Shown here: positions 1 through 64,000 of the stretch, piece after piece | Position numbering within the stretch: position 1 is the stretch's first letter | How the letters are laid out: each line of letters begins with the position of its first letter | Assembly (NCBI RefSeq): GCF_003790525.1 | Contig: NZ_CP033635.1 | Reading direction: 5' to 3' (one strand) | Length of the DNA: 64,000 nucleotides | Origin: Escherichia coli | GTDB taxonomy: Bacteria; Pseudomonadota; Gammaproteobacteria; Enterobacterales; Enterobacteriaceae | Made by a program: the position numbers and the translations under genes | The notes under the pieces: model-generated | What the model saw: the letters and a program-made list of their open reading frames with translations, nothing else | Told to the model about the DNA's origin: nothing | Databases searched by the model: none

Positions 1-1413
1 TTAATTGACGGCGTGCTGGGAATGAAAGCATACGGCAGCCTGGCAAAACGTGAAAAGGATGACCCGCAAAACTCAACGACCACCGATACCGGAGAAACGC
101 CGCGTATTGAAGGATTCTCCAGCCGCGACGGCAATGTCGAATTTGCCTGGACACCGAATCAAAATCACGATTTTACTGCCGGATACGGTTTCGACCGTCA
201 GGATCGTGATTCCGACTCGCTGGACAAAAACCGCCTGGAACGCCAGAACTACTCCGTCAGCCATAATGGGCGTTGGGATTACGGCACCAGCGAACTGAAA
301 TACTACGGTGAGAAAGTCGAGAACAAAAACCCTGGCTACAGCAGCCCGATAACTTCCGAAAGCAATACGGTCGACGGCAAATACACGTTGCCGCTGACGG
401 CGATTAATCAGTTTCTCACGGTTGGCGGTGAATGGCGTCACGACAAACTTAGCGATGCGGTGAACCTGACCGGGGGAACCAGCTCCAAAACGTCTGCCAG
501 CCAGTACGCGCTGTTTGTGGAAGATGAATGGCGGATCTTCGAGCCGCTGGCGCTGACGACCGGCGTACGTATGGACGATCATGAAACCTACGGTGAACAC
601 TGGAGTCCGCGTGCCTACCTGGTTTATAACGCCACCGACACCGTAACGGTGAAAGGGGGCTGGGCGACGGCATTTAAAGCGCCTTCTCTGTTGCAACTTA
701 GCCCTGACTGGACGAGCAATTCCTGCCGTGGCGCATGTAAGATTGTGGGTAGCCCGGATCTGAAACCAGAAACCAGCGAAAGTTGGGAACTGGGGCTTTA
801 CTACATGGGCGAAGAAGGCTGGCTGGAAGGGGTTGAATCCAGCGTTACCGTTTTCCGTAACGATGTGAAAGATCGTATCAGCATTAGCCGTACGTCTGAC
901 GTCAACGCTGCACCGGGCTACCAAAACTTTGTCGGTTTTGAGACGGGCGCTAACGGACGGCGCATACCGGTATTTAGCTACTACAACGTTAACAAAGCTC
1001 GTATTCAGGGCGTGGAAACCGAACTGAAAATTCCGTTCAACGATGAATGGAAACTGTCGATCAACTACACCTACAACGATGGTCGTGATGTCAGCAACGG
1101 CGAAAACAAACCGCTATCCGATCTGCCGTTCCATACTGCTAACGGTACGCTGGACTGGAAACCGCTGGCGCTGGAAGACTGGTCATTCTATGTTTCTGGT
1201 CACTATACCGGGCAGAAACGCGCCGACAGCGCGACGGCTAAAACACCGGGCGGTTATACCATCTGGAATACCGGTGCGGCCTGGCAGGTGACTAAAGACG
1301 TCAAACTGCGCGCAGGCGTGCTGAACCTTGGCGACAAGGATCTCAGTCGTGACGACTACAGCTATAACGAAGACGGACGTCGTTACTTTATGGCAGTGGA
1401 TTATCGCTTCTGA
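1..1413 (+). CDS. cirA: TonB-dependent outer-membrane receptor, C-terminal part (colicin I receptor-like); 5' end lies outside the window
   Basis: Frame open from position 1; beta-barrel C-terminus ending ...AVDYRF; sits next to yeiG/folE as in K-12 (from memory). Confidence 0.7.
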
Positions 1414-1418
1414 TGAGA

Positions 1419-1441
1419 AGATGCCCGGCGAACCGGGCGGA
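1419..1441. terminator. Hairpin between convergent cirA and yeiG (possible bidirectional terminator)
   Basis: GCCCGGCGAACCGGGC inverted repeat in the 31-bp gap between the two stop codons. Confidence 0.4.
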
Positions 1442-1444
1442 CTT

Positions 1445-2317
<873 letters not shown>

Positions 2318-2537
2318 TCATACCGTTAATTCATTGTGTCGTGAGTAACTTTCACTTCCGTATTTACATAACCGTGTTTTAACATTACACCTTTGTAAGG
2401 CAGCGGCAATTACAACAATTATCGCGGTGAATACTGGATTATGTGTGCCGCCTCACGCACAATAATCAGGCTGCTAATCAGCTTAATAACTTTGCCCCAC
2501 GCAGGGCAGAGGCGTCACACCTGCAGGAGAAAAATAA

Positions 2538-3206
2538 ATGCCATCACTCAGTAAAGAAGCGGCCCTGGTTCATGAAGCGCTGGTTGCGCGAGGACTGGAA
2601 ACACCGCTGCGCCCGCCCGTGCATGAAATGGATAACGAAACGCGCAAAAGCCTTATCGCCGGTCATATGACGGAAATCATGCAGTTGCTGAATCTCGACC
2701 TGGCTGATGACAGTTTGATGGAAACGCCGCATCGTATTGCCAAAATGTATGTCGATGAAATTTTCTCCGGTCTGGATTACGCCAATTTCCCGAAAATTAC
2801 CCTTATTGAAAACAAAATGAAGGTCGATGAGATGGTTACGGTGCGCGATATCACTCTGACCAGTACCTGTGAACACCATTTTGTTACCATTGATGGCAAA
2901 GCGACGGTGGCTTATATCCCGAAAGATTCGGTGATCGGTCTGTCAAAAATTAACCGCATCGTGCAGTTCTTTGCCCAGCGTCCGCAGGTGCAGGAACGTC
3001 TGACCCAGCAAATTCTCATTGCGCTACAAACGCTGCTGGGCACCAATAACGTGGCTGTCTCTATCGACGCGGTGCATTACTGCGTGAAAGCGCGTGGCAT
3101 CCGCGACGCAACCAGTGCCACAACAACGACCTCTCTTGGTGGATTGTTCAAATCCAGTCAGAATACGCGCCACGAGTTTCTGCGCGCTGTGCGTCATCAC
3201 AACTGA
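2538..3206 (+). CDS. folE: GTP cyclohydrolase I
   Basis: 222 aa; conserved CEHH region; ends ...RAVRHHN. Confidence 0.9.
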
Positions 3207-3222
3207 TTAAAAGGCAGGAACC

Positions 3223-4380
3223 ATGGAGCGCAACGTCACGCTCGATTTTGTTCGCGGCGTCGCCATTCTGGGGATCCTGCTATTAAACATCAGCGCCTTT
3301 GGGCTACCAAAGGCGGCTTATCTCAATCCCGCCTGGTACGGCGCTATTACGTCGCAGGATGCATGGACCTGGGCATTTCTCGATCTCATCGGCCAGGTGA
3401 AATTCCTCACGCTTTTTGCTCTGCTGTTTGGTGCGGGCCTGCAAATGTTGCTGCCCCGTGGCAGACGCTGGATCCAGTCGCGGTTAACGCTGTTAGTCTT
3501 GCTGGGCTTTATTCACGGTTTATTGTTCTGGGACGGCGATATTCTGCTGGCTTACGGGCTGGTGGGCTTAATCTGCTGGCGGCTGGTGCGCGATGCGCCA
3601 TCGGTAAAAAGCCTGTTTAATACAGGCGTCATGCTTTATCTGGTGGGGCTTGGCGTTTTGCTGTTATTGGGGCTGATTTCCGACAGCCAGACCAGCCGCG
3701 CCTGGACGCCGGATGCATCGGCTATTTTGTATGAAAAATACTGGAAGCTTCACGGCGGCGTTGAAGCGATCAGTAATCGTGCCGATGGTGTTGGCAACAG
3801 TTTACTGGCACTGGGCGCACAGTATGGCTGGCAACTGGCAGGGATGATGCTCATTGGTGCCGCATTGATGCGCAGCGGCTGGCTGAAAGGGCAGTTCAGC
3901 TTACGTCACTATCGTCGTACTGGTTTTGTGCTGGTGGCGATTGGGGTGACCATTAACCTTCCTGCCATCGCCCTGCAATGGCAGCTGGACTGGGCGTATC
4001 GCTGGTGTGCATTCTTACTTCAAATGCCGCGGGAACTGAGTGCGCCGTTTCAGGCGATTGGCTATGCGTCGCTGTTTTATGGCTTCTGGCCGCAATTAAG
4101 CCGCTTTAAGCTGGTGCTGGCAATCGCCTGTGTCGGACGGATGGCACTGACCAACTATCTATTGCAAACGCTGATTTGTACCACGCTTTTTTACCACCTC
4201 GGTTTGTTTATGCTGTTTGACCGTCTGGAATTGCTGGCGTTTGTTATTCCGGTATGGCTGGCGAATATTCTCTTCTCTGTTATCTGGCTGCGTTACTTCC
4301 GCCAGGGGCCGGTGGAATGGCTCTGGCGTCAGTTAACTTTGCGTGCAGCTGGGCCGGCAAGATCTAAAACATCAAGATAA
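3223..4380 (+). CDS. yeiB: Inner membrane protein (DUF418 family)
   Basis: 385 aa multi-pass hydrophobic ORF; synteny. Confidence 0.8.
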   Translation: MERNVTLDFVRGVAILGILLLNISAFGLPKAAYLNPAWYGAITSQDAWTWAFLDLIGQVKFLTLFALLFGAGLQMLLPRGRRWIQSRLTLLVLLGFIHGLLFWDGDILLAYGLVGLICWRLVRDAPSVKSLFNTGVMLYLVGLGVLLLLGLISDSQTSRAWTPDASAILYEKYWKLHGGVEAISNRADGVGNSLLALGAQYGWQLAGMMLIGAALMRSGWLKGQFSLRHYRRTGFVLVAIGVTINLPAIALQWQLDWAYRWCAFLLQMPRELSAPFQAIGYASLFYGFWPQLSRFKLVLAIACVGRMALTNYLLQTLICTTLFYHLGLFMLFDRLELLAFVIPVWLANILFSVIWLRYFRQGPVEWLWRQLTLRAAGPARSKTSR

Positions 4381-4521
4381 CGATCTGGATCACATTCGTT
4401 AACAAAACGGCTGTAACCGTTTCCATTGCTGTGACTCGATTCACGAAGTCCTGTATTCAGTGCTGACAAAATAGCCGCCAGCAAGCAGTCATTTACTGCA
4501 ATCTCATAACAGGTAGTGAAT

Positions 4522-5562
4522 ATGATCACCATTCGTGATGTAGCGCGTCAGGCTGGCGTCTCTGTGGCAACGGTTTCCCGAGTGCTCAATAACAGCACGC
4601 TGGTCAGTGCCGACACGCGTGAAGCAGTAATGAAAGCCGTGAGTGAGCTGGATTATCGACCAAATGCCAATGCCCAGGCGCTGGCAACTCAGGTTAGCGA
4701 CACCATTGGCGTGGTGGTGATGGACGTTTCTGATGCGTTTTTCGGCGCGCTGGTAAAAGCGGTGGATTTGGTCGCCCAGCAGCATCAGAAATACGTGCTA
4801 ATCGGCAATAGCTATCATGAAGCGGAAAAAGAGCGTCACGCCATTGAGGTGTTAATTCGCCAGCGTTGTAATGCGTTGATTGTTCACTCAAAAGCATTGA
4901 GTGATGATGAACTGGCACAATTTATGGATAACATTCCCGGTATGGTGTTAATCAACCGCGTTGTGCCGGGGTACGCCCATCGTTGCGTTTGCCTGGATAA
5001 TCTCAGCGGTGCCCGAATGGCGACGCGCATGTTGCTGAATAACGGTCATCAACGTATTGGTTATCTTTCTTCCAGCCACGGCATTGAAGATGACGCCATG
5101 CGTAAAGCAGGCTGGATGAGTGCGTTGAAAGAGCAGGATATTATTCCGCCGGAAAGCTGGATTGGCACTGGCACGCCGGACATGCCGGGCGGTGAGGCGG
5201 CGATGGTTGAACTGCTGGGGCGCAATCTACAACTTACCGCTGTATTTGCTTATAACGACAATATGGCTGCTGGCGCACTGACAGCATTAAAAGATAATGG
5301 CATTGCGATTCCGTTACATCTCTCAATCATCGGTTTCGATGATATTCCCATCGCCCGTTACACCGACCCGCAATTAACGACCGTGCGTTATCCCATTGCT
5401 TCAATGGCTAAATTAGCCACCGAACTGGCCTTGCAGGGGGCAGCAGGCAATATTGATCCTCGTGCCAGCCACTGTTTTATGCCAACGTTAGTGCGTCGTC
5501 ATTCTGTCGCAACGCGCCAGAATGCGGCGGCGATCACTAACTCAACAAATCAGGCGATGTAA
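4522..5562 (+). CDS. galS: LacI/GalR-family repressor of the mgl operon
   Basis: N-terminal [27 protein letters not shown]; start set at the second ATG to give the expected length. Confidence 0.85.
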
Positions 5563-5651
5563 CCGCTTTCAATCTGTGAGTGATTTCACAGTATCTTAAC
5601 AATGTGATAGCTATGATTGCACCGTTTTAACGTTGTAACCCGTATGTAACA

Positions 5652-5669
5652 GTGAATAATCACTTTCAC
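5652..5669. promoter_or_regulatory. Possible GalR/GalS-type operator in the galS-mglB intergenic region
   Basis: Imperfect palindrome GTGAATAATCACTTTCAC (GTGAA...TTCAC arms) about 170 bp upstream of mglB. Confidence 0.25.
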
Positions 5670-5841
5670 CGAGGTAATAGCGTCATAACAACAATTAAAG
5701 CCGTTTTCTGGAGCGTTACCGGGCATGGAAGAACGAATTTTAAAAAGTGAGCTTCGGCGTTCAGTAACACTTCATTAACTCTACTGCCCCGCCGAGCATT
5801 TATCTCAAGCACTACCCTGCATAAGAAAAACCGGAGATACC

Positions 5842-6840
5842 ATGAATAAGAAGGTGTTAACCCTGTCTGCTGTGATGGCCAGCATGTTATTCGGTGCCGC
5901 TGCACACGCTGCTGATACTCGCATTGGTGTAACAATCTATAAGTACGACGATAACTTTATGTCTGTGGTGCGCAAGGCTATTGAGCAAGATGCGAAAGCC
6001 GCGCCAGATGTTCAGCTGCTGATGAATGATTCTCAGAATGACCAGTCCAAGCAGAACGATCAGATCGACGTATTGCTGGCGAAAGGGGTGAAGGCACTGG
6101 CAATCAACCTGGTTGACCCGGCAGCTGCGGGTACGGTGATTGAGAAAGCGCGTGGGCAAAACGTGCCGGTGGTTTTCTTCAACAAAGAACCGTCTCGTAA
6201 GGCGCTGGATAGCTACGACAAAGCCTACTACGTTGGCACTGACTCCAAAGAGTCCGGCATTATTCAGGGCGATTTGATTGCTAAACACTGGGCGGCGAAT
6301 CAGGGTTGGGATCTGAACAAAGACGGTCAGATTCAGTTCGTACTGCTGAAAGGTGAGCCGGGCCATCCGGATGCAGAAGCACGTACCACTTACGTGATTA
6401 AAGAATTGAACGACAAAGGCATCAAAACTGAACAGTTACAGTTAGATACCGCTATGTGGGATACCGCTCAGGCGAAAGATAAGATGGACGCCTGGCTATC
6501 TGGCCCGAACGCCAACAAAATCGAAGTGGTTATCGCCAACAACGATGCGATGGCAATGGGCGCGGTAGAAGCACTGAAAGCACACAACAAGTCCAGCATT
6601 CCGGTGTTTGGCGTCGATGCGCTGCCAGAAGCGCTGGCGCTGGTGAAATCCGGTGCACTGGCGGGCACCGTACTGAACGATGCTAACAACCAGGCGAAAG
6701 CGACCTTTGATTTGGCGAAAAACCTGGCCGATGGCAAAGGTGCGGCTGATGGCACCAACTGGAAAATCGACAACAAAGTGGTCCGCGTACCTTATGTTGG
6801 CGTAGATAAAGACAACCTGGCTGAATTCAGCAAGAAATAA
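5842..6840 (+). CDS. mglB: Periplasmic galactose/glucose-binding protein
   Basis: 332 aa with signal peptide ending ...AAAHA; periplasmic binding-protein fold. Confidence 0.95.
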
Positions 6841-6900
6841 GACTGATTGGGCGCAGTCGTTTACTGCGCCCTTATTGTAGGGCCAACAAGGTAAAATTAT

Positions 6901-8421
6901 ATGGTCAGCTCAACGACTCCGTCTTCCGGGGAATACTTGTTGGAAATGAGCGGTATCAACAAGTCTTTTCCTGGTGTTAAGGCACTTGATAACGTTAATT
7001 TAAAAGTCCGGCCACATTCTATCCATGCATTAATGGGGGAAAACGGCGCAGGAAAATCAACATTATTAAAATGCCTGTTTGGTATTTATCAAAAAGACTC
7101 CGGCACCATTTTATTCCAGGGTAAAGAGATCGATTTCCATTCTGCAAAAGAAGCGCTGGAAAATGGTATTTCGATGGTACACCAGGAGTTAAACCTGGTA
7201 TTACAACGTTCGGTGATGGATAACATGTGGCTGGGGCGATATCCCACCAAAGGCATGTTTGTCGATCAGGACAAAATGTACCGCGAAACCAAAGCGATTT
7301 TTGATGAACTGGATATTGATATCGATCCGCGTGCGCGCGTCGGCACATTATCCGTTTCGCAAATGCAGATGATCGAAATCGCCAAAGCGTTTTCCTATAA
7401 CGCGAAAATTGTGATTATGGATGAACCGACTTCTTCGTTAACCGAAAAAGAGGTCAATCATCTGTTCACTATTATTCGTAAATTAAAAGAGCGCGGCTGC
7501 GGTATTGTTTATATCTCACATAAAATGGAAGAAATCTTCCAGTTATGTGATGAAGTTACCGTATTGCGCGACGGTCAGTGGATCGCCACCGAACCGCTGG
7601 CAGGGCTGACGATGGACAAGATCATCGCCATGATGGTTGGGCGTTCTCTTAACCAGCGTTTCCCTGACAAAGAAAACAAGCCGGGCGAAGTGATTCTGGA
7701 AGTGCGTAACCTGACGTCGCTGCGCCAGCCGTCGATCCGTGATGTCTCGTTTGATCTGCATAAAGGGGAGATTCTCGGTATAGCCGGTCTGGTGGGAGCG
7801 AAACGTACCGATATTGTTGAGACGTTATTTGGTATTCGCGAGAAATCGGCTGGCACCATTACGTTGCACGGCAAAAAGATCAATAACCATAATGCCAACG
7901 AAGCCATAAACCACGGATTTGCACTGGTAACTGAAGAGCGCCGCTCAACGGGAATTTATGCCTATCTGGATATTGGCTTTAACTCGTTAATTTCCAATAT
8001 TCGCAATTACAAAAACAAAGTTGGCTTGCTGGATAATTCGCGGATGAAAAGCGATACCCAGTGGGTCATTGATTCGATGCGGGTAAAAACGCCAGGTCAT
8101 CGGACGCAAATAGGTTCGCTCTCCGGTGGTAATCAGCAAAAAGTGATTATTGGTCGCTGGCTGTTAACGCAACCAGAAATATTAATGCTCGATGAACCGA
8201 CGCGCGGTATTGACGTTGGGGCTAAGTTTGAGATTTATCAGTTAATTGCCGAACTGGCGAAGAAAGGCAAGGGGATTATTATTATCTCCTCTGAAATGCC
8301 TGAGTTGTTAGGGATAACAGACCGTATTCTGGTCATGAGCAATGGTCTCGTTTCCGGAATTGTCGATACAAAAACAACAACGCAAAACGAAATTCTGCGT
8401 CTTGCGTCTTTGCACCTTTAA
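6901..8421 (+). CDS. mglA: Galactose/methyl-galactoside ABC transporter ATPase (tandem ABC domains)
   Basis: 506 aa; two Walker A and LSGG signature motifs. Confidence 0.95.
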
Positions 8422-8436
8422 GATTAGGGGCTTCCC

Positions 8437-9447
8437 ATGAGTGCGTTAAATAAGAAAAGTTTTCTTACTTACCTGAAAGAAGGCGGTATTTACGTCGTTC
8501 TTTTAGTTTTGCTGGCAATTATTATTTTCCAGGACCCAACATTTTTAAGTCTGTTGAACTTAAGTAATATTCTCACCCAGTCATCGGTGCGTATTATTAT
8601 CGCGCTCGGTGTGGCAGGGTTAATTGTCACCCAGGGGACCGACCTTTCTGCAGGTCGCCAGGTGGGGCTGGCGGCAGTAGTAGCGGCGACGTTGTTGCAG
8701 TCCATGGATAACGCCAACAAAGTGTTCCCGGAAATGGCGACGATGCCGATTGCGCTGGTTATTCTGATTGTCTGTGCCATTGGTGCGGTGATCGGTTTGA
8801 TTAACGGCCTGATTATCGCTTATCTCAACGTGACGCCATTCATTACCACGCTCGGCACGATGATCATCGTCTATGGCATCAACTCGCTCTATTACGACTT
8901 TGTCGGGGCGTCGCCAATTTCTGGTTTTGACAGTGGCTTCTCTACCTTTGCTCAGGGCTTTGTCGCGCTGGGGAGTTTCCGTCTCTCTTACATCACCTTC
9001 TATGCGTTGATTGCGGTGGTGTTTGTCTGGGTGTTGTGGAACAAAACCCGCTTCGGTAAGAACATTTTTGCCATTGGCGGTAACCCGGAAGCGGCGAAAG
9101 TATCTGGTGTCAACGTCGGCCTGAACCTGCTGATGATCTACGCGTTGTCTGGTGTGTTCTATGCCTTCGGCGGGATGTTAGAAGCCGGACGTATCGGCTC
9201 AGCCACCAATAACCTCGGCTTTATGTATGAGCTGGATGCTATCGCGGCGTGCGTGGTAGGCGGCGTATCGTTCAGCGGCGGTGTGGGGACGGTGATTGGC
9301 GTGGTGACCGGGGTAATTATTTTTACCGTCATCAACTATGGCCTGACGTATATCGGCGTAAACCCATACTGGCAGTACATCATCAAAGGGGCGATTATTA
9401 TCTTCGCCGTAGCGCTGGATTCACTGAAATACGCGCGTAAGAAATGA
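8437..9447 (+). CDS. mglC: Galactose ABC transporter permease
   Basis: 336 aa polytopic membrane protein immediately after mglA. Confidence 0.95.
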   Translation: MSALNKKSFLTYLKEGGIYVVLLVLLAIIIFQDPTFLSLLNLSNILTQSSVRIIIALGVAGLIVTQGTDLSAGRQVGLAAVVAATLLQSMDNANKVFPEMATMPIALVILIVCAIGAVIGLINGLIIAYLNVTPFITTLGTMIIVYGINSLYYDFVGASPISGFDSGFSTFAQGFVALGSFRLSYITFYALIAVVFVWVLWNKTRFGKNIFAIGGNPEAAKVSGVNVGLNLLMIYALSGVFYAFGGMLEAGRIGSATNNLGFMYELDAIAACVVGGVSFSGGVGTVIGVVTGVIIFTVINYGLTYIGVNPYWQYIIKGAIIIFAVALDSLKYARKK

Positions 9448-9462
9448 TGTGAATGTGGGTAT

Positions 9463-9513
9463 TGCCGGATGCGCTGCATCCGGCATTCGGTGCCAAATGC
9501 CGGATGTGACGCG
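9463..9513. repeat. REP/BIME element
   Basis: Two GCCGGATG-type palindromic units (TGCCGGATGCG...CATCCGGCA...) between convergent mglC and preA. Confidence 0.6.
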
Positions 9514-9517
9514 GGTT

Positions 9518-10753
9518 CTACAACGTTACCGGGTGTTCTTTCTCGCCTTTCTTAAACTTCACTTCTCCGAGATCAATACAACCCACCGGGCAGACGTGAC
9601 CACAAAGCAGACAACCCACGCATTTCTCGGTATTACAATGCGGTGTACGGGTTTTCTCGCTCCATTCCATCGCCTGGTGACCGCCGTCGTAACAGGAAAT
9701 ATAACAGCGTCCACAGCCAACACATTTATCGAGATTGATATGGGGATAGACAATATAACTGCGGTCTAAATCTTCCGCCGGGACAATATTATTATTCGCC
9801 AGACCTACCATCTCCTGCAACGAATCAAATCCCTGATCGGTGAGATAATGCGACAACCCGCTCGCCATATCTTCCACTATCCGATACCCGTACTGCATAA
9901 TGCCGGTGGTCACCTGCAACGTCGCTGCACCGAGCAATAAAAACTCCGCCGCATCTTCCCAGGTTTCAATACCGCCGATACCGCTGATCGGGAAATCGCG
10001 CAGCTCTGGATGGGTACGCATTTGCTGAATGAAGCGCAGGGCGATCGGTTTTACCGCTTTACCGGAATATCCGGAAATACTCGATTTACCGTTAACGATC
10101 GGCATACCGATTTTCTGATTAAGATCGATATTGGTGATGGATTTAACGGTGTTAATCGCCGCAATGCCATCTGCGCCGCCGCGCTTCGCCGCCAGCGCCA
10201 CTTCGCACATATCACCGATATTCGGCGTCATCTTCGCCAGCATTGGCAGCGTGGAACCACGTTTTACTGCCCGACAATATTTTTCTACCAGCTCCGGGCT
10301 TTGCCCGACATCGCTACCCATCGCATGAGAAGTCATTTGCGGACAGGAGAAGTTACACTCGATCATATCCGCGCCAGCTTCTTGCACCAGACGCGCCAGC
10401 TCTTCCCATTGCTGCTCATTTTCGCCCATGATTGAAGCGATCAATACTTTGTCCGGGTAATCTTCTTTCAGCCGACGCAGGGCGGCCAGATTCTCTTCCA
10501 ACGGATGTTCAGCAATCTGCTCCATATTTTTGAAGCCGATAAAACCGGTATCTTCTTTCACCAGATGATCAAAACGCGGCGAGACTTCGTTGGCGATAAA
10601 AAAGCCGATCGTTTTAAACACCACGCCGCCCCAGCCAGTGTCGTAGGCTTTGGCACACATCTCATAGCAGTTGCCTACCGGCGAAGAAGAGAGGCAGAAC
10701 GGGTTGGGAAACTTCACGCCGCAAAAAGTAATCGAAAGATCTTTCGTTAACAT
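9518..10753 (-). CDS. preA: NAD-dependent dihydropyrimidine dehydrogenase subunit PreA (4Fe-4S/TIM barrel)
   Basis: DHOD-like fold with C-terminal CxxCxxC ferredoxin motifs; start at MLTKDL. Confidence 0.85.
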
Positions 10754-11985
10754 GAGCAAGCTCCCTCTAAATAGTGATGAATCGCCTCGGCGGCTTCTTT
10801 CCCGGTTTTCACGGCATAGACCACGGTTTTGTCCCCCTCAACAATATCGCCAGCAGCAAAGACTTGCGGATCGCGGGTCTGGTAATTTTGTGTATTGATG
10901 GTGTTACGCTGCGGCTCTAACTCCGCAAAGGCATCCAGTCTGGCATGCTGACCGACGGCGAGAATAATTTTATCTGCCGCCATCGTCAGTTCGCCCGGTA
11001 ACCGTACATGCTTAAACGTGACTTTATTGCCTTCCACGGCTACTGGCGTGAATCCATCAATGATCGAAACGCCCAGCTCCCGGGCGCTGGCAAACTCTTT
11101 TTCGCTTGCCGGAAACTCATCTAACTCTTCACGCGCTACGCAAGTTACTGCCTGACAGCCGAGAACTTTCAGCGTGCTGGCTACGTCCATCGCGACATCA
11201 CCGCCGCCGATAATTAATGCGCTTTGTGGAATGCTGATATCGCCTTGCGCCTGTCGTGCACGTTGCAGGAAGTCGACGGCAATCTCAACGTCGCTATGCT
11301 CAAACAGTGGTAGCCCCGAACCGCTCGATAACCCCACGGTGACCAGTACCGCGCGGTTTTCCGCTTTCAGCTGCTCCAGGGTGAGTGTGTTACCGATTTC
11401 GTTATTGCATTTAATGGTCACGCCCATTTTTTCTATACGGGCGATTTCTGCATCCAGCACCGATTGCGGTAACCGGAATTGCGGAATGCCGTTACGCAAC
11501 CAGCCACCGGGTTGTGCTTCTTTCTCATAGATCGTGACGTCATAACCCTGGTTTGTCAGCGTCACACTGGCCTGCAATCCGGCAGGACCCGCGCCAATAA
11601 TGGCGACTTTGCCGAGCGTTTTAGTACCGGGCTGATAAATTTCCATCCCGGTTTGTTGTTCAAAATCAGTAACAAAACGCTGTAAGCGACCGATATCAAT
11701 GGGAGTATCAACACCAGCACGTGTACAACCGCTTTGGCATAATTTCTCCGTCGGGCACACTCTGGCACAAACGGCACCGAGGGCATTATTTTCACGAATT
11801 GTCTCGGCAGCACCTTTAAAATTACGAAAATAAATTGAGCGGATAAATTTCCCTGGGTCAGTTTGCGCCGGACAAGCCTGACTACAGGGGGCGTCATGGC
11901 ATAATAAACAGCGAGAGGCTTCTTTAATCGCCAGTAAAGGCGTAAAAGCCGGAGTGAGTTCATCCAGATAATTTTGTTGCGGCAT
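10747..11985 (-). CDS. preT: Dihydropyrimidine dehydrogenase subunit PreT (FAD/NAD oxidoreductase)
   Basis: 412 aa; GAGPAG dinucleotide-binding motif; overlaps the preA start. Confidence 0.85.
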
Positions 11986-12178
11986 GTGATCTTCCTTAAT
12001 GCTATGAGTAATTAAGGCGAACGCTAAATAAATATTGCGTGCTGATATTAAGGCTATGCGCGTGGGGAAATTTAAACTGTGAAAGGATTCACAAATAGCT
12101 GCGGTTCAGAATGTTATATCCGCAGCTTATTGAGTGAAGTAATAATTATTCTCAATAATTAACAGAAAAGAGAAAATA

Positions 12179-14174
<1,996 letters not shown>

Positions 14175-14303
14175 GGCGTTGCCTCATAATCATGTAATGG
14201 GATAACAGTTTACGAACCCGTTATGGCTTTATATGTGATCTGAATCTCATTAATTATGCAACGAGTGAAACTTACATCAAAAATGCGCGACGCATCGCAA
14301 ATT

Positions 14304-15430
<1,127 letters not shown>

Positions 15431-15632
15431 TTAATTCGTAAAACGTGCTACCGATCACATTAAGAAATCAGCGCTTATTTTTTCGCTCCCGGGCATTACG
15501 CAATGCGCAGCGAACTCAGGCATACATCAAGCATAGAGAGGGATTGCAGTTTGCAGCAATCCCTCTTTGCAGACCTTTAATCCGTTGACTATAGGCGCTA
15601 ACATAGCGCCTCATTTTTTTGCGGGTGATGAT

Positions 15633-16580
15633 ATGCGTGTGTTACTGGCACCGATGGAGGGTGTACTCGACTCTCTGGTGCGTGAATTGCTGACCGAAGT
15701 TAACGACTACGATCTGTGCATCACCGAGTTTGTCCGCGTGGTGGATCAACTGCTGCCGGTAAAAGTCTTTCATCGCATTTGCCCTGAGCTACAAAACGCC
15801 AGCCGGACACCATCCGGTACGCTGGTGCGCGTGCAGTTGTTAGGTCAGTTCCCACAATGGCTGGCAGAGAATGCCGCCCGTGCGGTCGAGTTAGGTTCCT
15901 GGGGCGTGGATCTCAATTGCGGCTGCCCGTCGAAAACGGTTAACGGTAGCGGCGGTGGGGCGACGTTACTCAAAGATCCTGAACTCATCTATCAGGGTGC
16001 AAAAGCGATGCGCGAAGCTGTACCGGCGCATTTGCCCGTCAGCGTAAAAGTGCGTCTGGGCTGGGACAGCGGTGAGAAGAAATTTGAAATCGCCGATGCG
16101 GTTCAACAGGCTGGTGCTACAGAGCTGGTGGTGCATGGGCGGACGAAAGAGCAGGGTTACCGCGCGGAGCATATTGACTGGCAGGCGATTGGCGAGATTC
16201 GCCAGCGGCTGAATATTCCGGTGATTGCCAACGGTGAAATCTGGAACTGGCAGAGTGCGCAACAATGCATGACGATCAGCGGATGCGACGCAGTGATGAT
16301 TGGTCGCGGGGCGCTCAATATTCCCAACCTGAGCCGGGTGGTAAAATATAACGAACCGCGAATGCCGTGGCCGGAGGTAGTTGCTTTGCTGCAAAAATAT
16401 ACCCGTCTGGAAAAGCAGGGCGATACCGGGTTATATCACGTAGCGCGGATTAAACAGTGGTTGAGTTATTTGCGTAAAGAATACGATGAAGCAACAGAAT
16501 TATTTCAGCATGTTCGGATGTTGAATAATTCCCCTGATATTGCAAGGGCTATTCAGGCAATTGATATCGAGAAACTCTAA
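15633..16580 (+). CDS. dusC: tRNA-dihydrouridine synthase C
   Basis: Dus TIM-barrel motifs (LAPMEG, NCGCP); start at [10 protein letters not shown]. Confidence 0.85.
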
Positions 16581-16810
16581 GAAACATAGTGATGTTTTTT
16601 GACAATGTGTTAGCTCTTTATCAATAGGCCGCACGGTTGTTTGGTGGCGTCAAAATCGCCGAGGCGTTCCCTGAAGGCCGGGGCAGCCCACATGGATGTG
16701 GGCTGAGGGCGCGTTTTACAGGGATAATGAGATGGACGCTCCAGATTTTACGGTATCAAAGTACCAGACTGGATCGTTGCAATACGTCCTGAAAAATTAG
16801 GAGCGTCCAC

Positions 16811-17836
16811 ATGAAAGTATCAACTCTTGGTATCGACCTGGCAAAGAACGTTTTTCAGCTTCATGGTGTCGATCATGAAGGCCATACTATTTTGCGTAAA
16901 AAGCTCACCCGGGCTAAGTTTGTTCAGTTTGTGATTCAACTGGAACCTTGTCTGATTGGCATGGAAGCCTGCTCATCCAGTCATTATTTTGCGCGATTAT
17001 TCACCCGCTATGGTCATGAGGTAAAACTCATACCTCCGCAGTATGTGAAGCCTTATGTGAAAACGAACAAGACGGATGCAACAGATGCTGAAGCAATCTG
17101 CGAAGCGGTAACACGTCCGAATATGCGTTTTGTTCAGATAAAAACCGAAGAGCAGCAGGCCGTTTTAGCGTTACACACTGAACGGGGAATACTTATCCGT
17201 GAGCGGATTGCCTGTGCCAATAGTTTAAGAGCCACACTTGCTGAGTTTGGTATTACGATTGCGGCCGGACAAAACCATTTAACCCGTGAGCTGCCAGCCA
17301 TTCTGGAGGATGGCGAAAATGGTTTATCTCCCTTTGTCAGAACCAGCATCTACAGACAGTCTAAACATATCCGGGAACTTGAAGAACAAGTTAAACAGGT
17401 AGAAGAAGCTCTGGCCTCCTGGTATAGAACGCAGGAAGCCTGCCAGAGAATGGCCAAGATCCCGGGGGTTGGCATGCTAACGGCCACTTATGTGGTAGCA
17501 GCAGTGGGTAATGCCCGACAATTCAGTACCGCAAAGCAGTTCGCTTCATGGCTGGGGCTGACACCAAAGGAACATTCCAGCGGCGGGAAACAGCAACTGG
17601 GAGGGATCAGCAAACGTGGAGATGGATATTTCCGATACCTGCTGGTTCACGGCGCACGCGCACTTACCGCCAGGGTCAACCGAAACGGCGCGGTTGAGAA
17701 GAATTCCTGGCTTCAGGGACTCCTTGAGCGGAAGCACTACAATGTAGCTGTTGTCGCCATGGCGGCAAAAACAGCGAGGATCATGTGGTCAATGTTGTCA
17801 CACAATACTGAATATCAACCTCGGCAGCTCGCCTGA
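16811..17836 (+). CDS. IS110-family DEDD transposase/recombinase
   Basis: 341 aa; N-terminal LGIDLAK...GMEACSSSHYF...TDATDAEAI RuvC-like motifs; C-terminal IPGVG...LGLTPKEHSSGG...ISKRGD Transposase_20-like region. Confidence 0.85.
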   Translation: MKVSTLGIDLAKNVFQLHGVDHEGHTILRKKLTRAKFVQFVIQLEPCLIGMEACSSSHYFARLFTRYGHEVKLIPPQYVKPYVKTNKTDATDAEAICEAVTRPNMRFVQIKTEEQQAVLALHTERGILIRERIACANSLRATLAEFGITIAAGQNHLTRELPAILEDGENGLSPFVRTSIYRQSKHIRELEEQVKQVEEALASWYRTQEACQRMAKIPGVGMLTATYVVAAVGNARQFSTAKQFASWLGLTPKEHSSGGKQQLGGISKRGDGYFRYLLVHGARALTARVNRNGAVEKNSWLQGLLERKHYNVAVVAMAAKTARIMWSMLSHNTEYQPRQLA

Positions 17837-18112
17837 CACAAGGTCAGTCAATCTGACGAGGTGCTGAAAAAAAGTTAACGTCCTGGTAGGTGCAGGTGAC
17901 TTCAGAAGATGGCAAAACAGGTAAGACCGCAGGCAGGATACACCGAGAGGTAACAAGGGCAAGTTAGCCCGTAGAGGATGATTGGTACCTGCCTGGCGGA
18001 TTTCATCATGGTTCGGGATAAAAATCCCATCAGAAACCGGATATATGGCTGCACCTACCCGTTTTATTACATAACTGAAGAAAGCATTGCATTCCGGGAG
18101 CGTCCATATATG
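17837..18112 (+). ncRNA. Candidate guide (bridge/seek-type) RNA region in the IS 3' non-coding tail
   Basis: No credible ORF; by analogy with IS110/IS1111 elements that encode a target/donor-pairing ncRNA in their longer non-coding end. Exact RNA ends not determinable here. Confidence 0.3.
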
Positions 18113-18311
18113 TTACCTCGCGCCCGACCCGGTAGCCGCAAGGGATAAGCCGAGGGTACCGCGCAGCGGCGATTTTGTTCGCCAGAGCCCGGGGGGCAGG
18201 GGGCGGCGGCGATTGGCCGCCCCCTGCGCGCTCCTTGCGTCAGTGGCAATATGTGGCTTAGCTCATGAAAGGAGCGCAACAAGATGATGAATCAACATAT
18301 AACAACATTTT

Positions 18312-18340
18312 AAAAAAAGCCTGACATTGCGCCAGGCCTT
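18312..18340 (-). terminator. Rho-independent terminator of aqpZ
   Basis: On the minus strand GCCTGGCGCAATGTCAGGC followed by a T7 run, just past the aqpZ stop. Confidence 0.5.
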
Positions 18341-18349
18341 CTGCGTTAA

Positions 18350-19045
18350 TTAATTACGCTTTTCCAGCAGGGTCCGGTAAATCAGACCACCGATAATACC
18401 GCCGACAATTGGCACCACCCAGAAGAACCACAGTTGTTCTAACGCCCAGCCGCCCTGGAAGATAGCAACCGCGGTGCTGCGCGCCGGGTTAACAGAAGTG
18501 TTAGTCACCGGAATACTGATTAAGTGAATCAGGGTTAAGGCCAGACCAATAGCTATCGGCGCAAAACCTGCCGGAGCGAATTTGTCGGTTGCGCCGTGGA
18601 TCACTAACAGGAAGCCCGCACTCAATACCAGTTCAACTACCAGCGCGGAAAGCATGGAATAACCGCCTGGCGAATGCTCGCCATAACCGTTAGAAGCAAA
18701 ACCGCTGGCTGCCGCGTCAAAACCTGTTTTACCACTGGCAATTAAATACAGCAGCGCCGCCGCAACAATACCGCCGACAACCTGGGCAATTACGTAGCCA
18801 ACGACTTCTTTTGCCGGGAAACGTCCGCCAGCCCATAAACCAATAGTGACCGCCGGGTTAAAATGACCACCAGAAATATGACCAACAGCAAAGGCCATCG
18901 TCAGAACGGTCAGACCGAATGCAAGCGCCACGCCGGCAAAACCAATGCCTAATTCCGGGAAGCCTGCGGCCAGTACGGCACTACCACAGCCACCAAAAAC
19001 AAGCCAGAAAGTACCAAAACATTCAGCTGCTAATTTTCTGAACAT
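18350..19045 (-). CDS. aqpZ: Aquaporin Z
   Basis: 231 aa with two NPA motifs; start at [11 protein letters not shown]. Confidence 0.9.
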
Positions 19046-19470
19046 ATCCACCTCAATTAAAAATTGACCCTGTGAAAAATATGGTCGTTTTATAGGGTCG
19101 TCGTAAAAAAGTGACGACGGAAATAATGCGCGGCTATTTTAAAAACGAAGGCGAGTCATTCACCAGATAAATAAATCCAGTAAATTTGATTTAGGGCAAC
19201 AGCGGGTTGCCCCATATAGTCATTTGTCTGATTGACAGTGTAGTGCAAGCAAAAGATTTAATCCTTTAGGCGTAATAAAAAATAATTTATCATGCTAATT
19301 ATTTGATTTTGTTGTTTTTGCAGGCTTATCAGCAAGAGGGAGTATAACGCGATTATTCGCTCATTTTTCAGACATTTGCCATGCTTAAATGTGATGTCAT
19401 CACGTATTAGCATGGCCTTTCCCGTTATACTGCCAGCGTAAAGGATAAGTCACATATTTCTGGAGGGGAT

Positions 19471-21129
19471 ATGATTCTTGAGCGCGTTGAAATTGTGGGT
19501 TTTCGCGGTATCAACCGTTTGTCGTTGATGCTGGAACAAAACAACGTCCTGATTGGGGAGAACGCGTGGGGTAAATCCAGCTTGCTGGACGCCTTAACCC
19601 TGCTGCTATCGCCAGAATCAGATCTCTACCATTTTGAGCGCGACGATTTCTGGTTCCCGCCGGGAGATATCAACGGACGGGAACATCATTTGCATATTAT
19701 TTTGACCTTCCGCGAATCGCTGCCAGGCCGACATCGGGTACGCCGCTATCGGCCACTGGAAGCGTGCTGGACGCCATGCACCGATGGCTATCACCGTATT
19801 TTTTATCGTCTGGAAGGGGAGAGTGCGGAAGACGGCAGCGTGATGACACTCCGCAGTTTTCTCGATAAAGACGGACATCCGATTGATGTCGAGGATATTA
19901 ACGATCAGGCACGCCATCTGGTGCGTTTAATGCCGGTGCTGCGCTTGCGTGATGCCCGTTTTATGCGCCGTATTCGTAACGGCACGGTGCCAAATGTCCC
20001 TAATGTGGAAGTCACCGCGCGCCAGCTCGATTTCCTCGCCCGTGAGTTATCCTCACATCCGCAAAATCTCTCTGATGGGCAGATTCGTCAGGGACTTTCC
20101 GCAATGGTACAGCTGCTTGAGCATTATTTCTCTGAGCAGGGGGCCGGACAGGCGCGATATCGTTTAATGCGGCGGCGAGCCAGCAATGAGCAACGAAGCT
20201 GGCGCTATCTGGATATCATCAACCGGATGATTGACCGACCTGGAGGGCGCTCGTATCGGGTTATTTTGCTCGGCCTGTTTGCTACTTTGTTGCAGGCAAA
20301 AGGCACATTGCGACTGGATAAAGACGCCCGTCCATTGTTGCTGATCGAAGATCCAGAAACCCGTTTACACCCCATTATGCTTTCAGTTGCCTGGCATCTG
20401 TTGAATCTTCTGCCATTGCAGCGCATCGCTACTACCAACTCGGGAGAGTTGCTTTCGTTAACGCCGGTAGAGCATGTTTGCCGACTGGTACGTGAGTCCT
20501 CGCGCGTTGCCGCCTGGCGTCTGGGGCCGAGTGGTTTGAGTACCGAAGATAGCCGACGCATCTCTTTCCACATTCGTTTTAATCGTCCATCATCGCTGTT
20601 TGCACGCTGCTGGCTGCTGGTGGAAGGGGAAACAGAAACCTGGGTTATCAACGAACTGGCGCGCCAGTGTGGACACCATTTCGATGCCGAAGGGATTAAG
20701 GTCATTGAATTTGCCCAGTCCGGGCTAAAACCACTGGTGAAATTTGCCCGGCGAATGGGGATTGAATGGCATGTACTGGTCGATGGCGATGAAGCAGGGA
20801 AGAAATATGCCGCTACGGTACGCAGCCTGTTGAATAACGATCGGGAAGCCGAACGAGAACATTTAACGGCGTTACCGGCGCTGGATATGGAACATTTTAT
20901 GTATCGCCAGGGATTTTCCGATGTGTTCCACCGCGTGGCGCAAATCCCGGAAAATGTACCGATGAATCTGCGCAAAATTATCTCGAAAGCGATCCATCGC
21001 TCTTCCAAACCCGATCTTGCCATTGAAGTGGCAATGGAGGCCGGACGTCGTGGTGTGGATTCCGTACCGACGCTGCTGAAAAAAATGTTCTCACGCGTGC
21101 TGTGGCTGGCGCGCGGTCGCGCGGATTAA
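19471..21129 (+). CDS. ybjD: OLD-family-like ATPase/TOPRIM protein (DUF2813)
   Basis: 552 aa; N-terminal P-loop GENAWGKSSLLDAL; K-12 synteny (core gene). Confidence 0.8.
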   Translation: MILERVEIVGFRGINRLSLMLEQNNVLIGENAWGKSSLLDALTLLLSPESDLYHFERDDFWFPPGDINGREHHLHIILTFRESLPGRHRVRRYRPLEACWTPCTDGYHRIFYRLEGESAEDGSVMTLRSFLDKDGHPIDVEDINDQARHLVRLMPVLRLRDARFMRRIRNGTVPNVPNVEVTARQLDFLARELSSHPQNLSDGQIRQGLSAMVQLLEHYFSEQGAGQARYRLMRRRASNEQRSWRYLDIINRMIDRPGGRSYRVILLGLFATLLQAKGTLRLDKDARPLLLIEDPETRLHPIMLSVAWHLLNLLPLQRIATTNSGELLSLTPVEHVCRLVRESSRVAAWRLGPSGLSTEDSRRISFHIRFNRPSSLFARCWLLVEGETETWVINELARQCGHHFDAEGIKVIEFAQSGLKPLVKFARRMGIEWHVLVDGDEAGKKYAATVRSLLNNDREAEREHLTALPALDMEHFMYRQGFSDVFHRVAQIPENVPMNLRKIISKAIHRSSKPDLAIEVAMEAGRRGVDSVPTLLKKMFSRVLWLARGRAD

Positions 21130-22118
21130 CCGCGAAACATCGTGGCCATTTGTGGCTGAATAGCGTCGAGCATCTCATAGCGCCGACGGTATTCAGCCCG
21201 TTTTTTACTGGCGATTTCGGCAATCTCTTTTCGTGCTATCTGTGCTGGAAGGCGGTAATGGCGTTCAGCATCACATACGCCGCCAACCGATTCCCAGAAA
21301 GCGTTGTAATCAGCGTGGATCTTGCCTTCTTTATCGCGATAACGCAGGCTGCGGTAAATATGCGTTTCATTGCTGACGGCAATAATCTGCTCTACCTGCA
21401 AACGTTGGGCAAACAGACAGGCCGCTTCCATCACGAGGCGTTTGGGAAATAGCCCGTGGCAGGCTTTCGTCGCATTCTGGATTTCCTGATGTGGGATTTC
21501 CCATTTTGCGCCTTGCAGTCCGCCAATAAACATTGTTCTTTTCCCCTGATATTCACACAGGGTAAACGTGATCTCTGCCAGAGGAATACCTTCGCTGTTG
21601 CGAAACAGGATTGTGCTGTCACCTTCTTTATCCATTGAGATCATCATGGTCAGCTCAAGTGTGAACTGCTCGCCGTTTTTGCCTTCCAGCTTCGCCAGTT
21701 GCAGCCCGGGGGTATTCAAATATAAGCTGAATTCTTCCGCCGACATACACCCGCGGAGTAACGCATAATGGTAACGTAACGCCTCCAGCAATTGCTTACG
21801 GCTAAGATTCGCCGCAAGGTAAGGGCGATGCAGACGCACAGGCAGTCGCGGCTGGCGCGTTAACAACACATTGAGATTAGGCCAGTGGGAAAGTTCGTTC
21901 ATCCACTCAACGCTTAAACGCGGCATAATCAACGAGCGCAGCAAAAATTTCTGGCGAAAACTACGGCGATGCCAGAATTTACCCGGCCGACACTGTCCAC
22001 GTGCCAGACTAAGAAAAAGTGACAGGCTGCTGAGAGATTCAGATGGCGTAAAGGTCCGTTCAGTTAGCTGCGACATATTCATGAAATCAATGGTTATACA
22101 TGACGTCGATTTCACCAT
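21126..22118 (-). CDS. ybjX: DUF535 (VirK-like) protein
   Basis: 330 aa; synteny between ybjD and macA. Confidence 0.8.
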   Translation of the reverse strand: MVKSTSCITIDFMNMSQLTERTFTPSESLSSLSLFLSLARGQCRPGKFWHRRSFRQKFLLRSLIMPRLSVEWMNELSHWPNLNVLLTRQPRLPVRLHRPYLAANLSRKQLLEALRYHYALLRGCMSAEEFSLYLNTPGLQLAKLEGKNGEQFTLELTMMISMDKEGDSTILFRNSEGIPLAEITFTLCEYQGKRTMFIGGLQGAKWEIPHQEIQNATKACHGLFPKRLVMEAACLFAQRLQVEQIIAVSNETHIYRSLRYRDKEGKIHADYNAFWESVGGVCDAERHYRLPAQIARKEIAEIASKKRAEYRRRYEMLDAIQPQMATMFRG

Positions 22119-22232
22119 TGCGTATCTTAACCAAACATCAATAGTGTGATTACTAACGTAAATTTTAGGGTTTTGTTGATATTTCGTTGAAGTTAATGAC
22201 CCGGATTGGCATATGGAGTATTCAGAATATTT

Positions 22233-23348
22233 ATGAAAAAGCGGAAAACCGTGAAGAAGCGTTACGTTATTGCGCTGGTGATAGTCATCGCCGGACTGAT
22301 TACGTTATGGAGAATTCTTAACGCACCCGTTCCGACTTATCAGACGCTGATTGTGCGCCCCGGTGATTTACAGCAAAGCGTGCTGGCGACCGGAAAGCTG
22401 GACGCGCTGCGTAAGGTTGACGTGGGCGCGCAGGTCAGCGGTCAGTTGAAAACGCTGTCGGTGGCGATTGGCGATAAAGTAAAAAAAGACCAGCTTTTAG
22501 GGGTTATTGATCCTGAACAGGCTGAAAACCAGATCAAGGAGGTGGAAGCAACGCTGATGGAGCTACGCGCGCAGCGGCAGCAGGCGGAAGCGGAGCTGAA
22601 ACTGGCGCGGGTGACGTATTCCCGTCAGCAACGTCTTGCACAAACGCAAGCGGTTTCACAGCAGGATCTCGATACCGCCGCGACGGAGATGGCTGTGAAA
22701 CAGGCGCAAATTGGCACCATTGACGCGCAAATCAAGCGCAATCAGGCCTCACTCGATACGGCTAAAACCAATCTCGATTACACCCGCATCGTTGCCCCGA
22801 TGGCCGGGGAAGTCACGCAAATCACCACTCTGCAAGGCCAGACGGTGATTGCCGCACAACAAGCACCGAACATTCTGACGCTGGCAGATATGAGCACCAT
22901 GCTGGTAAAAGCGCAGGTTTCTGAAGCGGATGTAATCCACCTGAAGCCGGGGCAAAAAGCCTGGTTTACGGTACTAGGCGATCCGCTGACGCGCTATGAG
23001 GGGCAAATCAAGGATGTGCTACCGACGCCGGAAAAGGTTAACGACGCTATTTTCTATTACGCCCGTTTTGAAGTCCCCAACCCCAATGGTTTGCTGCGGC
23101 TGGATATGACCGCGCAAGTGCATATTCAGCTCACCGATGTGAAAAATGTGCTGACGATCCCTCTGTTGGCGTTAGGCGATCCGGTTGGCGATAATCGTTA
23201 TAAAGTCAAATTGTTGCGTAATGGTGAAACACGCGAGCGTGAAGTGACGATTGGCGCACGTAACGATACCGATGTTGAGATTGTCAAAGGGCTGGAAGCG
23301 GGCGATGAAGTGGTGATTGGTGAGGCCAAACCAGGAGCTGCACAATGA
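22233..23348 (+). CDS. macA: Macrolide efflux membrane-fusion protein
   Basis: Coiled-coil/HlyD-like periplasmic adaptor; start at MKKRKTVKK. Confidence 0.9.
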
Positions 23349-25291
23349 CGCCTTTGCTCGAATTAAAGGATATTCGTCGCAGCTATCCTGCCGGTGATGA
23401 GCAGGTTGAGGTGCTGAAGGGCATCAGCCTCGATATTTATGCCGGTGAGATGGTAGCGATTGTTGGCGCTTCGGGTTCCGGCAAATCGACCCTGATGAAT
23501 ATTCTCGGCTGCCTGGATAAGGCCACCAGCGGCACCTATCGCGTCGCCGGTCAGGATGTTGCCACGCTGGACGCCGATGCGCTGGCGCAACTGCGCCGCG
23601 AGCATTTCGGCTTTATTTTCCAGCGTTACCATTTGCTTTCGCATTTAACCGCCGAGCAGAACGTTGAAGTTCCCGCCGTCTATGCTGGTCTTGAGCGGAA
23701 ACAGCGGCTGCTTCGCGCCCAGGAGTTGCTGCAACGACTGGGGCTGGAAGACCGTACAGAGTATTATCCGGCACAGCTTTCGGGTGGTCAGCAACAGCGT
23801 GTCAGCATCGCGCGGGCATTGATGAACGGCGGTCAGGTAATTCTTGCCGATGAACCAACCGGTGCACTGGACAGCCATTCTGGCGAAGAGGTGATGGCGA
23901 TCCTGCATCAGCTGCGCGATCGCGGGCATACGGTGATTATCGTCACCCACGATCCGCAGGTTGCTGCTCAGGCCGAGCGGGTGATCGAAATTCGTGACGG
24001 CGAAATTGTGCACAATCCTCCCGCCGTTGAAAAAGTGAATGCTACTGGCGGGACGGAACCTGTTGTCAACACGGCGTCTGGCTGGCGGCAGTTTGTCAGC
24101 GGTTTTAACGAGGCGCTGACGATGGCATGGCGGGCGCTGGCAGCGAATAAAATGCGTACTTTACTGACCATGCTGGGGATTATTATCGGTATTGCGTCGG
24201 TGGTTTCCATTGTCGTGGTGGGCGACGCCGCCAAACAAATGGTGCTGGCGGATATTCGTTCTATTGGTACGAATACTATTGATGTCTATCCCGGGAAAGA
24301 TTATGGCGATGACGATCCGCAATATCAGCAGGCGCTGAAGTACGACGACTTAATCGCCATCCAAAAACAACCGTGGGTCGCCTCAGCCACACCTGCCGTC
24401 TCGCAAAACCTGCGCCTGCGTTATAACAATGTTGATGTGGCTGCCAGTGCCAATGGCGTGAGCGGCGATTATTTTAATGTCTATGGCATGACCTTCAGTG
24501 AAGGGAACACCTTTAATCAGGAGCAGCTGAACGGTCGTGCGCAGGTGGTGGTTCTCGACAGTAATACTCGCCGCCAGCTTTTCCCCCATAAAGCAGATGT
24601 GGTTGGCGAGGTGATTCTGGTCGGCAATATGCCCGCCAGAGTCATTGGTGTGGCGGAAGAAAAACAGTCGATGTTTGGTAGCAGTAAAGTGCTGCGTGTC
24701 TGGCTACCTTACAGCACGATGTCCGGGCGAGTTATGGGCCAGTCGTGGCTGAACTCCATTACTGTCAGGGTGAAAGAAGGATTTGACAGCGCCGAGGCGG
24801 AACAGCAACTCACGCGTTTACTTTCACTGCGCCACGGTAAGAAGGATTTCTTTACCTGGAACATGGATGGTGTCTTGAAAACCGTTGAAAAGACCACACG
24901 TACTTTACAACTGTTTCTGACGCTGGTGGCGGTGATTTCGCTGGTGGTGGGCGGTATTGGTGTAATGAATATTATGCTGGTGTCAGTGACCGAGCGGACG
25001 CGGGAAATTGGCATTCGCATGGCTGTAGGTGCGCGAGCAAGCGATGTTTTGCAACAGTTCCTGATCGAAGCCGTACTGGTTTGCCTGGTCGGTGGCGCGT
25101 TGGGAATAACACTGTCACTGTTAATTGCTTTCACCTTGCAGCTTTTCTTACCCGGCTGGGAGATTGGTTTTTCACCGTTGGCACTGCTGCTGGCGTTTCT
25201 CTGCTCGACGGTCACCGGGATTTTATTTGGCTGGTTACCCGCACGAAATGCGGCACGACTGGATCCAGTAGATGCTCTGGCACGAGAGTAA
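23345..25291 (+). CDS. macB: Macrolide export ABC transporter ATPase/permease
   Basis: 648 aa; N-terminal ABC ATPase ([17 protein letters not shown]) plus C-terminal FtsX-like permease. Confidence 0.9.
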
Positions 25292-25302
25292 TTTTTGAGA
25301 TA

Positions 25303-25331
25303 AAAATGCCAGCCGATCGGGCTGGCATTTT
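25303..25331. terminator. Bidirectional terminator between macB and cspD
   Basis: AAAAATGCCAGCCGATCGGGCTGGCATTTTG: hairpin with A-run and T-run on either side. Confidence 0.6.
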
Positions 25332-25363
25332 GCCTTTAGGATGTACACAATGAGACAGAAGAG

Positions 25364-25588
25364 CTATGCGACTGCCGCTTCTACTTCGACGGGCACAATA
25401 ACACTGGCGTGATTGCCTTTTGGCCCCTGGTGGACATCAAACTGAACGGATTGTCCAGCTTTTAGCGTTCTGTAACCATCCATCTGAATGGTGGAATAAT
25501 GAGCGAAAATATCTTCGCCGCCGCCTTCAGGGCAGATGAAACCAAACCCTTTGGCATTGTTGAACCACTTAACAGTACCCTTTTCCAT
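25364..25588 (-). CDS. cspD: Stationary-phase cold-shock-domain protein
   Basis: MEKGTVKWFNNAKGFGFI... CSD; start at MEKGTV rather than the upstream ATG. Confidence 0.9.
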   Translation of the reverse strand: MEKGTVKWFNNAKGFGFICPEGGGEDIFAHYSTIQMDGYRTLKAGQSVQFDVHQGPKGNHASVIVPVEVEAAVA

Positions 25589-25945
25589 GCTTCGACATCC
25601 TTCGCAAATCTTATACAAGTAAGATGGAATAAACCGGGGTCAGAGAGGGGGCTGTTCAAAACCTCGCCAACTCTAGAAATACAATTTAGAGAATTAGGGC
25701 GAGCCGTCAAGCATTTGACAGGGGACAGGGGGCAGGTATGAATCAAAAATTTGAAGCAGTTAACGCTATTGACAGGAATGTGACAGATGTCGCTGATGCC
25801 AACGATAGATGATAGTTATTTATCATCTAGTGTTCGCGGGTGTTCGTGGTAGTGTTTTGTGTGCATTCATCGCTATGATTATAAAGGAAAATTTTGTTTT
25901 ACTTGTTCGCTCTTGTTCGTCACGGTTTGCCCTTGTACGATGCAC

Positions 25946-25969
25946 GGTGTAGTCAATGGTGTAGTTAAT
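25946..25969. repeat. Island attL direct repeat
   Basis: GGTGTAGTCAATGGTGTAGTTAAT; an additional GTTCGCGG(G/T)TGTTCG block at 25832-25846 is also repeated at the right end (36264-36278). Confidence 0.65.
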
Positions 25970-25992
25970 TTTGATGACCGGAAACGCGAAAC

Positions 25993-27231
25993 ATGAGCAG
26001 CGCAATTCATAGACTTAGCGACACTCTTTTACGAAAATTAAGCGGATCACCAACCACAAAAAACGCCTTTTTTAATGACGGTGGCAATCTTAGCGTAAGA
26101 CATTCCACCAGCGGCCTGTTAACCTGGTATTTCACTTACAGGGCCGGAACTGGCAGGCAGGTATCACCGGAACGCCTGAGACTGGGCAACTATCCCGATC
26201 TGAGCCTGAAAGCAGCCAGGGAAAAAGCGGCACAGTGTCGCGCCTGGCTGGCGGAGGGGAAAAATCCACGCCATGAGCTTAATCACACAGTGCAGGAAGC
26301 GTTAGCCCCCGTGACGGTTAAGGACGCGCTCACTTACTGGCTTGAGTCGTATGCGAAGGAAAAGCGCACTGACCACGAATCACTGAAAAGCCGTATCAAT
26401 AAGCACATAATCAGCCAGATTGGTGCTATGCCGCTGGATAAATGCGAGCTACGCCACTGGCTGGCCTGTTTTGACCAGCTTGCTAAGCGTAATCCGGTAT
26501 CAGCCGGCTTTTTGTTGCAGGTATGCAAACAGGCGCTTAAGTACTGCCGTAAACGTCGCTACGCCGTCAGTAACGTTCTTGATGATATGGTCGTAGGTGA
26601 TGTGGGAAAAAAAGCAGAAATAAGCGAGCGAGTGCTAACAAACAAGGAGCTTGGCGAGCTACTCCGCGCACTGGATGAAAAAATTTTCCCGCCGTACTAC
26701 AGCGCTTTAATTCGCCTTCTGATTGTCTTCGGATGCCGTACCACTGAGCTAAGACGCTCCGAGGTTCGGGAATGGGATTTTAAAGAAATGCTCTGGACTG
26801 TGCCGAAAGAACACAGCAAAACGAAGGTAGCAATATTCAGGCCAATACCGGAAGCGATCTTGCCGTTCGTCATGAAGCTGGTGGAGCAGAACAGGCACAC
26901 GGGCTTATTGCTTGGAGAACTGAAAGGGCAATCATCCGTAGCAGAGTACGGAAGAACGGCACACAGACGCATTAATCAAGCCCCCTGGTCGTTGCACGAC
27001 ATCCGGCACACATTTACAACCATGCTGAACGATTTAGGCGTGGATCCGCATATTGTCGAACAGCTTACTGCCCACCAGATGCCAGGAATGCAACGCGTCT
27101 ATAACCACTCCCGTTATCTCGATGCAAAGCGTGACGCTCTTAATCTATGGGTAGACCGTCTCGAGCTTCTCCAGAACAATGATGAAAAAATCGTTGTTAT
27201 GACCCCGCGAATTTACCCCCAAAATTCTTGA
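25993..27231 (+). CDS. int: Tyrosine integrase (P4-type)
   Basis: 412 aa; C-terminal catalytic region (...HDIRHTFTTML...YNHSRYLD) adjacent to the att repeat. Confidence 0.85.
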   Translation: MSSAIHRLSDTLLRKLSGSPTTKNAFFNDGGNLSVRHSTSGLLTWYFTYRAGTGRQVSPERLRLGNYPDLSLKAAREKAAQCRAWLAEGKNPRHELNHTVQEALAPVTVKDALTYWLESYAKEKRTDHESLKSRINKHIISQIGAMPLDKCELRHWLACFDQLAKRNPVSAGFLLQVCKQALKYCRKRRYAVSNVLDDMVVGDVGKKAEISERVLTNKELGELLRALDEKIFPPYYSALIRLLIVFGCRTTELRRSEVREWDFKEMLWTVPKEHSKTKVAIFRPIPEAILPFVMKLVEQNRHTGLLLGELKGQSSVAEYGRTAHRRINQAPWSLHDIRHTFTTMLNDLGVDPHIVEQLTAHQMPGMQRVYNHSRYLDAKRDALNLWVDRLELLQNNDEKIVVMTPRIYPQNS

Positions 27232-27650
27232 CAAATTACGGCTGTTTTTTCTTTAAGAGATTACAGCCGTGAATAGATCTTAGAATATCGGGGAATATCT
27301 GCAAATATCTTCTCTTTATATGTGTCAACTATCGAAAAAAATTGAAATGTCTTCTTCTGAGTTCTTATTCTCTGTTTCTTGATTGTTCCAACATCTGATG
27401 GTTTATCTATTTGTTTTTAATGAGGTAATTCAGGTGACATGCCAAATGACGACATTTTTTGTTGCGTCGCTTAAAAACTCGTGACACGATTTTAAACACT
27501 AACGAGCTTCTACGAACCTTAGCGAACAAAGCCTTTAGCATGGTTGTGTTTTTAATTTAAGAGGTGAAAAAGAATCTAAGTAATATCCGATCTCATATAT
27601 CTACAGCTAAGAGAAAAGTTTATATACGTAATTTTTATGTAGGTTTTTGT

Positions 27651-27860
27651 ATGCGTGAAATAAATGAAGATCGCGTAATCCGTGAGGATGAATGTCGTAA
27701 GTTAACTGGAGTGTGTCGCACTACACGCTACGAACTGGAGAAAAAAGGGAGCTTTCCGTCTCGCCGTAATCTTGGTGGGCGTTCTGTAGGTTGGCTGCTG
27801 TCCGAGGTTATGGAATGGGTTAAAAGCCGGGATCGCATTAATTCAGGCAAGGCAGCGTAA
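27651..27860 (+). CDS. alpA: AlpA-family phage transcriptional regulator (excisionase-like HTH)
   Basis: ~69 aa from MREINEDRV...; layout resembles AlpA/Vis-family proteins; position right after int. Confidence 0.65.
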   Translation: MREINEDRVIREDECRKLTGVCRTTRYELEKKGSFPSRRNLGGRSVGWLLSEVMEWVKSRDRINSGKAA

Positions 27861-27998
27861 AGGGGAGTATATGACACATAAAACAAAGGCGACCGGGGGC
27901 GGTCGCCAATGGGAAAACACTAAACATAAGCCCGAACATCATAGCGATTTGCTGGCTGGTGGGCAATGTGTCCAGTGTGGTGGCTTGCTGGTGGATTG

Positions 27999-28199
27999 TC
28001 AGCCAGGTGGGCGGTTTTTGTTTGCTTTTAAGCGCCGAGGGTATTTCTCGACAAAAGGATCAAGGGCGAACTTATCAGGAACTTTAAGATTTTCAGTGCG
28101 GGTTAATGCCTTATTTATTTCCCTGCGGGTTTTCTCACGCTGGCGCATGATAATTGATAATGCTTTATTTTGTAGTTCCTGGTTATTCATAATTATCAC
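27999..28199 (-). CDS. Hypothetical small basic protein
   Basis: 66 aa ORF directly downstream of the RHH gene on the same strand; may be co-transcribed. Confidence 0.35.
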   Translation of the reverse strand: MIIMNNQELQNKALSIIMRQREKTRREINKALTRTENLKVPDKFALDPFVEKYPRRLKANKNRPPG

Positions 28200-28247
28200 C
28201 TTTAAAACAATGCGCCGCAGTACCTCACACCACGGCGCTGATAGTGA

Positions 28248-28427
28248 TTATTCTGATTCTTTGGCCTTGCGGCGCTGGCGGTATTCAACTTCTCGCTTTA
28301 ATGCTGCTGTTACAAACTGCCCTGTACTTTCACCAGGCATTTTTACCGCCTCAACATTGTTCATAACTTCATGCGGAACCCTTGCCGCAACTGTTTGTGA
28401 TTTTGCGTTTACTGCTTTTGTCGCCAT
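28248..28427 (-). CDS. Ribbon-helix-helix (CopG/Arc-like) DNA-binding protein, 59 aa
   Basis: Hand-translated (below the 60-aa track cutoff): MATKAVNAKSQTVAARVPHEVMNNVEAVKMPGESTGQFVTAALKREVEYRQRRKAKESE; palindromic operators lie just upstream. Confidence 0.5.
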   Translation of the reverse strand: MATKAVNAKSQTVAARVPHEVMNNVEAVKMPGESTGQFVTAALKREVEYRQRRKAKESE

Positions 28428-28477
28428 GTTGTGTACCCCTTACAAAAAACAAATGCAGTATGCAGGAAAAAAAATAA

Positions 28478-28530
28478 GTGTTCAACACTTGGCGTGTTTA
28501 ACACCTAGGCTTAAATTGGTGTTCAACACC
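28478..28530. promoter_or_regulatory. Three palindromic operator-like sites
   Basis: GTGTTCAACAC (28478-28488), GTGTTTAACAC (28495-28505), GGTGTTCAACACC (28518-28530) upstream of the RHH gene. Confidence 0.45.
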
Positions 28531-29571
28531 TTGTTGATGAAAGGTGCAGAAACGACGAAACCCCGCACTGTTGGAGCAGTAACGGGGCTTCTAACCACCA
28601 ACGATAGAAAGCGTATCGAGGTAGCTATGTTAAATCATACCACACACCCGCAAGGGCGGGACCCGCACAACCTGAATAAATACATCTGGCGTTTTATCGC
28701 CCTGAGCACAGCACAACCACGCGTTATTACCATCGGGGCCACCAGCGAACAGGAAGCCCGCCAGCAATCCCCGACTGGCTGGGTGATGGTATTGGCCTCC
28801 AGATTTCATCATCGCTGTTTGTTTTTTGTCTGTCTCTCCTCGGGGTATGGGGTTGTGCCGTTCCAGCGTATGCGGGGCCGTTCACTGATGAAGCGCTCAA
28901 GCGGGAAATTATCGGATGGCGCGGGGGGCCGTACCCGTCGTTCCCGCCTCCGCTGGCGTACCACGCTGGCTTCGGTAATTTCCCCTGATTCGTTTATTTT
29001 CATAAAGAGTTACCTCCGTGCTCATCTGCTCTGGCGTTTTCTGTTTCTGATGAAGACTTACAGCGGTAGCGGCGTATCTTATCTTAAGATTTGGTTTAAT
29101 TTCTCGTGTCTGGCTTTAATGACGGCGCGTAATAATATCTGTCGCTGCTTTGTGTTTACGTCCAGAACTGTGGGGGATAATATGGATTTGTTCATGGTGC
29201 TCACCTGTAATGCATTGCGTCGTGATGCCTCATATCACGGCGGCGGTTATCGTTTTGTTCGGATTCGTCCCCTGATGAAATCCTCAAGCGGAAAATGTTC
29301 AGGGCGAGGTAATTCAGGAGGGACAGGGTTATTACTCATGCGCTCACGTTCCCTTGCGGCGCGTGCAGCATTCAGCTTTTGCAGGAGCACATCAAACGGC
29401 ACCCCCTTATCATTCATGGTCCCCCCTGTATATCCGTTGTTAACTGATGGTTACAGGTGCATTTTTCGCACAAACTATTTAATCAACACATCCGACCACA
29501 TTATCAGAGAGCCGGAATATACAGGGGCAATAATCCCGCATTTGCTGGCCTACGCACAGCTTACCGCTGAT

Positions 29572-29859
29572 ATGGCACTGAATGAGGCCAAAGCCATCCT
29601 GATTGCTGATTGTGAATATGGGGTTATGCGTGATGATCGTTTTAATGCCCTGAAACAGGAATTTGATGGCACACCGGAAGATACAGATATTGCGCTGTTA
29701 TGTGTTGCTGACATGGTAAAAGCTGCATGTTTTTTACTGGAAACCGCCGAACATTCAGGAACGGGTAGCGATATTCTCAATATTGCGTCGGACTATGCTG
29801 AATATGTGGCAGAGGCGCGTTACAGAAGAAAATTCCAGGAGGTGGTTAGCCATGAATAA
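29572..29859 (+). CDS. Hypothetical protein (start uncertain; TTG at 29542 is an alternative)
   Basis: Only protein-like portion of the long stop-free frame; ends with an AGGAGG RBS for the next gene. Confidence 0.4.
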   Translation: MALNEAKAILIADCEYGVMRDDRFNALKQEFDGTPEDTDIALLCVADMVKAACFLLETAEHSGTGSDILNIASDYAEYVAEARYRRKFQEVVSHE

Positions 29860-30025
29860 TCATGAAGCGCACTTACCTGTAGTGCTTAATGTGCCATCTG
29901 ATTATACGGGGCGCGTTTTGATATTTCTGGATAAAGGGAAAGTGAAATCGCAATGCCGCCTTAGAAATAATGAGGTTATTGGTTCTCTGGCTTTTTTTCT
30001 GAAGCCTGTATTCGCGCCGGAATAA
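29851..30025 (+). CDS. Hypothetical small protein (57 aa)
   Basis: ATG overlaps the upstream stop (CATGAATAATC) with an AGGAGG SD 8 nt upstream. Confidence 0.4.
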
Positions 30026-30055
30026 AGCCGGAATCACTGACAGGAAAATAAAACC

Positions 30056-30355
30056 ATGAAAAAGAAAAATTCTGGCTTTACTGCCAGCGGCCTCGCTCGG
30101 CCTGAAATCCGTCCCGGCTATATTTTCCGTGATAACTACGGCGGTACGGTAACGATTAAAGGCGTGGCAGAACGGCGCATCACCTACCGCCATGAAGGTT
30201 ACGAATATGATTGCGTGATGCCTGTTTATCAGTTTGTGCGTGATTTTTCTCTTGTGCAGGCCGTACCGCGTAACGTGCCCACCAGCAGGGAGAAAGCACG
30301 CGCCAATATTCAGAAGATGAAAACCATGATTAACGGATTCAGGGGTAAAAAATGA
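30056..30355 (+). CDS. Hypothetical protein
   Basis: 99 aa ORF; 4-bp overlap with the primase start. Confidence 0.5.
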   Translation: MKKKNSGFTASGLARPEIRPGYIFRDNYGGTVTIKGVAERRITYRHEGYEYDCVMPVYQFVRDFSLVQAVPRNVPTSREKARANIQKMKTMINGFRGKK

Positions 30356-32100
30356 AACTGGCACCGAACGTAAAACTGCAGTCACGCGGCATAAAACACA
30401 AAGGAACTGAAGTCATTATTTTTGCGGGTAGTGATGCCTGGGCACACGCGAAACAATGGCAGGAACATGACGCGCGTATGGCCGGAGATAATGAGCCTCC
30501 TGTGTGGCTTGGGGAGCAGCAGTTATCCGAACTGGATAAGCTGCAAATTGTGCCGGAAGGCAGAAAATCCGTGCGTATATTCAGGGCCGGATATCTTGCG
30601 CCAGTAATGATAAAGGCGATTGGTCAGAAGCTGGCGGCGGCTGGCGTACAGGACGCAAATTTTTACCCCGAAGGAATGCACGGTCAGAAGTGTGAAAACT
30701 GGCGGCGTTATCTGAATGCTGAGCGTGAAAATATTGCTGCAGGGCTTACCATGCCGGAGCAGAAAAATACGCAACTGGCACAAATGGCAGACAGTGAGCG
30801 CGCACAGATGCTTGCTGGTCGATTTGATGGCGTTTGTGTGCATCCGGAAAGTGAAATCGTTCACGTATGGCGCGGCGGGGTATGGTGTCCGGTCAGCACA
30901 ATGGAACTGAGCCGCGAAATGGTGGCGATCTATTCAGAGCACAGGGCCACTTTCAGCAAGCGCGTAATCAGTAACGCCGTGGAAGCGTTAAAAGTTATTG
31001 CCGAACCAATGGGCGAGCCGTCCGGCGATTTGCTGCCGTTCGCCAATGGTGCGCTTGACCTGAAAACGGGGGAATTTTCCCCGCACACGCCGGAGAACTG
31101 GATCACCACGCACAACGGCATTGAGTACACGCCACCAGCACCTGGGGAGAACATCCGCGATAACGCGCCAAACTTTCATAAATGGCTTGAGCACGCAGCC
31201 GGAAAAGACCCGCGCAAGATGATGCGTATATGTGCCGCGCTGTACATGATTATGGCGAACCGGTACGACTGGCAGATGTTTATTGAGGCCACCGGAGACG
31301 GCGGGAGCGGTAAAAGTACATTCACACACATAGCCAGCCTTCTGGCAGGGAAACAGAACACGGTAAGTGCTGAGATGACATCGCTTGATGATGCTGGTGG
31401 GCGTGCGCAGGTTGTCGGGAGTCGTCTTATCGTCCTGGCAGACCAGCCGAAATATACAGGCGAAGGAACGGGCATCAAGAAAATCACGGGCGGTGACCCC
31501 GTGGAAATTAACCCGAAATACGAAAAGCGTTTCACGGCTGTAATCAGGGCGGTGGTGCTGGCGACCAACAATAACCCGATGATATTCACCGAACGGGCCG
31601 GAGGTGTGGCACGTCGTCGCGTGATTTTTCGTTTCGACAATATCGTCAGTGAGGCTGAAAAAGACAGGGAGCTACCGGAAAGGATTGCGGCTGAAATCCC
31701 CGTCATTATCCGCCGATTACTGGCGAACTTTGCAGACCCTGAAAAGGCGCGGGCTTTACTACTGGAACAGCGTGACGGTGATGAAGCACTGGCGATAAAG
31801 CAGCAAACGGATCCGGTTATTGAGTTTTGCCAGTTCCTGAATTTTCTGGAGGAAGCACGTGGCCTGATGATGGGTGGCGGTGGCGATTCCGTGAAGTACA
31901 CGACCAGAAACAGCCTGTACCGCGTCTATCTGGCGTTTATGGCATACGCAGGCAGGAGCAAACCGCTGAACGTGGCTGAGTTCAGCAAGGCCATGAAGCC
32001 AGCGGCGAAAGTTTACGGACATGAATATATAACGCGCAGGATTAAAGGGGTTACGCAAACCAACGTGACAACAACAGACGACTGCGACGCGTTTTTATAG
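30352..32100 (+). CDS. P4-family phage/plasmid primase-helicase-like replication protein
   Basis: 582 aa; C-terminal NTPase with Walker A GDGGSGKST and LADQP Walker B-like motif typical of the P4 alpha / D5 family. Confidence 0.8.
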   Translation: MKLAPNVKLQSRGIKHKGTEVIIFAGSDAWAHAKQWQEHDARMAGDNEPPVWLGEQQLSELDKLQIVPEGRKSVRIFRAGYLAPVMIKAIGQKLAAAGVQDANFYPEGMHGQKCENWRRYLNAERENIAAGLTMPEQKNTQLAQMADSERAQMLAGRFDGVCVHPESEIVHVWRGGVWCPVSTMELSREMVAIYSEHRATFSKRVISNAVEALKVIAEPMGEPSGDLLPFANGALDLKTGEFSPHTPENWITTHNGIEYTPPAPGENIRDNAPNFHKWLEHAAGKDPRKMMRICAALYMIMANRYDWQMFIEATGDGGSGKSTFTHIASLLAGKQNTVSAEMTSLDDAGGRAQVVGSRLIVLADQPKYTGEGTGIKKITGGDPVEINPKYEKRFTAVIRAVVLATNNNPMIFTERAGGVARRRVIFRFDNIVSEAEKDRELPERIAAEIPVIIRRLLANFADPEKARALLLEQRDGDEALAIKQQTDPVIEFCQFLNFLEEARGLMMGGGGDSVKYTTRNSLYRVYLAFMAYAGRSKPLNVAEFSKAMKPAAKVYGHEYITRRIKGVTQTNVTTTDDCDAFL

Positions 32101-32109
32101 TTTTAGACA

Positions 32110-32345
32110 AAAGCCCTCTACCCCTTCTACCTTAAGAAAATAATTACATATATTTCATGTTGATAGATTGGGTAGATGGCAGGTAGAAGGTACTTAAAAG
32201 CCCTCTACACCCTCTACCATAATTCAGGGCATTTGTGAGGGGGTGGTAGATGGCAGGTAGAGGGCCAAAAAAGCCCTCTACCCCGCTGAAATCCGCGCCA
32301 TTACTGACCTGAAAGATGATTGTGTAGAGAGGTAGAGGAGGTGCA
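32110..32345. repeat. Iteron cluster (putative island replication origin)
   Basis: About 12 copies of CCCTCTACC / GGTAGAGGG in both orientations (e.g. 32112-32131, 32171-32190, 32199-32218, 32241-32264, 32272-32285, 32328-32342) immediately downstream of the primase gene. Confidence 0.65.
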
Positions 32346-32386
32346 CCACAACACAAAACTTTTTAAACACGAGGGTAAAAATAAAA

Positions 32387-32644
32387 ATGCACACATCAGA
32401 AAAATTTAACAATCAGAAGAAATCACATAACCGCGCCATTGACCTTACAGAGCACTGGCTGAGGGTGGCGATAAAAATCATCGACCGCAACGCGGGAGAA
32501 GGATACGCGAAAGCGCATCCCGAACTGATTAGCGCATTCATGACCACAGCGGCGGCAAACTTTGCCACGCTGACACAACGGGAGATTGCCGAAGCGGAAC
32601 AGGTAACAACCATCAACGTTAAAACCAGTGAGGTGGAATCATGA
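32387..32644 (+). CDS. Hypothetical protein
   Basis: 85 aa ORF; stop overlaps the next start. Confidence 0.45.
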   Translation: MHTSEKFNNQKKSHNRAIDLTEHWLRVAIKIIDRNAGEGYAKAHPELISAFMTTAAANFATLTQREIAEAEQVTTINVKTSEVES

Positions 32645-33051
32645 CAGCACAGATAGCGGCTTACGGGCGGCTGGTGGCTGACCCGCAGTTAAAGACCACC
32701 AGCAAGGGGACACAAATGGCGATGGCGAGTATGGCGGTCCCCCTTCCGTGCAGCCAGGCAGATGACGGAACGGCGACGATGTGGTTATCTGTGCTGGCGT
32801 TTGGCAGACAGGCCGAAGCACTGGCAAAGCACCGCAAGGGTGAACTCCTGAGCGTGGCGGGTAACATGCAGGTCAGCCAGTGGACCGGACAGAACGGGGA
32901 AACGCGGCAGGGCTGGCAGGTTATCGCAGACAGCGTAATCAGTGCGCGGACAGTGCGACCGGGCGGAAAAACACGCAAAACCACAGGCGCACAGGGGAAT
33001 AAGCCACCAGCGGGAGGCGATGGCCCCTACGGAGATGATATACCCTTCTGA
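32641..33051 (+). CDS. Single-stranded-DNA-binding (OB-fold, SSB-like) protein
   Basis: 136 aa; layout resembles the SSB N-terminal OB fold (GRLVADPQL...W..VLAFGRQAE...QW..QNGE.R); C-terminal G/P-rich tail. Confidence 0.55.
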   Translation: MTAQIAAYGRLVADPQLKTTSKGTQMAMASMAVPLPCSQADDGTATMWLSVLAFGRQAEALAKHRKGELLSVAGNMQVSQWTGQNGETRQGWQVIADSVISARTVRPGGKTRKTTGAQGNKPPAGGDGPYGDDIPF

Positions 33052-33068
33052 ATCAGGCGGGGAGCAAC

Positions 33069-33389
33069 ATGAACAACAGCACACCGAAGAACCGGACAAT
33101 AAGCGACGCGACAGCAGAAGAACTCGAGAGCAGGGGACTGTGGCGACGGGCTGCCAGAAGGTGGCAGGATGTGATGATTACTCTTCAGGAAGACAGGCAC
33201 AGAGAACTTGCGGCAATGAGAGCAAGGGAATGTATCAGGAAGGCAAAGCGCCCGATACCTGAAAACCGTTATGATGTTCACGCAGTCAGAAGGGCCGCAG
33301 ACAGGACAATACAACAGATGGGGCTACCGTCGCTTACTGATGAAATATGGCGTGATTACCCTGATAACGTAAATGATGACGGTTATTAA
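33069..33389 (+). CDS. Hypothetical protein
   Basis: 106 aa charged ORF. Confidence 0.45.
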   Translation: MNNSTPKNRTISDATAEELESRGLWRRAARRWQDVMITLQEDRHRELAAMRARECIRKAKRPIPENRYDVHAVRRAADRTIQQMGLPSLTDEIWRDYPDNVNDDGY

Positions 33390-33468
33390 CAGGCGGGGAA
33401 ACACGACACCAGCGGGAGCGACACGGGGTAGCAGATGCCGCTGGTGGAACAGCACAAAGGGGGAGAAC

Positions 33469-34053
33469 ATGACAAAGCTGACCATTAACCGAAAACCAAA
33501 AGGCATATACGGCACACCGCAGAAAAAGACGCAGGAGGCTGAACAGCCGGATAAAACCACACCAGCGCAAAAGCAGAGCCGCGAGCAGAAAACACAACAG
33601 AAGACGGCAGCAAAACGCAAATCAGAAAAGAGCCGGAAAAAAAATATCAGACGCGTTGAACGCCTTGCCGCGCTCTGGCCTGAACTTTTCAGCCAGGAAT
33701 CGCCCAGACCGCTTAAGGTTGGCATATTTGATGACCTGATGGAGGATATTACTGCGAGAGGTATTTCATTAGGTCAGGGAGCGCTTCGCGCAACGCTGGC
33801 GTATTATGTCAGTTCAGTGCGATATTACCGTTCCCTGATGGCTGGTGGCGTGCGTTACGACCTGAAAGGCCATCCGTGCGGGGAGGTGACACAGGAGCAC
33901 CAGTTGAACGCGGGGAAGCGACTGGATGAGATGAAGAAAAAACAGCAGGAGCGCAGAAACATGAAGGCAGAAAATAAGCATAACGGTAAGCCACCAGCAG
34001 GGCATAATATTATTCTGAAAAATGCCAGTTCCTCGGGCGTACGGAAAGCATAA
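33469..34053 (+). CDS. ProQ/FinO-domain RNA-binding protein
   Basis: Lys-rich N-terminus followed by LAALWPELFSQESPRPLKVGIFDDLMEDI...LRATLAYYVSSVRYYRSLMAGGVRYDLKGHPCGEV, close to the ProQ N-terminal FinO domain; start at ATG 33469 with GGGGGAG RBS. Confidence 0.65.
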   Translation: MTKLTINRKPKGIYGTPQKKTQEAEQPDKTTPAQKQSREQKTQQKTAAKRKSEKSRKKNIRRVERLAALWPELFSQESPRPLKVGIFDDLMEDITARGISLGQGALRATLAYYVSSVRYYRSLMAGGVRYDLKGHPCGEVTQEHQLNAGKRLDEMKKKQQERRNMKAENKHNGKPPAGHNIILKNASSSGVRKA

Positions 34054-34075
34054 AACCCTGACCACATGAAGAGAC

Positions 34076-34105
34076 GAAGCCGGAGTAGTCCGGCTTTATT
34101 TTTTA
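34076..34105 (+). terminator. Rho-independent terminator
   Basis: AAGCCGGAGTAGTCCGGCTTT followed by ATTTTTTAT. Confidence 0.55.
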
Positions 34106-34130
34106 TGGGTCCTTTCCGGCATGTGGACCC

Positions 34131-34300
34131 GTTACGGGGCGGCGACCTCGCGCAAAACAACTCCTTATGAAATTTTTACGGGAAATTCAGATCCGTTCTT
34201 CTTTTTTGTAAGTCATTGTGTATATTGAATTTTATTTGTTCTGAGAAAGGATCTGATAAGGCTTCGTTTCGCCTGAAAAGGCAGTTTTAAGATCCTTTCT
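34131..34300 (+). other. Lambda-type cos site (cosN plus cosB-like region)
   Basis: GTTACGGGGCGGCGACCTCGCG matches the lambda cohesive-end region (12-nt GGGCGGCGACCT at 34137-34148); downstream TTATGAAATTTTTACGGG and CCGTTCTTCTTTTTT resemble lambda cosB elements. Confidence 0.65.
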
Positions 34301-34340
34301 TAAAAAAACGGGTCATTTTCTTGCTGGAGGGGATGCTGGT

Positions 34341-34925
34341 GTGAGGGTTAACAAGAAAAAGCTGGCTGAGATTTTTGATGTTGATGTGCGGACTATATCC
34401 ACCTGGCAAAATCAGGGGCTGCCGCTGATATCAGGCGGCGGGAAAGGGAATGAAGCGATTTTTGATACGGGAAAAGCGATTGAGTGGTTCGCTCAGCGTG
34501 AGGCCGACATTGAAAATGAAAAACTTCGTAAGGAAGTCGACGATATGCGCGTGGCTGCTGAGTCGGATCTGCAGCCCGGTACGATTGATTACGAACGCTA
34601 CCGTCTCACAAAAGCACAGGCAGATGCGCAGGAACTTAAAAACGAGCGCGATCGCGGTGACGTGATTGATACAGAGTTTTGCATGTACGCGCTTTCAAAA
34701 CTGGCGAGACAGATTTCATCAATCATGGACAGCCTCCCGCTTACTATGCAAAGGAGCTTCCCACAGATGACCCCCGCCATGCTGGATGGCCTGAAAAAAG
34801 AAGTTGTCAGAGCCTGTAACGCATGCACAAAACTTGATGAAAACATCCCGCGAATGCTGTCCGATTATCTGATGGAAACTACCGGAAATGTGCCTGATAA
34901 GTTTCAGCCGGATAAAGACAAGTAA
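34341..34925 (+). CDS. Nu1-like small terminase subunit homologue (candidate packaging-redirection factor)
   Basis: MRVNKKKLAEIFDVDVRTISTWQNQGLPLISGGGKGNEAIFD...ADIENEKLRKEV...LQPGTIDYERYRLTKAQADAQELKN closely parallels lambda Nu1; GTG start. Confidence 0.75.
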   Translation: MRVNKKKLAEIFDVDVRTISTWQNQGLPLISGGGKGNEAIFDTGKAIEWFAQREADIENEKLRKEVDDMRVAAESDLQPGTIDYERYRLTKAQADAQELKNERDRGDVIDTEFCMYALSKLARQISSIMDSLPLTMQRSFPQMTPAMLDGLKKEVVRACNACTKLDENIPRMLSDYLMETTGNVPDKFQPDKDK

Positions 34926-35086
34926 CGTAGTGCACAATGACCGAAGCCAGTTTACTGACTGGCTTTCAGCGTTGCGCTGGTGGGCGTTATGCGTCAGTGA
35001 TGAACAAAAAACAATCGAAATCGACACCGAAAAATAAAACATCAAGTCATATCAATATATTGCATTGGTGGTGATAACGAATAAAA

Positions 35087-35467
35087 ATGCAAAAACTAGC
35101 CTTTTTCCGCGATGCTCCCGCCCCGTGGCAGGGCACCCCACAAGGAGGACCCGCCATCACTATGGAGGACATGACCATGACCATGACCGAGACCGAAGCG
35201 ATCGGGATAATCCGCAGTATTACCGGAATCAGCCAGCAGGCTGGCGAACAGGAGGCCACGCAGCCGGACAGCGTGATAGCCGAAAATTACGCGTGTGTTG
35301 TTGCTGAGGTGATGCGCCGTGATGGTATTGAGCTTAACGGCGTGGATATGCGCAACATACGAACCAGAGTCCTTGAGTTGCTGGCATACCGTCGCCGTTC
35401 TCAACAACGGAGGGAGAGCGCGAAAAACACTTATCAGTGGAAGAAGCCGGAACGGTTGCGGCGGTAG
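35087..35467 (+). CDS. Hypothetical protein (true start may be the internal MEDMTM...)
   Basis: 126 aa ORF; last protein-like ORF before the right att. Confidence 0.4.
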   Translation: MQKLAFFRDAPAPWQGTPQGGPAITMEDMTMTMTETEAIGIIRSITGISQQAGEQEATQPDSVIAENYACVVAEVMRRDGIELNGVDMRNIRTRVLELLAYRRRSQQRRESAKNTYQWKKPERLRR

Positions 35468-36293
35468 ATTCCTGATATTCAGGAAAACCACGAATCCGGG
35501 GGTTTTACTGGCGCGGTGTACACGGTGGAACGCATAGCGTTACCTGACTTATTGCATTGTAAAAAGTTAGAAAGGCACGGCCTGTAAGATGGGATGTTGT
35601 GAGTAGTTTAAAGCTACCCGCAAATTCTTTCGTTGTGCTGGCACAGGCGGTTAAACCGTCGGTAACTGGATAATCCCCACTGGGGGAAAAGCTGGCTACA
35701 TCCCTCACATCTGAGGACTGATAATGCGACATTGCGCTGGCTGGTGGGTGAGTTGCAGATTTGCAACTCGACCATGAAACTACGGAAACTACCCGTAGTT
35801 TGGGTAGTAAGAGTAACACCCAGATTTTGGGGCTTACTCGCGATACCCAAATAAAGGGTATCGGTGGAAGAAATATCGTTTCTCATATGTAAGTACCGAG
35901 GGCGGAATTCCGCCTTCGGTTACTTATTGTGCTCATTCACAGGGAGGGGCGGGTCAAATCTCTGTACCCTGACGTCTTCAGGACTGCCCGCCCCATCGAT
36001 TTTTTATACCCGCGAAAAATGAAAAACGCTTCACGCTGGTGGGCCTGATGCCGATATGGGGAGCCGCATACCGGAGAATATCCACCAGCACGGCAACAGC
36101 AGAATAGCCCCGACACAGAAAAACCACGAATATGGGGTTTTTGTTATGGCATGGTCATGATGACCGCCCCTGCTCTGAATGGTGGAAATCACCACGCAGA
36201 TCATCCACCAGCTTCATGACGGATAGCCGGAAAATGATAATGATTAAAGCGTGTTGATCTTTGTTCGCGGTTGTTCGATATTGTTCGTGAAGC

Positions 36294-36317
36294 GGTGTAG
36301 TTAATGGTGTAGTTAAT
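36294..36317. repeat. Island attR direct repeat
   Basis: GGTGTAGTTAATGGTGTAGTTAAT, 23/24 identical to attL. Confidence 0.65.
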
Positions 36318-36488
36318 ATCACTGTTTTTGACGGGCTTGTTATTTGCAACATAATGAAAAATAAAGACTAATTAACTAAATGATATAAGATAGTTATCTA
36401 TCATGTGGAGTAGATTGGTCAGGCAAATAAGCTCTTGTCAGCGGCAGGGCGTTCTGCCGATAACCGTAACCGAAGATGATAACTGACA

Positions 36489-36809
36489 ATGGGTAAAACG
36501 AACGACTGGCTGGACTTTGATCAACTGGCGGAAGAAAAAGTTCGCGACGCGCTAAAACCGCCATCTATGTATAAAGTGATATTAGTCAATGATGATTACA
36601 CTCCGATGGAGTTTGTTATTGACGTGTTACAAAAATTCTTTTCTTATGATGTAGAACGTGCAACGCAATTGATGCTCGCTGTTCACTACCAGGGGAAGGC
36701 CATTTGCGGAGTCTTTACCGCCGAGGTTGCAGAAACCAAAGTGGCGATGGTGAACAAGTACGCGAGGGAGAATGAGCATCCATTGCTGTGTACGCTAGAA
36801 AAAGCCTGA
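36489..36809 (+). CDS. clpS: ClpA adaptor protein ClpS
   Basis: 106 aa; [21 protein letters not shown] motif. Confidence 0.95.
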
Positions 36810-36839
36810 ATGCAGGCATAAAAATTGGGGGAGGTGCCT

Positions 36840-39116
36840 ATGCTCAATCAAGAACTGGAACTCAGTTTAAATATGGCTTTCGCCAGAGCGCGCGAGCACC
36901 GTCATGAGTTTATGACCGTCGAGCACTTGTTACTGGCGCTGCTCAGTAACCCATCTGCCCGGGAGGCGCTGGAAGCGTGTTCTGTGGATTTGGTTGCGCT
37001 CCGTCAGGAACTGGAAGCCTTTATTGAACAAACCACACCCGTTCTGCCTGCCAGTGAAGAGGAGCGCGACACACAGCCGACGCTGAGTTTTCAGCGTGTA
37101 CTGCAACGTGCGGTCTTCCATGTCCAGTCCTCCGGTCGCAATGAGGTTACCGGTGCAAACGTTCTGGTCGCTATTTTTAGCGAACAGGAGTCGCAGGCGG
37201 CATATCTGTTGCGTAAACATGAAGTCAGCCGTCTCGATGTGGTGAACTTTATCTCTCATGGCACGCGTAAAGACGAGCCGACACAGTCTTCTGATCCTGG
37301 CAGCCAGCCAAACAGCGAAGAACAAGCTGGTGGGGAGGAACGTATGGAGAATTTCACGACGAACCTGAATCAGCTTGCGCGAGTGGGCGGAATCGACCCA
37401 CTGATTGGTCGTGAGAAGGAGCTGGAGCGTGCTATTCAGGTTCTCTGCCGTCGCCGTAAAAACAACCCGCTGCTGGTGGGGGAATCTGGTGTCGGTAAAA
37501 CCGCGATTGCGGAAGGTCTTGCCTGGCGAATTGTTCAGGGCGATGTGCCGGAAGTGATGGCTGACTGTACGATTTACTCTCTCGATATCGGTTCTCTGTT
37601 AGCGGGCACTAAATATCGCGGCGACTTTGAAAAACGTTTTAAAGCGTTGCTCAAGCAGCTGGAGCAGGACACTAACAGCATCCTGTTTATTGATGAGATC
37701 CACACCATTATCGGTGCGGGTGCAGCGTCTGGTGGTCAGGTCGATGCGGCTAACCTGATCAAACCGTTGCTCTCCAGCGGTAAAATTCGCGTAATTGGTT
37801 CGACAACCTATCAGGAGTTCAGCAACATTTTCGAGAAAGACCGTGCTCTGGCGCGTCGCTTCCAGAAAATTGATATTACTGAACCGTCGATCGAAGAAAC
37901 TGTTCAAATCATCAATGGCCTGAAACCGAAGTACGAAGCGCACCATGACGTGCGTTATACCGCAAAAGCGGTGCGTGCAGCGGTAGAGCTGGCGGTGAAA
38001 TACATTAACGATCGTCATCTGCCGGATAAAGCCATTGACGTTATCGACGAAGCGGGCGCTCGCGCACGCCTGATGCCGGTAAGCAAACGCAAGAAAACCG
38101 TTAATGTGGCGGATATTGAGTCTGTGGTGGCCCGTATTGCGCGCATTCCAGAGAAGAGTGTTTCGCAGAGTGACCGCGATACCCTGAAAAACCTCGGCGA
38201 TCGCCTGAAAATGCTGGTCTTCGGTCAGGATAAAGCCATTGAGGCGCTGACTGAAGCCATTAAGATGGCGCGTGCAGGTTTAGGTCACGAACATAAACCG
38301 GTCGGTTCGTTCCTGTTTGCCGGTCCTACCGGGGTCGGGAAAACAGAGGTGACGGTACAGCTTTCGAAAGCTTTGGGCATTGAGCTTCTGCGCTTTGATA
38401 TGTCCGAGTATATGGAACGCCATACCGTCAGCCGTCTGATTGGTGCGCCTCCGGGATACGTTGGTTTTGATCAGGGGGGGCTGCTGACCGATGCGGTCAT
38501 CAAGCATCCGCACGCGGTACTGCTGCTGGACGAAATCGAGAAAGCGCATCCGGACGTGTTCAATATTCTGTTGCAGGTGATGGACAACGGTACGCTGACC
38601 GATAACAACGGACGCAAAGCGGACTTCCGTAACGTGGTATTGGTGATGACCACCAACGCTGGGGTACGAGAAACTGAGCGTAAATCGATTGGTCTTATCC
38701 ATCAGGACAACAGCACCGATGCGATGGAAGAGATCAAGAAGATCTTTACGCCGGAGTTTCGTAACCGTCTCGACAACATTATCTGGTTCGATCATCTCTC
38801 CACCGACGTGATCCATCAGGTAGTGGATAAATTCATCGTCGAGTTGCAGGTTCAGCTGGATCAGAAAGGTGTTTCTCTGGAAGTGAGCCAGGAAGCGCGT
38901 AACTGGCTGGCCGAGAAAGGTTACGACCGGGCAATGGGCGCACGTCCGATGGCGCGTGTCATCCAGGACAACCTGAAAAAACCGCTCGCCAACGAACTGT
39001 TGTTTGGTTCGCTGGTGGACGGCGGTCAGGTGACGGTTGCGCTGGATAAAGAGAAAAATGAGCTGACTTACGGATTCCAGAGTGCACAAAAGCACAAGGC
39101 GGAAGCAGCGCATTAA
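36840..39116 (+). CDS. clpA: ATP-dependent Clp protease ATP-binding subunit ClpA
   Basis: Two AAA+ modules ([16 protein letters not shown]); start at MLNQELE. Confidence 0.95.
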
Positions 39117-39140
39117 TCTGATTGTCTGGTAGGTTGGTGA

Positions 39141-39178
39141 AGTCCGTAATCTCGAAAGAGGTTACGGACTTTTTGTTT
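39141..39178 (+). terminator. clpA terminator
   Basis: AGTCCGTAATCTCGAAAGAGGTTACGGACT followed by TTTTGTTT. Confidence 0.6.
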
Positions 39179-39399
39179 GTAGGGTGGAGGAGGTTCAGAC
39201 CCTTTTTTTGATGATGATGGTAAGTTGTTGATAATTAGTGCTGCGGGAAGGTAAGGATAAAAAAGGGTGGTAGCAGGAAAATGAGATGGTTTTGCTTTAT
39301 TAATAACGGACTAAACGTGTAGTATTTGAGCTCACTGCCGTACAGGCAGATAAAATGCGAAAAAAAGCCCGTACTTTCGTACGAGCTCTTCTTTAAATA

Positions 39400-39487
39400 T
39401 GGCGGTGAGGGGGGGATTCGAACCCCCGATACGTTGCCGTATACACACTTTCCAGGCGTGCTCCTTCAGCCACTCGGACACCTCACC
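39400..39487 (-). tRNA. serW: tRNA-Ser (anticodon GGA)
   Basis: Reverse complement reads GGTGAGGTGTCCGAGTGG...CCTGGAAAGTG...GGTTCGAATCCCCCCCTCACCGCCA; long variable arm. Confidence 0.9.
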
Positions 39488-39675
39488 AAATTGTTTTGCT
39501 GCCAAACCTCATGGGTGGCAACGGGGCGCTACTATAGGGAGTTGGAGTAAAACGGTCAAGAAGAATTTTAATGATAATTATTGTTTGCTCATACTGTAAA
39601 CAAGTTGTGCAGTATATCTACATCGAGACAAGTTATGGACTTATACTTCCAAAGTACTTCATACATATCACAAAA

Positions 39676-39703
39676 TAAAAAGGTCGGTTAAACCGACCTT
39701 TTA
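39676..39703 (-). terminator. infA terminator
   Basis: AAAAGGTCGGTTAAACCGACCTTTT hairpin flanked by A/T runs. Confidence 0.5.
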
Positions 39704-39740
39704 CTCGTTCTTTCTCTTCGCCCATCAGGCGGTAAAACAA

Positions 39741-39962
<222 letters not shown>

Positions 39963-40243
39963 ATCCTCTGGGGTATCACTACCGTAATTTGAACCGGCAA
40001 GATAATGCCGAAGTTCTGTAAATAAGTAAAGATTTGCGCGCTAAATCGCAACAAACAGGTTCGGCACATTACTCCGAAAACACACGGCTAAGCCGCACCA
40101 AAAGCGCAACGTATAAGGGAGCGGTGAGATAAACGATGGGCGTTACCTGACGCGAAAAATTCCTTATCGGCAGCGGGGTAATGAGCGTAACCAACTCTGC
40201 GACCGCAATTATAACACTCTGGGGAGAAATGTGCCGAAAACAT

Positions 40244-40948
40244 TCATTCTTGTGGTGAAAACAAGCACCGTGGTACCCAGAAATTATTCGGCAATCGTCC
40301 GAGGCGCATTTGATTGAGATAATTTAGATAATCCCGGCGGGGAATTTCGCAGGCACCAAGCGAAGCTGTGTGATCGTTAAGGACCTGGCAGTCGATAAGC
40401 TTACCGCCATGACCAATAAATTCCTCACAGAATACCAGAAGCGCCGTTTTAGACGCATTTTCCATCCGGCTGAACATGGACTCGCCACAAAATAGCGTTC
40501 CCTGGGCCACGCCGTACATACCGCCGACAAGCTCATCTTCACGCCAGACTTCAATAGAGTGGGCATGACCGAGTTCGTGAAGGCGATGGTAGGCTTCGAC
40601 CACGCCACGCGTGATCCAGGTTCCTTCTTCGCGATCGCTGGCACAGCCTTCAATGACCTGACCAAAAGCGTAATTCATCGTGACTCGATAGGGCGAGCGT
40701 TTATGAAATCGCTTCATACTACGGCTGATATGCAGTGATTCTGGCCATAGCACCGCGCGGGGATCGGGCGACCACCAGAGGATGGGGTCGCCTGGAGAAA
40801 ACCACGGAAAAATACCACGCTGGTAAGCCATTAACAGGCGCGCAGGGCTAAGATCGCCCCCCAGTGCCAGCAGGCCGTTAGGCTCACGTAATGCGCCTTC
40901 CGGGGAAGGGAAGGCTATTGAATGGCGAGAAAGCTGAACCAGGCGCAT
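40244..40948 (-). CDS. aat: Leucyl/phenylalanyl-tRNA--protein transferase
   Basis: 234 aa; synteny with infA and cydC. Confidence 0.9.
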
Positions 40949-40989
40949 GACCGCAAAACTCCACGCAAGTCGGATCGTTCAATAATAGC

Positions 40990-42711
40990 TTACAAACCCT
41001 GCTTAAACTGGTAATAACGCCCCTGTCGGGCAAGCAGTTCTGCGTGAGTACCTTGCTCAATAATTTGCCCGTTGTCCATCACTATTATTTGCTGGAAACG
41101 AGAGAGCCCGCGAAGTCGATGGGTGACCATTAACACCGTTTTCTCACGCATCATTTCTGCAAGTAATTCAAGGATCTGACTTTCAGTTGTGGCATCTAAG
41201 CCTTCGGTAGGTTCATCCAGCAATACCAGTGGCGCATCATGTAACAGCGCACGGGCGATAGCCAGACGGCGCAGTTCACCACCGGAGAGCTGGCGTCCGC
41301 CTTCACCCAACCAACTGTTGAGACCTGCATCCTCGAGCAGCTTCTCCAGACCAACGCGACGCAAGATCTCCGCCAGAGCCTCATCACTACTATCAGGCGA
41401 GGCGAGTAACAGATTATCACGCAGCGTGGCGCTAAACAGATGCACTCGCTGTGGCACAACGCTGATGGTCTGTCGTAGAGTCGCTTCATTCAGGCTGGCT
41501 ATGGGGCTATCGTTAAGCAAAATCTCGCCCTGTTGCGGGTCCCATGCGCGGGTCAGCAGTTGTAACAATGTTGATTTGCCGCATCCGGTTCGCCCGAGAA
41601 TCGCTATATGTTCTCCGGCGTTTACCTGAAGAGAAATCCCTTTAAGTGCCTGTTGGGATTGCTCTGGATAAGTGAACTGAACATCCCGTAATGTCAGCGA
41701 AACACGATCGGCAACACGAGTTTGGGTATCAGGGAAGGTGACTTCCGGTTTTTGATCCGTTAAGTCAGTGATCCGTACGGCAGAGGCAATGACTTGCCCC
41801 AGATGCTGAAATGCACCCGTTACTGGTGCCAGTGCTTCAAACGCGGCTAACGCGCAGAAGACAAACAGGGCAATTAACGCGCCGGGTTGAGCATTGCCGC
41901 CAACGCCGCCAGACGCCATCCACAGCATCAGGATCACCGCTAACGCGCCAATGAGCAGCATTATCGCTTGCGACAATGCGGTGAGTTCAGATTGACGACG
42001 TTGCGATTCCAGCCACTGAATTTCGGTATTCTCTAACTGCGTGCGATAACGATCGCTGGCACCAAAAATGGTCAGCTCAGCTTGCCCTTGCAGCCAGGCC
42101 GTCAGTTGTTGGCGATACTGCCCGCGAAGATGAGTCAGATTTTGCCCGGTGCTTTTTCCCGCACGATAAAACAGTGGTGGCATAAGGAAAAGCGTCAGTA
42201 ACATAATGCCGCCCAGCGTAAAGGCGAGGGTGAAATCAAGGAAACTTAACCCGATTGTCACCACCATAATCACCACAAAAGCGCCCACCAGCGGCGAGAT
42301 AACGCGCAGGTAAAGATGATCGAGCGTATCAACATCCGCCACCACGCGGTTGAGCAATTCGCCCTGACGATAGCGCGCCAGTCCGGCAGGGGAGAGGGGC
42401 AGCAATTTGCTGAAGGTATAAATGCGCAGATGCTGCAACACGCGGAAAGTCGCGTCGTGACTTACCAGGCGTTCAAAATAGCGCCCGGCAGTACGGGTGA
42501 TTGCTGCGCCACGCACGCCCGCAGCGGGTAGCATATAGTTGAAGCTGTACAGTCCGGCAACCCCCGCAACCGCTGAGGCGGAGAGGAACCAGCCCGAAAG
42601 TGTCAACAGACCGATGCTGGCGAGCAGCGTGACAATTGCCAGCACAATACCAAGACTTAACATCCATTTATGACGTTTATACAGTGCCAGATAGGGTAGC
42701 AAAGCGCGCAT
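40990..42711 (-). CDS. cydC: Cysteine/glutathione ABC exporter subunit CydC
   Basis: 573 aa TMD plus ABC ATPase (GRTGCGKST, LSGGE). Confidence 0.9.
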   Translation of the reverse strand: MRALLPYLALYKRHKWMLSLGIVLAIVTLLASIGLLTLSGWFLSASAVAGVAGLYSFNYMLPAAGVRGAAITRTAGRYFERLVSHDATFRVLQHLRIYTFSKLLPLSPAGLARYRQGELLNRVVADVDTLDHLYLRVISPLVGAFVVIMVVTIGLSFLDFTLAFTLGGIMLLTLFLMPPLFYRAGKSTGQNLTHLRGQYRQQLTAWLQGQAELTIFGASDRYRTQLENTEIQWLESQRRQSELTALSQAIMLLIGALAVILMLWMASGGVGGNAQPGALIALFVFCALAAFEALAPVTGAFQHLGQVIASAVRITDLTDQKPEVTFPDTQTRVADRVSLTLRDVQFTYPEQSQQALKGISLQVNAGEHIAILGRTGCGKSTLLQLLTRAWDPQQGEILLNDSPIASLNEATLRQTISVVPQRVHLFSATLRDNLLLASPDSSDEALAEILRRVGLEKLLEDAGLNSWLGEGGRQLSGGELRRLAIARALLHDAPLVLLDEPTEGLDATTESQILELLAEMMREKTVLMVTHRLRGLSRFQQIIVMDNGQIIEQGTHAELLARQGRYYQFKQGL

Positions 42712-44478
42712 TTAAATCTCCTCCTGACGATGGGCCAGCAATGTGGCGAAAGGACCACCAGCCACGCTTAATTCCGCGTAACGTCCTTGCTCAATAATCT
42801 GACCATCCTGCATTACCCAAATGACATCCCAGTCAGCAAGATCTTCTAACTGGTGGGTGACCATTAACGTTGTCTGGCGCAGAGAGGCGGCATTAAGCGC
42901 CTCCATTACGCGCTGTTCACTGTGAGCATCAAGGCTGGCAGCGGGTTCATCCAACAGTAATAGCGAACAGGGATTCAGTAATGCTCGGGCCACCGCCACG
43001 CGCTGCGCCTGCCCCACGGAAAGGCGGGCAGCCTGGTCACCAACAGGCGTATCAACGCCTTGTGGCAGGAGCGGTAGAAACTCACTGACCCAGGCGTTAT
43101 CCAGTGCTGCTTGTAACTCGTGTTCGTTGGCATCAGGTCGCGCCAGTAGTACGTTATCCCGTAGTGTTGCTGCCGGTAATTGTGGGTTTTGCCCAACCCA
43201 GGAGAGATGTTTACGCCATGATTCTGGTGATAAATCGCGTAATTCTATCCCGTTGATTCGTAGCGATCCCTGATATGAGAGAAAACCAGAAAGCGCGTTC
43301 AGCAGTGAGCTTTTACCTGAACCGCTGCGACCAACCAACACTGCACGTTGGCCTGCTGGCAAAGTAAAGTTCAGCGGTCCGGCCAGCGTTTTACCTTCTG
43401 GTGATGTAATAAACAGCTCCTCGGCTTCAATGGTCACCGGATCGGTCGATGCTAATTCCGCCTCACCACGCTGCGGATGGGCAAGCGGGGTTTCCATAAA
43501 CGTTTTCAAACTGTCAGCTGCACCAACAGCCTGGGCTTTAGCATGATAAAACGTACCGAGATCGCGTAATGGCTGGAAAAACTCCGGCGCAAGGATCAGG
43601 GCCAGAAAACCCGCAGCCAGCGTCACGCCAGTATCATAGTGACCAAAATCCAGCTCGCCGAGATAGGAAAAACCAAAGTAGACCGCCACCAGAGCAATTG
43701 ACAGCGAGGTAAAAAATTCGAGAATGCCGGAGGATAAAAACGCCAGCCGTAGCACTTCCATTGTCCGTTGGCGGAAATCTTCCGAAGCAGAACGAATACT
43801 TTCAATTTCAGCTTCACCACGACCAAAAATACGCAATGTTTCCATGCCGCGCAGGCGATCGAGAAAATGCCCACTTAAGCGAGCAAGAGCGAGAAAGTTA
43901 CGTCGGTTAGCATCGGCAGCCCCCATTCCAACCAGCGCCATAAACAACGGAATTAACGGAGCAGTGCCCAGCAGAATGAGCGCCGCAGCCCAGTTAGAGG
44001 GGAAGATAGCCACCACAATCAGCAACGGCACCGACACTGCCAGCGCCATTTGCGGCAGGTAGCGTGCATAGTAATCATGCATATCGTCAATTTGCTCGAG
44101 TACCAGCGTCGCCCAGCTCCCCGCCGGTTTACCCTGAATCCACGCTGGCCCTGCTTGTTGCAGACGGTCGAGAACCTGACGGCGGATGGCAAAGCGGATA
44201 TGCTGCCCGGCGTGATAACCCACCCGTTCGCGTAACCAGACCACCCATGCGCGCAGTACAAAGGTCAGAACCAGTAACGTAAAGGGAAGCAGCAGGGCTT
44301 CACGGGGAATATTCTCCATAATCATATGTTGCAGAATTCGCGCCATGAACCAGGCCTGGGCAATGATCAATATGCCGCTCACAAAGCCCAGCAGACGAGA
44401 AATATTCAGCCAACGTTGGGAGATGACGCTTTGCTGTTTTAACCAGCGGGTTAACTCTTTTTGACGGGATTTATTCAT
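42712..44478 (-). CDS. cydD: Cysteine/glutathione ABC exporter subunit CydD
   Basis: 588 aa TMD plus ABC ATPase (GRSGSGKSS). Confidence 0.9.
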   Translation of the reverse strand: MNKSRQKELTRWLKQQSVISQRWLNISRLLGFVSGILIIAQAWFMARILQHMIMENIPREALLLPFTLLVLTFVLRAWVVWLRERVGYHAGQHIRFAIRRQVLDRLQQAGPAWIQGKPAGSWATLVLEQIDDMHDYYARYLPQMALAVSVPLLIVVAIFPSNWAAALILLGTAPLIPLFMALVGMGAADANRRNFLALARLSGHFLDRLRGMETLRIFGRGEAEIESIRSASEDFRQRTMEVLRLAFLSSGILEFFTSLSIALVAVYFGFSYLGELDFGHYDTGVTLAAGFLALILAPEFFQPLRDLGTFYHAKAQAVGAADSLKTFMETPLAHPQRGEAELASTDPVTIEAEELFITSPEGKTLAGPLNFTLPAGQRAVLVGRSGSGKSSLLNALSGFLSYQGSLRINGIELRDLSPESWRKHLSWVGQNPQLPAATLRDNVLLARPDANEHELQAALDNAWVSEFLPLLPQGVDTPVGDQAARLSVGQAQRVAVARALLNPCSLLLLDEPAASLDAHSEQRVMEALNAASLRQTTLMVTHQLEDLADWDVIWVMQDGQIIEQGRYAELSVAGGPFATLLAHRQEEI

Positions 44479-44600
44479 TGCACGCTTAGCAGGTGAGTTA
44501 TCAGAATTATTTGCAGAGCAATGTTACAACGAGGAAAAAATAAAGGCGACCCATAGTCGCATGGTGTCGCCTTCTTTACTTTTGTTACTGATTTGTAAAA

Positions 44601-45683
<1,083 letters not shown>

Positions 45684-46110
45684 TCAAATTCTCCCGTCAT
45701 TATCACCTCTGCTACTTAAATTTCCCGCTTTATAAGCCGATTAAATGATGAATAAACGCCCCTGTTAATGAATATCTGGCATGTTGTACTAAAAATCGAT
45801 GTTTTGCTTTGACAATCCCCTGGTGTTTTGCGAAAACATTCTAGGAAGAAAAAAAACAGTATTCTTATATGCGCATAATCATGCATGTAAATACCATGTT
45901 TACCGTGCTAGTGAAATCTACGTATGGCGTGGACAGACGCCATTCGTGATGTCGATAGCTGCCACAAGGCAACGGTCTTCTCACCGTAGACCCAGGCATT
46001 GCGCGCCGTGAATCTTCATGATTTCGGTCTATCGTGACGGGTAGCGACTCTGAACAGTGATGTTTCAGGGTCAGACAGGAGTAGGGAAGGAATACAGAGA
46101 GACAATAATA

Positions 46111-46605
46111 ATGGTAGATAGCAAGAAGCGCCCTGGCAAAGATCTCGACCGTATCGATCGTAACATTCTTAATGAGTTGCAAAAGGATGGGCGTATTTCT
46201 AACGTCGAGCTTTCTAAACGTGTGGGACTTTCCCCAACGCCGTGCCTTGAGCGTGTGCGTCGGCTGGAAAGACAAGGGTTTATTCAGGGCTATACGGCGC
46301 TGCTGAACCCCCATTATCTGGATGCATCACTTCTGGTATTCGTTGAGATTACTCTGAATCGTGGCGCACCGGATGTGTTTGAACAATTCAATACCGCTGT
46401 ACAAAAACTTGAAGAAATTCAGGAGTGTCATTTAGTGTCCGGTGATTTCGACTACCTGTTGAAAACACGCGTGCCGGATATGTCAGCTTACCGTAAGTTG
46501 CTGGGGGAAACCCTGCTGCGTCTGCCTGGCGTCAATGACACACGGACATACGTTGTTATGGAAGAAGTCAAGCAGAGTAATCGTCTGGTTATTAAGACGC
46601 GCTAA
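46111..46605 (+). CDS. lrp: Leucine-responsive regulatory protein
   Basis: 164 aa from MVDSKKRPGKDLDRIDRNIL...; AsnC-family HTH. Confidence 0.95.
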   Translation: MVDSKKRPGKDLDRIDRNILNELQKDGRISNVELSKRVGLSPTPCLERVRRLERQGFIQGYTALLNPHYLDASLLVFVEITLNRGAPDVFEQFNTAVQKLEEIQECHLVSGDFDYLLKTRVPDMSAYRKLLGETLLRLPGVNDTRTYVVMEEVKQSNRLVIKTR

Positions 46606-46739
46606 CACGGAACAGGTGCAAAATCGGCGTATTTTGATTACACTCCTGTTAATCCATACAGCAACAGTACTGGGGTAACCTGGTACTGTTGTCCGTTTTA
46701 GCATCGGGCAGGAAAAGCCTGTAACCTGGAGAGCCTTTC

Positions 46740-49700
46740 TTGAGCCAGGAATACACTGAAGACAAAGAAGTCACATTGACAAAGTTAAGTAGCGGCCGCC
46801 GCCTTCTGGAGGCGTTGCTGATCCTTATTGTCCTGTTTGCCGTCTGGTTGATGGCTGCCTTACTAAGCTTTAACCCTTCGGACCCCAGCTGGTCGCAAAC
46901 GGCCTGGCATGAACCTATCCATAATTTAGGTGGGATGCCCGGTGCATGGCTGGCAGATACGCTGTTCTTTATTTTTGGAGTGATGGCTTACACCATTCCC
47001 GTCATTATTGTCGGCGGTTGTTGGTTTGCCTGGCGTCATCAGTCCAGCGACGAATACATTGATTATTTTGCCGTTTCGCTACGCATCATTGGCGTTTTGG
47101 CGCTCATCCTTACCTCCTGTGGTCTGGCGGCAATCAACGCTGACGATATCTGGTATTTTGCCTCCGGTGGCGTCATTGGCAGCTTACTGAGCACTACGCT
47201 ACAACCACTGCTACACAGTAGCGGGGGAACTATTGCACTGCTCTGCGTTTGGGCAGCGGGCCTGACGCTGTTCACCGGTTGGTCATGGGTGACCATTGCT
47301 GAAAAACTCGGCGGCTGGATTTTAAATATTCTTACCTTCGCCAGTAATCGTACCCGTCGCGATGATACCTGGGTCGATGAAGATGAGTATGAAGACGACG
47401 AAGAATATGAAGAAGATGAAAGTCACGGCAAACAGCATGAATCACGCCGTGCCCGTATTCTTCGCGGCGCGCTAGCGCGTCGTAAACGGTTGGCGGAAAA
47501 ATTCATTAATCCGATGGGGCGGCAAACAGACGCTGCGTTGTTCTCCGGTAAGCGGATGGATGATGACGAAGAGATTACCTACACTGCACGCGGTGTGGCT
47601 GCCGACCCTGACGACGTCCTCTTTTCGGGCAATCGTGCAACGCAGCCAGAATATGACGAGTACGATCCATTATTAAACGGTGCGCCAATTACCGAACCTG
47701 TTGCTGTAGCAGCTGCTGCTACCACGGCGACACAAAGCTGGGCTGCGCCGGTTGAACCTGTGACTCAGACGCCGCCTGTTGCCTCTGTTGATGTTCCACC
47801 TGCACAACCTACAGTAGCCTGGCAGCCTGTACCGGGGCCACAAACGGGAGAGCCGGTTATTGCTCCTGCACCGGAAGGTTACCCACAGCAGCCACAATAT
47901 GCGCAGCCTGCAGTGCAATATAATGAGCCGCTGCAACAACCAGTACAGCCACAGCAGCCGTATTATGCACCTGCAGCTGAACAATCTGCGCAACAACCTT
48001 ACTACGCTCCTGCGCCGGAACAGTCTGCGCAACAGCCGTATTACGCCCCTGCGCCAGAACAATCGGTGGCAGGTAACGCCTGGCAAGCCGAAGAGCAGCA
48101 ATCCACTTTTGCTCCACAGTCTACATACCAGACGGAGCAAACTTATCAGCAGCCAGCCGCTCAGGAGCCGTTGTACCAACAGCCGCAACCCGTTGAACAG
48201 CAGCCTGTTGTGGAGCCTGAACCCGTTGTAGAAGAGACAAAACCCGCGCGTCCGCCGCTTTACTATTTTGAAGAAGTGGAAGAGAAGCGTGCCCGTGAAC
48301 GTGAACAACTTGCGGCCTGGTATCAACCGATTCCAGAACCTGTTAAAGAACCAGAACCGATCAAATCTTCGCTAAAAGCACCTTCTGTTGCAGCAGTACC
48401 TCCAGTGGAAGCCGCTGCCGCCGTTTCTCCGCTGGCATCTGGCGTGAAAAAAGCGACACTGGCGACGGGGGCTGCCGCAACCGTTGCCGCGCCAGTCTTC
48501 AGTCTGGCAAATAGCGGTGGACCGCGTCCACAGGTCAAAGAGGGGATTGGCCCCCAGTTGCCACGACCGAAACGCATCCGCGTGCCAACTCGTCGTGAAC
48601 TGGCGTCTTACGGTATTAAGCTGCCCTCACAGCGTGCGGCAGAAGAAAAAGCCCGTGAAGCCCAGCGCAATCAGTATGATTCTGGCGATCAGTATAACGA
48701 TGATGAAATCGATGCGATGCAGCAGGATGAACTGGCGCGTCAATTCGCCCAGACACAGCAGCAACGCTACGGCGAACAGTATCAACATGATGTGCCCGTG
48801 AACGCAGAAGATGCAGATGCTGCGGCAGAGGCTGAACTGGCTCGTCAGTTTGCTCAAACTCAACAACAACGTTATTCCGGCGAACAACCGGCTGGGGCGA
48901 ATCCGTTCACTCTGGATGATTTTGAATTTTCGCCAATGAAAGCGTTGCTGGATGATGGTCCACACGAACCGCTGTTTACGCCAATTGTTGAACCTGTACA
49001 GCAGCCGCAACAACCGATTGCACCGCAGCAACAGTATCAGCAGCCGCAGCAACCAGTTGCGCCGCAGCCGCAGTATCAGCAGCCGCAACAGCCGGTTGCA
49101 CCGCAGCAGCAATATCAGCAGCCGCAACAGCCGGTTGCACCACAGCCGCAATATCAGCAGCCGCAACAGCCAGTTGCGCCGCAGCCGCAGTATCAGCAGC
49201 CACAACAACCGGTTGCGCCGCAGCAGCAATATCAGCAGCCACAACAGCCAGTTGCGCCGCAGCCGCAGTATCAGCAGCCACAACAGCCAGTTGCGCCACA
49301 GCCGCAGGATACCCTGCTTCATCCGCTGTTGATGCGTAATGGCGACAGCCGTCCGTTGCATAAACCGACGACGCCGCTGCCTTCTCTGGATTTGTTGACG
49401 CCGCCGCCGAGCGAAGTGGAGCCGGTAGATACCTTTGCGCTTGAACAAATGGCGCGTCTGGTGGAAGCGCGTCTGGCTGATTTCCGTATTAAAGCCGATG
49501 TCGTCAATTACTCTCCGGGGCCAGTTATCACTCGCTTTGAACTTAACCTGGCACCTGGCGTAAAAGCGGCGCGCATTTCTAACTTGTCACGGGACCTTGC
49601 CCGTTCACTTTCGACGGTGGCGGTGCGTGTCGTTGAAGTTATTCCTGGCAAACCCTATGTAGGTCTGGAGTTACCGAATAAAAAACGACAAACCGTTTAT

Positions 49701-50849
49701 CTGCGCGAAGTTTTGGATAACGCCAAATTCCGCGATAATCCGTCGCCATTAACCGTGGTGCTGGGTAAAGATATCGCCGGTGAGCCGGTGGTTGCCGATC
49801 TGGCAAAAATGCCGCACTTGTTGGTTGCGGGGACTACCGGTTCCGGTAAGTCTGTCGGGGTGAACGCGATGATCCTGAGCATGCTTTATAAAGCACAGCC
49901 AGAAGATGTGCGTTTCATCATGATCGACCCGAAAATGCTGGAGCTTTCGGTTTATGAAGGCATTCCGCATCTGTTAACGGAAGTTGTTACTGATATGAAA
50001 GATGCCGCCAACGCGCTGCGCTGGTGTGTTAACGAGATGGAGCGTCGTTATAAACTGATGTCTGCGCTGGGTGTGCGTAATCTGGCGGGTTATAACGAAA
50101 AAATTGCTGAAGCCGATCGCATGATGCGTCCGATTCCAGACCCGTACTGGAAGCCGGGTGACAGTATGGATGCCCAGCATCCGGTGCTGAAAAAAGAACC
50201 GTACATTGTGGTGTTGGTGGACGAATTTGCCGACCTGATGATGACGGTAGGTAAAAAAGTGGAAGAGCTTATAGCACGTCTGGCGCAAAAAGCCCGTGCC
50301 GCGGGTATCCACCTCGTACTGGCAACGCAGCGTCCATCGGTTGATGTTATTACTGGTCTGATTAAAGCGAATATTCCGACCCGTATCGCCTTTACCGTAT
50401 CCAGTAAGATTGACTCACGTACCATTCTTGATCAGGCTGGCGCGGAATCACTGCTGGGTATGGGGGATATGCTTTACTCTGGGCCGAACTCCACGTTGCC
50501 GGTACGTGTTCATGGTGCTTTTGTTCGCGATCAGGAAGTTCATGCCGTGGTGCAGGACTGGAAAGCGCGTGGTCGCCCACAGTATGTTGATGGCATCACC
50601 TCCGACAGTGAAAGCGAAGGTGGCGCGGGCGGTTTCGATGGCGCTGAAGAACTGGATCCGTTGTTCGATCAGGCGGTGCAGTTTGTCACTGAAAAACGCA
50701 AAGCATCAATTTCTGGCGTACAGCGTCAGTTCCGCATTGGTTATAACCGTGCAGCGCGTATTATCGAACAGATGGAAGCGCAGGGGATTGTCAGCGAACA
50801 GGGGCACAACGGTAATCGTGAAGTGCTGGCCCCACCGCCGTTTGACTAA
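46740..50849 (+). CDS. ftsK: DNA translocase FtsK
   Basis: N-terminal TM domain, long Pro/Gln-rich linker, C-terminal motor (GTTGSGKS) and gamma domain; apparent TTG start. Confidence 0.9.
48993..49308 (+). repeat. In-frame 39-bp tandem repeats in the ftsK linker
   Basis: About 8 tandem copies encoding PQQPVAPQ(Q/P)QYQQ. Confidence 0.7.
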
Positions 50850-50854
50850 TTAAT

Positions 50855-50897
50855 GCATCGTATGCCGGAAAAGGCGCGGTAGCGTCGCATCCGGCAC
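50855..50897. repeat. REP element
   Basis: ATGCCGGA...GCATCCGGCA palindromic unit after ftsK. Confidence 0.45.
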
Positions 50898-51007
50898 TCT
50901 ATCAACTGAAAATTCAGTATTTTCTTCTTTCCTCAAGCTGATTATTAGCCTGGAATAGAGAGTAGAGGGAGCTCCCGGTCGGGAGTGACGTAATTTGAGG
51001 AATAATG

Positions 51008-51619
51008 ATGAAAAAAATTGCTATCACCTGTGCATTACTCTCAAGCTTAGTAGCAAGCAGCGTTTGGGCTGATGCCGCAAGCGATCTGAAAAGCCGCCTG
51101 GATAAAGTCAGCAGCTTCCACGCCAGCTTCACACAAAAAGTGACTGACGGTAGCGGCGCGGCGGTGCAGGAAGGTCAGGGCGATCTGTGGGTGAAACGTC
51201 CAAACTTATTCAACTGGCATATGACTCAACCTGACGAAAGCATTCTGGTTTCTGACGGTAAAACACTGTGGTTCTATAACCCGTTCGTTGAGCAAGCTAC
51301 GGCAACCTGGCTGAAAGATGCCACCGGTAATACGCCGTTTATGCTGATTGCCCGCAACCAGTCCAGCGACTGGCAGCAGTACAATATCAAACAGAATGGC
51401 GATGACTTTGTCCTGACGCCGAAAGCCAGCAATGGCAATCTGAAGCAGTTCACCATTAACGTGGGACGTGATGGCACAATCCATCAGTTTAGCGCGGTGG
51501 AGCAGGACGATCAGCGCAGCAGTTATCAGCTGAAATCCCAGCAAAATGGGGCTGTGGATGCAGCGAAATTTACCTTCACCCCGCCGCAAGGCGTCACGGT
51601 AGATGATCAACGTAAGTAG
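51008..51619 (+). CDS. lolA: Outer-membrane lipoprotein carrier protein
   Basis: Signal peptide [21 protein letters not shown] then LolA fold. Confidence 0.9.
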
Positions 51620-51629
51620 AGGCACCTGA

Positions 51630-52973
51630 GTGAGCAATCTGTCGCTCGATTTTTCGGATAATACTTTTCAACCTCTGGCCGCGCGTATGCGGCCAGAAAA
51701 TTTAGCACAGTATATCGGCCAGCAACATTTGCTGGCTGCGGGGAAGCCGTTGCCGCGCGCTATCGAAGCCGGGCATTTGCATTCTATGATCCTCTGGGGG
51801 CCGCCGGGTACCGGCAAAACAACCCTCGCTGAAGTGATTGCCCGCTATGCGAACGCTGATGTGGAACGTATTTCTGCCGTCACCTCTGGTGTGAAAGAGA
51901 TTCGCGAGGCGATCGAGCGCGCTCGGCAAAACCGCAATGCAGGTCGCCGCACTATTCTTTTTGTTGACGAAGTTCACCGTTTCAACAAAAGCCAGCAGGA
52001 TGCATTTCTGCCACATATTGAAGACGGCACCATCACTTTTATTGGCGCAACCACTGAAAACCCGTCGTTTGAGCTTAATTCGGCACTGCTTTCCCGTGCC
52101 CGTGTCTATCTGTTGAAATCCCTGAGTACAGAGGATATTGAGCAAGTACTGACTCAGGCGATGGAAGACAAAACCCGTGGCTATGGTGGTCAGGATATTG
52201 TTCTGCCAGATGAAACACGACGCGCCATTGCTGAACTGGTGAATGGCGACGCGCGCCGGGCGTTAAATACGCTGGAAATGATGGCGGATATGGCCGAAGT
52301 CGATGATAGCGGTAAGCGGGTCCTGAAACCTGAATTACTGACCGAAATCGCCGGTGAACGTAGCGCCCGCTTTGATAACAAAGGCGATCGCTTTTACGAT
52401 CTGATTTCCGCATTGCATAAGTCGGTACGTGGTAGCGCACCCGATGCGGCGCTGTACTGGTATGCGCGAATTATTACCGCCGGTGGCGATCCGTTATATG
52501 TTGCGCGTCGTTGCCTGGCAATTGCTTCCGAAGATGTCGGCAATGCCGACCCACGGGCGATGCAGGTGGCAATTGCGGCCTGGGATTGCTTTACTCGCGT
52601 TGGCCCGGCGGAAGGTGAACGCGCCATTGCTCAGGCGATTGTTTACCTGGCCTGCGCGCCAAAAAGCAACGCTGTCTACACCGCGTTTAAAGCCGCGCTG
52701 GCCGATGCTCGCGAACGTCCCGATTATGACGTGCCGGTTCATTTGCGTAATGCGCCGACGAAATTAATGAAGGAAATGGGCTACGGGCAGGAATATCGTT
52801 ACGCTCATGATGAAGCAAACGCTTATGCTGCCGGTGAGGTTTATTTCCCGCCGGAAATAGCACAAACACGCTATTATTTCCCGACAAACAGGGGCCTTGA
52901 AGGCAAGATTGGCGAAAAGCTCGCCTGGCTGGCTGAACAGGATCAAAATAGCCCCATAAAACGCTACCGTTAA
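51630..52973 (+). CDS. rarA: Replication-associated recombination protein A (AAA+ ATPase)
   Basis: 447 aa; GPPGTGKTT Walker A; GTG start. Confidence 0.9.
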
Positions 52974-53042
52974 TGTTATCGTTGCGGTAATGTTGTTACT
53001 GTATCCCTGTGGTCGCAGGCTGTGGCCACATCTCCCATTTAA

Positions 53043-54356
<1,314 letters not shown>

Positions 54357-54376
54357 TACCCAATTTTTCTGAATCT

Positions 54377-54399
54377 AAAAAGCGCCTGCGGGCGCTTTT
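54377..54399 (+). terminator. serS terminator
   Basis: AAAAAGCGCCTGCGGGCGCTTTT. Confidence 0.65.
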
Positions 54400-54554
54400 G
54401 CATGGTACTTAACTATATGAAAATAAATGGATTTTATTTTCATGTGTCCAGATAATGTCCATCTTTGAAGAAAAAAGTCCACAATACTGACGTTGTGGGC
54501 TTTTCTTTTTCCTGATGGTGTCGTGCCGTCAGTGCAACGAACCAAAGGGAGGGG

Positions 54555-54782
54555 ATGTTGATGTTGTTTTCCCTTCGCACCAGCTTTAAAGCCACTCTTG
54601 TTAACGATGATGGTACGCCACGGATCACGGCCGAGGTGAGGAATGTGACACCTGATGATATCGGGAAGGTGGCGGAACTTGTCAGGGATGTTTTTGGTAC
54701 TCCTTCCGGTACCTGCCGTTCAGACTCTGCGGCCAGGGTTGACAGGCAGGATGTTAACGCCGGGTGGCTTACGCGCCTCTGA
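54555..54782 (+). CDS. Hypothetical small protein (75 aa), possible distant paralogue of the 71-aa array protein
   Basis: Strong SD AGGGAGGGG before ATG; convergent with hok-like copy 1; shares the M.LF..R...GTP pattern with the 57756 ORF. Confidence 0.4.
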   Translation: MLMLFSLRTSFKATLVNDDGTPRITAEVRNVTPDDIGKVAELVRDVFGTPSGTCRSDSAARVDRQDVNAGWLTRL

Positions 54783-54932
54783 ATGATGATGCCCTCACTG
54801 GTGAGGGTGACAAAAAAGCCCTCTCAATGGCGGGCAAATCTGGTTTTTTGTTTTGTCTCTACAGGGAAAGGGCGCCATATCGGCCCACCCCAACAACCGG
54901 ATAGCGGGGAATTTCTCCCCCGCTGCGGTTTC

Positions 54933-55073
54933 TTACGGTTTACACTGCAAGAACGCCGCAAAACGCGCTCCCCAGATATCAAAGCTGAATTCACATAACG
55001 AATCGTGGACCATCCAGATGACCAGGGTTATTGTCAGGCATAAAATGCCAACAATAATCGTTTTTTGCGGTAT
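54933..55073 (-). pseudogene. Hok/Gef-family toxin homologue, copy 1, start codon ATG->ATA
   Basis: Hand-translated ...LCLTITLVIWMVHDSLCEFSFDIWGARFAAFLQCKP; the position aligned to the ATG of copy 2 is ATA (TAT at 55071-55073 on the + strand); overlapping mok-like frame 54991..55173. Confidence 0.45.
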
Positions 55074-55314
55074 AGCGCTTGCTCCTTTTACAAAGAGGCG
55101 CTAACCTTCCACTTGTCACGGTAGGAAGGGTCAGGCCTCGGTTAAACACAGATGTTTTCCGGGGCCTTTCCACATCCGGCCTTCAGGTTTTCCCTCCGGC
55201 CATCAGCCGAAAGGCACCCGTTTCTTTTTGTTGCGGCAATATTTCAGGTGTCAGTTGGGGTGGGCTGTATCTTGTCTGATGCATAAAAAAATGCCCGCGC
55301 TTTGGCGGGCAAAA

Positions 55315-55496
55315 GACAAGACTTTTCGTTTGTATATCATGGATAATGGACACCCCTTCCTGTTGTCAGGTGGCAGGCACCCGTGGTTAATCTACTGTTT
55401 TTGTGCTTTTGTCTCAACCCTGAAGTTTTCATGGAAAATCAGGGTTGCTTCATATGTGCCAGGAAGGTGCGGCTATGATAACTGCCAAAAAAAGCC
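55315..55496 (-). ncRNA. Structured repeat element X1 (candidate sRNA, subtype a)
   Basis: ~170 bp bounded by hairpins; internal perfect stems (CAACCCTGA...TCAGGGTTG, CCTTCC...GGAAGG); no SD-led ORF. Confidence 0.3.
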
Positions 55497-55525
55497 CGCT
55501 TTCCGGCGGGCAAAACAGCAATGTG

Positions 55526-55683
55526 AGTTGTCTGTCATTGATACTGGACAGCCTTCCTGTTGTCAGGTGGAAGGTACCCGTGGTTAATCTACTGTCTTTG
55601 TGCTTTTGTCTCAACCCTGAAGTTTTCATGGAAAATCAGGGTTGCTTCATGTGAACCAGGAAGGTGAGGCGATGGTAACCGCC
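55526..55683 (-). ncRNA. Structured repeat element X2 (candidate sRNA, subtype b)
   Basis: Near-identical core to X1 with a different distal end (CAGCAATGTGAGTTGTCTGTCATTGATACTGG). Confidence 0.3.
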
Positions 55684-55930
55684 AAAAAAATGCCCGCTTT
55701 CCGGCGGGCAAAACAAGGAAGTACGGATCATGTATTATTGATTACGAGGCATTCCACCATGCCCACGTTTAATTTAGCTAGTTTTCATTTTATTCACAAT
55801 ATAGTTACTTATCATATTTATGAACAAAACTGTAATTTCATCTATAGGTATAAGTGATTTGCATTAACATGTTTCTTCTGTATTGCTGTTGGTTTTCCGA
55901 TGCTGATATTTATGATACATTCAGGGGCAA

Positions 55931-56135
55931 ATGAGGTTGTTCCACAGAAACGATGTTGAGATATTTCTGCTCCAGAAAGGACAAGCTAAAAAAATAAAGT
56001 GAAATTATGATATGTCAGGGATGTTCAGGCATGTCAGTGTCTTATTAATAAACTCGTTGCTGCTGTAATAACACCAAAAAAATCAAAGCATAATCTGCAT
56101 GTTGTTCCTGATGACCCAATAACCACAAAAGAATA
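55931..56135 (+). pseudogene. Degenerate copy of the small array protein gene (frameshift/early stop)
   Basis: Begins MRLFHRNDVEI... then stops after 23 aa; the downstream DNA still aligns with the intact copy through ...CTGATGACCC(A/C)ATAACCACAAAAGAATAA. Confidence 0.4.
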
Positions 56136-56164
56136 AAAAAATGCCCGCTTTCCGGCGGGCAAAA

Positions 56165-56333
56165 CAGCAATGTGAGTTGTCTGTCATTGATACTGGACAC
56201 CCTTCCTGTTGTCAGGTGGAAGGCACCCGTGGTTAATCTACTGTCTTTGTGCTTTTGGCTCAACCCTGAAGTTTTCATGGAAAATCAGGGCTGCTTTGTG
56301 TGCGCCAGGGAAGGCGCCTCGATGGCAGGCGCA
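56165..56333 (-). ncRNA. Structured repeat element X3 (subtype b)
   Basis: Copy of X2 between hairpins at 56134 and 56333. Confidence 0.3.
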
Positions 56334-56586
56334 AAAAAAATGCCCGTGCTTCGGCGGGCAAAATAAGGAAGTACAGGTTACATGTTATTGATAAAGTAGC
56401 ATTGCTCTGTCCGTCTTTAATCTAACGAGTTTTGAGTTTTTTCACAATATTGTTACCTGTCATGTTATAGATGAAACTGCAATTTCATCTATAGGTATAA
56501 ATGATTTGTATTAATGTGTGTCCACTGTTTGTCTGCTTTCTGGTTTTCAGTTGACTGTGTTTCTGATGAATTCAGGAGGTTGTCTT

Positions 56587-56685
56587 ATGAGGCTGTTCCA
56601 CAGAAACGATATTGAGATTGAACTGCATTTCTCCTCCGGTGAGGATAAGGTTAAATCATTGTTGATGAAAAAAACAAAGATTTAA
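56587..56685 (+). pseudogene. 3'-truncated copy of the small array protein gene
   Basis: MRLFHRNDIEIELHFSSGEDKVKSLLMKKTKI*; AGGAGG SD; identical to the intact copy for 23 codons, then diverges. Confidence 0.35.
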
Positions 56686-56937
56686 TTTATTGATATAAAG
56701 GATTTGTATCAGCGTATGTCCACGCAGTGACCACATTTTCGAGAGGTAGAGTAAGCCCGCAACATTGCGGGCTTTGTCTTATAGTCTGATCACTGTTTCA
56801 AGTCGGTGAGGACACCAAAAAGAAAACCCGCAGTTTTTATGCTGCGGGTTTGTTGTTCATGTCTGTGAGATAGGGTGCCTTATCGACCTTACCCTGGCAA
56901 CCGATTGACGGGGGATTGCTCCCCCGTCGCGGTTTCC

Positions 56938-57078
56938 TTACTTCTTACATTGTAAGAACGCCGCAAACTCCGCTCCCCAGAAGCTCATCCGTATTTCGCA
57001 CAGCGAACCGTGCAATATCCAGATGATGAGGATTGCCGTCACGCAGAACGTGATGGCCGTAAGCGATTTTTGCGACAT
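56938..57078 (-). CDS. Hok/Gef-family type I toxin homologue (46 aa), copy 2, intact
   Basis: Hand-translated MSQKSLTAITFCVTAILIIWILHGSLCEIRMSFWGAEFAAFLQCKK: TM helix plus SLCE(I/L)R and AAFLxC signature of Hok proteins; fully overlapped by a mok-like frame (56945..57178). Confidence 0.65.
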   Translation of the reverse strand: MSQKSLTAITFCVTAILIIWILHGSLCEIRMSFWGAEFAAFLQCKK

Positions 57079-57335
57079 AGCACTTGCTCCTTTTCCGGAG
57101 AGGCGCTAACCTTTCACTTGTCAAGGTAATGCGGTTAGGGCCTCGGTTAAACAGAAATGTTTTCCGGGGCCTTTCCACATCCGGCCTTCAGGTTTTCCCT
57201 CCGGCCATCAGCCGAAAGGCACCCGCGCGTAATTTAACTGTTTCTTTTTGTTGCGGCAATATTTCAGGTGTCAGTTGGGGTGGGCTGTATCTTGTCTGAT
57301 GCATAAAAAAATGCCCGCGCTTCGGCGGGCAAAAA

Positions 57336-57504
57336 ACAAGACTTTTCGTTTGTATATCATGGATAATGGACACCCTTCCTGTTGTCAGGGGGAGGTACCC
57401 GTAGCTAATCTACTCACTTTGTGCCCGCAGCTCAACCCTGAAGTTTTCATGGAAAATCAGGGCTGCTTTGTGTGCGCCAGGGAAGGCGCCTCGATGGCAG
57501 GCGC
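57336..57504 (-). ncRNA. Structured repeat element X4 (subtype a)
   Basis: Copy of X1 between hairpins at 57305 and 57505. Confidence 0.3.
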
Positions 57505-57755
57505 AAAAAAAATGCCCGCTCTCCGGCGGGCAAAACAATGATCTACGTCACATTATATTGATAACCGGGCATTCCTCCATGCCCATTTTTAATTTAGCCA
57601 TTTTTCATTTTGTTCACAATATAGTTATCTATCATATTCATGAATGAAATTATAATTTCATCTATAGGTATAAATGATTTGTGTTAATATGTTTCTCCTG
57701 TCTAACTGTTTTCTCATTTTTCGATACTAGTATTTCTGATATATTCAGGGGGCGT

Positions 57756-57971
57756 ATGAGATTGTTCCGAAGAAACGATATTGAGATTGAACTGCATTTC
57801 TCCTCCGGTGAGGATAAGGTTAAATCAATAAAGGTGAAACTAAGACATGCCCGGGATGTTCAGGCGTGTCAGTGTCTTATTGATGAACTCGTTGCTGCCG
57901 GAGGAACGCCAAAAAAACAAAAATATAATCTGCACGTGGTTCCTGATGACCCCATAACCACAAAAGAATAA
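57756..57971 (+). CDS. Small basic protein (71 aa), intact copy of the array family
   Basis: MRLFRRNDIEIELHFSSGEDKVKSIKVKLRHARDVQACQCLIDELVAAGGTPKKQKYNLHVVPDDPITTKE; GGGGG SD; AT-rich promoter-like region upstream; two degenerate paralogues nearby. Confidence 0.5.
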   Translation: MRLFRRNDIEIELHFSSGEDKVKSIKVKLRHARDVQACQCLIDELVAAGGTPKKQKYNLHVVPDDPITTKE

Positions 57972-58113
57972 AAAAATGCCCGCTTTCCGGCGGGCAAAAA
58001 ACAATTTAGGTCATATTTCATCATGGATAATTAAATACTTGCCCGTGGTTGCGGGAAAGTATCTGCCGTTAATCTACTTGCCTTATGATGTCCTCTCAAC
58101 CTGATTATTGTTC

Positions 58114-58365
58114 TTAAATATCAAGATTAATCTGAGTATTCCCCCTGTGAGATCCCGGAAAATCTTCCCACGGTATCCGCTCTGTACCCTGCGGCGACGG
58201 GGCGCGTTTTGATGTGAATTTGTTAAAACCCTCCAGTGTGGTAAAGCCGATCCCGCATTCGAGGTTATTGCACTGGTAGTACTTCAGGCGAACTGTGCCT
58301 GAATCATTTTCATTGCGACTGGTGCGGATACGTGCGGATGCACCGCATAGGGGACAACGGAACAT
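58114..58365 (-). CDS. ogr: Ogr/Delta-family zinc-finger late transcription activator
   Basis: MFRCPLCG...YYQCNNLECG: CxxC...CxxxxC spacing as in P2 Ogr. Confidence 0.8.
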   Translation of the reverse strand: MFRCPLCGASARIRTSRNENDSGTVRLKYYQCNNLECGIGFTTLEGFNKFTSKRAPSPQGTERIPWEDFPGSHRGNTQINLDI

Positions 58366-58408
58366 GGCTTCTCCTTATCTGGCTGAGTGGAGATGGCTCA
58401 TTTTAATT

Positions 58409-59500
58409 TTATCCGCCTGAATCTGCTATCCATTCGGGGATTTTCGCTTCCAGCTCCAGTTGTGTGGTGAAGCCGCTTTCATCTATGATGTGCTCCACCC
58501 TGGCAATAATCCAGTCCTGATTGTCCACCTCGCTTTTAAAACCTGTTACCCTGCCGTGCATTTCGGGATACAGGTCGGCACGACCCCGTGCCAGAGTGAT
58601 GGAGAATGCCGCTGCTCCCCGCTGTAACTCCTGCCACTTTGCCGCAGCTGCACGTCGTGCGGTTTCTTCATTCTGGTAAGTCCTGCGCAGAACGTAGACG
58701 TTCCCTTCCGCGCCTTCCATGTAATCACCCTCCCGGCTGCTGCTCTTCTCCTGTTTCTGTTTCCCGGCTTCCCTGCGTCGCTTCACGTTCACTTTTTTCT
58801 TGTGCCCGAACTTCAGATCGAGCCAGTGCGCCCGGACCCCCGTATACGCATCACGGTCAGCAATGCGAAAGCGGTGACTGTCGCCGCTGCTGCGGGTAAT
58901 GGCGAACGAAGGCAGGGCTCTTCCGTCCGGCCCGGTTCCGCCACCCGGCAGAATGAATAACAGGCTGCCGTTTTTTACGGTGGCAATCGCACCCAGCATT
59001 TCAGCCATGCGGGTCAGGAAGGATATATCGCTCTCTTCGGTCTGGTCAGCGTGGTCAATTTCGATATCCATGAGGATTTCGCTTATCTGTGTCTTCAGGC
59101 CGTAGCGGTGAGCGATGGCTGACACAACCTGTTTTACGGTCACGTCGTGCCAGGATACCTCCCGCCTCACGTTGAACTCTTCCCGAAAATCTGCGCTGCT
59201 GGCGGTGATGATCAGTTTATCTGGAGGTCCTTCCCACGCAACCTCATCAACGACGTAGGTGCCCTTGTTAACCAGTGATTCTCCTCGCCAGCCAATCATC
59301 ACTCTCAGGCGTGCGCCACGTGGTGGCAACTGTAACTGCCCGTCCGTATCGTCAAGGGTGAGGGTGACGCGGTCTGCCTCAAAGGCCCGGTTATCCGTCA
59401 GGGTCAGCGTCATGAGTCGCTCTGTGAGGTTTGCCAGTGTGTTGTTGTTGATGGTGATGTCGATATCCGGTGACGGAACGGTAACTGACAGCTCTTTCAT
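58409..59500 (-). CDS. P2 gpD-like tail protein (late control D)
   Basis: ...LTLTDNRAFEADRVTLTLDD...DISFLTRMAE...SGDSHRFRIADRDAYTGVRAHW... parallels P2 D; start at MKELSV with AGGAGAG SD. Confidence 0.8.
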   Translation of the reverse strand: MKELSVTVPSPDIDITINNNTLANLTERLMTLTLTDNRAFEADRVTLTLDDTDGQLQLPPRGARLRVMIGWRGESLVNKGTYVVDEVAWEGPPDKLIITASSADFREEFNVRREVSWHDVTVKQVVSAIAHRYGLKTQISEILMDIEIDHADQTEESDISFLTRMAEMLGAIATVKNGSLLFILPGGGTGPDGRALPSFAITRSSGDSHRFRIADRDAYTGVRAHWLDLKFGHKKKVNVKRRREAGKQKQEKSSSREGDYMEGAEGNVYVLRRTYQNEETARRAAAAKWQELQRGAAAFSITLARGRADLYPEMHGRVTGFKSEVDNQDWIIARVEHIIDESGFTTQLELEAKIPEWIADSGG

Positions 59501-59661
59501 GGTGTTCTCTCCTGGTGCGTTCTGTAATGGTTTCATGCACCGCAGCGGCGTTGAATGGCTGTTTTGTTGTCGCTGTCAGGAGACAACATCAAAGGGGTGA
59601 GATTACCGCGTGTGTGGGTAATGATTACGCAAAATCAACCAGCCAGACAAGGGTGAAACAT

Positions 59662-60945
59662 ATGAGTGAAACACGCTTTCATGGTGCGCGCGTAAGGGAA
59701 AGTACCGGCCTTGCCACCGCCATTAATGATGTGGATTCCAGTGTTATTGGTATTGTGGCTACGGCAGATGACGCGGATGAAACTCTGTTCCCGCTGAACA
59801 AACCCACACTGCTGACCCGCGTCAGTGATGTGCTGGGTAAGGCCGGCACAAAGGGGACGCTTTACAAATCGCTTAAGGCTGTCGCCGACCAGGTGAGCAC
59901 GAAGGTGATTGTGGTGCGCGTTCCTGATGCCAGTTCTCAGGGCGCCCCGGATACAGGAGTTACATCATTCGGTCATCTGGATCCTGAAGACAGGGCATTT
60001 TTTGGTATTGATGAGTCTGAAGATGCACATCCTGTATACCCACACAAAACGCAGGACCAGTATGTCATTGGTGGCACGGATGGCGACGGTAATTATACCG
60101 GTATGTATGCACTTCTGATAGCTGAACAGGATGATGCCATCGGTTACCGTCCGCGCATCATCGCAGCTCCCGGACTGGATACTGAAGCTGTCACAAAATC
60201 CCTGTGTGTAATTGCAGAAAAACTTCGCGCATTTGTCTACGCGGGCTGTCACAACTGCAAGAAGCCCGCCGATGCAATCAGCTACCGCGCCAGATTTAAC
60301 GAGCGCGAACTTATGCTGGTCTGGCCGGACTTCATCGCCCATAACCCGAAATCCGGCGCTAATGAGGTCTTCCCGGCTGTGGCGTACGCCTGCGGTTTAC
60401 GTGCACGTATTGACCACGAACAGGGCTGGCATAAATCGCTGTCCAACGTGCCGGTAAGAAATGTGCTGGGTATTTCCAGCCCGGTGTTCTGGTCCCTTCA
60501 GTCCGAAGACAGCGATGCCAACAATCTCAACAACAAGGAAATCACTACCATCATTTGCCGTAACGGTTTCCGCTTCTGGGGCAACCGTACGCCGGAAACG
60601 AAGGCGTATATCTTTGAGGTGTACACGCGAACCGCTCAGGTGCTGGCTGATTCCATTGCGGAAGCGCAGTTTGAAACGATTGATGCCCCGCTGACCCCTG
60701 CTAATGTGAAAGACGTGTTAAGCGCAATTCGCGCAAAACTGGATGCGCTGGTTACGTCAGGACGTCTCATTGGTGCGGAGTGCTGGTATGACGTGGTGGA
60801 TAACAGCACCACGGAACTTCGTCAGGGACGCGTGCGTATCCGCTACAAGTACACGCCCGTTCCGCCGCTTGAGGATATGGAACTTTACCAGGCGTTTACT
60901 GATGAATTCTTTGGTCCTGCATTTGCGACGCTTGGAGGTGCTTAA
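59662..60945 (+). CDS. Contractile tail sheath protein (P2 FI-like)
   Basis: ...ETLFPLNKP...KLRAF...RELMLVWPDF...RIDHEQGWHKSLSNV...GFRFWGNRT...YTRTAQVLAD...YTPVPPLE collinear with P2 FI. Confidence 0.85.
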   Translation: MSETRFHGARVRESTGLATAINDVDSSVIGIVATADDADETLFPLNKPTLLTRVSDVLGKAGTKGTLYKSLKAVADQVSTKVIVVRVPDASSQGAPDTGVTSFGHLDPEDRAFFGIDESEDAHPVYPHKTQDQYVIGGTDGDGNYTGMYALLIAEQDDAIGYRPRIIAAPGLDTEAVTKSLCVIAEKLRAFVYAGCHNCKKPADAISYRARFNERELMLVWPDFIAHNPKSGANEVFPAVAYACGLRARIDHEQGWHKSLSNVPVRNVLGISSPVFWSLQSEDSDANNLNNKEITTIICRNGFRFWGNRTPETKAYIFEVYTRTAQVLADSIAEAQFETIDAPLTPANVKDVLSAIRAKLDALVTSGRLIGAECWYDVVDNSTTELRQGRVRIRYKYTPVPPLEDMELYQAFTDEFFGPAFATLGGA

Positions 60946-61463
60946 TGGCCGTACCAAAAAATCTCAGGGTGTTCACGCTGTTTACTGACGGGGTGAACCA
61001 GATTGGCAGGGTGACCGGCTTCACGCCCCCCAAACTGACCCGTAAAACGGAAGCCTATCGCGGTGGTGGTATGGCCGGCGCGGTGAATATCGACCTTGGT
61101 CTGGATGACGGCGCGCTGGATGCGAGTTTCACCATGGGCGGGCCGACCCGCGAACTGTTCCTTAAGTACGGCGGCACGATCGACGGTACGCTGCTGCGCT
61201 TTGTCGGTGAGTACTACAACGATGAAGAGCAGAGCGACCTGTATGAAATTGAGCTTCGCGGCCGCGTGACGGAAATTGATACGGGGGAGGCAAAACAGGG
61301 TGAGGTCACGTCTCACACCTATGCGGTCAGGAGTACCTACTACAAACTCAGCATTAACGACCGTCCGGTGCTGGAGATTGATTTACTGAACCACATCGAA
61401 CGCAAGGACGGCAAAAACGTCTTCCCGGACCGCGTGCGCTCGGCGATTGGTCTTGGTGGTTAA
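60945..61463 (+). CDS. Tail tube protein (P2 FII-like)
   Basis: ...PPKLTRKTEAYRGGGMAGAVNIDLGLDDGALD...EIDTGEAKQGE...; ATG overlaps the FI stop (TAATG). Confidence 0.85.
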   Translation: MAVPKNLRVFTLFTDGVNQIGRVTGFTPPKLTRKTEAYRGGGMAGAVNIDLGLDDGALDASFTMGGPTRELFLKYGGTIDGTLLRFVGEYYNDEEQSDLYEIELRGRVTEIDTGEAKQGEVTSHTYAVRSTYYKLSINDRPVLEIDLLNHIERKDGKNVFPDRVRSAIGLGG

Positions 61464-61513
61464 TGTTTCCCACGGCGGCGCGCGGCGTCGCCCCCTGATT
61501 TGAGGTTTTATGC

Positions 61514-61876
61514 ATGAAAGAAAATCCGGTTGTTGCCCCTGTTACTGACGGTGCTGATGCGGCGGACGTGACCAGTGAGCGCGGCGTGACGCTGAAAACG
61601 CCCCTTGTGCTCGGTAACAAAAAAATCACGTATGTGGAAATCACGCCTGCTGTACAGCAGGCCGGTTCACTGCGCGGGCTGTCACTGCTTGACGTGCTGA
61701 ACATGAAAACGGACGCGATGTTTGAGTTACTCCCGCGCGTCACTTCGCCGCGACTGGACGAGGTTCTGCTTAAGCGCATGGGGTCCGCTGATTTTATTCA
61801 GCTGTGCGGGGTGGCGGTTAATTTTTTGGCCGGTCAGGACTCTGGCGGGAAGAGCGGGGCGGCGACGGCAGGCTGA
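61514..61876 (+). CDS. Tail assembly chaperone (P2 E-like); a -1 frameshift at TTTTTTG would give an E'-like product ending at 62040
   Basis: Position between tube and tape-measure genes; slippery TTTTTTG at 61823-61829; -1 frame open to 62040 (...ITVVPFEHIEDFVADIAVIFNWSPAEIF...). Confidence 0.65.
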   Translation: MKENPVVAPVTDGADAADVTSERGVTLKTPLVLGNKKITYVEITPAVQQAGSLRGLSLLDVLNMKTDAMFELLPRVTSPRLDEVLLKRMGSADFIQLCGVAVNFLAGQDSGGKSGAATAG

Positions 61877-62026
61877 TAACCGTCGTGCCCTTTGAGCACA
61901 TTGAAGACTTTGTGGCGGATATCGCCGTTATTTTCAACTGGTCTCCCGCTGAAATCTTCCTGATGGATCCCGGCGAGGTGGTCGCCTGGCGTGAGCGGGC
62001 GGCCCTTCGCAGCGGGAACGCAGAGC

Positions 62027-64000
62027 ATGAAAACGCTTGATATACGGGTCGCCTTCAGCGCTGTTGACAGGCTGACCCGTCCCACCGAAAACGCCCGTCG
62101 CATGATGGGCCAGCTTGGCGACTCCATACAGAGAACGCAGGGTGCGATCAAAAACCTGGAACGCTACGCCCGTTCATTTGATCGCGCCCGCGAGGCTGCA
62201 AACAAGGCCGGAAACGGCATTGTCAGGGCGCAACGCCAGTTAAGCGCACTTCAGCAAATTCAGCGCGCCGGAACCGTGCTGTCTGACAAACAGAAAAAGC
62301 TGATGAACGATTTGAGCCTCAAACTTGAGCGTCTCAATGAGGTCCGTGCGCGTGAAGTTCAGCGAATGCGCGAACTGGGTGGTGAGCTGCGGCGCCACGG
62401 TATTGCGCTTTCCGGCAGTGACAACACCATTCAACAGGCCATACGGCGAACACAGCAATACAACGACCAGCTGGAACGCGAACGGCAGGCGCTGGCACGT
62501 GTCACGCAGGCACGCCAGCAATATTCCCGTGCTCAGGAGACGGCGGGAAAACTTAAAACGGTCGGACTTACGGCGGTTGGTACGGCGGCGGCAGGCGGCT
62601 ATGCGGCCGGACGTTTCCTGCAACCGGCGGTCAGTTTTGGTAAGGAGATGTCACGCGTCCAGGCGCTGACCCGTATTGACAAAAACAGTCCGCAGTTTAA
62701 GGCGCTGCGCGAACAGGCCATTAAGCTGGGCTCTGAAACGCAGTTTACCGCCGGTGATGCTGCCAGCGGTCAGGCGTTCCTTGCCATGGCCGGCTTCACA
62801 CCACAGGCCATACAGGCGGCGCTACCCGGCGTGCTTGATCTGGCAATGGCTGCAGGGATGGACCTGGGACAGACTGCCGATATCAGTTCGAATATCCTCA
62901 CACAGTTTGGTCTGTCCGCTGACCAGATGGATCGCGTGGGTGACACGCTGGCCGCCACCTTCACACGAACCAATACGGATCTCCGTTCACTGGGTGAAAC
63001 CATGAAGTACACGGGTCCGGTTGCAGCTTCACTTGGCCTGTCCCTTGAACAGGCGGCAGCCATGACGGGTGTCCTTGGCAGTGTGGGGATCCGTGGAAGT
63101 GATGCAGGTACGGCGCTGCGTGCCAGTCTGTCACGTCTGGTTGATCCGCCGAAGGCCGCTGCAATGGCACTGAAAGAGCTTGGCGTGGAGACGCAGAATG
63201 CTTACGGGAACATGCGCCGGATGGAAAATATCCTGAATGAGCTGTACCAGGCCACCCGAAAATACGGTAATGCCGCGCAGGTCTCCTTTTTCAGGGCTAT
63301 TGCCGGGCAGGAGTCCTATGTTTCCCTGATGAATCTTGTCACTGCGGCGGGGGAAAATAATCTTCCCCGTCTTACGCAGGAGATTGAACTGGCCACCGGG
63401 GAACTTAATCACACTGCCCGTGTTATGGCTGATAACCTGGACGGTGACCTGAAATCACTGAACAGCGCATGGGAAGGACTGCGTATCCGTGTCGCTGACC
63501 TCGTTGACGGGCCGCTGCGTTCTGTCACGCAGTCGTTCACCCGGGTTATTGCGAAAGTCACCGCGCTGGCTCAGGCGCACCCTGAACTGACAAAACAACT
63601 GCTGATTGCCGGTGGTGTACTGCTGGCTGCGGTTGCGGCCATGGGGGCGCTGTCACTTGCCACTGGTGTGTTGATGGGGCCGCTGGCAAAACTGCGTCTT
63701 GGGTTTGCCCTGCTGACCGGCACATCCGGCCTCGGTCGTGCGCTGCCGTTACTGACGCAGCTGCGCGGCGTACTCGGTGGTCCGCTGGGCGGTATCGGTG
63801 GCTGGCGCGTGCTGTTTGTCGGTATCACCTCCGGTGCCGGACGGTTTGCTGCACTGCTGGGCGTAGTTGCGGGGCGGCTTCGTGGTGTGCAGGCGGGACT
63901 TGGCGCGCTGCGTGGTGGTCTGCTGGCTGCGTTCACTTCACCTGGCGGCGCACTGATTTCACTGGGGCGCGGTATCGGAATACTGGCGCTCAGACTGTCA
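62027..64000 (+). CDS. Tail tape-measure protein (P2 T-like); 3' end lies outside the window
   Basis: Hand-translated frame open from ATG 62027 to the window end (MKTLDIRVAFSAVDRL...); coiled-coil N-terminus and Gly/Ala-rich hydrophobic segments; absent from the ORF track because no stop lies in the window. Confidence 0.7.
   Translation, partial: MKTLDIRVAFSAVDRLTRPTENARRMMGQLGDSIQRTQGAIKNLERYARSFDRAREAANKAGNGIVRAQRQLSALQQIQRAGTVLSDKQKKLMNDLSLKLERLNEVRAREVQRMRELGGELRRHGIALSGSDNTIQQAIRRTQQYNDQLERERQALARVTQARQQYSRAQETAGKLKTVGLTAVGTAAAGGYAAGRFLQPAVSFGKEMSRVQALTRIDKNSPQFKALREQAIKLGSETQFTAGDAASGQAFLAMAGFTPQAIQAALPGVLDLAMAAGMDLGQTADISSNILTQFGLSADQMDRVGDTLAATFTRTNTDLRSLGETMKYTGPVAASLGLSLEQAAAMTGVLGSVGIRGSDAGTALRASLSRLVDPPKAAAMALKELGVETQNAYGNMRRMENILNELYQATRKYGNAAQVSFFRAIAGQESYVSLMNLVTAAGENNLPRLTQEIELATGELNHTARVMADNLDGDLKSLNSAWEGLRIRVADLVDGPLRSVTQSFTRVIAKVTALAQAHPELTKQLLIAGGVLLAAVAAMGALSLATGVLMGPLAKLRLGFALLTGTSGLGRALPLLTQLRGVLGGPLGGIGGWRVLFVGITSGAGRFAALLGVVAGRLRGVQAGLGALRGGLLAAFTSPGGALISLGRGIGILALRLS

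What the first reader, a model, noticed from the sequence alone, without database searches (positions are those of the whole stretch)
54400..58100. Decaying tandem array of small-protein / Hok-toxin / structured-RNA modules between serS and the P2-like prophage
About 3.7 kb of apparently non-core DNA is built from repeated modules: (i) a small basic protein gene on the + strand with a strong SD (one intact at 57756-57971, degenerate copies at 55931 and 56587, possible distant paralogue at 54555); (ii) a convergent Hok-family toxin gene on the - strand, present in two modules (intact at 56938-57078, ATG->ATA at 54933-55073); (iii) a ~170-bp highly structured element in four copies; (iv) eight copies of one hairpin. 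The recurring pairing of the small protein gene with a hok gene, plus duplicated structured RNAs, is not a layout I recognise from classical hok/mok/sok loci. It could be a composite toxin-antitoxin or phage-exclusion locus, possibly cargo next to the prophage end.
Basis: partly seen in the sequence, partly recalled or inferred. Interest (0 to 1): 0.8.

Follow-up and report, generated by a model that had tools for sequence, protein, structure and literature searches.

The report
Patchwork cargo region of a defective prophage
The 3.7 kb of repeats is the accessory-gene slot of a defective P2-like prophage inserted at the end of serS; it holds ordinary hok/sok toxin-antitoxin copies, two orphan small genes, and eight copies of an undescribed promoter-plus-terminator mini-gene that probably makes a small RNA.

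Summary
The repeats are real and are not an assembly artefact. The identical 3.7-kb array occurs in about 25 complete E. coli genomes from different hosts and countries.

The array does not lie between serS and the prophage. It lies inside the prophage. A 15-bp direct repeat, the 3' half of the serS terminator, bounds about 21 kb running from 54385 to a P2-type integrase next to dmsA. The array fills the slot between att and ogr, and related Peduoviridae (Chuche, 500465-2, P88) carry variable cargo plus hok in that slot.

The hok modules are canonical hokW/sokW-type type I toxin-antitoxin loci. One is intact and one has ATG changed to ATA.

The 71-aa gene and hok are not a functional pair. Sister prophages carry one without the other. 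ORF71 is an orphan related to the C-terminal half of an uncharacterised 128-aa enterobacterial family.

The new point is that the eight hairpins are minus-strand terminators of eight homologous mini-units. Each has TTGnGn, exactly 17 nt, TAnATT, then a terminator. The predicted RNAs are 80-98 nt. Expression is untested and covariation is inconclusive.

The array is a recombinational mosaic of at least two phage lineages. Interest is moderate to low.

The parts
54385..54399 (+). att core CCTGCGGGCGCTTTT, the 3' half of the serS terminator. It is the serS-side junction of the prophage.
   Evidence: The same 15 bp recur next to the integrase at the dmsA side in the identical strain LH10-b-1. K-12 has a single copy at the empty site. 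There is only one copy in the window.
54400..54510 (+). Phage arm next to att (GTGTCCA / GTCCAT repeats), followed by a plus-strand terminator-like hairpin at 54473-54504.
   Evidence: The same arm follows the same core in a sister prophage at the zapB terminator. A similar arm is present in the copA-site prophage. The integrase arm-site role is inferred.
54555..54782 (+). ORF75, an orphan cargo gene with a strong Shine-Dalgarno sequence. Function unknown.
   Evidence: Only four protein clusters exist, all from E. coli. There is no PHROG, NCBIfam or PADLOC match. A homologue occupies the same att-proximal position in the copA-site prophage. It is not related to ORF71.
54815..55219 (-). hok/sok module 1, with hok probably inactive. 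The Hok frame is 54933-55073 with ATG changed to ATA. The mok-like frame is 54991-55173.
   Evidence: Rfam sok RF01794 scores 48.1 bits, E 1.2e-8, at 55062-55219. The 5' GGGUGCC can pair with the 3' GGCGCCC (read from the sequence).
55285..55417 (-). Mini-unit X1: -35 TTGAGA, 17 nt, -10 TAGATT, predicted ~98-nt RNA, terminator H.
55487..55614 (-). Mini-unit X2: TTGAGA, 17 nt, TAGATT, predicted ~93-nt RNA, terminator H. The near-palindrome AACCCTGA-N15-TCAGGGTT at 55613-55643 lies just upstream of the -35.
55684..55799 (-). Mini-unit Y1: TTGTGA, 17 nt, TAAATT, predicted ~81-nt RNA, terminator H. It is divergent from ORF71 copy 1.
55931..56136 (+). ORF71 copy 1, a pseudogene with frameshifts and stops.
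   Evidence: Direct repeats D13 and D5 are 88-94% identical to the intact gene. The ORF list shows no open frame.
56135..56263 (-). Mini-unit X3: TTGAGC, 17 nt, TAGATT, predicted ~94-nt RNA, terminator H.
56333..56447 (-). Mini-unit Y2: TTGTGA, 17 nt, TAGATT, predicted ~80-nt RNA, terminator H. The 5' hairpin is degenerate.
56587..56652 (+). ORF71 copy 2, the 5' fragment only. It is cut off at GGTTAAATCA.
   Evidence: Repeat D11 is 89% identical to the intact gene. Homology to the att-proximal arm of phage Chuche starts at 56653. Metagenomic contig L020 has this same copy intact.
56653..56798 (+). att-proximal arm of a second Peduoviridae lineage (Chuche / 500465-2 type), with a plus-strand terminator-like hairpin at 56753-56774.
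   Evidence: It is 89-90% identical to the sequence just after int in Chuche and to the sequence at the host junction of prophage 500465-2.
56807..57260 (-). hok/sok module 2, intact. hok is 56938-57078 (46 aa). The mok-like frame is 56945-57178. The mRNA is predicted to run from ~57224 to the terminator at 56824-56851.
   Evidence: It is 90-93% identical to the hok loci of Chuche, 500465-2 and P88. Rfam sok scores 46.2 bits, E 3.9e-8. PHROG 251 matches at E 8.5e-22. RefSeq annotates it as a Hok/Gef family protein. The 5' GGGUGCCUU is complementary to the 3' AAGGCACCC.
57305..57435 (-). Mini-unit X4: TTGAGC, 17 nt, TAGATT, predicted ~96-nt RNA, terminator H. Its 3' ~70 nt are 99% identical to X1, which marks a recent recombination breakpoint.
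   Evidence: (repeat D8)
57505..57619 (-). Mini-unit Y3: TTGTGA, 17 nt, TAAATT, predicted ~80-nt RNA, terminator H. It is divergent from the intact ORF71. An 18-bp perfect palindrome ATGAAATTATAATTTCAT (57644-57661) lies between Y3 and the gene.
   Evidence: The palindrome was read.
57756..57971 (+). ORF71, intact, 71 aa and mildly basic. It is an orphan small protein related to the C-terminal half of a 128-aa family of unknown function.
   Evidence: (phrog_14142, E 4.9e-12)
57970..58099 (-). Mini-unit X5: TTGAGA, 17 nt, TAGATT, predicted ~95-nt RNA, terminator H. It starts 15 nt after the ogr stop codon, so it is also the ogr 3'UTR.
58114..58365 (-). ogr/Delta-type zinc-finger late activator, the first conserved phage gene after the cargo slot.
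   Evidence: RefSeq annotation. NCBIfam NF007241 matches at E 3.4e-10. It is 74-75% identical at DNA level to ogr of Chuche, 500465-2 and P88.

Best explanation
The region is the variable cargo slot between att and ogr of a defective P2-like (Peduoviridae, P88/Gemsvirus-type) prophage. The prophage integrated into the 3' half of the serS terminator.

The slot holds independent modules, each insulated by terminators:
- two canonical hokW/sokW-type type I toxin-antitoxin loci, one with its start codon destroyed;
- an orphan 75-aa gene;
- three copies of an orphan 71-aa gene, one of them intact;
- eight paralogous minus-strand mini-genes (X1-X5, Y1-Y3).

Each mini-gene consists of a sigma-70-type promoter, about 55-70 nt of sequence, and a strong intrinsic terminator. 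The 'eight hairpins' are these terminators.

Inferred, not shown:
- The mini-genes most likely produce 80-98-nt small RNAs. Each would have a 5' stem-loop, an A/U-rich single-stranded stretch carrying the conserved motif UAUC(A/C)AU, and a U7-8 tail.
- X5 would double as the ogr 3'UTR.
- The hok/sok modules would act as in other mobile elements, by killing after loss of the element or by aiding phage release or exclusion.

The apparent tandem array arose by unequal or homologous recombination among the X/Y/H repeats. One further junction joins it to the att arm of a second phage lineage. The protein genes then decayed along with the rest of the prophage.
For: Location inside the prophage:
- Divergence from K-12 starts at 54400, directly after the serS terminator.
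- The 15-bp core recurs beside the integrase next to dmsA.
- The window holds no internal core copy.
- The same core and arm are found at zapB in strain SCU-115.

The slot is a cargo slot:
- Chuche, 500465-2 and P88 have the order int/att, variable cargo, hok, ogr, D.
- Sister prophages carry hicAB or ORF75 in the slot.

The prophage is defective: about 21 kb, no capsid, terminase, lysis or replication genes annotated, and a frameshifted tape-measure gene.

hok/sok evidence is. hokW-sokW function was shown experimentally in PMC8621323.

Mini-genes:
- A regular expression for promoter, 17 nt, -10 and terminator finds exactly eight units, all on the minus strand, and none on the plus strand of the 64-kb window.
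- X and Y units align with invariant -35, -10, motif and terminator blocks.
- Between the diverged X5 and the other X units, identity is 0.9 to 1.0 in the hexamers and 0.91 in the terminator, against 0.3 to 0.59 elsewhere. The spacer is 17 nt in all copies.
- The predicted folds share one architecture.
- No reading frame is conserved across copies.

Mosaic origin:
- SCU-115 lacks 56660-57303.
- 56653-56798 is the Chuche-type att arm.
- Repeat D8 is 99% identical while its neighbours are 82%.
- L020 has an intact copy-2-type ORF71.
Against: - There is no transcript evidence for any X/Y RNA.
- Covariation is inconclusive. Only 7 near-identical sequences were available, with one double-sided change, and shuffles reach the observed score in 57 of 500 trials.
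- No Rfam family matches.
- No convincing target was found in the prophage.
- The family is confined to about 30 of 5426 E. coli genomes and is absent from representatives of 100,044 species. Conservation of promoter and terminator could therefore partly reflect recent duplication rather than selection.
- Y2 has lost its 5' hairpin.
- The sok promoter was not pinpointed.
- The functions of ORF71 and ORF75 remain unknown. The AlphaFold model of the 128-aa relative P0009 (ORF71 itself was not modelled) is of low confidence, pLDDT 52.
Confidence: 0.7

Rival explanations
1. The X/Y units are not RNA genes. They are duplicated relics of the ogr 3' end and terminator, or passive transcriptional insulators that stop read-through between cargo modules, ogr and serS. 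The promoter-like hexamers are conserved only because the duplications are recent.
For: - X5 is literally the ogr 3'UTR, and weak homology between X1-4 and X5 continues into the last ogr codons.
- The Y 5' hairpin doubles as a plus-strand terminator-like site (57567-57584).
- Covariation is not significant.
- The phylogenetic range is very narrow.
Against: - X and Y units have diverged to about 50-60% identity, yet all keep TTGnGn, exactly 17 nt, and TAnATT.
- The hexamers and the terminator are the best-conserved blocks. This is not expected for neutral relics of that divergence.
Confidence: 0.22
2. One reading: hok, the 71-aa protein and the structured RNA form one composite toxin-antitoxin or phage-exclusion system.
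For: - The parts are adjacent in the window.
- Every ORF71 copy is flanked by a divergent Y unit and a convergent X unit.
- Remote ORF71 relatives sit in cargo positions of a P2/HP1-like prophage and of a P4-like satellite.
Against: - hok occurs without ORF71 or X in Chuche, 500465-2 and P88. ORF71 with X/Y occurs without hok in the ihfA-site and copA-site prophages.
- ORF71 is hydrophilic, with no PADLOC, Pfam or NCBIfam match (Pfam was run on its 128-aa relative only).
- Its 128-aa relatives have no X/Y units nearby.
Confidence: 0.06
3. The X elements are fossil or secondary attachment sites (integron-like cassette boundaries) left by repeated integrase-mediated insertions.
For: - By eye, CCGTTAATCTACT in X5 resembles CCGTTAAATCTCCT next to the core on the integrase side.
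- One junction in the array (56652/56653) does coincide with the att arm of another phage.
Against: - Local alignment scores of X1-X5 against the att junction fall within the shuffle distribution.
- The same X/Y/ORF71 block is carried by phages with different integration sites and arms.
Confidence: 0.03

Closest known systems
hok/sok type I toxin-antitoxin loci, specifically hokW-sokW of Stx phage Sp5/933W (PMC8621323) and the hok loci of Peduoviridae phages P88, Chuche and 500465-2
   Same: - Hok-family toxin ORF.
- Overlapping mok-like frame.
- Leader matching Rfam sok.
- 5'/3' fold-back complementarity.
- Position next to ogr in the phage genome.
- Copy 2 is 90-93% identical in DNA to the Peduoviridae loci, and both copies are ~79% identical to hokW.
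   Different: - Two copies sit in one cargo slot, and one has ATG changed to ATA.
- Hok here is 46 aa, against 51 aa for HokW.
- The Rfam scores (46-48 bits) are below the gathering score of 59.
[quoted passage not shown] 2022, PMC9122126)
   Same: - A short locus (1-5 kb) of high gene turnover.
- It lies between conserved phage anchor points.
- Its content differs between otherwise similar phages.
   Different: - The described P2 hotspot lies next to cos. This slot lies between att and ogr.
- No recognised defence system is present here.
Prophage-encoded and 3'UTR-embedded small RNAs (DicF, AgvB/AsxR, StxS, Pas sRNAs; MicL/DapZ-type 3'UTR sRNAs with their own promoter). Recalled from general knowledge; the Pas preprint 10.64898/2026.05.13.724894 was seen.
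   Same: - Short promoter-to-terminator units on a prophage.
- A long U tail and a U-rich stretch before the terminator.
- Several diverged copies per genome.
- X5 lies in an mRNA 3'UTR and has its own promoter.
   Different: - No sequence or Rfam relationship to any of these.
- Carried on a P2-like phage rather than a lambdoid one.
- Eight copies within 2.8 kb.
- Expression and targets are unknown.
phrog_14142 / the 128-aa enterobacterial hypothetical protein family (P0009)
   Same: ORF71 residues 1-56 align to the C-terminal half (profile positions 72-127). The invariant positions are D8, E10, E12, R30, C38, L41 and D43 in ORF71 numbering. The family is also found at the att-proximal edge of a P2/HP1-like prophage.
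   Different: - ORF71 lacks the N-terminal 71 residues.
- It has a unique 20-aa C-terminal tail.
- Identity is only 35-44%.
- The family itself has no known function.

Membership tests
hok/sok (type I toxin-antitoxin) | Small Hok/Gef-family membrane toxin ORF of about 50 aa | tested here: met
   PHROG 251 matches at E 8.5e-22. NCBIfam HokA matches at E 2.4e-7, below the curated cut-off. RefSeq annotates it as a Hok/Gef family protein. The SLCEIR motif is visible in the translation.
hok/sok (type I toxin-antitoxin) | Overlapping upstream mok reading frame | tested here: met
   Minus-strand ORFs at 56945-57178 and 54991-55173 overlap hok. Both share the N-terminus MERPRKT.
hok/sok (type I toxin-antitoxin) | Structured leader complementary to the Sok antisense RNA (Rfam RF01794) | tested here: inconclusive
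   Scores are 48.1 and 46.2 bits with E about 1e-8 over the full model length, but below the gathering score of 59. The sok promoter was not located.
hok/sok (type I toxin-antitoxin) | Long-range 5'/3' fold-back pairing of the hok mRNA | tested here: met
   In copy 2, the 5' GGGUGCCUU pairs with the 3' AAGGCACCC. Both blocks are conserved in copy 2 (hok2), P88, Chuche and 933W hokW (GGCACCC); copy 1 has GGCGCCC at the 3' block, which still pairs through one G-U.
hok/sok (type I toxin-antitoxin) | Toxicity of Hok and its neutralisation by the antisense RNA | not testable with these tools
   Shown only for the ~79% identical hokW-sokW locus (PMC8621323).
P2-like (Peduoviridae) prophage cargo | The region lies between direct att repeats that bound an element with a P2-type integrase and late genes | tested here: met
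   The 15-bp core is found at 54385-54399 and beside the integrase. The empty site is seen in K-12.
P2-like (Peduoviridae) prophage cargo | The same position is variable in sequenced relatives | tested here: met
   Chuche carries a methyltransferase and com. 500465-2 carries TagO and a zinc-ribbon protein. P88 carries an 80-aa ORF. Sister prophages carry hicAB or ORF75.
Base-pairing small RNA gene (X/Y units) | Own promoter and intrinsic terminator bounding 50-300 nt, with no conserved ORF | tested here: met
   All eight units have TTGnGn, 17 nt, TAnATT and a terminator. Reading frames differ between copies.
Base-pairing small RNA gene (X/Y units) | Secondary structure supported by covariation | tested here: inconclusive
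   92.5% of cells are paired, but only one compensatory change is seen, and 57 of 500 shuffles reach the observed score.
Base-pairing small RNA gene (X/Y units) | A detectable transcript, chaperone binding and a target | not testable with these tools
   No expression data are available. Target screens within the prophage did not rise above the null.
Any Rfam RNA family (X/Y units) | Match to a curated covariance model | tested here: not met
   Only sub-threshold hits were found, driven by the terminator (RyhB, AgvB, Hrs1, leader models), with E 0.19-0.7.
Type I or type III toxin-antitoxin with ORF71 as toxin | A small hydrophobic toxin with a cis-antisense RNA (type I), or a same-strand tandem RNA repeat array upstream of the toxin (type III) | tested here: not met
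   ORF71 is hydrophilic (read from the sequence). The X/Y units are on the opposite strand, and each has its own promoter and terminator.
Fossil att or cassette recombination sites (X) | Significant similarity of X to the phage att junction | tested here: not met
   Alignment scores fall within the shuffle distribution.

The most novel reading that the evidence does not exclude
The eight X/Y mini-genes are an undescribed multi-copy family of phage-encoded regulatory RNAs that act together with the 71-aa protein they flank. Y is divergent from it and X is convergent, with a terminator that is inefficient on the plus strand. One possibility is an RNA-controlled switch or RNA-antitoxin or defence module. 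Another is a set of sponges or regulators tied to the ogr 3'UTR that tune late-gene activation. Either would make the att-ogr slot of this phage lineage an RNA-based regulatory locus rather than a junkyard.
Probability: 0.12. Interest if true: 0.65.

Novelty: new member of a known kind. Interest (0 to 1): 0.33.

Why it matters
Most of the finding reduces to known biology. It is a prophage cargo slot carrying a well-known hok/sok addiction module, shuffled by recombination and decaying together with a defective prophage.

Three points go beyond that.
- It documents a cargo slot between att and ogr in P88/Gemsvirus-type P2-like phages. This slot is distinct from the published cos-proximal P2 hotspot.
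- It shows the phage using the 3' half of housekeeping-gene terminators (serS, and zapB in a sister strain) as attachment sites.
- It identifies a candidate new small-RNA family, present in eight paralogous copies within 2.8 kb. One copy is embedded in the 3'UTR of the late-gene activator ogr.

If these RNAs are expressed, they would be a compact system for studying how phage-borne small RNAs duplicate and diverge. Their rarity, about 0.5% of complete E. coli genomes, limits the general impact.

Tried and rejected
- **Fossil att sites.** I first thought X might be a fossil att junction, because of a by-eye match to the integrase-side arm. Shuffle-controlled local alignment shows no significance, and X travels with phages that use other sites.
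- **Wider search for X.** I scanned 100,044 species genomes for the X core pattern. All 68 hits were chance matches in unrelated taxa. A viral-contig scan found only E. coli-type copies. The phage and plasmid collections hold no X or ORF71 at blastn or tblastn sensitivity.
- **Small ORFs in X.** Candidate ORFs on either strand, including a frame with the peptide PWLIYCLCAF, have non-conserved frames, no Shine-Dalgarno sequence, and run through the terminators.
- **Targets.** An exact-complement k-mer search and an RNAduplex screen against 29 translation-start regions of the prophage gave nothing above the null.
- **ORF71 function.** There are no Pfam (run on the 128-aa relative P0009 only), NCBIfam, PADLOC or PDB matches. 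The AlphaFold2 model of the 128-aa relative has pLDDT 52, so no fold search was run.
- **ORF75 as a paralogue of ORF71.** Rejected.
- **Mobile repeat or MITE reading of X.** The copies occur only in this cargo slot and lack long terminal inverted repeats.

Full report
**Observation**

The window carries serS at 53064-54356. After it come 3.7 kb of repeats, then ogr (58114-58365, minus strand), gene D, and the tail sheath and tube genes of a P2-like phage.

- a ~174-nt element X at 55290, 55487, 56136 and 57308, with a partial fifth copy ending at 58101;
- a GC-rich hairpin H repeated eight times, plus one degenerate copy;
- two hok modules, 82% identical to each other;
- three copies of a 71-aa gene, of which only 57756-57971 is open.

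Terminator-like sites are three times more frequent than in shuffles: 17 against 5.2 +/- 2.4.

The array is not an assembly artefact. The same 3751 bases occur at 99.8-100% identity in 23 complete genomes from poultry and humans in several countries, and 26 genomes carry at least 80% of it. Only 30 of 5426 genomes carry element X at all.

**Where it sits**

In K-12, serS and dmsA are separated by 238 bp. The window diverges from K-12 exactly at 54400, directly after the serS terminator.

In strain LH10-b-1, which is identical over the array, the inserted DNA runs about 21 kb to a phage integrase next to dmsA. The integrase-side junction reads ...gttaaatct-CCTGCGGGCGCTTTT-tttgtctccc. The K-12 sequence resumes there after a 15-bp direct repeat of 54385-54399.

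No other copy of this core lies in the window. The whole array is therefore inside the att-bounded element, between att and ogr. It is not between serS and the prophage.

The element has int, a C-type repressor, cox, tail genes S through ogr, and a frameshifted tape-measure gene. No capsid, terminase, lysis or replication genes are annotated. It is a defective prophage.

**Comparison with relatives**

Three sequenced Peduoviridae (Chuche, 500465-2 and P88) share the order int/att, variable cargo, hok (minus), ogr (minus), D (minus), sheath (plus). Their cargo is a methyltransferase with com, TagO with a zinc-ribbon protein, or an 80-aa ORF.

Sister prophages of the window's lineage sit at other sites:
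- after ihfA, with hicAB as cargo;
- beside copA, with an ORF75 homologue as cargo;
- at the zapB terminator, with the same 15-bp core and arm.

The ihfA-site and copA-site prophages carry X-X-Y-ORF71-X5-ogr with no hok. The zapB-site prophage (SCU-115) carries the longer array described under 'How the array arose', which includes hok1.

Hence X, Y and ORF71 travel with the phage and not with serS. hok and ORF71 occur independently of each other. The published P2 defence hotspot lies next to cos, so this is a different slot (PMC9122126).

**The hok modules**

Both copies match the Rfam sok model over its full length (48 and 46 bits, E about 1e-8, below the gathering score of 59).

Copy 2 encodes a 46-aa Hok-family protein (PHROG 251, E 8.5e-22; RefSeq 'Hok/Gef family'). 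It also has:
- an overlapping mok-like frame;
- a 5' GGGUGCCUU that can pair with AAGGCACCC near the 3' end, both conserved in phage homologues and in hokW;
- a terminator at 56824-56851.

It is 90-93% identical to the hok loci of Chuche, 500465-2 and P88, and ~79% identical to hokW-sokW, which was shown experimentally to be a type I toxin-antitoxin system (PMC8621323).

Copy 1 is a diverged version whose start codon is ATA. These are canonical hok/sok loci.

**The small proteins**

ORF71 has only near-identical E. coli relatives among 5.8 billion clustered proteins.

An exhaustive phmmer search adds distant homologues. In these, ORF71 aligns to residues 72-124 of 128-133-aa proteins, and to a 57-aa protein. 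The alignment has seven or more invariant positions.

The 128-aa family is spread across Salmonella, Citrobacter, Enterobacter, Yersinia, Klebsiella and others. It is always annotated 'hypothetical'.
- One member is the first gene after att, at the raiA terminator, in a P2/HP1-like prophage.
- The 57-aa member follows the primase of a P4-like satellite.

There is no Pfam (run on the 128-aa relative P0009 only), NCBIfam, PADLOC or PDB match. The AlphaFold2 model of P0009 is of low confidence (pLDDT 52). It suggests a strand-strand-helix C-terminal domain.

ORF75 is an E. coli-only orphan and is unrelated to ORF71.

**The structured element and the hairpins**

The two blocks that are invariant in all X copies, CTCAACC and TTAATCTACT on the plus strand, read on the minus strand as TTGAGA, 17 nt, TAGATT. 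About 60-70 nt further downstream on the minus strand lies hairpin H followed by seven or eight T, which is a strong intrinsic terminator on that strand only.

The stretch upstream of each ORF71 copy holds a diverged homologue of the same unit, called Y here. It reads TTGTGA, 17 nt, TA(A/G)ATT, a shorter 5' hairpin, and the same terminator.

A regular expression for promoter, 17 nt, -10, 55-100 nt and terminator finds exactly eight units, all on the minus strand, and none on the plus strand of the 64-kb window. An nhmmer profile finds copies only in this phage lineage.

The eight hairpins are therefore the terminators of eight paralogous mini-genes:

| Unit | From | To |
|---|---|---|
| X1 | 55417 | 55285 |
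| X2 | 55614 | 55487 |
| Y1 | 55799 | 55684 |
| X3 | 56263 | 56135 |
| Y2 | 56447 | 56333 |
| X4 | 57435 | 57305 |
| Y3 | 57619 | 57505 |
| X5 | 58099 | 57970 |

Between X5 and the other X units, identity is 0.9 to 1.0 in the hexamers and 0.91 in the terminator, against 0.3 to 0.59 elsewhere. The spacer is always 17 nt.

The predicted 80-98-nt RNAs share one architecture: a 5' stem-loop, an A/U-rich single-stranded stretch with the conserved motif UAUC(A/C)AU, and a terminator with a long U tail.

X5 begins 15 nt after the ogr stop codon, so it is also the ogr 3'UTR.

Limits of this evidence:
- Covariation is inconclusive with so few, so similar sequences.
- No Rfam family matches.
- No target was found.
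- Expression is an inference.

**How the array arose**

The zapB-site prophage (SCU-115) has the order att, ORF75, hok1, X1, X2, Y, ORF71', X3, Y, ORF71, X5, ogr. This is the window's array without 56660-57303.

In the window, ORF71 copy 2 breaks at GGTTAAATCA (56652). It continues into 146 bp that are 89-90% identical to the att-proximal arm of Chuche and 500465-2, and then into the Chuche-type hok2 module. Chuche reads GGTTAAAAATCC at the corresponding point.

A metagenomic contig carries the same copy-2-type gene intact.

Downstream of hok2, a 136-bp segment is 99% identical to the hok1-X1 junction, while the flanks are 82% identical. This marks a recent exchange inside an X unit.

The 'tandem array' is therefore a recombinational mosaic of the left ends of at least two Peduoviridae lineages, followed by decay of the protein genes.

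**Verdict**

The interpretation as a composite toxin-antitoxin system is not supported.

The locus is prophage cargo with canonical hok/sok. Its one new component is a candidate multi-copy small-RNA family of narrow distribution. Interest is moderate to low unless the RNAs prove to be expressed and functionally tied to ORF71 or ogr.

Noticed in passing
window 54385-54399; L091 1500-1525; L007 5190-5215: This phage lineage uses the 3' half of intrinsic terminators of housekeeping genes as attachment sites. serS and zapB share the same 15-bp core CCTGCGGGCGCTTTT. A sister phage sits just after the ihfA terminator. Integration regenerates a terminator for the host gene.
   Followed up: partly
window 58114-64000 and L003 28197-46001: The prophage is only about 21 kb. 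No capsid, terminase, lysis or replication genes are annotated, and the tape-measure gene is frameshifted, but a near-complete tail module (S through D) remains. The sheath-to-U block is inverted relative to D-ogr, as in P88 and Chuche.
   Followed up: partly
L020 1-88: In a metagenomic viral contig, an IS10-type end is inserted inside an X unit. Downstream lies an intact ORF71 with the copy-2-type upstream region.
   Followed up: no
window 57644-57661 (also about 55830 and 56478): An 18-bp perfect palindrome ATGAAATTATAATTTCAT lies in the divergent promoter region between Y3 and ORF71, and is partly conserved in the other copies. It is a candidate operator for an unknown dimeric regulator.
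   Followed up: no
window 55613-55643 (X2; equivalent positions in X1, X3 and X4): A 31-bp near-palindrome AACCCTGA-N15-TCAGGGTT abuts the -35 hexamer of the X1-X4 promoters. It is absent from X5 and from the Y units. It could be a regulator site or an RNA hairpin. A second upstream hairpin differs in sequence but not in shape between X1/X2 and X3/X4.
   Followed up: no
L095 5001-5174; L093 5001-5387: Remote ORF71 homologues occupy cargo positions in other mobile elements. A 57-aa version follows the primase of a P4-like satellite. A 128-aa version is the first gene after att at the raiA terminator in a P2/HP1-like prophage that appears to be from Salmonella.
   Followed up: partly
window 54799-54838: The terminator of the dead hok1 module is a hybrid of hairpin H (GCCCGCC...) and another sequence. 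In the copA-site prophage, ORF75 is followed directly by a normal H-X unit. This suggests that hok1 was inserted at or into an H hairpin.
   Followed up: no
E. coli genomes GF60, TUM9803, LH50-c and 24A16CRGN010: Some genomes have 6-8 X-matching places instead of 4. This implies a second prophage of this lineage in the same cell, which would supply a partner for the recombination that built the mosaic.
   Followed up: no

Follow-up and report, generated by a model that had tools for sequence, protein, structure and literature searches.

A rare Escherichia coli prophage gene predicted to encode the stand-alone C-terminal half of a P2-like prophage protein

Results

The cargo region between serS and ogr

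In the window, a 64,000-nucleotide stretch of Escherichia coli DNA, serS is followed by 3.7 kb of cargo and then by ogr, gpD and tail genes that belong to a P88-like (P2-like) prophage. This prophage has its attachment site beside the host gene serS (53064–54356, + strand), a 430-aa ORF annotated in RefSeq as serine--tRNA ligase. Next comes an AT-rich attL P'-arm (arm 1; 54410–54510, + strand) with two Int arm-type repeats, TGTCCAG at 54445–54451 and TGTCCAT at 54456–54462; TGTCCAC is complementary to the P2 Int arm consensus. A terminator scan located the + strand hairpin/terminator of this arm at 54473–54504, and the arm could be aligned with those of five other prophage ends lying at different host sites. 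A second attP-type P'-arm (arm 2; 56686–56780, + strand), with TGTCCAC at 56717–56723, GTGACCAC at 56727–56734 and a terminator-like hairpin at 56753–56774, aligns most closely with the arm of another prophage locus (L034) and shows where a second prophage left end has been joined on. On the far side of the cargo, ogr (58114–58365) and gpD (58409–59536), both on the − strand, were assigned from PGAP annotation and from synteny in related phages and loci; they are the first regulatory/structural genes of the P88-like P2-family prophage.

The cargo includes two Hok genes. The − strand ORF hok1 (54933–55073), 50 % identical to hok2 by tblastn, starts with ATA, has lost its ATG, carries no PGAP annotation and is probably dead; a sub-threshold Rfam sok match lies at 55062–55219. 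The hok2 module (56824–57224, − strand) consists of hok2 (56938–57078; Hok/Gef family protein WP_000078913.1 in PGAP), a sok/mok-like region (57065–57224) with an Rfam sok score of 46.2 bits, below the gathering score, and a bidirectional terminator (56824–56851). Both Hok genes are separate ORFs on the strand opposite to the gene that concerns us here, ORF71.

Interspersed with these genes are repeated X elements on the − strand: the tandem X1 and X2 (55286–55680), recognized by repeat families D1, D2 and D4 and by terminators, with a minus-strand promoter-like TTGAGA-17-TAGATT; X3 (56135–56330) and X4 (57306–57502), defined by repeat, alignment and fold comparison; and X5 (57970–58113), a divergent copy, convergent with ORF71, that supplies ogr with its 3' flank and terminator. 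The X elements are putative small-RNA genes of the minus strand, and an intrinsic terminator closes each of them. Pairing of the X RNAs with the ORF71 and ORF75 leaders, the hok2 mRNA or the ogr and gpD starts gave no signal (z −1.75 to +1.37). At gathering thresholds, Rfam returned nothing in the whole window except a tRNA at 39403–39487, and a relaxed scan of 54300–58450 returned sub-threshold sok as its only meaningful matches. RyhB, AgvB and Trp-leader matches in the relaxed scan were discarded as terminator look-alikes.

ORF71 and its two decayed copies

A preliminary description of this DNA had proposed a small basic protein family, represented by a 71-aa ORF at 57756–57971 with a good SD. 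The ORF list and RefSeq annotation both contain this + strand gene, ORF71, intact and ATG-initiated (hypothetical protein WP_001236182.1), with an SD-like AGGGGG at 57747–57752. The product is hydrophilic and, with 13 K+R versus 11 D+E and a pI of 8.66, qualifies as basic only weakly. Upstream lies a 166-nt leader (57590–57755, + strand) of 27% G+C, compared with 42% in ORF71 itself and 51% in the host part of the window. The leader had been called AT-rich and promoter-like; the first is plain, and for the second a relaxed promoter scan yielded the candidate CTATCA-16-TATAAT at 57629–57656, whereas a stricter consensus scan reported no + strand promoter there. The leader also contains a near-invariant 28-nt block, AATTTCATCTATAGGTATAAATGATTTG, with an imperfect palindrome inside it; the block is identical in copy B and the intact copy and differs by 1 base in copy A.

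These two further copies, both on the + strand, were delimited by alignment to the ORF71 module. Copy A (55715–56136; leader 55715–55930, ORF remnant 55931–56136) is damaged: the codon alignment shows 8-nt and 2-nt deletions and AGA changed to TGA at codon 30, and its SD is shortened. Copy B (56365–56685; leader 56365–56586) retains 24 homologous codons (56587–56658), after which, at about 56659, homology gives way to unrelated sequence that runs to a stop at 56685; its counterpart in strain SCU-115 (L004) is intact. The module repeats are 85–95 % identical over 85–230 nt, far beyond chance, and across the three local copies leader and ORF are equally conserved. By this comparison copies A and B are real paralogues and dead duplicates of ORF71. 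The earlier reading of two disrupted paralogues is borne out. Its placing of the copies in modules with hok or X elements holds for the X elements, which flank all three real copies, but hok occurs in the two larger modules only. The −10 hexamer TATAAT is confined to the intact copy and reads TGTAAT in copy A and TGCAAT in copy B. Between the paralogues pN/pS is 0.35 (copy A versus the intact copy, pS 0.35) and 0.15. Since the paralogues share a common leader at a pS of 0.35, the stand-alone form is old.

ORF71 is found in 30 of 5426 complete E. coli genomes, and each of the 30 has the ogr-adjoining copy, annotated as a CDS for a hypothetical protein. Eight of the nine listed E. coli variant sequences are single-substitution variants, and five of the nine amino-acid substitutions that they hold fall in the non-conserved tail. 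One common variant, D8N, changes a nearly invariant family residue.

A two-domain family with a constrained C-terminal domain

The preliminary description did not recognize the family. Its function is indeed uncharacterized, but residues 1–56 of ORF71 match positions 72–127 of the PHROG profile phrog_14142 (E 4.9e-12, 46.9 bits), a 128-position profile of unknown function found in Enterobacterales only. For the long forms the match spans the entire profile (1e-41 to 1e-67), and phmmer and profile searches likewise tie ORF71 to 128-aa proteins, which are widespread among prophages of Enterobacterales. In the long form an N-domain (1–71) precedes a C-domain (72–128); ORF71 comprises the C-domain plus a 14-aa C-terminal extension and is missing the N-terminal 71 residues. 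Rather than being the whole family unit, as first supposed, ORF71 is, as judged from these alignments, the stand-alone conserved C-terminal half of a 128-residue P2-like prophage protein. A decayed N-domain in front of ORF71 was also considered and rejected: in none of the three window copies did tblastn find an N-domain remnant in the upstream DNA, whose reading frames are unrelated.

ORF71 is 44–55 % identical to other C-domains. Relatives at 40–55 % identity retain the motif M-x-L-[LF]-x-R-x-D-[IV]-E-[IV]-E-[LM] ... K-[VL]-K-L-R ... D-V-x-x-C-x-x-L-[IL]-D-[KE]-L, and the conserved residues M1, L3, R6, D8, E10, E12, K28, L29, R30, D34, C38 and L41 are all present in ORF71; the family consensus G2 and K44 are replaced by R and E. 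The C-domain has a pN/pS of 0.09–0.15 at pS values of 0.08–0.98, which points to strong purifying selection on the family C-domain and clearly contradicts the outcome that was to refute the earlier reading, an ORF not conserved as protein. We conclude that ORF71 is, on comparative grounds, a genuine but rare E. coli protein-coding gene of uncharacterized function.

That the ORF is untranslated and conservation is of an RNA or DNA element, such as a transcript antisense to the ogr 3' region or the X5 RNA, could be argued from the equal conservation of leader and ORF among the local copies and from the lack of a U-tract terminator on the strand of ORF71, which converges on X5 and ogr. We consider this scarcely credible given protein-level conservation with saturated synonymous change across genera. 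At other loci a proper bidirectional terminator separates the family gene from ogr, which means that antisense read-through is not conserved; the X RNAs show no significant complementarity to local mRNAs.

More weight attaches to the view that ORF71 is a non-functional relic, the 3' half of a long form that is open only because the event was recent, with an incidental leader. Some '57-aa' relatives in other E. coli are in fact 5'-truncated long forms open from Met72 (L034, L036); loss is thus tolerated, and a C-domain standing alone can be a relic. The death of two of the three local copies, the rarity of the gene and the frequency of D8N point the same way. However, three paralogues with a common stand-alone leader had diverged to the pS given above while the intact copy stayed open and kept its conserved residues, and it alone has TATAAT and a full SD. 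P0010, which belongs to a satellite-like element and has another upstream region, is a second, independent stand-alone short form, and the DNA upstream of ORF71 and of P0010 is unrelated to the N-domain. With the annotated copy in every carrier genome as well, we judge the relic unlikely and retain a functional coding gene.

ORF75 is not a fourth copy

A 75-aa ORF at 54555 (ORF75; 54555–54782, + strand), which PGAP annotates as a 73-aa hypothetical protein from 54561, had been taken for a fourth copy. This assignment fell: hhalign against the family profile gave a probability of 0.07 %, and the BLASTP similarity to ORF71 amounts to 9 of 21 identical residues confined to the non-conserved ORF71 tail. 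At the level of sequence ORF75 is unrelated to ORF71. It was found in E. coli only and had no match in PHROG, Pfam, NCBIfam or PADLOC, a Pfam DUF6346 match at E 0.1 being taken as noise. Its pN/pS is 0.68 against the L003 copy and there is no third-position bias; ORF75 is only a putative gene.

A cargo slot at the ogr-side end of P2-like prophages

In prophage loci with a readable host flank, no other gene separates the family gene from the Int arm sites, and it is directed inwards; the order is arm, gene, optional hok, ogr, gpD and sheath (L009/10, L023–27, L029, L034–39). This context is consistent over about 25 independent loci. ORF71 is the exception in that it adjoins ogr, with arm 1 lying 3 kb and arm 2 about 1 kb away, and ORF75 holds the first slot after the arm in the window lineage. 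The att-proximal, ogr-side end of a P2-like prophage is nevertheless the common location in the window, in L003 and L004 and in relatives, and the same module with the same prophage was found at serS, copA and zapB.

Co-occurrence with hok had been put forward for checking. The two are neighbours, in convergent orientation, in about half of the distinct contexts, so that hok is a frequent but not obligatory companion: phages P88, Chuche and 500465-2 have hok in the slot without the family gene, and many loci have the family gene without hok. The link is shared residence in one cargo slot, not dependency. Other occupants of the attP–ogr slot are hok/sok, a YafO toxin, a Com/methyltransferase pair and TagO-like cargo.

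Searches for function

Profile and structure searches yielded no transferable function. ORF71, the long forms and ORF75 were without a match in PADLOC-DB v2 at E ≤ 1; Pfam gave nothing for P0009 and ORF71, and its HOK_GEF family did not match ORF71; NCBIfam yielded no family match even at E 10; and a PDB sequence profile search produced two chance matches only. No match to ORF71 or the long form was found by tblastn in 50,697 deposited phage genomes or in plasmids. A literature search on phrog_14142 or the P2-like ogr/hok/attP region retrieved nothing specific. Structure prediction, also proposed at the outset, was of partial use. AlphaFold2 models were of low confidence (pLDDT 50 for the long form, 62 for ORF71); the weak ORF71 model suggests a beta-hairpin plus a helix, and the only significant Foldseek matches in PDB, BFVD and AFDB50 were the family's own models.

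Two specific functions were weighed against these results. First, the C-domain could be a small DNA-binding module acting on the attP arm or its own leader, in integration/excision or self-regulation. The predicted strand-strand-helix topology resembles that of integrase arm-binding domains, and weak Foldseek AFDB matches are to integrase N-terminal fragments (probability 0.87–0.97, E about 1). At unrelated integration sites the Int arm repeats and hairpin immediately precede the family gene; in the circular layout this gene and int run in one direction across attP, and the palindrome in the ORF71 leader would offer a site. Yet those E-values are not significant and the model is of low confidence; at the sequence level, similarity to the integrase N-terminus was rejected (hhalign against the P88-like integrase, probability 0.14 %). 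Acidic residues (D-x-E-x-E) mark the most conserved strand, the long form is nearly neutral, ORF71 does not adjoin an arm, and related phages lack the family gene. We therefore hold this function to be improbable.

Second, two long-form genes, including WP_133252896.1 (128 aa; PGAP), bear the product name 'RuvC family protein', and the short motif APDRLNLIF in the family resembles LPSRLKLIY in RuvC, which would suggest a RuvC-like (RNase H-fold) nuclease. The label reads 'hypothetical protein' in most genomes, and hhalign of the profile against E. coli RuvC gave a probability of 0.14 %. Neither NCBIfam nor Pfam matched, and no PDB sequence match was to any RuvC. At 128 aa, and more so at 71 aa, the proteins are too short for the fold; they lack the N-terminal catalytic Asp strand, and the low-confidence models contain no RNase H fold. 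The RefSeq label is unsupported and the nuclease reading is extremely unlikely.

Discussion

Our analysis indicates that ORF71 is very probably a real coding gene, a C-domain member of phrog_14142 and prophage cargo accompanied by decayed duplicates. Taken as a whole, the reading that we favour, with some reserve, is that ORF71 is a moron, an accessory gene that would have its own promoter, carried by a P88-like P2-family prophage between attP and ogr. Counted against it are that no function is transferable and that two of the three window copies are decayed, as well as the common D8N variant, a promoter seen only in the relaxed scan and the absence from phage genomes and plasmids.

The cargo region is built from repeated, recombining 200-nt X/terminator units. 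Copy numbers are one in L003, two in L004, and three plus arm 2 in the window. Extra copies were probably made and destroyed by recombination among the repeated units and by stacking of prophage ends: in this strain a second left end (arm 2, hok2, X4, ORF71, X5 and ogr) has joined an older L004-type left end, cutting copy B after codon 24.

As for its role, the ORF71 protein would be made in the lysogen and would bind a partner rather than catalyse a reaction. The likeliest setting is phage–phage or phage–host conflict (exclusion, defence or counter-defence), proposed because the slot is shared with the toxin, methyltransferase and TagO-like cargo; that ORF71 acts in such a conflict-related binding role is possible, and we put it forward tentatively. 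We see only an outside chance that the family gene is a read-out of the integration state, expressed from the int-operon transcript when the genome is circular and from a host-gene transcript in the prophage. Some family members have almost no room for a promoter of their own. The C-domain, perhaps also made from the invariant internal Met72, would then act on the arm sites or Int, biasing integration against excision. On this view the E. coli C-domain gene, lying within an array of five X small-RNA genes, would be part of a new regulatory module.

A protein that RefSeq knows only as 'hypothetical protein' gains an identity and a context. Its family is two-domain, strongly constrained and fixed at one P2-like prophage end across enteric genera, with a C-domain that can stand alone. 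The locus also illustrates how the attP–ogr slot is rebuilt by recombination of terminator/small-RNA units and prophage-end stacking. The family is a tractable candidate for prophage accessory screens of exclusion, counter-defence and recombination control. None of these results overturns current understanding.

Among known systems, ORF71 shares with other phrog_14142 members the predicted strand-strand-helix motif and residence at the P2-like prophage end; unlike them it adjoins ogr rather than the att arm and has its own AT-rich leader. The hok/sok type I toxin–antitoxin systems are neighbours, but ORF71 is hydrophilic and unrelated to them in sequence. In lambda, sib/tI are the sequences across attP from int. 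The family gene similarly comes after a hairpin on the far side of the P' arm and, in the circular genome, shares the direction of int, so that integration changes its upstream neighbour; there is no evidence of retroregulation, however, and ORF71 itself is distant from the arms and has a leader of its own. P2 carries the moron, or lysogenic-conversion, genes tin, old and Z/fun. ORF71 differs from such cargo in having no known exclusion or defence phenotype and no PADLOC match, and it occupies the attP–ogr slot of P88-like phages rather than the classical P2 Z/fun or tin/old hotspots. Like P2-like morons, it is a small single gene with a promoter-like leader, terminator-bounded, atypical in base composition, dispensable and patchy in distribution, and it sits in an exchangeable slot beside attP.

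Prophage setting and the ORF71 gene

The locus begins with the E. coli chromosomal gene serS (53064-54356, + strand), and the 3.7 kb downstream of it are nearly without annotation. This stretch is followed by ogr (58114-58365, - strand) and gpD (58409-59536, - strand), with tail sheath and tube genes on the + strand after gpD. Across the window, Rfam gave a single match reaching the gathering score, a tRNA gene at 39403-39487 (- strand).

ORF71, an intact 71-codon ORF at 57756-57971 (+ strand), is the RefSeq hypothetical protein WP_001236182.1. The preliminary description had assigned it a good Shine-Dalgarno sequence and an AT-rich leader; both were confirmed, as AGGGGG (57747-57752) precedes the ORF and its 166-nt leader has 27% G+C, compared with 51% for the host portion of the window. 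CTATCA-16-TATAAT at 57629-57656 in the leader was picked up by a relaxed promoter scan; a stricter one gave no + strand promoter at this place. The protein, described as basic, is just mildly so (pI 8.66).

ORF71 corresponds to one domain of an enterobacterial protein family

A word-indexed search with ORF71 returned near-identical E. coli proteins only. Exhaustive phmmer against 1.84 billion representatives identified proteins of 57, 128 and 133 aa with 42-47% identity to ORF71. ORF71 also matched PHROG family phrog_14142 (E 4.9e-12) at profile positions 72-127 only, and the 128-aa proteins cover the entire profile. The family, which had gone unrecognized, is thus uncharacterized yet already catalogued. 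Further searches enlarged it to about 70 clusters, Enterobacterales in every case (Salmonella, Citrobacter, Enterobacter, Klebsiella, Raoultella, Kosakonia, Yokenella, Yersinia, Pectobacterium, Pantoea, Sodalis and Symbiopectobacterium); every named cluster was called "hypothetical".

Alignments divide the family protein into two domains, residues 1-71 (N-domain) and 72-128 (C-domain) of the 128-aa long form. ORF71 corresponds to the C-domain and contains its conserved residues M1, L3, R6, D8, E10, E12, K28, L29, R30, D34, C38 and L41. The pN/pS ratio is 0.09-0.15 for the family C-domain and 0.10-0.37 for the N-domain. Conservation therefore extends to the protein and is not confined to the DNA, and we regard the idea that ORF71 is a non-coding feature as scarcely credible. 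ORF71 is a variant in which the C-domain of a conserved prophage-end protein stands alone.

Not all "short forms" are independent genes. The 57-aa call in two comparison loci (L034 and L036) comes from a long form whose truncation falls near residue 44, and the long form in L037 is intact with a GTG start. P0010, a 57-aa short form (L011, 5400-5720, and L012), follows a P4-like primase and origin. The DNA upstream of ORF71 and of P0010 is unrelated to the N-domain, indicating that a stand-alone C-domain arose at least two times. In the main long-form clade, the invariant Met72 has an SD-like box (AGGGG or AGAGG) 5 nt ahead of it, making internal initiation at this residue possible; the box is absent in divergent long-form clades. 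The origin after this primase is iteron-rich. In L012, P0010 has P2-type capsid genes beside it, an arrangement that suggests either a satellite-like element of an unusual kind or two elements side by side.

The preliminary description had counted four family copies in the window. Three are real, and the fourth, ORF75 (75 aa, 54555-54782, + strand), is unrelated: the hhalign probability is 0.07% and the sole BLASTP similarity to ORF71 is 9/21 residues at the ORF71 tail. ORF75 occurs in E. coli only and gave no family match. Against its copy in strain CM2 (L003) it has a pN/pS of 0.68 and no third-position bias; we class it as a putative coding sequence. The earlier observations were thus mostly right and their interpretation partly so.

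The family gene occupies the prophage end

Among relatives, in loci with a readable host flank, the family gene comes first within a P2-like prophage. It is preceded by AT-rich DNA, a pair of TGTCCAC-type repeats and a hairpin, which we read as the attP P' arm; the repeat is complementary to the consensus of the P2 Int arm. The gene faces into the prophage, and hok and/or ogr, gpD and sheath come after it. By analogy with the phage Chuche layout, the gene and int would share one direction across attP in the circular genome. The family was absent from deposited phage genomes and plasmids. Of 5426 complete E. coli genomes, just 30 carry the ORF71 module; it accompanies the same prophage at serS, copA and zapB, three different sites in the host.

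Co-occurrence with hok, raised in the preliminary description, holds in that hok adjoins the family gene in about half the distinct contexts, though either also occurs without the other. The two have a slot in common, not a mechanism. In the window, hok1 (54933-55073, - strand), with ATA replacing the ATG start and left unannotated by PGAP, is probably a dead toxin gene; a sok/mok-like region beside it (55062-55219) scores 48 bits against Rfam sok (gathering score 59). Downstream of a Salmonella long form (L007, 6440-6800), about 350 nt of non-coding DNA carry dense GTGACGG/GTGATGG repeats resembling iterons or protein-binding arrays.

Disrupted copies and X elements

Two further paralogous modules, each with leader and ORF, are disrupted as first described. 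Copy A (55931-56136, + strand) carries deletions of 8 nt and 2 nt and an AGA-to-TGA stop, and its SD is shortened. In copy B (56587 onward, + strand) 24 codons are kept, after which homology stops. With such neighbors ORF71 might itself be a relic. We consider this unlikely: the -10 hexamer is TATAAT in intact ORF71 only (TGTAAT in copy A, TGCAAT in copy B). The pN/pS for ORF71 is 0.35 vs copy A (pS 0.35) and 0.15 vs copy B.

Separating the X terminator from the ORF71 leader is a + strand hairpin at 57567-57584, GGGCATTCCTCCATGCCC, with a T-run after it; this site and the stretch 57590-57640 (- strand) have counterparts at the equivalent places in copies A and B. Copy A also contains a minus-strand promoter-like ATGATA-17-TAAAAT (55815-55787). 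Together these could specify a further RNA, about 85 nt long, with its 3' end at the shared terminator.

The cargo region consists of repeated units, including one minus-strand terminator present nine times and five X elements. In CM2 the order is arm, ORF73 (an ORF75 homologue), X, X, ORF71, X' and ogr. SCU-115 (L004) has this arrangement plus hok1 and dead copy A, and the window has that of SCU-115, but with the ORF71 copy at that position cut after codon 24. What cuts it there is a second P' arm (56686-56780), closest to the arm of L034 and followed by a terminator, hok2 (56938-57078, - strand), X4, intact ORF71, X5 and ogr. A second attP-type arm in mid-cargo (within 56686-56860) indicates that two prophage left ends are stacked in this region. 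In the simplest history, a second left end would have joined onto an older one and the copies would have arisen by recombination among X/terminator repeats. Between the second arm and a bidirectional terminator (56824-56851), the window has lost the family gene that L034, otherwise a similar locus, retains.

The X elements (55286-55480, 55486-55680, 56135-56330, 57306-57502 and 57970-58113, all - strand) look like small-RNA genes. The -10 TAGATT and -35 core TTGAG, spaced by 17 nt, are invariant in 8/8 aligned copies, the full -35 hexamer being TTGAGA or TTGAGC. Each predicted transcript (about 95 nt) would comprise a 5' stem-loop, a single-stranded conserved UAUC(C/A)AUGA and an intrinsic terminator; covariation derives from a single divergent copy. 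The last copy forms the 3' flank of ogr. X elements are absent from Rfam, and no local target of their RNAs was found. They occur in 30/5426 complete E. coli genomes, equal to the ORF71 count and in the same strains where listed.

Structure and possible function

Searches of Pfam, NCBIfam, PADLOC and PDB sequences came up empty, and no function could be carried over from known families. AlphaFold models were weak for both the long form (pLDDT 50) and ORF71 (pLDDT 62; strands 9-17 and 20-29, helix 32-49), and significant Foldseek matches were the family's own AFDB models only. RefSeq names two long forms "RuvC family protein" (128 aa, L041 3001-3387, E. coli CFIAFB20180511; also H112). NCBIfam HMMs and profile comparison with RuvC did not support this name, and a RuvC-like nuclease is extremely improbable. 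Non-significant Foldseek matches suggested a topology like that of integrase arm-binding domains, for which there was no sequence support; that ORF71 is an arm- or leader-binding regulator seems quite improbable to us. Instead, we propose that ORF71 is an accessory protein expressed in the lysogen and acting by binding.

From its D/ogr-inverted layout and DNA matches (P88, 500465-2, Chuche, PhiR44_2 and Xuanwuvirus/Gemsvirus), the prophage is assigned as a P88-like member of the P2 family. ORF71 and its copies sit within the attP-ogr slot. Because this slot is shared with other cargo, a role in phage-phage or phage-host conflict can tentatively be put forward for ORF71, although we hold it to be somewhat less than evenly likely. 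In the matching phages, the attP-ogr stretch is exchangeable cargo, comprising hok, Com with a methyltransferase, TagO and a zinc-ribbon protein.

Follow-up and report, generated by a model that had tools for sequence, protein, structure and literature searches.

Our analysis points to a decayed toxin gene at the end of a P2-like prophage remnant in Escherichia coli. The window, by which we mean the whole stretch of 64,000 nt that was analysed (contig NZ_CP033635.1), carries two hok-like copies, and we consider it probable, at roughly 85%, that the first of these (copy 1) is a pseudogenised hok of a hok/mok/sok type I toxin-antitoxin locus, with toxin expression disabled by three lesions. These lesions are an ATA in place of the ATG start codon, a 15-bp deletion by which the -10 box is lost along with everything up to the point where the hok mRNA would start, and the erosion of the terminator hairpin. 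The rest of the architecture is still readable, as is expected when a short locus has decayed recently; it comprises the 46-codon frame with its Shine-Dalgarno sequence, the mok frame and the tac/fbi closure. The sequence states themselves are fixed in every isolate genome examined and absent from eight intact relatives. Presumably no toxin is made from copy 1.

Frame, family and start codon of hok copy 1

hok copy 1 is a 46-codon frame of the Hok family on the minus strand (Table 1). Its translation, read from 55073 to 54933, is IPQKTIIVGILCLTITLVIWMVHDSLCEFSFDIWGARFAAFLQCKP, and neither a stop nor a frameshift occurs over the 46 codons. The frame aligns without gaps to the product of copy 2 (MSQKSLTAITFCVTAILIIWILHGSLCEIRMSFWGAEFAAFLQCKK), and FAAFLQCK is common to both. 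This codon-for-codon correspondence had been described in the first-pass annotation, but the amino acid identity of about 60% given there has to be corrected to 23/46 (50%, positives 65%, BLASTP E 6e-18). The plus strand reads 'tat' at 55071-55073, which gives ATA as the sense codon, located 8 nt after GGAG and in the same position as the ATG of copy 2, so that the ATA noted earlier at the aligned initiator is real. Upstream, the frame is limited by a TAG ten codons before the ATA; none of the ten codons in between is ATG, GTG or TTG, and none of these codons occurs in frame before Met21, the first canonical start, which would give a 26-aa ORF (54933-55013). The statement that no usual start codon lies nearby in frame is thus confirmed, and a missed alternative start can be dismissed. 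The end coordinate 55173 that had been assigned to the copy corresponds to the GTG from which the mok-like frame (55173-54991) runs, overlapping that of hok.

Table 1. Coordinates of the features of hok copy 1 and of the intact reference copy 2 in the window.
Feature	Position	Strand	Description
hok promoter remnant	55220..55239	-	-35 TTGCCG at 55234-55239 plus spacer; -10 TAAATT missing; junction 55221/55220
tac element, putative hok mRNA 5' end, GGGTGCCTTTCGGC	55206..55219	-	start of Rfam model; pairs with 54870-54884
mok-like overlapping frame	54991..55173	-	GTG 55171-55173 to TGA 54991-54993; 60 codons; intact
Predicted Sok RNA of copy 1 (Sok1)	55115..~55172	+	about 58 nt; putative ends
Sok promoter TTGCTC-17-TAACCT	55079..55107	+	intact; both hexamers invariant in nine loci
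hok Shine-Dalgarno GGAG	55082..55085	-	intact, 8 nt upstream of ATA; AAAGGAGCAAG invariant in nine loci
hok copy 1 frame	54933..55073	-	46 codons plus TAA; aligned initiator ATA at 55071-55073; Pfam, NCBIfam and PHROG matches
TTTGCGGCGT (Phe-Ala-Ala-Phe codons)	54953..54962	-	predicted partner of start region AURYCGCAAA; columns 152-161/263-272
fbi element, GCCGATATGGCGCCC	54870..54884	-	pairs with mRNA 5' end in MFE and consensus folds
Eroded terminator	54812..54835	-	4-bp stem, 10-nt loop, T6; -5.8 kcal/mol
Intact reference hok copy 2 locus	56817..57259	-	RefSeq WP_000078913.1, Hok/Gef family protein
Copy 2 promoter	57231-57259	-	
Copy 2 tac	57211-57224	-	
Copy 2 ATG	57076-57078	-	
Copy 2 ORF	56938-57078	-	
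Copy 2 fbi	56873-56887	-	
Copy 2 terminator	56817-56851	-	

Judging from family-level protein and RNA matches together with a conserved mRNA fold, the copy 1 locus is a real hok locus. The frame is that of a small Hok/Gef-family toxin, with a match to Pfam HOK_GEF (PF01848; i-E 1e-4, residues 10-44) in addition to the gap-free alignment to WP_000078913.1, and it matches PHROG 251 with an E-value of 2e-17. Among the NCBIfam models the best match is HokA (E 4e-10), which stays below the curated equivalog cut-off (39.5 vs 89 bits), so that copy 1 is not a hokA orthologue; the match to the NCBIfam Hok family (E 2e-4) is likewise below its curated cut-off. Rfam RF01794 is matched by copy 1 with 48.1 bits (E 2.5e-8) and by copy 2 with 46.2 bits (E 7.9e-8), both below the gathering score of 59 bits. 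Many further homologues in E. coli genomes carry a Hok/Gef annotation.

For comparison we aligned copy 1 with eight intact loci (nine loci in all): copy 2, the copA-linked loci L003 and L008, the tandem loci L011a and L011b downstream of ogr, the O157 locus L012, the ihfA-linked locus L013 and the serS-linked locus L014. All eight relatives have ATG at the hok start and copy 1 alone has ATA. Since ATGCCG (Met-Pro) is present in the intact relatives L011 and L012, a single G to A transition is enough to give the ATA of copy 1, and a compensatory double change in the start-codon helix (ATGTCG to ATACCG) was dropped as an explanation for the same reason. The product of the copA-linked loci L003 and L008 (P0002) is 91% identical to that of copy 1. 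Nine substitutions separate copy 1 from the copA-linked allele, about four of them synonymous by our own count, a number that was too small for the inference on selection that we had considered and dropped. The copA-linked loci (L003-L010), which encode this closest ATG-bearing relative, show a peculiarity of their own, with SLCG in place of SLCE and hence Gly for the Glu of the Cys-Glu motif, which is kept in the other eight loci compared. The underlying base change also turns the mok TGA into TGG and lengthens mok in these loci, and the P0002 toxin may itself be impaired.

Transcription signals, mRNA fold and antisense RNA

Upstream of the hok leader, all eight relatives carry the motif TTGC[CG][GC]-17-TA.ATT, which ends exactly 6 nt before GGG(T/C)GCC, a spacing that is kept even in L008, L011 and L012, where no alignment is possible further upstream. 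We infer that the conserved TTGCnn-17-TAnATT is the hok promoter and that hok transcription starts at GGGTGCC, where both the Rfam model and the 5'-3' pairing begin. With this 5' end the hexamer spans -12 to -7, the same position as that of the -10 box in R1 hok. Copy 1, alone of the nine loci, has lost 15 bp (CAGTTAAATTACGCG) at the junction 55220/55221, and the deleted nucleotides comprise the -10 box TAnATT and the 6 nt up to the mRNA 5' end. In our own hexamer scoring the best remaining sigma-70-like match in copy 1 reached 6/12 and was misplaced, and no promoter for a mok-hok mRNA was recognised there. The built-in promoter scan (threshold 9/12) missed the hok promoter in both copies and did not discriminate between them, and it was replaced by the comparative evidence and the hexamer scoring. 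A strong terminator (55292-55311) lies between copy 1 and the upstream unit; read-through from that unit into copy 1 is possible despite this intervening terminator.

At the other end of the transcript, the terminator hairpin of copy 1 has a predicted energy of -5.8 kcal/mol as compared to -10.9 to -13.9 kcal/mol in the eight relatives, and the terminator scan detected the terminator of copy 2 but not that of copy 1. The long-range pairing between the 5' and 3' ends is predicted to be retained, since 55206-55219 pairs with 54870-54884 in the MFE fold of copy 1 (z = -4.67), and the consensus fold of the nine loci keeps 13 tac/fbi pairs with covariation between columns 4 and 356 (UA:6, UG:2, CG:1). 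In the same consensus fold the start region AUGYCGCAAA (55064-55073 in the window) is paired with UUUGCGGCGU, the FAAF codons near the C-terminus, and the G-C pair of the start codon within this helix is replaced by A.C in copy 1 only. Pairing of the start region would explain the invariance of the Phe-Ala-Ala-Phe stretch at the nucleotide level.

The mok-like frame of copy 1, which runs from a conserved GTG, precedes the hok frame by one base and stays open where hok starts, in the same phase relation as in R1. Its early TGA (54991-54993) was considered as a further lesion and dropped, because it is made by the hok codons TGT-GAA and the same TGA is present in L011a, L011b, L012, L013 and L014. 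Opposite the mok/hok leader, the sequence of copy 1 retains a putative antisense Sok gene with its own promoter, whose geometry matches that of R1 sok. The predicted Sok1 has a single-stranded 5' tail followed by a stem-loop. It differs from the predicted Sok RNA of copy 2 (Sok2) at 8 of the first 22 nt, and the predicted energies of the Sok1/Sok2 cross-duplexes are about half of those of the cognate pairs.

Carrier genomes and prophage context

The copy 1 allele was found at an identity of at least 99% in 26 of 5,426 complete E. coli genomes; the carriers were sequenced independently and come from several countries and hosts. Over the 201 nt that cover the ATA and the promoter junction, 14 of the 26 carriers are 100% identical to the window and the remaining 12 show one base or a short end mismatch. 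Five of these twelve (L015-L019) were read directly and all have ATA CCG, which was also found in L002, L021, L022 and L023-L026. ATA and the 15-bp deletion occur together in every carrier genome read and in the 14 that are identical over 201 nt, as well as in several draft assemblies and one metagenome contig, and the -10 box is deleted in all isolate genomes examined. A few strains carry extra SNPs in the copy 1 locus, including a G to A change inside the tac element. A comparison with orthologous loci of other strains had been proposed in the first-pass annotation, and it shows that ATA is kept among the carriers examined where the eight intact relatives have ATG. That the ATA is a sequencing or assembly error, the concern raised there, or that the frame is a chance ORF, is almost certainly wrong, and nothing was found in its favour: ATA was found in every copy read base by base, the sequence is the same in independent complete genomes and in draft and metagenome assemblies, and a chance ORF is contradicted by the family-level protein and RNA matches and by the conserved mRNA fold.

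Annotation of the locus is inconsistent (P0001, P0003). RefSeq complete genomes are blank at this position, with a gene annotated under the copy 1 match in 0/26 carriers, while some pipelines annotate a Hok/Gef protein of 46 aa that begins at the ATA (P0001; L002 gene 1354-1494), as do some NCBI TPA records, and other NCBI TPA records have a hypothetical protein of 26 aa with Met21 as its start. In the gene-position index the exact 46-aa product, called from ATA, is present in 1,667 blocks. P0001 (98% identical, annotated as Hok/Gef with an M start) was considered as an ATG-bearing orthologue and rejected, since the DNA (L002 1354-1356) reads ATA and the "M" follows from a convention of annotation. 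In view of the promoter deletion and the eroded terminator, the copy 1 locus should be marked as a pseudogene in public annotation.

A scan of metagenomes for the Sok target of copy 1 returned two contigs, L021 and L022, both with ATA. L021 has the ATA and the promoter deletion as in the window, with a single differing base over the 460 nt that were compared downstream of the mRNA start. L022 (OLRM01003560.1; 2,329 nt, matching window 54345-56658) has the ATA with the 15 nt retained, and from the BLAST identity of 99.36% over 2,329 nt this 15-nt indel is the only difference from the window. L022 may represent a real intermediate, or it may have arisen as an artefact of assembly. On each side of the indel, copy 1 and copy 2 are identical over about 70-80 nt, and bubbles of this type are merged by short-read assemblers (repeat collapse), so that an artefact is possible. 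If L022 is real, the ATA would have come first and the promoter deletion later, which fits a stepwise decay, and a transcribed ATA allele would exist or have existed.

The window belongs to the E. coli chromosome, and its genes are arranged in the order lrp-ftsK-lolA-rarA-serS (serS at 53064-54356, plus strand). They are followed by a repeat-rich stretch of about 4 kb, for the most part without RefSeq annotation, which holds both hok copies on the minus strand. Beyond the repeats lies the remnant of a P2-like prophage, in which ogr, gpD, sheath, tube and gpE are present together with a tape-measure gene that is truncated, and the copy 1 locus is found at the ogr-proximal end of this remnant, adjoining serS. 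Intact relatives are located directly downstream of ogr at the prophage end. The Hok subfamily of copy 1 is routine cargo of this position at the ends of P2-like prophages, next to serS, ihfA, copA and at other sites. In the window the end module is duplicated in tandem and partly degenerate, 54800-56164 resembling 56800-57999 with a partial module between them.

Several further observations concern this region. In the remnant (~58300-64000; L001), gpD and ogr have the opposite orientation to the sheath-tube-gpE-tape-measure block and the tape-measure gene is truncated, so that the prophage is rearranged and defective. The same remnant occurs in E. coli SCU-115 (L020; NZ_CP054368.1 2848895-2861095), where it carries copy 1 only, adjoins zapB-glpF instead of serS and is devoid of a segment equivalent to window 56658-57303, the segment that holds hok copy 2. 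This arrangement suggests recombination between the repeat modules and either a chromosomal rearrangement or a second insertion site. As a whole, the repeat region consists of a tandemly duplicated module of about 2 kb. One of its units is present in five copies on the minus strand (55285-55418, 55487-55615, 56135-56264, 57305-57436 and 57970-58100), each with a promoter-like box GTTGAG-17-TAGATTA and, about 95 nt later, a near-identical terminator (GCCCGCCGGAAAGCGGGCATTTTTTT). The predicted RNAs have the typical shape of sRNAs, consisting of a 5' stem-loop, about 35 nt of single strand in three variants and the terminator; in the ogr-proximal copy the 5' hairpin is retained, although its sequence is different. 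ACUCACAUUGCUG occurs in one variant and gave a weak RyhB-like Rfam match (E 0.78). For the unit, no Rfam family was found at E <= 1, and the phage collection gave no match. Of the 5,426 complete E. coli genomes, only 30 have the unit. We considered these upstream units of about 95 nt as internally deleted "mini-hok" transcripts because of the common GGGTGCC 5' end, -10 box and terminator type, but this could not be established, as the ogr-proximal unit differs in its 5' hairpin sequence.

A second repeated unit on the minus strand (55684-55744, with repeats at 56309-56403 and 57481-57575) ends with the same terminator type and is divergent from small plus-strand ORFs (MRLF[HR]RND...) at 55931-56002, 56586-56685 and 57756-57971. 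Only the last of these ORFs is intact (WP_001236182.1, hypothetical; PHROG 14142, unknown function) and the other two are truncated. Between copy 1 and serS, and convergent with copy 1, lies a 75-aa ORF (54555-54782, plus strand) that had no NCBIfam or PHROG match; the copA-linked loci have a 73-aa counterpart in the same position beside hok.

Alternative readings and known hok systems

Between an inactivated toxin and a dependence on unusual initiation, the two options offered by the first-pass annotation, the evidence favours inactivation, since the -10 box is lost and the terminator degraded besides the change from ATG to ATA, two lesions that the first-pass annotation had not noticed. Single substitutions at the third position of the start codon (G176T) or in the -10 box of R1 hok abolish killing (PMC9841398), and initiation at AUA reaches about 1-2% of that at AUG in E. 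coli reporters (bioRxiv 10.1101/063800). Either the ATA or the loss of the -10 box alone would thus be expected to silence hok, and the two lesions together make expression of copy 1 hok very unlikely. Arguing against a pseudogene are the open 46-codon frame, the intact mok, tac/fbi and Sok promoter, the fact that some pipelines call a protein, and L022. These features could also belong to an attenuated functional toxin, in which Hok would be translated at a low level from AUA while mok-translating ribosomes open the start region, from a transcript supplied by a residual or read-through promoter or, in L022-like alleles, by the intact promoter. The intact Shine-Dalgarno sequence, the residual initiation known for AUA, the combination of ATA with an intact -10 box in L022 and the wide occurrence of the allele in the gene-position index are compatible with such a toxin. 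We regard it as decidedly unlikely, as every isolate genome examined has the -10 box deleted, G176T in R1 hok is itself a loss-of-toxicity suppressor, the terminator is eroded, L022 may be an artefact, and an intact frame of 141 nt is expected by chance after so little divergence.

The Sok promoter is untouched and the locus may therefore still make Sok RNA. Copy 1 could accordingly be an orphan antitoxin locus with a dead hok, where Sok1 would still be made and would be retained because it counteracts a matching hok mRNA brought in by a related P2-like phage, or because it has another target. Although the invariant promoter hexamers, the canonical shape of the predicted Sok1 and the 100% conservation of the 86 nt around Sok1 (Sok/sokT) in 26/26 carriers, with SNPs elsewhere in the locus, would be in agreement with this, we give it little probability. 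With about five SNPs in 521 nt by our own rough count, their lack in the 86 nt does not reach significance (P ~0.4). The next-best match to these 86 nt in the 5,426 complete E. coli genomes is at 88.8%, so that no intact hok with the Sok target of copy 1 was found among them, and no exact match to this target was found in viral contigs or species-representative genomes. Furthermore, the divergence of Sok1 from Sok2 and the weak predicted cross-duplexes speak against this reading, and chromosomal Soks do not cross-protect against R1 hok (PMC9841398). A wider proposal, in which hok is dead and the locus is kept as an RNA gene, with Sok1, the one part whose promoter is intact, acting as an orphan antisense RNA and shielding the lysogen from a related P2-like phage with a matching hok, or in which alternatively the ATA allele with intact promoter is a deliberately attenuated toxin with AUA translated via mok coupling, appears rather unlikely to us. 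A new question would arise only if Sok1 proves to be expressed and functional. As a pseudogenised hok, the reading that we prefer, copy 1 is a new, ordinary decayed member of a well-known family.

Inactivation is the ordinary fate of chromosomal hok genes. The chromosomal hokA-E of E. coli K-12 were reportedly found by Pedersen and Gerdes in 1999 to be mostly inactivated. In most of the K-12 hok loci the disruption is due to IS elements or to rearrangements. Copy 1 resembles them as a chromosomal homologue silenced by mutation with a largely recognisable regulatory RNA architecture, and differs from them in its lesions, a start-codon transition and a 15-bp promoter deletion. With hok/mok/sok (parB) of R1 it shares the small membrane toxin frame with the Cys-Glu motif, a mok frame one base ahead and a Sok promoter whose -35 box overlaps the hok Shine-Dalgarno sequence, and R1 and the family described here have in common the tac/fbi closure of the full-length mRNA and the position of the -10 box (PMC9841398). 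Unlike R1 hok, copy 1 encodes 46 aa instead of 52 aa, matches at the family level (Pfam E 1e-4; Rfam below the gathering score), is chromosomal and prophage-borne rather than plasmid-borne, and has no start codon, -10 box or sound terminator. It is thereby a natural example of the lesions, in the start codon and in the -10 box, that were recovered by laboratory suppressor screens of R1 hok. Among phage-borne relatives, the characterised example is hokW-sokW of the Stx2 prophage Sp5, a prophage-borne hok/sok locus as well, and HokW, a protein of 51 aa, has been shown to be toxic and Sok-regulated (PMC8621323). 'MokW-like host killing' genes, the members of PHROG 251, occur in P2-like phages such as P88, and the leader and coding DNA of copy 1 is 77-79% identical to loci in P88 and Stx phages. 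Copy 1 differs from hokW in being a decayed allele and in the sequence of its Sok target.

Follow-up and report, generated by a model that had tools for sequence, protein, structure and literature searches.

What are the hairpins that punctuate the region between the late activator gene ogr and the left attachment site of an integrated P2-like prophage in Escherichia coli? The window analyzed here is a stretch of 64,000 nucleotides from contig NZ_CP033635.1 (assembly GCF_003790525.1), in which a preliminary description had noted eight near-identical A7-hairpin-A4 units punctuating an array from 55285 to 57999. In our reading, which we hold to be probable, the hairpins are the terminators of a tandem family of sibling small-RNA-like genes carried as prophage cargo; the anatomy and polarity of the terminators, the register of the promoter pattern, paralogy, distribution, and breakpoints can be followed directly in the sequence, and transcription of the family is what we infer. 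We regard the element as a new, if modest, representative of a kind already known.

Eight near-identical hairpins score as minus-strand terminators

A search of the window for the pattern A7-GCCCGC..GCGGGC-A4, allowing up to three mismatches, returned exactly eight matches of 30 nt each, all on the plus strand and 168 to 941 bp apart (T1 to T8, starting at 55285, 55486, 55684, 56135, 56334, 57305, 57506, and 57970). The chance expectation for this pattern is 0, as 100 dinucleotide-preserving shuffles gave no matches. The last copy, placed about 115 bp past the ogr stop in the preliminary description, ends at 57999, 114 bp from the stop codon at 58114-58116. That description allowed for loop or bulge variation only, which holds for most copies: those at 55684, 56135, and 57970 are identical, and the one at 57506 is the same except for its loop. 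It fails for the copy at 55486, which begins CAAAAAAAG and has lost the T of the outer U-A pair, and for the copy at 56334 (T5), where a stem change to GCCCGT cuts the minus-strand stem to 6 pairs. The T5 change pairs better on the plus strand (G-U there, A-C on the minus strand), whereas a stem substitution in T2 of strain CM2 keeps pairing on the minus strand only (G-U, against A-C on the plus strand). Reading of the sequence added one hairpin outside the range first described:

~54811-54838, minus strand: T0, a degenerate ninth hairpin (AAAAAAGCCCTCTCAATGGCGGGCAAA)

T0 is the counterpart of the ancestral first hairpin and is found where the first of the two hok copies described below has its 3' end.

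The earlier proposal that the hairpins form canonical intrinsic terminators on the minus strand was borne out by a terminator scan, in which 8/8 scored as such on the minus strand and 0/8 on the plus strand, where the hairpin is followed by AAAA and lacks a U-tract. The minus-strand terminators have stems of 6 to 7 bp with 5 to 6 G-C pairs, loops of 6 to 8 nt, and at least 7 T. Their hairpins have energies between -10.4 and -13.9 kcal/mol and lead into 7 U. On that strand, a UUUU-hairpin-A-U7 block is invariant across all units. Among 11 distinct units, 21/30 positions of the terminator block are invariant compared to 9/81 in the body (p = 3e-9), and the variable positions between the two stem arms all fall in the loop. 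Between unit types the hairpin is 92% identical, while the flanking 30-mers are 49 to 61% identical.

Each hairpin closes a predicted small transcription unit

Going beyond the preliminary description, we find that each hairpin closes its own predicted promoter-bearing small transcription unit. The array contains the following units, together with one ORF remnant:

55285..55417, minus strand: A1, candidate RNA gene (T1 at 55285-55314, body at 55315-55382; promoter TTGAGA-17-TAGATT at 55389-55417; predicted RNA of ~98 nt)
55486..55614, minus strand: A2, candidate RNA gene (T2 at 55486-55515; promoter TTGAGA-17-TAGATT at 55586-55614; predicted RNA of ~94 nt)
55684..55799, minus strand: B1, candidate RNA gene (T3 at 55684-55713; promoter TTGTGA-17-TAAATT at 55771-55799; predicted RNA of ~81 nt)
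55800-56134, plus strand: degenerate ORF71 homologue to the right of B1
56135..56263, minus strand: A3, candidate RNA gene (T4 at 56135-56164; promoter TTGAGC-17-TAGATT at 56235-56263; predicted RNA of ~94 nt)
56334..56447, minus strand: B2, candidate RNA gene (T5 at 56334-56363, with the weaker 6-bp stem; promoter TTGTGA-17-TAGATT at 56419-56447; predicted RNA of ~79 nt)
57305..57435, minus strand: A4, candidate RNA gene (T6 at 57305-57334; promoter TTGAGC-17-TAGATT at 57407-57435; predicted RNA of ~96 nt)
57506..57619, minus strand: B3, candidate RNA gene (T7 at 57506-57535; promoter TTGTGA-17-TAAATT at 57591-57619; predicted RNA of ~79 nt)
57970..58099, minus strand: prox, the ogr-proximal candidate RNA gene (T8 at 57970-57999; promoter TTGAGA-17-TAGATT at 58071-58099, 14 nt after the ogr stop; predicted RNA of ~95 nt)

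We propose that the A7-hairpin-A4 element, which reads UUUU-hairpin-AUUUUUUU on the minus strand, would serve as the Rho-independent terminator of a short, independently transcribed noncoding RNA gene. The slot between ogr and the attachment site would then hold eight paralogous genes of three types (A, B, and ogr-proximal). Each would begin with a sigma-70-type promoter, TTG(A/T)G(A/C)-17 nt-TA(G/A)ATT, followed by a 5' stem-loop, a single-stranded middle with a UAUC(A/C)AU(G/A)A-like motif, and the common terminator, for a predicted output of eight RNAs of ~79 to 98 nt. By analogy with established knowledge of Hfq binding, the hairpin probably doubles as an Hfq-type 3' module of the RNA.

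The promoter pattern lies 85 to 104 nt upstream, on the minus strand, of 20/20 hairpins at four independent loci, and the spacer between the hexamers is always 17 nt, both as defined by consensus match alone; a generic promoter scan independently recovers three of the array promoters. In the 11 distinct units, the hexamers are invariant at 9/12 positions compared to 2/17 in the spacer (Fisher p = 0.0013). Every unit folds on the minus strand into a 5' stem-loop, an open center, and the terminator; the fold energies are unremarkable (z of -0.5 to -3.3, the latter for prox), and the plus strand folds about equally well. Distinct unit sequences number only ~16, too few for covariation. No ORF conserved in frame across the units emerged from the ORF list and sequence comparison. 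No Rfam 15 family matches the units, with AgvB, RyhB, and rseX reaching just 18 to 26 bits through the terminator alone, and over the window only a tRNA exceeds the gathering threshold. The literature searched does not mention the hairpin. A search for base-pairing targets in ~96 kb of local sequence, covering the leaders of ORF71 and ogr, hok mRNA, 54 kb of host DNA, and the rest of the prophage, gave none above shuffled controls.

Families of sibling small-RNA genes are known, including OmrA/OmrB in E. coli, Qrr1-5 in Vibrio, and LhrC1-5 in Listeria. Like these, the array is predicted to consist of clustered or tandem paralogues of ~80 to 100 nt, each with its own promoter and intrinsic terminator, conserved ends, and diverged interiors. 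It differs in being phage cargo found in 0.55% of E. coli genomes, in having 4 to 8 members per array, and in its near-identical 30-nt terminator block; the local target search identified no common seed or target among the candidate RNAs. If the units are transcribed, they constitute an undescribed family of four to eight sibling small RNAs carried by a temperate phage, in ~3.7 kb that is almost blank in the genome annotation. If they are not, the hairpins are ordinary duplicated terminators in a decaying cargo region.

The array is cargo of a rare P2-like prophage

The array lies between attL and ogr of a P2-like prophage that is a distant relative of Xuanwuvirus P88. Its surroundings include the following features:

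54385..54399: attL core (CCTGCGGGCGCTTTT), formed by the serS terminator; boundary of the integrated prophage on the left
54555..54782, plus strand: 75-aa orphan cargo ORF on the att side (ORF list and annotation)
54860..55284, minus strand: hok/sok cassette copy 1, a pseudogene recognized by comparison with copy 2 and absent from the RefSeq annotation
56659..57302, minus strand: hok/sok cassette copy 2, intact and inserted (promoter TTGCCG-17-TAAATT)
57644..57661: perfect 18-bp palindrome (ATGAAATTATAATTTCAT) between the B3 RNA promoter and ORF71, found by reading the sequence
57756..57971, plus strand: ORF71, 71 aa (RefSeq WP_001236182.1)
58114..58365, minus strand: ogr/Delta-like zinc-finger late activator (ORF list and RefSeq), the core phage gene nearest the array on its right side

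The genome-wide search that the preliminary description proposed showed the hairpin to be specific to this prophage. With a 37-nt query, it was found in 30/5,426 complete E. coli genomes (0.55%), the same 30 that carry the units, and only inside the array. In strain 135 the array region is 100% identical to the window, and the hairpin occurs at exactly eight places, all in the array. Among 100,044 species-representative genomes, we found isolated single hairpin copies only and no arrays. The prophage is a rare P2-like prophage of E. coli, and the candidate RNA genes are cargo between ogr and the attachment site. This distribution rules out a dispersed REP/BIME palindrome: a common genome-wide REP-type element, which the preliminary description had named as the finding that would undo its reading, is not what the restriction to the array shows. 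Its further suggestion of a mobile terminator-bearing unit found no hint of autonomy, since copies of the hairpin outside the array were absent from the E. coli genomes.

The 15-bp att core is present once in K-12, between serS and dmsA, and in the lysogen at the int-dmsA junction and at 54385-54399. The hairpin is absent from the K-12 empty site and from the int-dmsA junction, ruling it out as an att core or tandem-integration scar. The P2 attP/attB core is the terminator of the host small-RNA gene cyaR. The present locus resembles that arrangement in having a terminator hairpin and U-run just downstream of ogr and an att core that is also a terminator (serS), but here the repeated hairpin is not the att core.

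Known prophage small RNAs and morons include DicF, IpeX, and AgvB/AsxR of Stx phages. As with morons, the array consists of self-contained units with a predicted promoter and a factor-independent terminator between core genes near the prophage end, and by this analogy the units are likely expressed from the lysogen. The array differs from these examples in showing no likeness to any Rfam family by sequence or covariance model, and multiple copies with one common terminator are unusual. If transcribed, the units would add to the few known prophages that deliver regulatory RNAs to the host.

Duplication of the array and its relationship to hok

The prophage lineage occupies four att sites, with 4 hairpins at copA and ihfA, 6 at zapB, and 8 at serS, and sequence comparison shows the eight-copy array to be an expansion of the 4- and 6-copy forms. 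All lineages share four ancestral paralogues (A1-type, A2-type, B, and ogr-proximal) with bodies ~50 to 60% identical. From these, tandem duplication and two hok cassette insertions would have produced the present eight. A3 is 95% identical to A2, from which it was recently copied, and hok1-T1-A1 matches hok2-T6-A4 with 99% identity along 136 nt. A4 is a chimera with an A1-like 3' half, and the predicted B2 RNA has a divergent 5' domain, next to an ORF71 copy truncated at ~56685. Recent duplication, one of the origins suggested in the preliminary description, therefore accounts for part of the copy number but is not the sole cause of the identity: the ancestral bodies are only ~50 to 60% identical whereas the hairpins are 92% identical, which implies that hairpin identity has been maintained. 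Such identity appears to be upheld by selection, conversion, or both, rather than by recent origin alone. Identity between lineages is a mosaic with sharp edges, and its blocks of 100% identity can reflect recent recombination instead of purifying selection.

Both hok copies were characterized. Copy 1 has ATA in place of the ATG start codon and has lost its -10 element to a 15-nt deletion; its Rfam sok score is 48.1 bits, under the gathering score of 59. Copy 2 has a Hok ORF at 56938-57078 (annotated in RefSeq as a Hok/Gef family protein), its own terminator at 56824-56851, a sok score of 46.2 bits (threshold 59), and weak NCBIfam Hok matches below the cutoff. P88-like phages carry a homologous hok cassette, with matches at 90 to 95% identity. 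In these relatives hok follows ogr, at the position occupied here by the proximal unit.

Aligned without gaps in one fixed register, and with the hexamers excluded, the A-type promoter and first ~35 nt agree with the promoter and leader of hok at 31 to 33 of 58 positions (z about 5, p < 2e-4); for the B and proximal units, the similarity to hok is only marginal. The A type, and perhaps the entire family, therefore probably derives from the promoter and 5' leader of hok mRNA and, if transcribed, would offer a concrete case of small-RNA genes born from a toxin mRNA. Compared to hok/sok (RF01794; Hok/Gef), of which the array contains two true cassettes, A-type units share the promoter, the register from -10 element to transcript start, and a 5' CGGGUGCCU "tac-like" leader. 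The units are not themselves hok/sok loci: their homology is confined to the hok promoter and leader, they have no mok/hok frame, Sok target, or 3' fold-back, and A, B, and proximal units alike end ~60 to 75 nt after the leader in another terminator. A further reading, which we consider very unlikely, is that the predicted A-type RNAs act in trans on hok mRNA folding, since they retain from hok the 5' "tac" sequence GGGUGCCUU, whose complement is the 3' fold-back element of hok at 56873. More generally, trans-acting regulation by the array RNAs is something we infer.

The same homology raises an alternative, which we regard as unlikely: that the units are functionless relics of hok insertions, scars of promoter, leader, and terminator left after deletion of the toxin gene, with real terminators that would only insulate hok and the late operon against read-through. 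Decay is indeed visible in parts of the array, because two of the three B units (B1 and B2) accompany decayed ORF71 copies, and the losses in hok copy 1 and the empty target search also fit relics, as do T1 and T6, which sit directly upstream of the hok promoters, placed to block read-through. Relics should lose their signals, yet every unit, in all three types, keeps its hexamers, a spacing of exactly 17 nt, and the terminator, despite spacers and bodies that are only ~50% identical between types. Moreover, the 4-unit core is retained in prophages without hok in the array, and the marginal hok similarity of the B and proximal units is hard to square with an origin as hok scars.

Cassette breakpoints coincide with hairpin edges

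A second result not anticipated in the preliminary description is that hairpin edges coincide with cassette breakpoints. This is the case for 4/5 breakpoints: 54838 and 55281 around hok1, 57303 at hok2, and position 3596 of L007, for the swap between hicAB and ORF73 cargo. Homology to the CM2 array stops at 54838 and restarts at 55281, and the hok1 cassette in between has a copy of the same ancestral hairpin on either side. The fifth breakpoint, 56658, falls within the truncated ORF71 copy of unit B2, away from hairpins. As part of the favored small-RNA reading, the hairpin would be a preferred crossover point for duplication, deletion, and swapping of units and cargo cassettes because it is the longest identical stretch between units. 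The series of 4, 6, and 8 hairpins at four integration sites offers a compact natural system in which to study how identical short terminators drive duplication, deletion, and cargo swapping in phage genomes.

We also weighed, as quite improbable, a hairpin that is primarily a recombination site bounding cargo cassettes, either a linker or attC-like, with termination secondary. The breakpoints and the duplicated hairpin flanking hok1 speak for it, as do the fusion of the hicB and ORF71 stop codons to the A-tract, the three different loops found in the same A1 unit, and the sharp-edged mosaic between lineages. A dedicated recombinase is nevertheless unnecessary, since RecA can carry out ordinary unequal crossing-over between 30-bp stretches of identity. 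The sole recombinase of the prophage is a P2-type integrase with a different core sequence, the hairpin lacks integron-type core sites (GTTRRRY), one breakpoint lies off the hairpin, and the strict polarity of U7 fits termination rather than recombination. An integron attC array was rejected on similar grounds, the 30-nt repeat having neither GTTRRRY nor RYYYAAC and the integrase gene lying at the far end, and a CRISPR array was rejected on the basis of gaps of 168 to 941 bp and intervening sequences homologous to one another.

A bolder version, which strikes us as very unlikely, would make the hairpin, beyond its role as a terminator, a dedicated junction element of a small phage-borne cassette system. 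Capture, duplication, and exchange of cargo would then take place specifically at the hairpin, whether the cargo is hok/sok, hicAB, ORF71, an orphan ORF, or one of the RNA genes. Hairpin-directed template switching or a recombinase would provide the mechanism, and the slot between ogr and att would resemble a miniature integron without an integron integrase.

ORF71 and the B units

Of the protein genes among the RNA units, ORF71 alone is intact. A near-orphan, it has five clusters, all in E. coli, and matches phrog_14142, a family of unknown function, with E 5e-12; distant homologues turn up at the borders of P2-like prophages and within P4-like elements. The protein is hydrophilic and has no Pfam, NCBIfam, or PADLOC match. 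The 75-aa orphan ORF likewise has no significant match in these collections; a 73-aa orthologue is annotated in strain CM2, and the prophage at the ihfA site has hicAB in this slot. The palindrome at 57644..57661 is a candidate operator.

An RNA gene and a small ORF also diverge from each other in tisB/istR-1, zorO/orzO, and shoB/ohsC. This layout, the perfect palindrome between the two promoters, and adjoining cargo made up of toxin-antitoxin systems (hok/sok and hicAB) would suit a type I toxin-antitoxin-like unit, in which the B RNA represses ORF71, the hairpin is no more than the terminator of that antitoxin RNA, and the A and proximal units are duplicated antitoxin genes. We consider this highly improbable. 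The B RNAs show no significant complementarity to the ORF71 leader and start (all |z| < 2), the hydrophilic ORF71 protein matches no toxin family, and no partner ORF accompanies the A and proximal units. A tisB/istR-like module is accordingly a poor fit for B and ORF71, with no duplex beyond shuffled controls.

E. coli also carries tandem type I toxin-antitoxin repeats, namely LDR (ldr/rdl) and SIB/QUAD (ibs/sib). The array is like these in its strain-variable copy number and in its tandem layout, where each unit spans a few hundred bp and includes a small-RNA gene (predicted here) with promoter and terminator. It differs in that its RNA genes are not faced or flanked by a conserved small hydrophobic ORF and in being phage-borne rather than part of the chromosomal core.

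One observation that fits the favored reading less well is that the plus-strand cargo genes ORF71 and hicB end exactly at a hairpin, although the hairpin has no U-tract on that strand; the stop codon of ORF71 runs into the A-tract of T8.

Eight probable terminators within a P2-like prophage at serS

A search of the window with the hairpin pattern AAAAAAATGCCCGCNNTCCGGCGGGCAAAA, allowing up to 3 mismatches, returned exactly eight copies (T1 to T8), all on the plus strand, in agreement with the preliminary description; the pattern gave 0 matches in 100 dinucleotide-preserving shuffles.

Starts of the hairpin copies in the window (pattern search)
55285, plus strand: hairpin copy
55486, plus strand: hairpin copy, T before the stem missing
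55684, plus strand: hairpin copy
56135, plus strand: hairpin copy
56334, plus strand: hairpin copy, stem altered
57305, plus strand: hairpin copy
57506, plus strand: hairpin copy
57970, plus strand: hairpin copy

Variation had been described as confined to the loop or a bulge; it lies mostly in the loop, but the missing T at 55486 and the stem change at 56334 fall outside that description. A degenerate ninth copy (T0) is found on the att side at about 54811-54838. The ogr stop codon is 114 bp from the end of the last copy, matching the earlier estimate of about 115 bp. Intrinsic-terminator scoring picked out all eight hairpins on the minus strand and none on the plus strand; hairpin energies are -10.4 to -13.9 kcal/mol. 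Calling them minus-strand intrinsic terminators is thus borne out but incomplete, since they appear to belong to a small-RNA-like gene family. The best reading is that they are the common terminator of sibling small-RNA-like genes, partly descended from hok, and the array is probably a new case of phage-borne small-RNA morons, as predicted from sequence.

The window is E. coli DNA and runs from lolA-rarA-serS through an insert into phage genes. In the annotated genome of E. coli strain 135, whose array region is 100% identical to the window, the insert corresponds to a complete P2-like prophage that begins just past serS and reaches an integrase adjoining dmsA. In K-12, serS is followed directly by dmsA and the hairpin is absent. 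The 15-bp sequence CCTGCGGGCGCTTTT, part of the serS terminator, occurs once in K-12 and at both lysogen junctions and is therefore the att core. The whole array (54400-58113) lies within the prophage, between attL and ogr. The possibility that the repeated hairpin is the att core or a scar of integration was also considered; because the core is serS-terminator sequence, the hairpin is not the attachment site, and neither the empty site nor the int junction contains it. Even the closest deposited phages, Xuanwuvirus P88 and P884B11, align to just a quarter of the late region, at 77-78% identity.

The prophage is integrated into the serS terminator itself (window 54385-54399; L003 1750-1770 and L002 37378-37395 in the loci compared), and the serS hairpin is kept in the lysogen but followed by only four T rather than seven, possibly making serS termination weaker. 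In the annotated twin genome, the tail tape-measure gene is broken into incomplete pieces (window about 61934-64000; L002 7639-9450, 9616-9834, and 10557-10940), so the prophage may be defective. Gene D (58409-59536, minus) and ogr are transcribed divergently from the sheath and tube genes (59515 onward, plus), as in P88-like Xuanwuvirus and unlike P2 proper, in which the FI-FII-E-T-U-D-ogr genes are colinear. Across the window, only one Rfam match exceeds its gathering score: a tRNA with a long variable arm at 39403-39487 (minus), its anticodon loop read as tRNA-Ser (anticodon GGA).

The hairpin is specific to the prophage lineage

Using a 37-nt query in sensitive blastn mode, we found the hairpin in exactly 30 of 5,426 complete E. 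coli genomes; in strain 135, the array accounts for all 8 places hit by this query. Two of three types of candidate minus-strand small-RNA gene that each end in one hairpin, the A and B units, matched the same 30 genomes, always on the chromosome, and a sensitive search for the units added 0 genomes. With a relaxed pattern, 100,044 species-representative genomes yielded only isolated single copies, mostly at one Rahnella site, and metagenomes yielded five contigs with the same array besides isolated single copies. Three viral contigs carry the hairpin, the two examined being of the same phage type. The hairpins are real and specific to this prophage lineage. This distribution rules out a REP-like or mobile element, the former being the alternative named at the outset, and the mobile terminator-bearing unit then proposed is unsupported as an autonomous element. 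Deposited phages gave no match to the A or B units, nor by tblastn to ORF71, a 71-aa protein gene on the plus strand; only the hok cassette is common to them and the window array. No paper in the literature searched carries the hairpin sequence or joins P2-like, prophage, sRNA, and ogr.

Each hairpin ends a candidate small-RNA gene

At four loci, 20/20 hairpins have the promoter motif TTG(A/T)G(A/C)-17 nt-TA(G/A)ATT 85-104 nt upstream, and three of these sites were also reported independently by a generic promoter scan. Alignment of 11 distinct units revealed that the A, B, and ogr-proximal types are all built the same way: -35, 17-nt spacer, -10 plus AA, 5' stem-loop, a middle with an ATC.AT core, and a terminator block (TTTTGCCCGCC-loop-GGGC-A-T7). 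Invariant positions number 9/12 in the promoter hexamers versus 2/17 in the spacer (p = 0.0013) and 21/30 in the terminator block versus 9/81 in the body (p = 3e-9). Between the stem arms, variable positions occur in the loop alone. Identity between unit types is 92% in the hairpin versus 49-61% in flanking 30-mers. Only about 16 near-identical distinct unit sequences exist.

The predicted RNAs are 79-98 nt long; in their predicted folds, a 5' stem-loop and the terminator flank an open middle. No known RNA family in Rfam matches the units at gathering or permissive thresholds. A coding role was rejected: no in-frame ORF is conserved across units, candidate ORFs run through the terminator, and that of B3, a B-type unit, is a start codon directly followed by a stop. 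The canonical Hfq-binding 3' module of Hfq-dependent RNAs consists of UUUU ahead of the hairpin and a U7 tail behind it; by analogy, the 3' module of the units may bind Hfq.

Folding energies do not tell the strands apart. Four observations support the minus strand as the one predicted to be transcribed: the polarity of the U-tract is strict, the promoter register is conserved on the minus strand only, the units are co-oriented with ogr and hok, and one stem substitution in E. coli strain CM2 stays paired only on that strand, as G-U. One stem substitution, in T5, favors the plus strand.

One metagenome contig (L130, about 892-1050) has the B3 RNA body but not its promoter: immediately upstream of the -10 position, an unrelated, AT-rich sequence takes its place, suggesting a rearrangement or insertion at this point.

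Relationship of the units to hok/sok

Two hok/sok cassettes lie in the array.

54860-55284: hok/sok cassette copy 1 (hok1), pseudogene
55062-55219, minus strand: hok leader
56659-57302: hok/sok cassette copy 2 (hok2), P88-like
57065-57224, minus strand: hok leader

The promoter and first ~35 predicted transcribed nt of the A-type units match the hok promoter and leader: aligned without gaps in a fixed register, they share 31-33 of 58 positions outside the hexamers (z about 5, p < 2e-4), and in both the -10 element lies 5 nt from CGGGTGCCT. Similarity to hok is only marginal in B1 and the proximal units, and B2 has none. The proximal unit promoter begins 14 nt after the ogr stop, the position of the hok promoter in P88-like relatives. 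We infer that the family would have been born from a hok promoter-leader fused to a new terminator.

hok1, unannotated in RefSeq, has lost its start codon (ATG to ATA) and, through a 15-nt deletion (AGTTAAATTACGCGC), its -10 element. Against Rfam sok (RF01794), the two hok leaders score 48 and 46 bits; the gathering threshold is 59, so default Rfam annotation misses both.

The array travels with the phage and changes mostly at hairpin edges

One phage lineage is integrated at four sites, so that the array moves along with the phage.

Hairpins in the array by integration site
serS site, window lineage: 8 hairpins
zapB site, same phage lineage: 6 hairpins
copA site, same phage lineage: 4 hairpins
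ihfA site, same phage lineage: 4 hairpins

The 4-hairpin core has the order T-A-T-A-T-B-T-proximal unit-ogr. Cargo on the att side varies by lineage, being a 73-75 aa orphan ORF in some and hicAB in another. In P88-like relatives (Ogr about 70% identical), the hok/sok cassette comes directly after ogr and the hairpin array is absent. R1, a covariance model of the units, found 0 members in 77 loci of such related phages and 0 in six loci encoding distant ORF71 homologues.

Relative to the 6-hairpin form, the window array has [T-A-T-5' half of B] duplicated in tandem, with hok2 placed at the duplication junction; hok1 lies between T0 and T1, two copies of one ancestral hairpin. Four of the five mapped breakpoints fall at hairpin edges.

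Breakpoints at hairpin edges
54838, window
55281, window
57303, window
L007 3596, swap of hicAB versus ORF73 (orphan cargo ORF, att side)

Arrays at the serS and copA sites have sharply mosaic identity, with 100% blocks beside 64-80% blocks, and the A1 unit is found with three alternative loops in a sequence that is identical elsewhere. The original proposal that identical terminators point to recent duplication holds but is an incomplete account. Recombination by RecA needs no more than 30 bp of identity, so the economical explanation is that the hairpins underwent ordinary unequal crossing-over or conversion; a recombination mechanism dedicated to the hairpins is conceivable.

Candidate targets and ORF71

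By duplex energy and seed matching, the predicted A, B, and proximal RNAs had no complementarity above shuffled controls to the ORF71 leaders, hok mRNA, or ogr leader, and none was found in 54 kb of host DNA or in the remaining prophage sequence. The single, expected exception is a match of the A-type 5' end to the hok2 3' fold-back element at 56873. A 13-mer from the middle of the A2/A3 RNAs, GTCCAGTATCAAT, recurs within the integrase gene, on its sense strand (L002 36654-36666), where shuffles predict none; its orientation gives identity, not complementarity.

ORF71 (57756-57971, plus) is the sole intact protein gene among the units and is a near-orphan, with no match in Pfam, NCBIfam, or PADLOC, one PHROG of unknown function, and eight matches among 1.84 billion representative proteins. 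Distant homologues come from P4-like elements and from the margin of a P2-like prophage, in neither case with a related array. In both ORF71 and hicB (L118 4604-5002), the TAA stop is fused to the hairpin A-tract; the hairpin has no plus-strand U-tract, though both genes end at it. Between the B3 RNA promoter and ORF71 is a perfect 18-bp palindrome, ATGAAATTATAATTTCAT (57644-57661), which is a possible operator. A related palindrome occurs in split form at B2, as TAGATGAAA-6 nt-TTTCATCTA, and in degenerate form at B1.

What the first reader, a model, noticed from the sequence alone, without database searches (positions are those of the whole stretch)
55315..57504. Four copies (two subtypes) of a ~170-bp highly structured element: candidate sRNA family
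X1 and X4 (subtype a) and X2 and X3 (subtype b) share a ~130-bp core with perfect stems (CAACCCTGA-N14-TCAGGGTTG; CCTTCC-N11-GGAAGG). Each ends, in the minus-strand sense, in a GC hairpin plus U7 tract, and there is no SD-led ORF. The layout predicts minus-strand transcripts of roughly 170-200 nt, the same direction as the hok genes they precede. I cannot match them to a known sRNA from memory.
Basis: partly seen in the sequence, partly recalled or inferred. Interest (0 to 1): 0.6.

Follow-up and report, generated by a model that had tools for sequence, protein, structure and literature searches.

The report
Prophage array of small-RNA genes
The four repeats are real and belong to a cluster of eight predicted small-RNA genes (about 80-97 nt each) at the end of a rare, decayed P2-like prophage in E. 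coli; they match no described RNA family, but expression and function are untested.

Summary
The four ~200-bp repeats exist as described. They are part of a larger set: a fifth, diverged copy (X5) lies beside the phage ogr gene, and three shorter relatives (Y1-Y3) are nearby.

All eight units share one layout on the minus strand:
- a promoter, TTGNNN-N17-TA(G/A)ATTA;
- a G start 7 nt downstream;
- a hairpin that begins at +1;
- an AU-rich single strand with the invariant motif UAUC(A/C)AU;
- U4, a GCCCGC hairpin and U7.

This promoter pattern occurs 9 times in 64 kb, all on one strand within 2.7 kb (0.27 expected). The ninth copy drives the intact hok gene.

The likely products are therefore 92-97 nt (X) and 78-80 nt (Y) RNAs, not 170-200 nt. 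The CAACCCTGA stem lies upstream of the predicted start and overlaps the -35.

The array is cargo at the end of a 21-kb tail-only P2/P88-like prophage. It is found in 30 of 5,426 complete E. coli genomes, at three chromosomal sites.

There is no Rfam match and no conserved ORF. I found no above-chance pairing with hok, Sok, neighbouring mRNAs, GcvB or RyhB.

Best reading: a new family of prophage "moron" sRNAs, probably Hfq-type, built on a hok-like promoter and 5' stem. The target is unknown and expression is unproven.

The parts
55285..55381 (-). X1 predicted sRNA (97 nt); promoter TTGAGA-N17-TAGATT at 55389-55417
   Evidence: CM hit 100 bits
55487..55578 (-). X2 predicted sRNA (92 nt); promoter at 55586-55614
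56135..56227 (-). X3 predicted sRNA (93 nt); promoter TTGAGC-N17-TAGATT at 56235-56263
57305..57399 (-). X4 predicted sRNA (95 nt); promoter at 57407-57435, with a spacer different from X1-X3
57970..58063 (-). X5, the diverged fifth copy (94 nt); promoter at 58071-58099, starting 15 nt after the ogr stop codon; lacks the upstream half
   Evidence: its hairpin has a different sequence but the same position
55684..55763 (-). Y1 predicted sRNA (80 nt); promoter TTGTGA-N17-TAAATT at 55771-55799
   Evidence: (41 bits to the X model)
56334..56411 (-). Y2 (78 nt), probably decayed: no 5' hairpin; promoter at 56419-56447
57506..57583 (-). Y3 predicted sRNA (78 nt); promoter at 57591-57619
55415..55447 (.). 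Upstream inverted repeat CAACCCTGA-N15-TCAGGGTTG of X1, overlapping the -35. The same element is at 55612-55644 (X2), 56261-56293 (X3, one G.U) and 57433-57465 (X4, one G.U). Absent from X5 and Y.
   Evidence: possible operator or UP-element region (inference)
55418..55484 (-). Promoter-distal half of X1 (small GC hairpin plus the inverted repeat). Equivalents are at 55615-55683, 56264-56333 and 57436-57505. It lies between the previous terminator and the -35.
56815..57259 (-). hok2 unit: promoter TTGCCG-N17-TAAATT at 57231-57259, leader, Hok CDS 56938-57078, fbi-like AAGGCACCC and its own terminator
   Evidence: (sok model, 46 bits)
54810..55219 (-). hok1 pseudogene unit: 15-nt deletion of the -10, ATG->ATA; it ends in a degenerate copy of the common terminator (54813-54838)
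   Evidence: (D2)
57757..57971 (+). orf71, a small protein of unknown function, convergent with X5 and divergent from Y3; pseudogene copies start at 55930 and 56588
58114..58365 (-). ogr-like late activator, the last conserved prophage gene before the array
54385..54399 (.). att core CCTGCGGGCGCTTTT (3' half of the serS terminator). Prophage DNA starts at 54400, with GGACA-type arm repeats at about 54445-54462.

Best explanation
The X repeats, with X5 and the Y units, are self-contained small-RNA genes ("morons") carried as cargo between ogr and the attachment site of a cryptic P2/P88-like prophage.

Each is transcribed on the minus strand from its own sigma-70 promoter, TTGNNN-N17-TA(G/A)ATTA, starting at a G 7 nt downstream. 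Transcription stops at a strong intrinsic terminator. This gives stable RNAs of 92-97 nt (X) or 78-80 nt (Y).

The RNA has three parts:
- a 5'-terminal hairpin that starts at +1;
- a 30-40-nt AU-rich single strand with the invariant motif UAUC(A/C)AU(GA);
- a U4 / GC-hairpin / U7 module of the kind that binds Hfq.

I infer that they act in trans as base-pairing regulators through the single-stranded region, on host or competing-phage mRNAs that are not in this window. The promoter and the 5' stem are shared with, and probably derived from, the hok toxin transcription unit. The common terminator doubles as the homology at which cassettes (hok, X, Y-orf71) are gained, lost and shuffled.

Shown: the sequence signals, their conservation among diverged paralogues, and the mobile context. 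Inferred: transcription, Hfq dependence and trans action.
For: 1. The promoter pattern TTG-N20-TARATTA occurs 9 times in the window. All are on the minus strand within 55388-58099, against 0.27 +/- 0.51 expected. The nine are 5 X, 3 Y and hok2.
2. The hexamers are invariant in X5 and X4, although their spacers differ from X1-X3 at about half the positions. X5 is only ~60% identical overall.
3. All six known X variants fold into the same architecture. X5 and the L002 variant reach the 5' hairpin with different sequences. RNAalifold finds 5 of 19 pairs with double compensatory changes. Y1 and Y3 have an unrelated 5' hairpin at the same position.
4. A covariance model built from X finds the Y units full-length at 31-43 bits.
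5. Eight identical-type terminators with 7-8 U follow the units.
6. There is no conserved ORF.
7. The array moves with the prophage to three chromosomal sites: serS, zapB and copA.
8. The related complete phage P88_4B11 and other P2-like phages lack the array. P88 has hok directly behind ogr, with a TTGCCG-N17-TAGATT promoter.
9. The X promoter and 5' end align with the hok2 and P88 hok promoter and 5' end (z 4-5, at most 2 of 200 shuffles).
10. Array composition varies by whole cassettes bounded by the terminator.
Against: - There is no expression data of any kind.
- Only six sequence variants exist in every database searched, so covariation support is thin.
- Orthologues are 97-100% identical, which leaves no power to detect selection.
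- Fold z-scores are modest, -1.1 to -3.2.
- No target was found. The seed complement occurs once outside the array, which is the chance level. Pairing with neighbouring transcripts and with GcvB and RyhB is within the shuffle distributions.
- The host element is decaying. hok1 and two orf71 copies are pseudogenes, Y2 has lost its hairpin, and the tape-measure gene is frameshifted. Some units may therefore be dead.
Confidence: 0.5

Rival explanations
1. Non-functional relics. The units are scars of repeated recombination and deletion among hok-type cassettes in a dying prophage. The similarity among copies reflects recent duplication and gene conversion, not selection. Any role is at the DNA level, as homology for cassette exchange.
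For: - The host element is defective and holds pseudogenes.
- The copies are mosaics with crossovers inside the core.
- The hok cassette is flanked by terminator repeats and is absent in L002 and L006.
- X2 and X3 are 95% identical.
- The family is confined to one prophage lineage.
Against: X5 and the Y units are old paralogues, about 60% identical or less. They still keep exact promoter hexamers, the 17-bp spacing, a G start, a hairpin at +1 (with a different sequence), the UAUCMAU motif and the U4-hairpin-U7 module. Neutral decay should have hit these as often as the spacers.
Confidence: 0.2
2. Local cis roles only. The promoter-terminator units act as convergent or antisense partners and insulators for the + strand genes: X3 and X5 abut the 3' end of orf71, and Y sits opposite its upstream region. 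They would also stop read-through from ogr toward serS.
For: - The X5 U-tract overlaps the orf71 stop codon, and there is no + strand terminator there.
- Y is divergent from orf71, with a palindrome between them.
- Nine same-direction terminators lie within 3.2 kb.
Against: X1, X2 and X4 have no + strand gene opposite them. The orf71 start site is unknown. The conserved single-stranded motif is not explained by this reading.
Confidence: 0.1
3. One reading: each ~170-200-bp repeat is one highly structured minus-strand transcript containing both stems.
For: Terminators bound each repeat. The A->G change in X3 and X4 keeps the CAACCCUGA stem as a G.U pair on the minus-strand RNA only.
Against: - There is no promoter-like site between the preceding terminator and the repeat start.
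- X5 and Y lack the upstream half yet keep the promoter-to-terminator core.
- The stem overlaps a conserved -35.
- The stem is degraded in the L002/L006 X(a) copy.
Confidence: 0.08
4. RNA decoy for the Sok antitoxin. X1-X4 RNAs imitate part of the hok mRNA leader and titrate Sok, which would tune Hok killing.
For: - The X hairpin aligns with the Sok-target stem-loop of hok1: CCTTCC-ACC-TGACAA-GGAAGG (z 4.5; at most 2 of 500 shuffles).
- The predicted Sok1-X1/2/3 duplex is -36 to -38 kcal/mol, against -22 to -24 +/- 3.7 for shuffles (0 of 300).
- X(a) always sits next to hok when hok is present.
Against: - Similarity does not extend to the region complementary to the Sok 5' tail.
- For hok2 and P88 hok the hairpin match is not significant, and the Sok2 duplex is weak (6-11 of 300 shuffles).
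- X5 and Y show none of this similarity.
- The hairpin can equally be read as a shortened hok 5' stem (GGGUGCCUU..ACCUGA..GGAAGG).
- The stems are self-complementary, which inflates the duplex scores.
Confidence: 0.07

Closest known systems
hok mRNA promoter and 5' leader (hok/sok type I toxin-antitoxin; Rfam RF01794 models this leader)
   Same: The same promoter type (TTGNNN-N17-TA(G/A)ATTA, then 7 nt, then G), the same 5' end (GGGUGCCUU), a CCUUCC/GGAAGG stem, the same strand, and physical adjacency. hok1 even ends in the common terminator.
   Different: X stops after ~95 nt. It has no mok/hok ORF and no region complementary to the Sok tail. It does not score against RF01794 at E<=10. X5 and Y share only the promoter geometry.
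Prophage-encoded Hfq-associated sRNAs of pathogenic E. coli: AgvB/AsxR (PMC4104026), Pas sRNAs (bioRxiv 10.64898/2026.05.13.724894), Esr41, DicF, svsR
   Same: Short moron-type genes in prophages, with variable copy number, a 3' stem-loop plus poly-U, and diverging seeds among paralogues. PasA flanks often contain Sok hits. The X(b) 3' half aligns weakly along the whole AgvB model, with a CA-rich hairpin and a similar GCCCG terminator.
   Different: Those sRNAs come from lambdoid/Stx phages, are dispersed rather than tandem, and occur in more than 1,000 genomes. X is in a P2-like remnant in 30 genomes. The AgvB score is 17-23 bits against a cut-off of 56. There is no above-chance pairing with GcvB.
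Tandem repeated sRNA loci next to type I toxins: Sib/QUAD with ibs, Rdl/LDR with ldr
   Same: Several ~100-200-bp structured repeats in tandem, each with its own promoter and terminator, close to small-toxin genes.
   Different: No small hydrophobic ORF is conserved on the opposite strand. There are no Rfam hits to Sib, Rdl or related models.
Sibling sRNAs in tandem (OmrA/OmrB, PrrF1/PrrF2, Qrr)
   Same: Adjacent paralogues with a shared core and divergent parts.
   Different: Those are core-genome genes with known regulators and targets. The units here are mobile cargo with unknown inputs and outputs.

Membership tests
Any curated Rfam family (4,227 models) | Score at or above the family's gathering threshold | tested here: not met
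   Only a tRNA passes in the whole window. The best sub-threshold hits on X are RyhB at 24 bits (cut-off 55) and AgvB at 23 bits (cut-off 56), driven mostly by the terminator.
hok/sok locus (RF01794 leader plus Hok ORF) | Leader matching RF01794 followed by mok/hok reading frames | tested here: not met
   hok1 and hok2 leaders score 48 and 46 bits. X units give no RF01794 hit at E<=10 and end at a terminator after ~95 nt.
hok/sok locus | hok-type promoter and 5' end | tested here: met
   X1 and X3 align with the hok2 and P88 hok promoter and 5' end at z 4-5. They share the pattern TTG-N20-TARATTA.
Hfq-type trans-acting sRNA (class, not a homology family) | Rho-independent terminator with a tail of at least 6-7 U, preceded by a U-rich stretch and an upstream hairpin | tested here: met
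   All eight units have U4, a GC hairpin and U7-8.
Hfq-type trans-acting sRNA | Own promoter and a discrete transcript | tested here: inconclusive
   The consensus promoter is conserved in every unit, but no transcript data can be reached with these tools.
Hfq-type trans-acting sRNA | Hfq binding and seed pairing with target mRNAs | not testable with these tools
   No genome-wide target search or binding data was possible. The local candidates tested negative.
Phage moron | A promoter-gene-terminator unit inserted between conserved phage genes and absent from close relatives | tested here: met
   The array lies between ogr and att. It is absent in P88_4B11, PhiR44_2, Wphi, SEN5 and the Klebsiella phages checked.
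Dispersed extragenic repeats (REP/BIME, ERIC and similar) | Many copies scattered over the chromosome of most strains | tested here: not met
   127 places in 30 of 5,426 genomes, 2-8 per genome. In the four carrier genomes inspected they sit at this prophage end. No hits in plasmids or phages.
attP arm or integrase-binding repeats | Position next to the att core; arm-type repeats shared by both prophage ends | tested here: not met
   The att core is at 54385-54399, with GGACA-type repeats within ~100 bp at both ends. The X array starts about 900 bp further in.
Anti-sRNA sponges (AgvB-like) | Mimic of a core sRNA's target site, with strong complementarity to that sRNA | tested here: not met
   Duplexes with K-12 GcvB and RyhB are within the shuffle distributions. 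The one exception, among 18 tests, is decayed Y2 against RyhB.
Pas sRNAs | Sequence similarity to PasA-D of EPEC E2348/69 | tested here: inconclusive
   The Pas sequences are not printed in the paper or its supplement. Indirectly, Pas genes occur in 1,362 genomes, whereas blastn with X finds only 30, so close similarity is excluded.

The most novel reading that the evidence does not exclude
X1-X4 RNAs are miniature hok leaders (hok promoter, hok 5' end and a Sok-target-like stem-loop) that bind the Sok antitoxin RNA. They would act as an anti-antitoxin layer that sets the threshold for Hok killing, for example during prophage loss or superinfection. No RNA sponge for a type I antitoxin has been described, to my knowledge.
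Probability: 0.07. Interest if true: 0.7.

Novelty: new member of a known kind. Interest (0 to 1): 0.4.

Why it matters
If transcribed, this is an undescribed sRNA family. It would be an unusually dense example of phage-borne riboregulators: eight genes in 2.8 kb. The genes sit on a shared promoter/5'-stem/terminator framework that is also used by a hok toxin gene.

That would show how a prophage can generate and shuffle new regulatory RNAs from parts of a toxin-antitoxin locus. It would also add P2-like elements to the lambdoid phages already known to carry sRNAs.

Practical importance is limited. The element is rare (0.55% of complete E. coli genomes, many from poultry), and no target or phenotype is known.

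Tried and rejected
1. Known RNA family. Rfam gave nothing relevant at gathering thresholds or at permissive thresholds.
2. Wider distribution, sought for covariation:
   - blastn against phages and plasmids gave no match.
   - An exact promoter-pattern scan found 0 hits in one genome per GTDB species, 3 IMG/VR contigs and 5 metagenome contigs. None was a new variant.
3. Hidden protein gene. No frame is conserved among copies.
4. att-site or integrase arm repeats. The att core and arms lie about 900 bp away.
5. General feature of P2-like phages after ogr. Wphi, SEN5, two Klebsiella phages, P88_4B11 and PhiR44_2 have none.
6. Pairing of the single-stranded regions with hok1/hok2 mRNAs, Sok1/2, orf71, ORF75, ogr and the gpD 5' region. 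None was beyond the shuffles. A window-wide duplex scan returned only the trivial antisense self-hits.
7. Seed-complement search. Only one hit outside the array in the window (in gpD) and one more in the prophage's early region in L005, which is the chance level.
8. Anti-GcvB or RyhB-like role, suggested by weak Rfam alignments. No support from K-12 GcvB and RyhB.
9. Clues from neighbouring proteins. orf71 matches only the C-terminal part of the unknown-function family phrog_14142 and has homologues only in E. coli. ORF75 matches nothing.
10. Orthologue comparison for selection. The lineages are 97-100% identical, so there is no power.
11. One CM hit elsewhere in the window (15312-15405, 22 bits) lies inside a coding region and was dismissed.
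12. A terminator-pattern search returned nothing because I miscounted the loop length.
Full report
**Context.**
- The window is E. coli chromosome (ftsK-lolA-rarA-serS). serS ends at 54356, and homology shared by essentially all 5,426 complete E. coli genomes stops at about 54399.
- From 54400 onward lies an integrated element. In the identical locus of strain LH10-b-1 it runs for about 21 kb to an integrase next to dmsA.
- It carries int, a C-type repressor, cox, a few small genes, and P2-type baseplate, fibre, sheath, tube and tape-measure genes, then gpD and ogr. It has no head, terminase, replication or lysis genes, and its tape-measure gene is frameshifted.
- Its closest sequenced phages are P88-like Xuanwuvirus, with about 70% Ogr identity and the same divergent D-ogr / sheath arrangement.
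- The two ends share the 15-bp core AAAAGCGCCCGCAGG. This is half of the serS terminator, and GGACA-type arm repeats lie within ~100 bp.
- The finding lies in the 3.7 kb between this att end and ogr (58114-58365, minus strand).

**The observation.**
- The four repeats are real (family D1; alignment A1).
- Each ends, in the minus-strand sense, in a GCCCGC-N6-GCGGGC hairpin followed by 7-8 T. The scan found 17 terminator-like sites in 4.1 kb against 5.2 +/- 2.4 in shuffles.
- The same 30-nt terminator occurs nine times in 3.2 kb (family D2).
- The a/b subtypes apply only to the terminator-proximal third. In the distal third X1 pairs with X2 and X3 with X4, so the copies are recombinant mosaics.
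- No ORF is conserved between copies on either strand.

- A fifth copy, X5 (57970-58099), begins 15 nt after the ogr stop codon. It is only ~60% identical to the others and lacks their distal half.
- Three shorter units (Y1-Y3) carry the same terminator. A covariance model built from the X RNAs finds them over their full length at 31-43 bits.

**The unit of transcription.**
- Each X starts directly after the T-run of the preceding terminator. A 170-200-nt RNA would therefore have no promoter.
- Instead, every X contains TTGAG(A/C)-17 nt-TAGATT on the minus strand.
- The hexamers are identical in all five copies. The spacer of X4 and X5 differs from X1-X3 at about half its positions.
- The Y units have TTGTGA-17 nt-TA(A/G)ATT, and the intact hok2 gene has TTGCCG-17 nt-TAAATT.
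- In all nine cases an A follows, and a G lies 7 nt after the -10.
- The pattern TTG-N20-TARATTA occurs nine times in the 64-kb window. All nine are on the minus strand between 55388 and 58099, against 0.27 +/- 0.51 in shuffles.
- Starting at that G, the RNAs are 97, 92, 93, 95 and 94 nt (X1-X5) and 80, 78 and 78 nt (Y1-Y3).
- The CAACCCTGA-N15-TCAGGGTTG repeat then lies upstream of the start, with one arm overlapping the -35. X5 and Y do not have it. It may be an operator or UP-like region, but that is inference only.

**Anatomy of the predicted RNAs.**
- All six X sequence variants known anywhere fold alike: a hairpin that begins at nucleotide 1, 30-40 unpaired AU-rich nucleotides, then U4, the terminator hairpin and U7.
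- Fold z-scores run from -1.1 to -3.2.
- X5 forms its 5' hairpin from an unrelated sequence (GAUACUU.CCCG...CGGG.AAGUAUU). The L002/L006 variant changes paired positions consistently.
- RNAalifold reports 5 of 19 pairs with changes on both sides. With six sequences this is only suggestive.
- Y1 and Y3 have yet another hairpin (GGCAU-N6-AUGCC) at +1. Y2 has lost it.
- In the single-stranded part the motif UAUC(A/C)AU is invariant across X and Y, followed directly by GA in every X.
- A 5'-terminal stem plus a U-rich / hairpin / poly-U 3' module is the standard build of stable enterobacterial Hfq-binding sRNAs. This is established knowledge; Hfq binding itself was not testable here.

**Relation to hok.**
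- In phage P88_4B11, hok follows ogr directly. Its promoter TTGCCG-N17-TAGATT-ACGCGCG-GGTGCC sits where X5's promoter sits in the window.
- Local alignments, all in the same orientation, link the X1/X3 promoter and 5' end to those of hok2 and P88 hok (z 4-5). They also link the X2/X3 hairpin to the Sok-target stem-loop of hok1 (z 4.5), and the X terminator to the 3' end of hok1.
- Beyond the hairpin the similarity is not significant. X5 shows none.
- The hairpin can equally be read as a shortened version of the first hok stem (GGGUGCCUU...ACCUGA...GGAAGG).
- I conclude that X shares, and probably derives from, the hok promoter and 5' stem.
- The stronger claim, that X is a Sok decoy, rests on one hairpin match and a favourable predicted Sok1-X duplex. 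The absence of the region recognised by the Sok tail weakens it.
- hok1 itself is dead: a 15-nt deletion removes its -10 and its ATG has become ATA. hok2 is intact.

**Distribution and dynamics.**
- blastn finds the element in 30 of 5,426 complete E. coli genomes, with 2-8 copies each and never on plasmids.
- It was not found in 50,697 phage records, 72,556 plasmids, or one genome per GTDB species. It was found in only 3 IMG/VR and 5 metagenome contigs.
- The prophage carrying it sits at serS, zapB or copA in different strains, so the array travels with the prophage.
- Arrays differ by whole cassettes. L002 and L006 have X5-orf71-Y-X(b)-X(a) and no hok. SCU-115 lacks the hok2-X4 block. L004 has an IS10 inserted in one unit.
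- The hok1 cassette is bracketed by two terminator copies 475 bp apart. Where it is absent, a single terminator abuts ORF75.
- The common terminator therefore looks like the homology at which cassettes are exchanged. That is inference.
- Orthologous copies in the different lineages are 97-100% identical, which gives no power to measure selection.
- The argument for function rests on the diverged paralogues. X5 and Y keep the promoter hexamers, spacing, start geometry, a +1 hairpin, the motif and the terminator while the rest has drifted.

**Search for a mechanism.**
- The single-stranded regions of X(a), X(b), X5, Y1 and Y3 show no pairing beyond dinucleotide shuffles with hok1/hok2 mRNAs, Sok1/2, orf71, ORF75, ogr or the gpD 5' region.
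- The seed complement TCATKGATA occurs only once in the window outside the array, plus once more in the prophage's early region in L005. That is the chance level.
- Weak Rfam alignments of X(b) to RyhB (a shared CUCACAUUGC) and to AgvB (a CA-rich hairpin and a similar terminator) prompted a test against real K-12 GcvB and RyhB. Nothing stood out except decayed Y2 against RyhB, one of 18 tests.
- The neighbouring small proteins give no lead.
- The target is therefore unknown. By architecture and by precedent for prophage sRNAs I commit to trans-acting, probably Hfq-dependent base-pairing. The precedents are AgvB/AsxR (PMC4104026) and the Pas sRNAs, whose flanks also often hold Sok (bioRxiv 10.64898/2026.05.13.724894).
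- I hold this with moderate confidence. The main rival is non-functional or DNA-level relics.

**Verdict.**
- This is a new, narrowly distributed member of a known kind, prophage moron sRNAs. It has one notable feature: eight units and a toxin gene share one promoter/terminator framework.
- Interest is moderate, and everything depends on showing transcription.

Noticed in passing
window 55684-55799, 56334-56447, 57506-57619 (minus strand): A second family of three ~80-nt sRNA-like units (Y1-Y3). They have the same promoter type and terminator as X, and each lies upstream of and divergent from a copy of a 71-aa ORF.
   Followed up: partly
window 57757-57971 (+); pseudogene copies from 55930 and 56588: A small ORF (71 aa) in three copies, of which only one is intact. 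It matches only the C-terminal part of the unknown-function family phrog_14142 and has homologues only in E. coli. An operator-like palindrome, TATAGATGAAA-N5-TTTCATCTATA (best copy 56466-56494), lies between it and Y.
   Followed up: partly
window 54810-55219 compared with 56815-57259 (minus strand): Two hok/sok-type loci. hok1 is a pseudogene (15-nt deletion of the -10, ATG->ATA) but keeps a good antisense promoter (TTGTCA-16-AATAAT, 55031-55058). This may be an orphan Sok gene. hok2 is intact.
   Followed up: partly
window 54400 to beyond 64000; L005 22197-43404: The host element is a ~21-kb P2/P88-like prophage with tail genes only (no head, terminase, replication or lysis genes; tape-measure gene frameshifted). 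It is either a decaying remnant or a possible tailocin-like cluster.
   Followed up: partly
window 54385-54399; L001 around 5100-5125: The prophage integrates into intrinsic terminators. Its att core CCTGCGGGCGCTTTT is the 3' half of the serS terminator, and the same core is used at the zapB terminator in strain SCU-115. A third lineage sits next to copA.
   Followed up: partly
window 54555-54782 (+): A 75-aa ORF at the very edge of the prophage. It is present in all lineages (about 92% DNA identity over the CDS between the serS and copA lineages) and matches no family in PHROGs or NCBIfam.
   Followed up: partly
L004 1-130 (IMG/VR contig): An IS10 end (CTGATGAATCCCCTAATGATTTT...) is inserted into the promoter-distal half of an X unit, truncating the array in that contig.
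   Followed up: no
window 56753-56774 and 56824-56851: Two further GC hairpins of a different sequence lie between the truncated orf71 copy and hok2. The second has T-runs on both sides and looks like a bidirectional terminator serving hok2.
   Followed up: no
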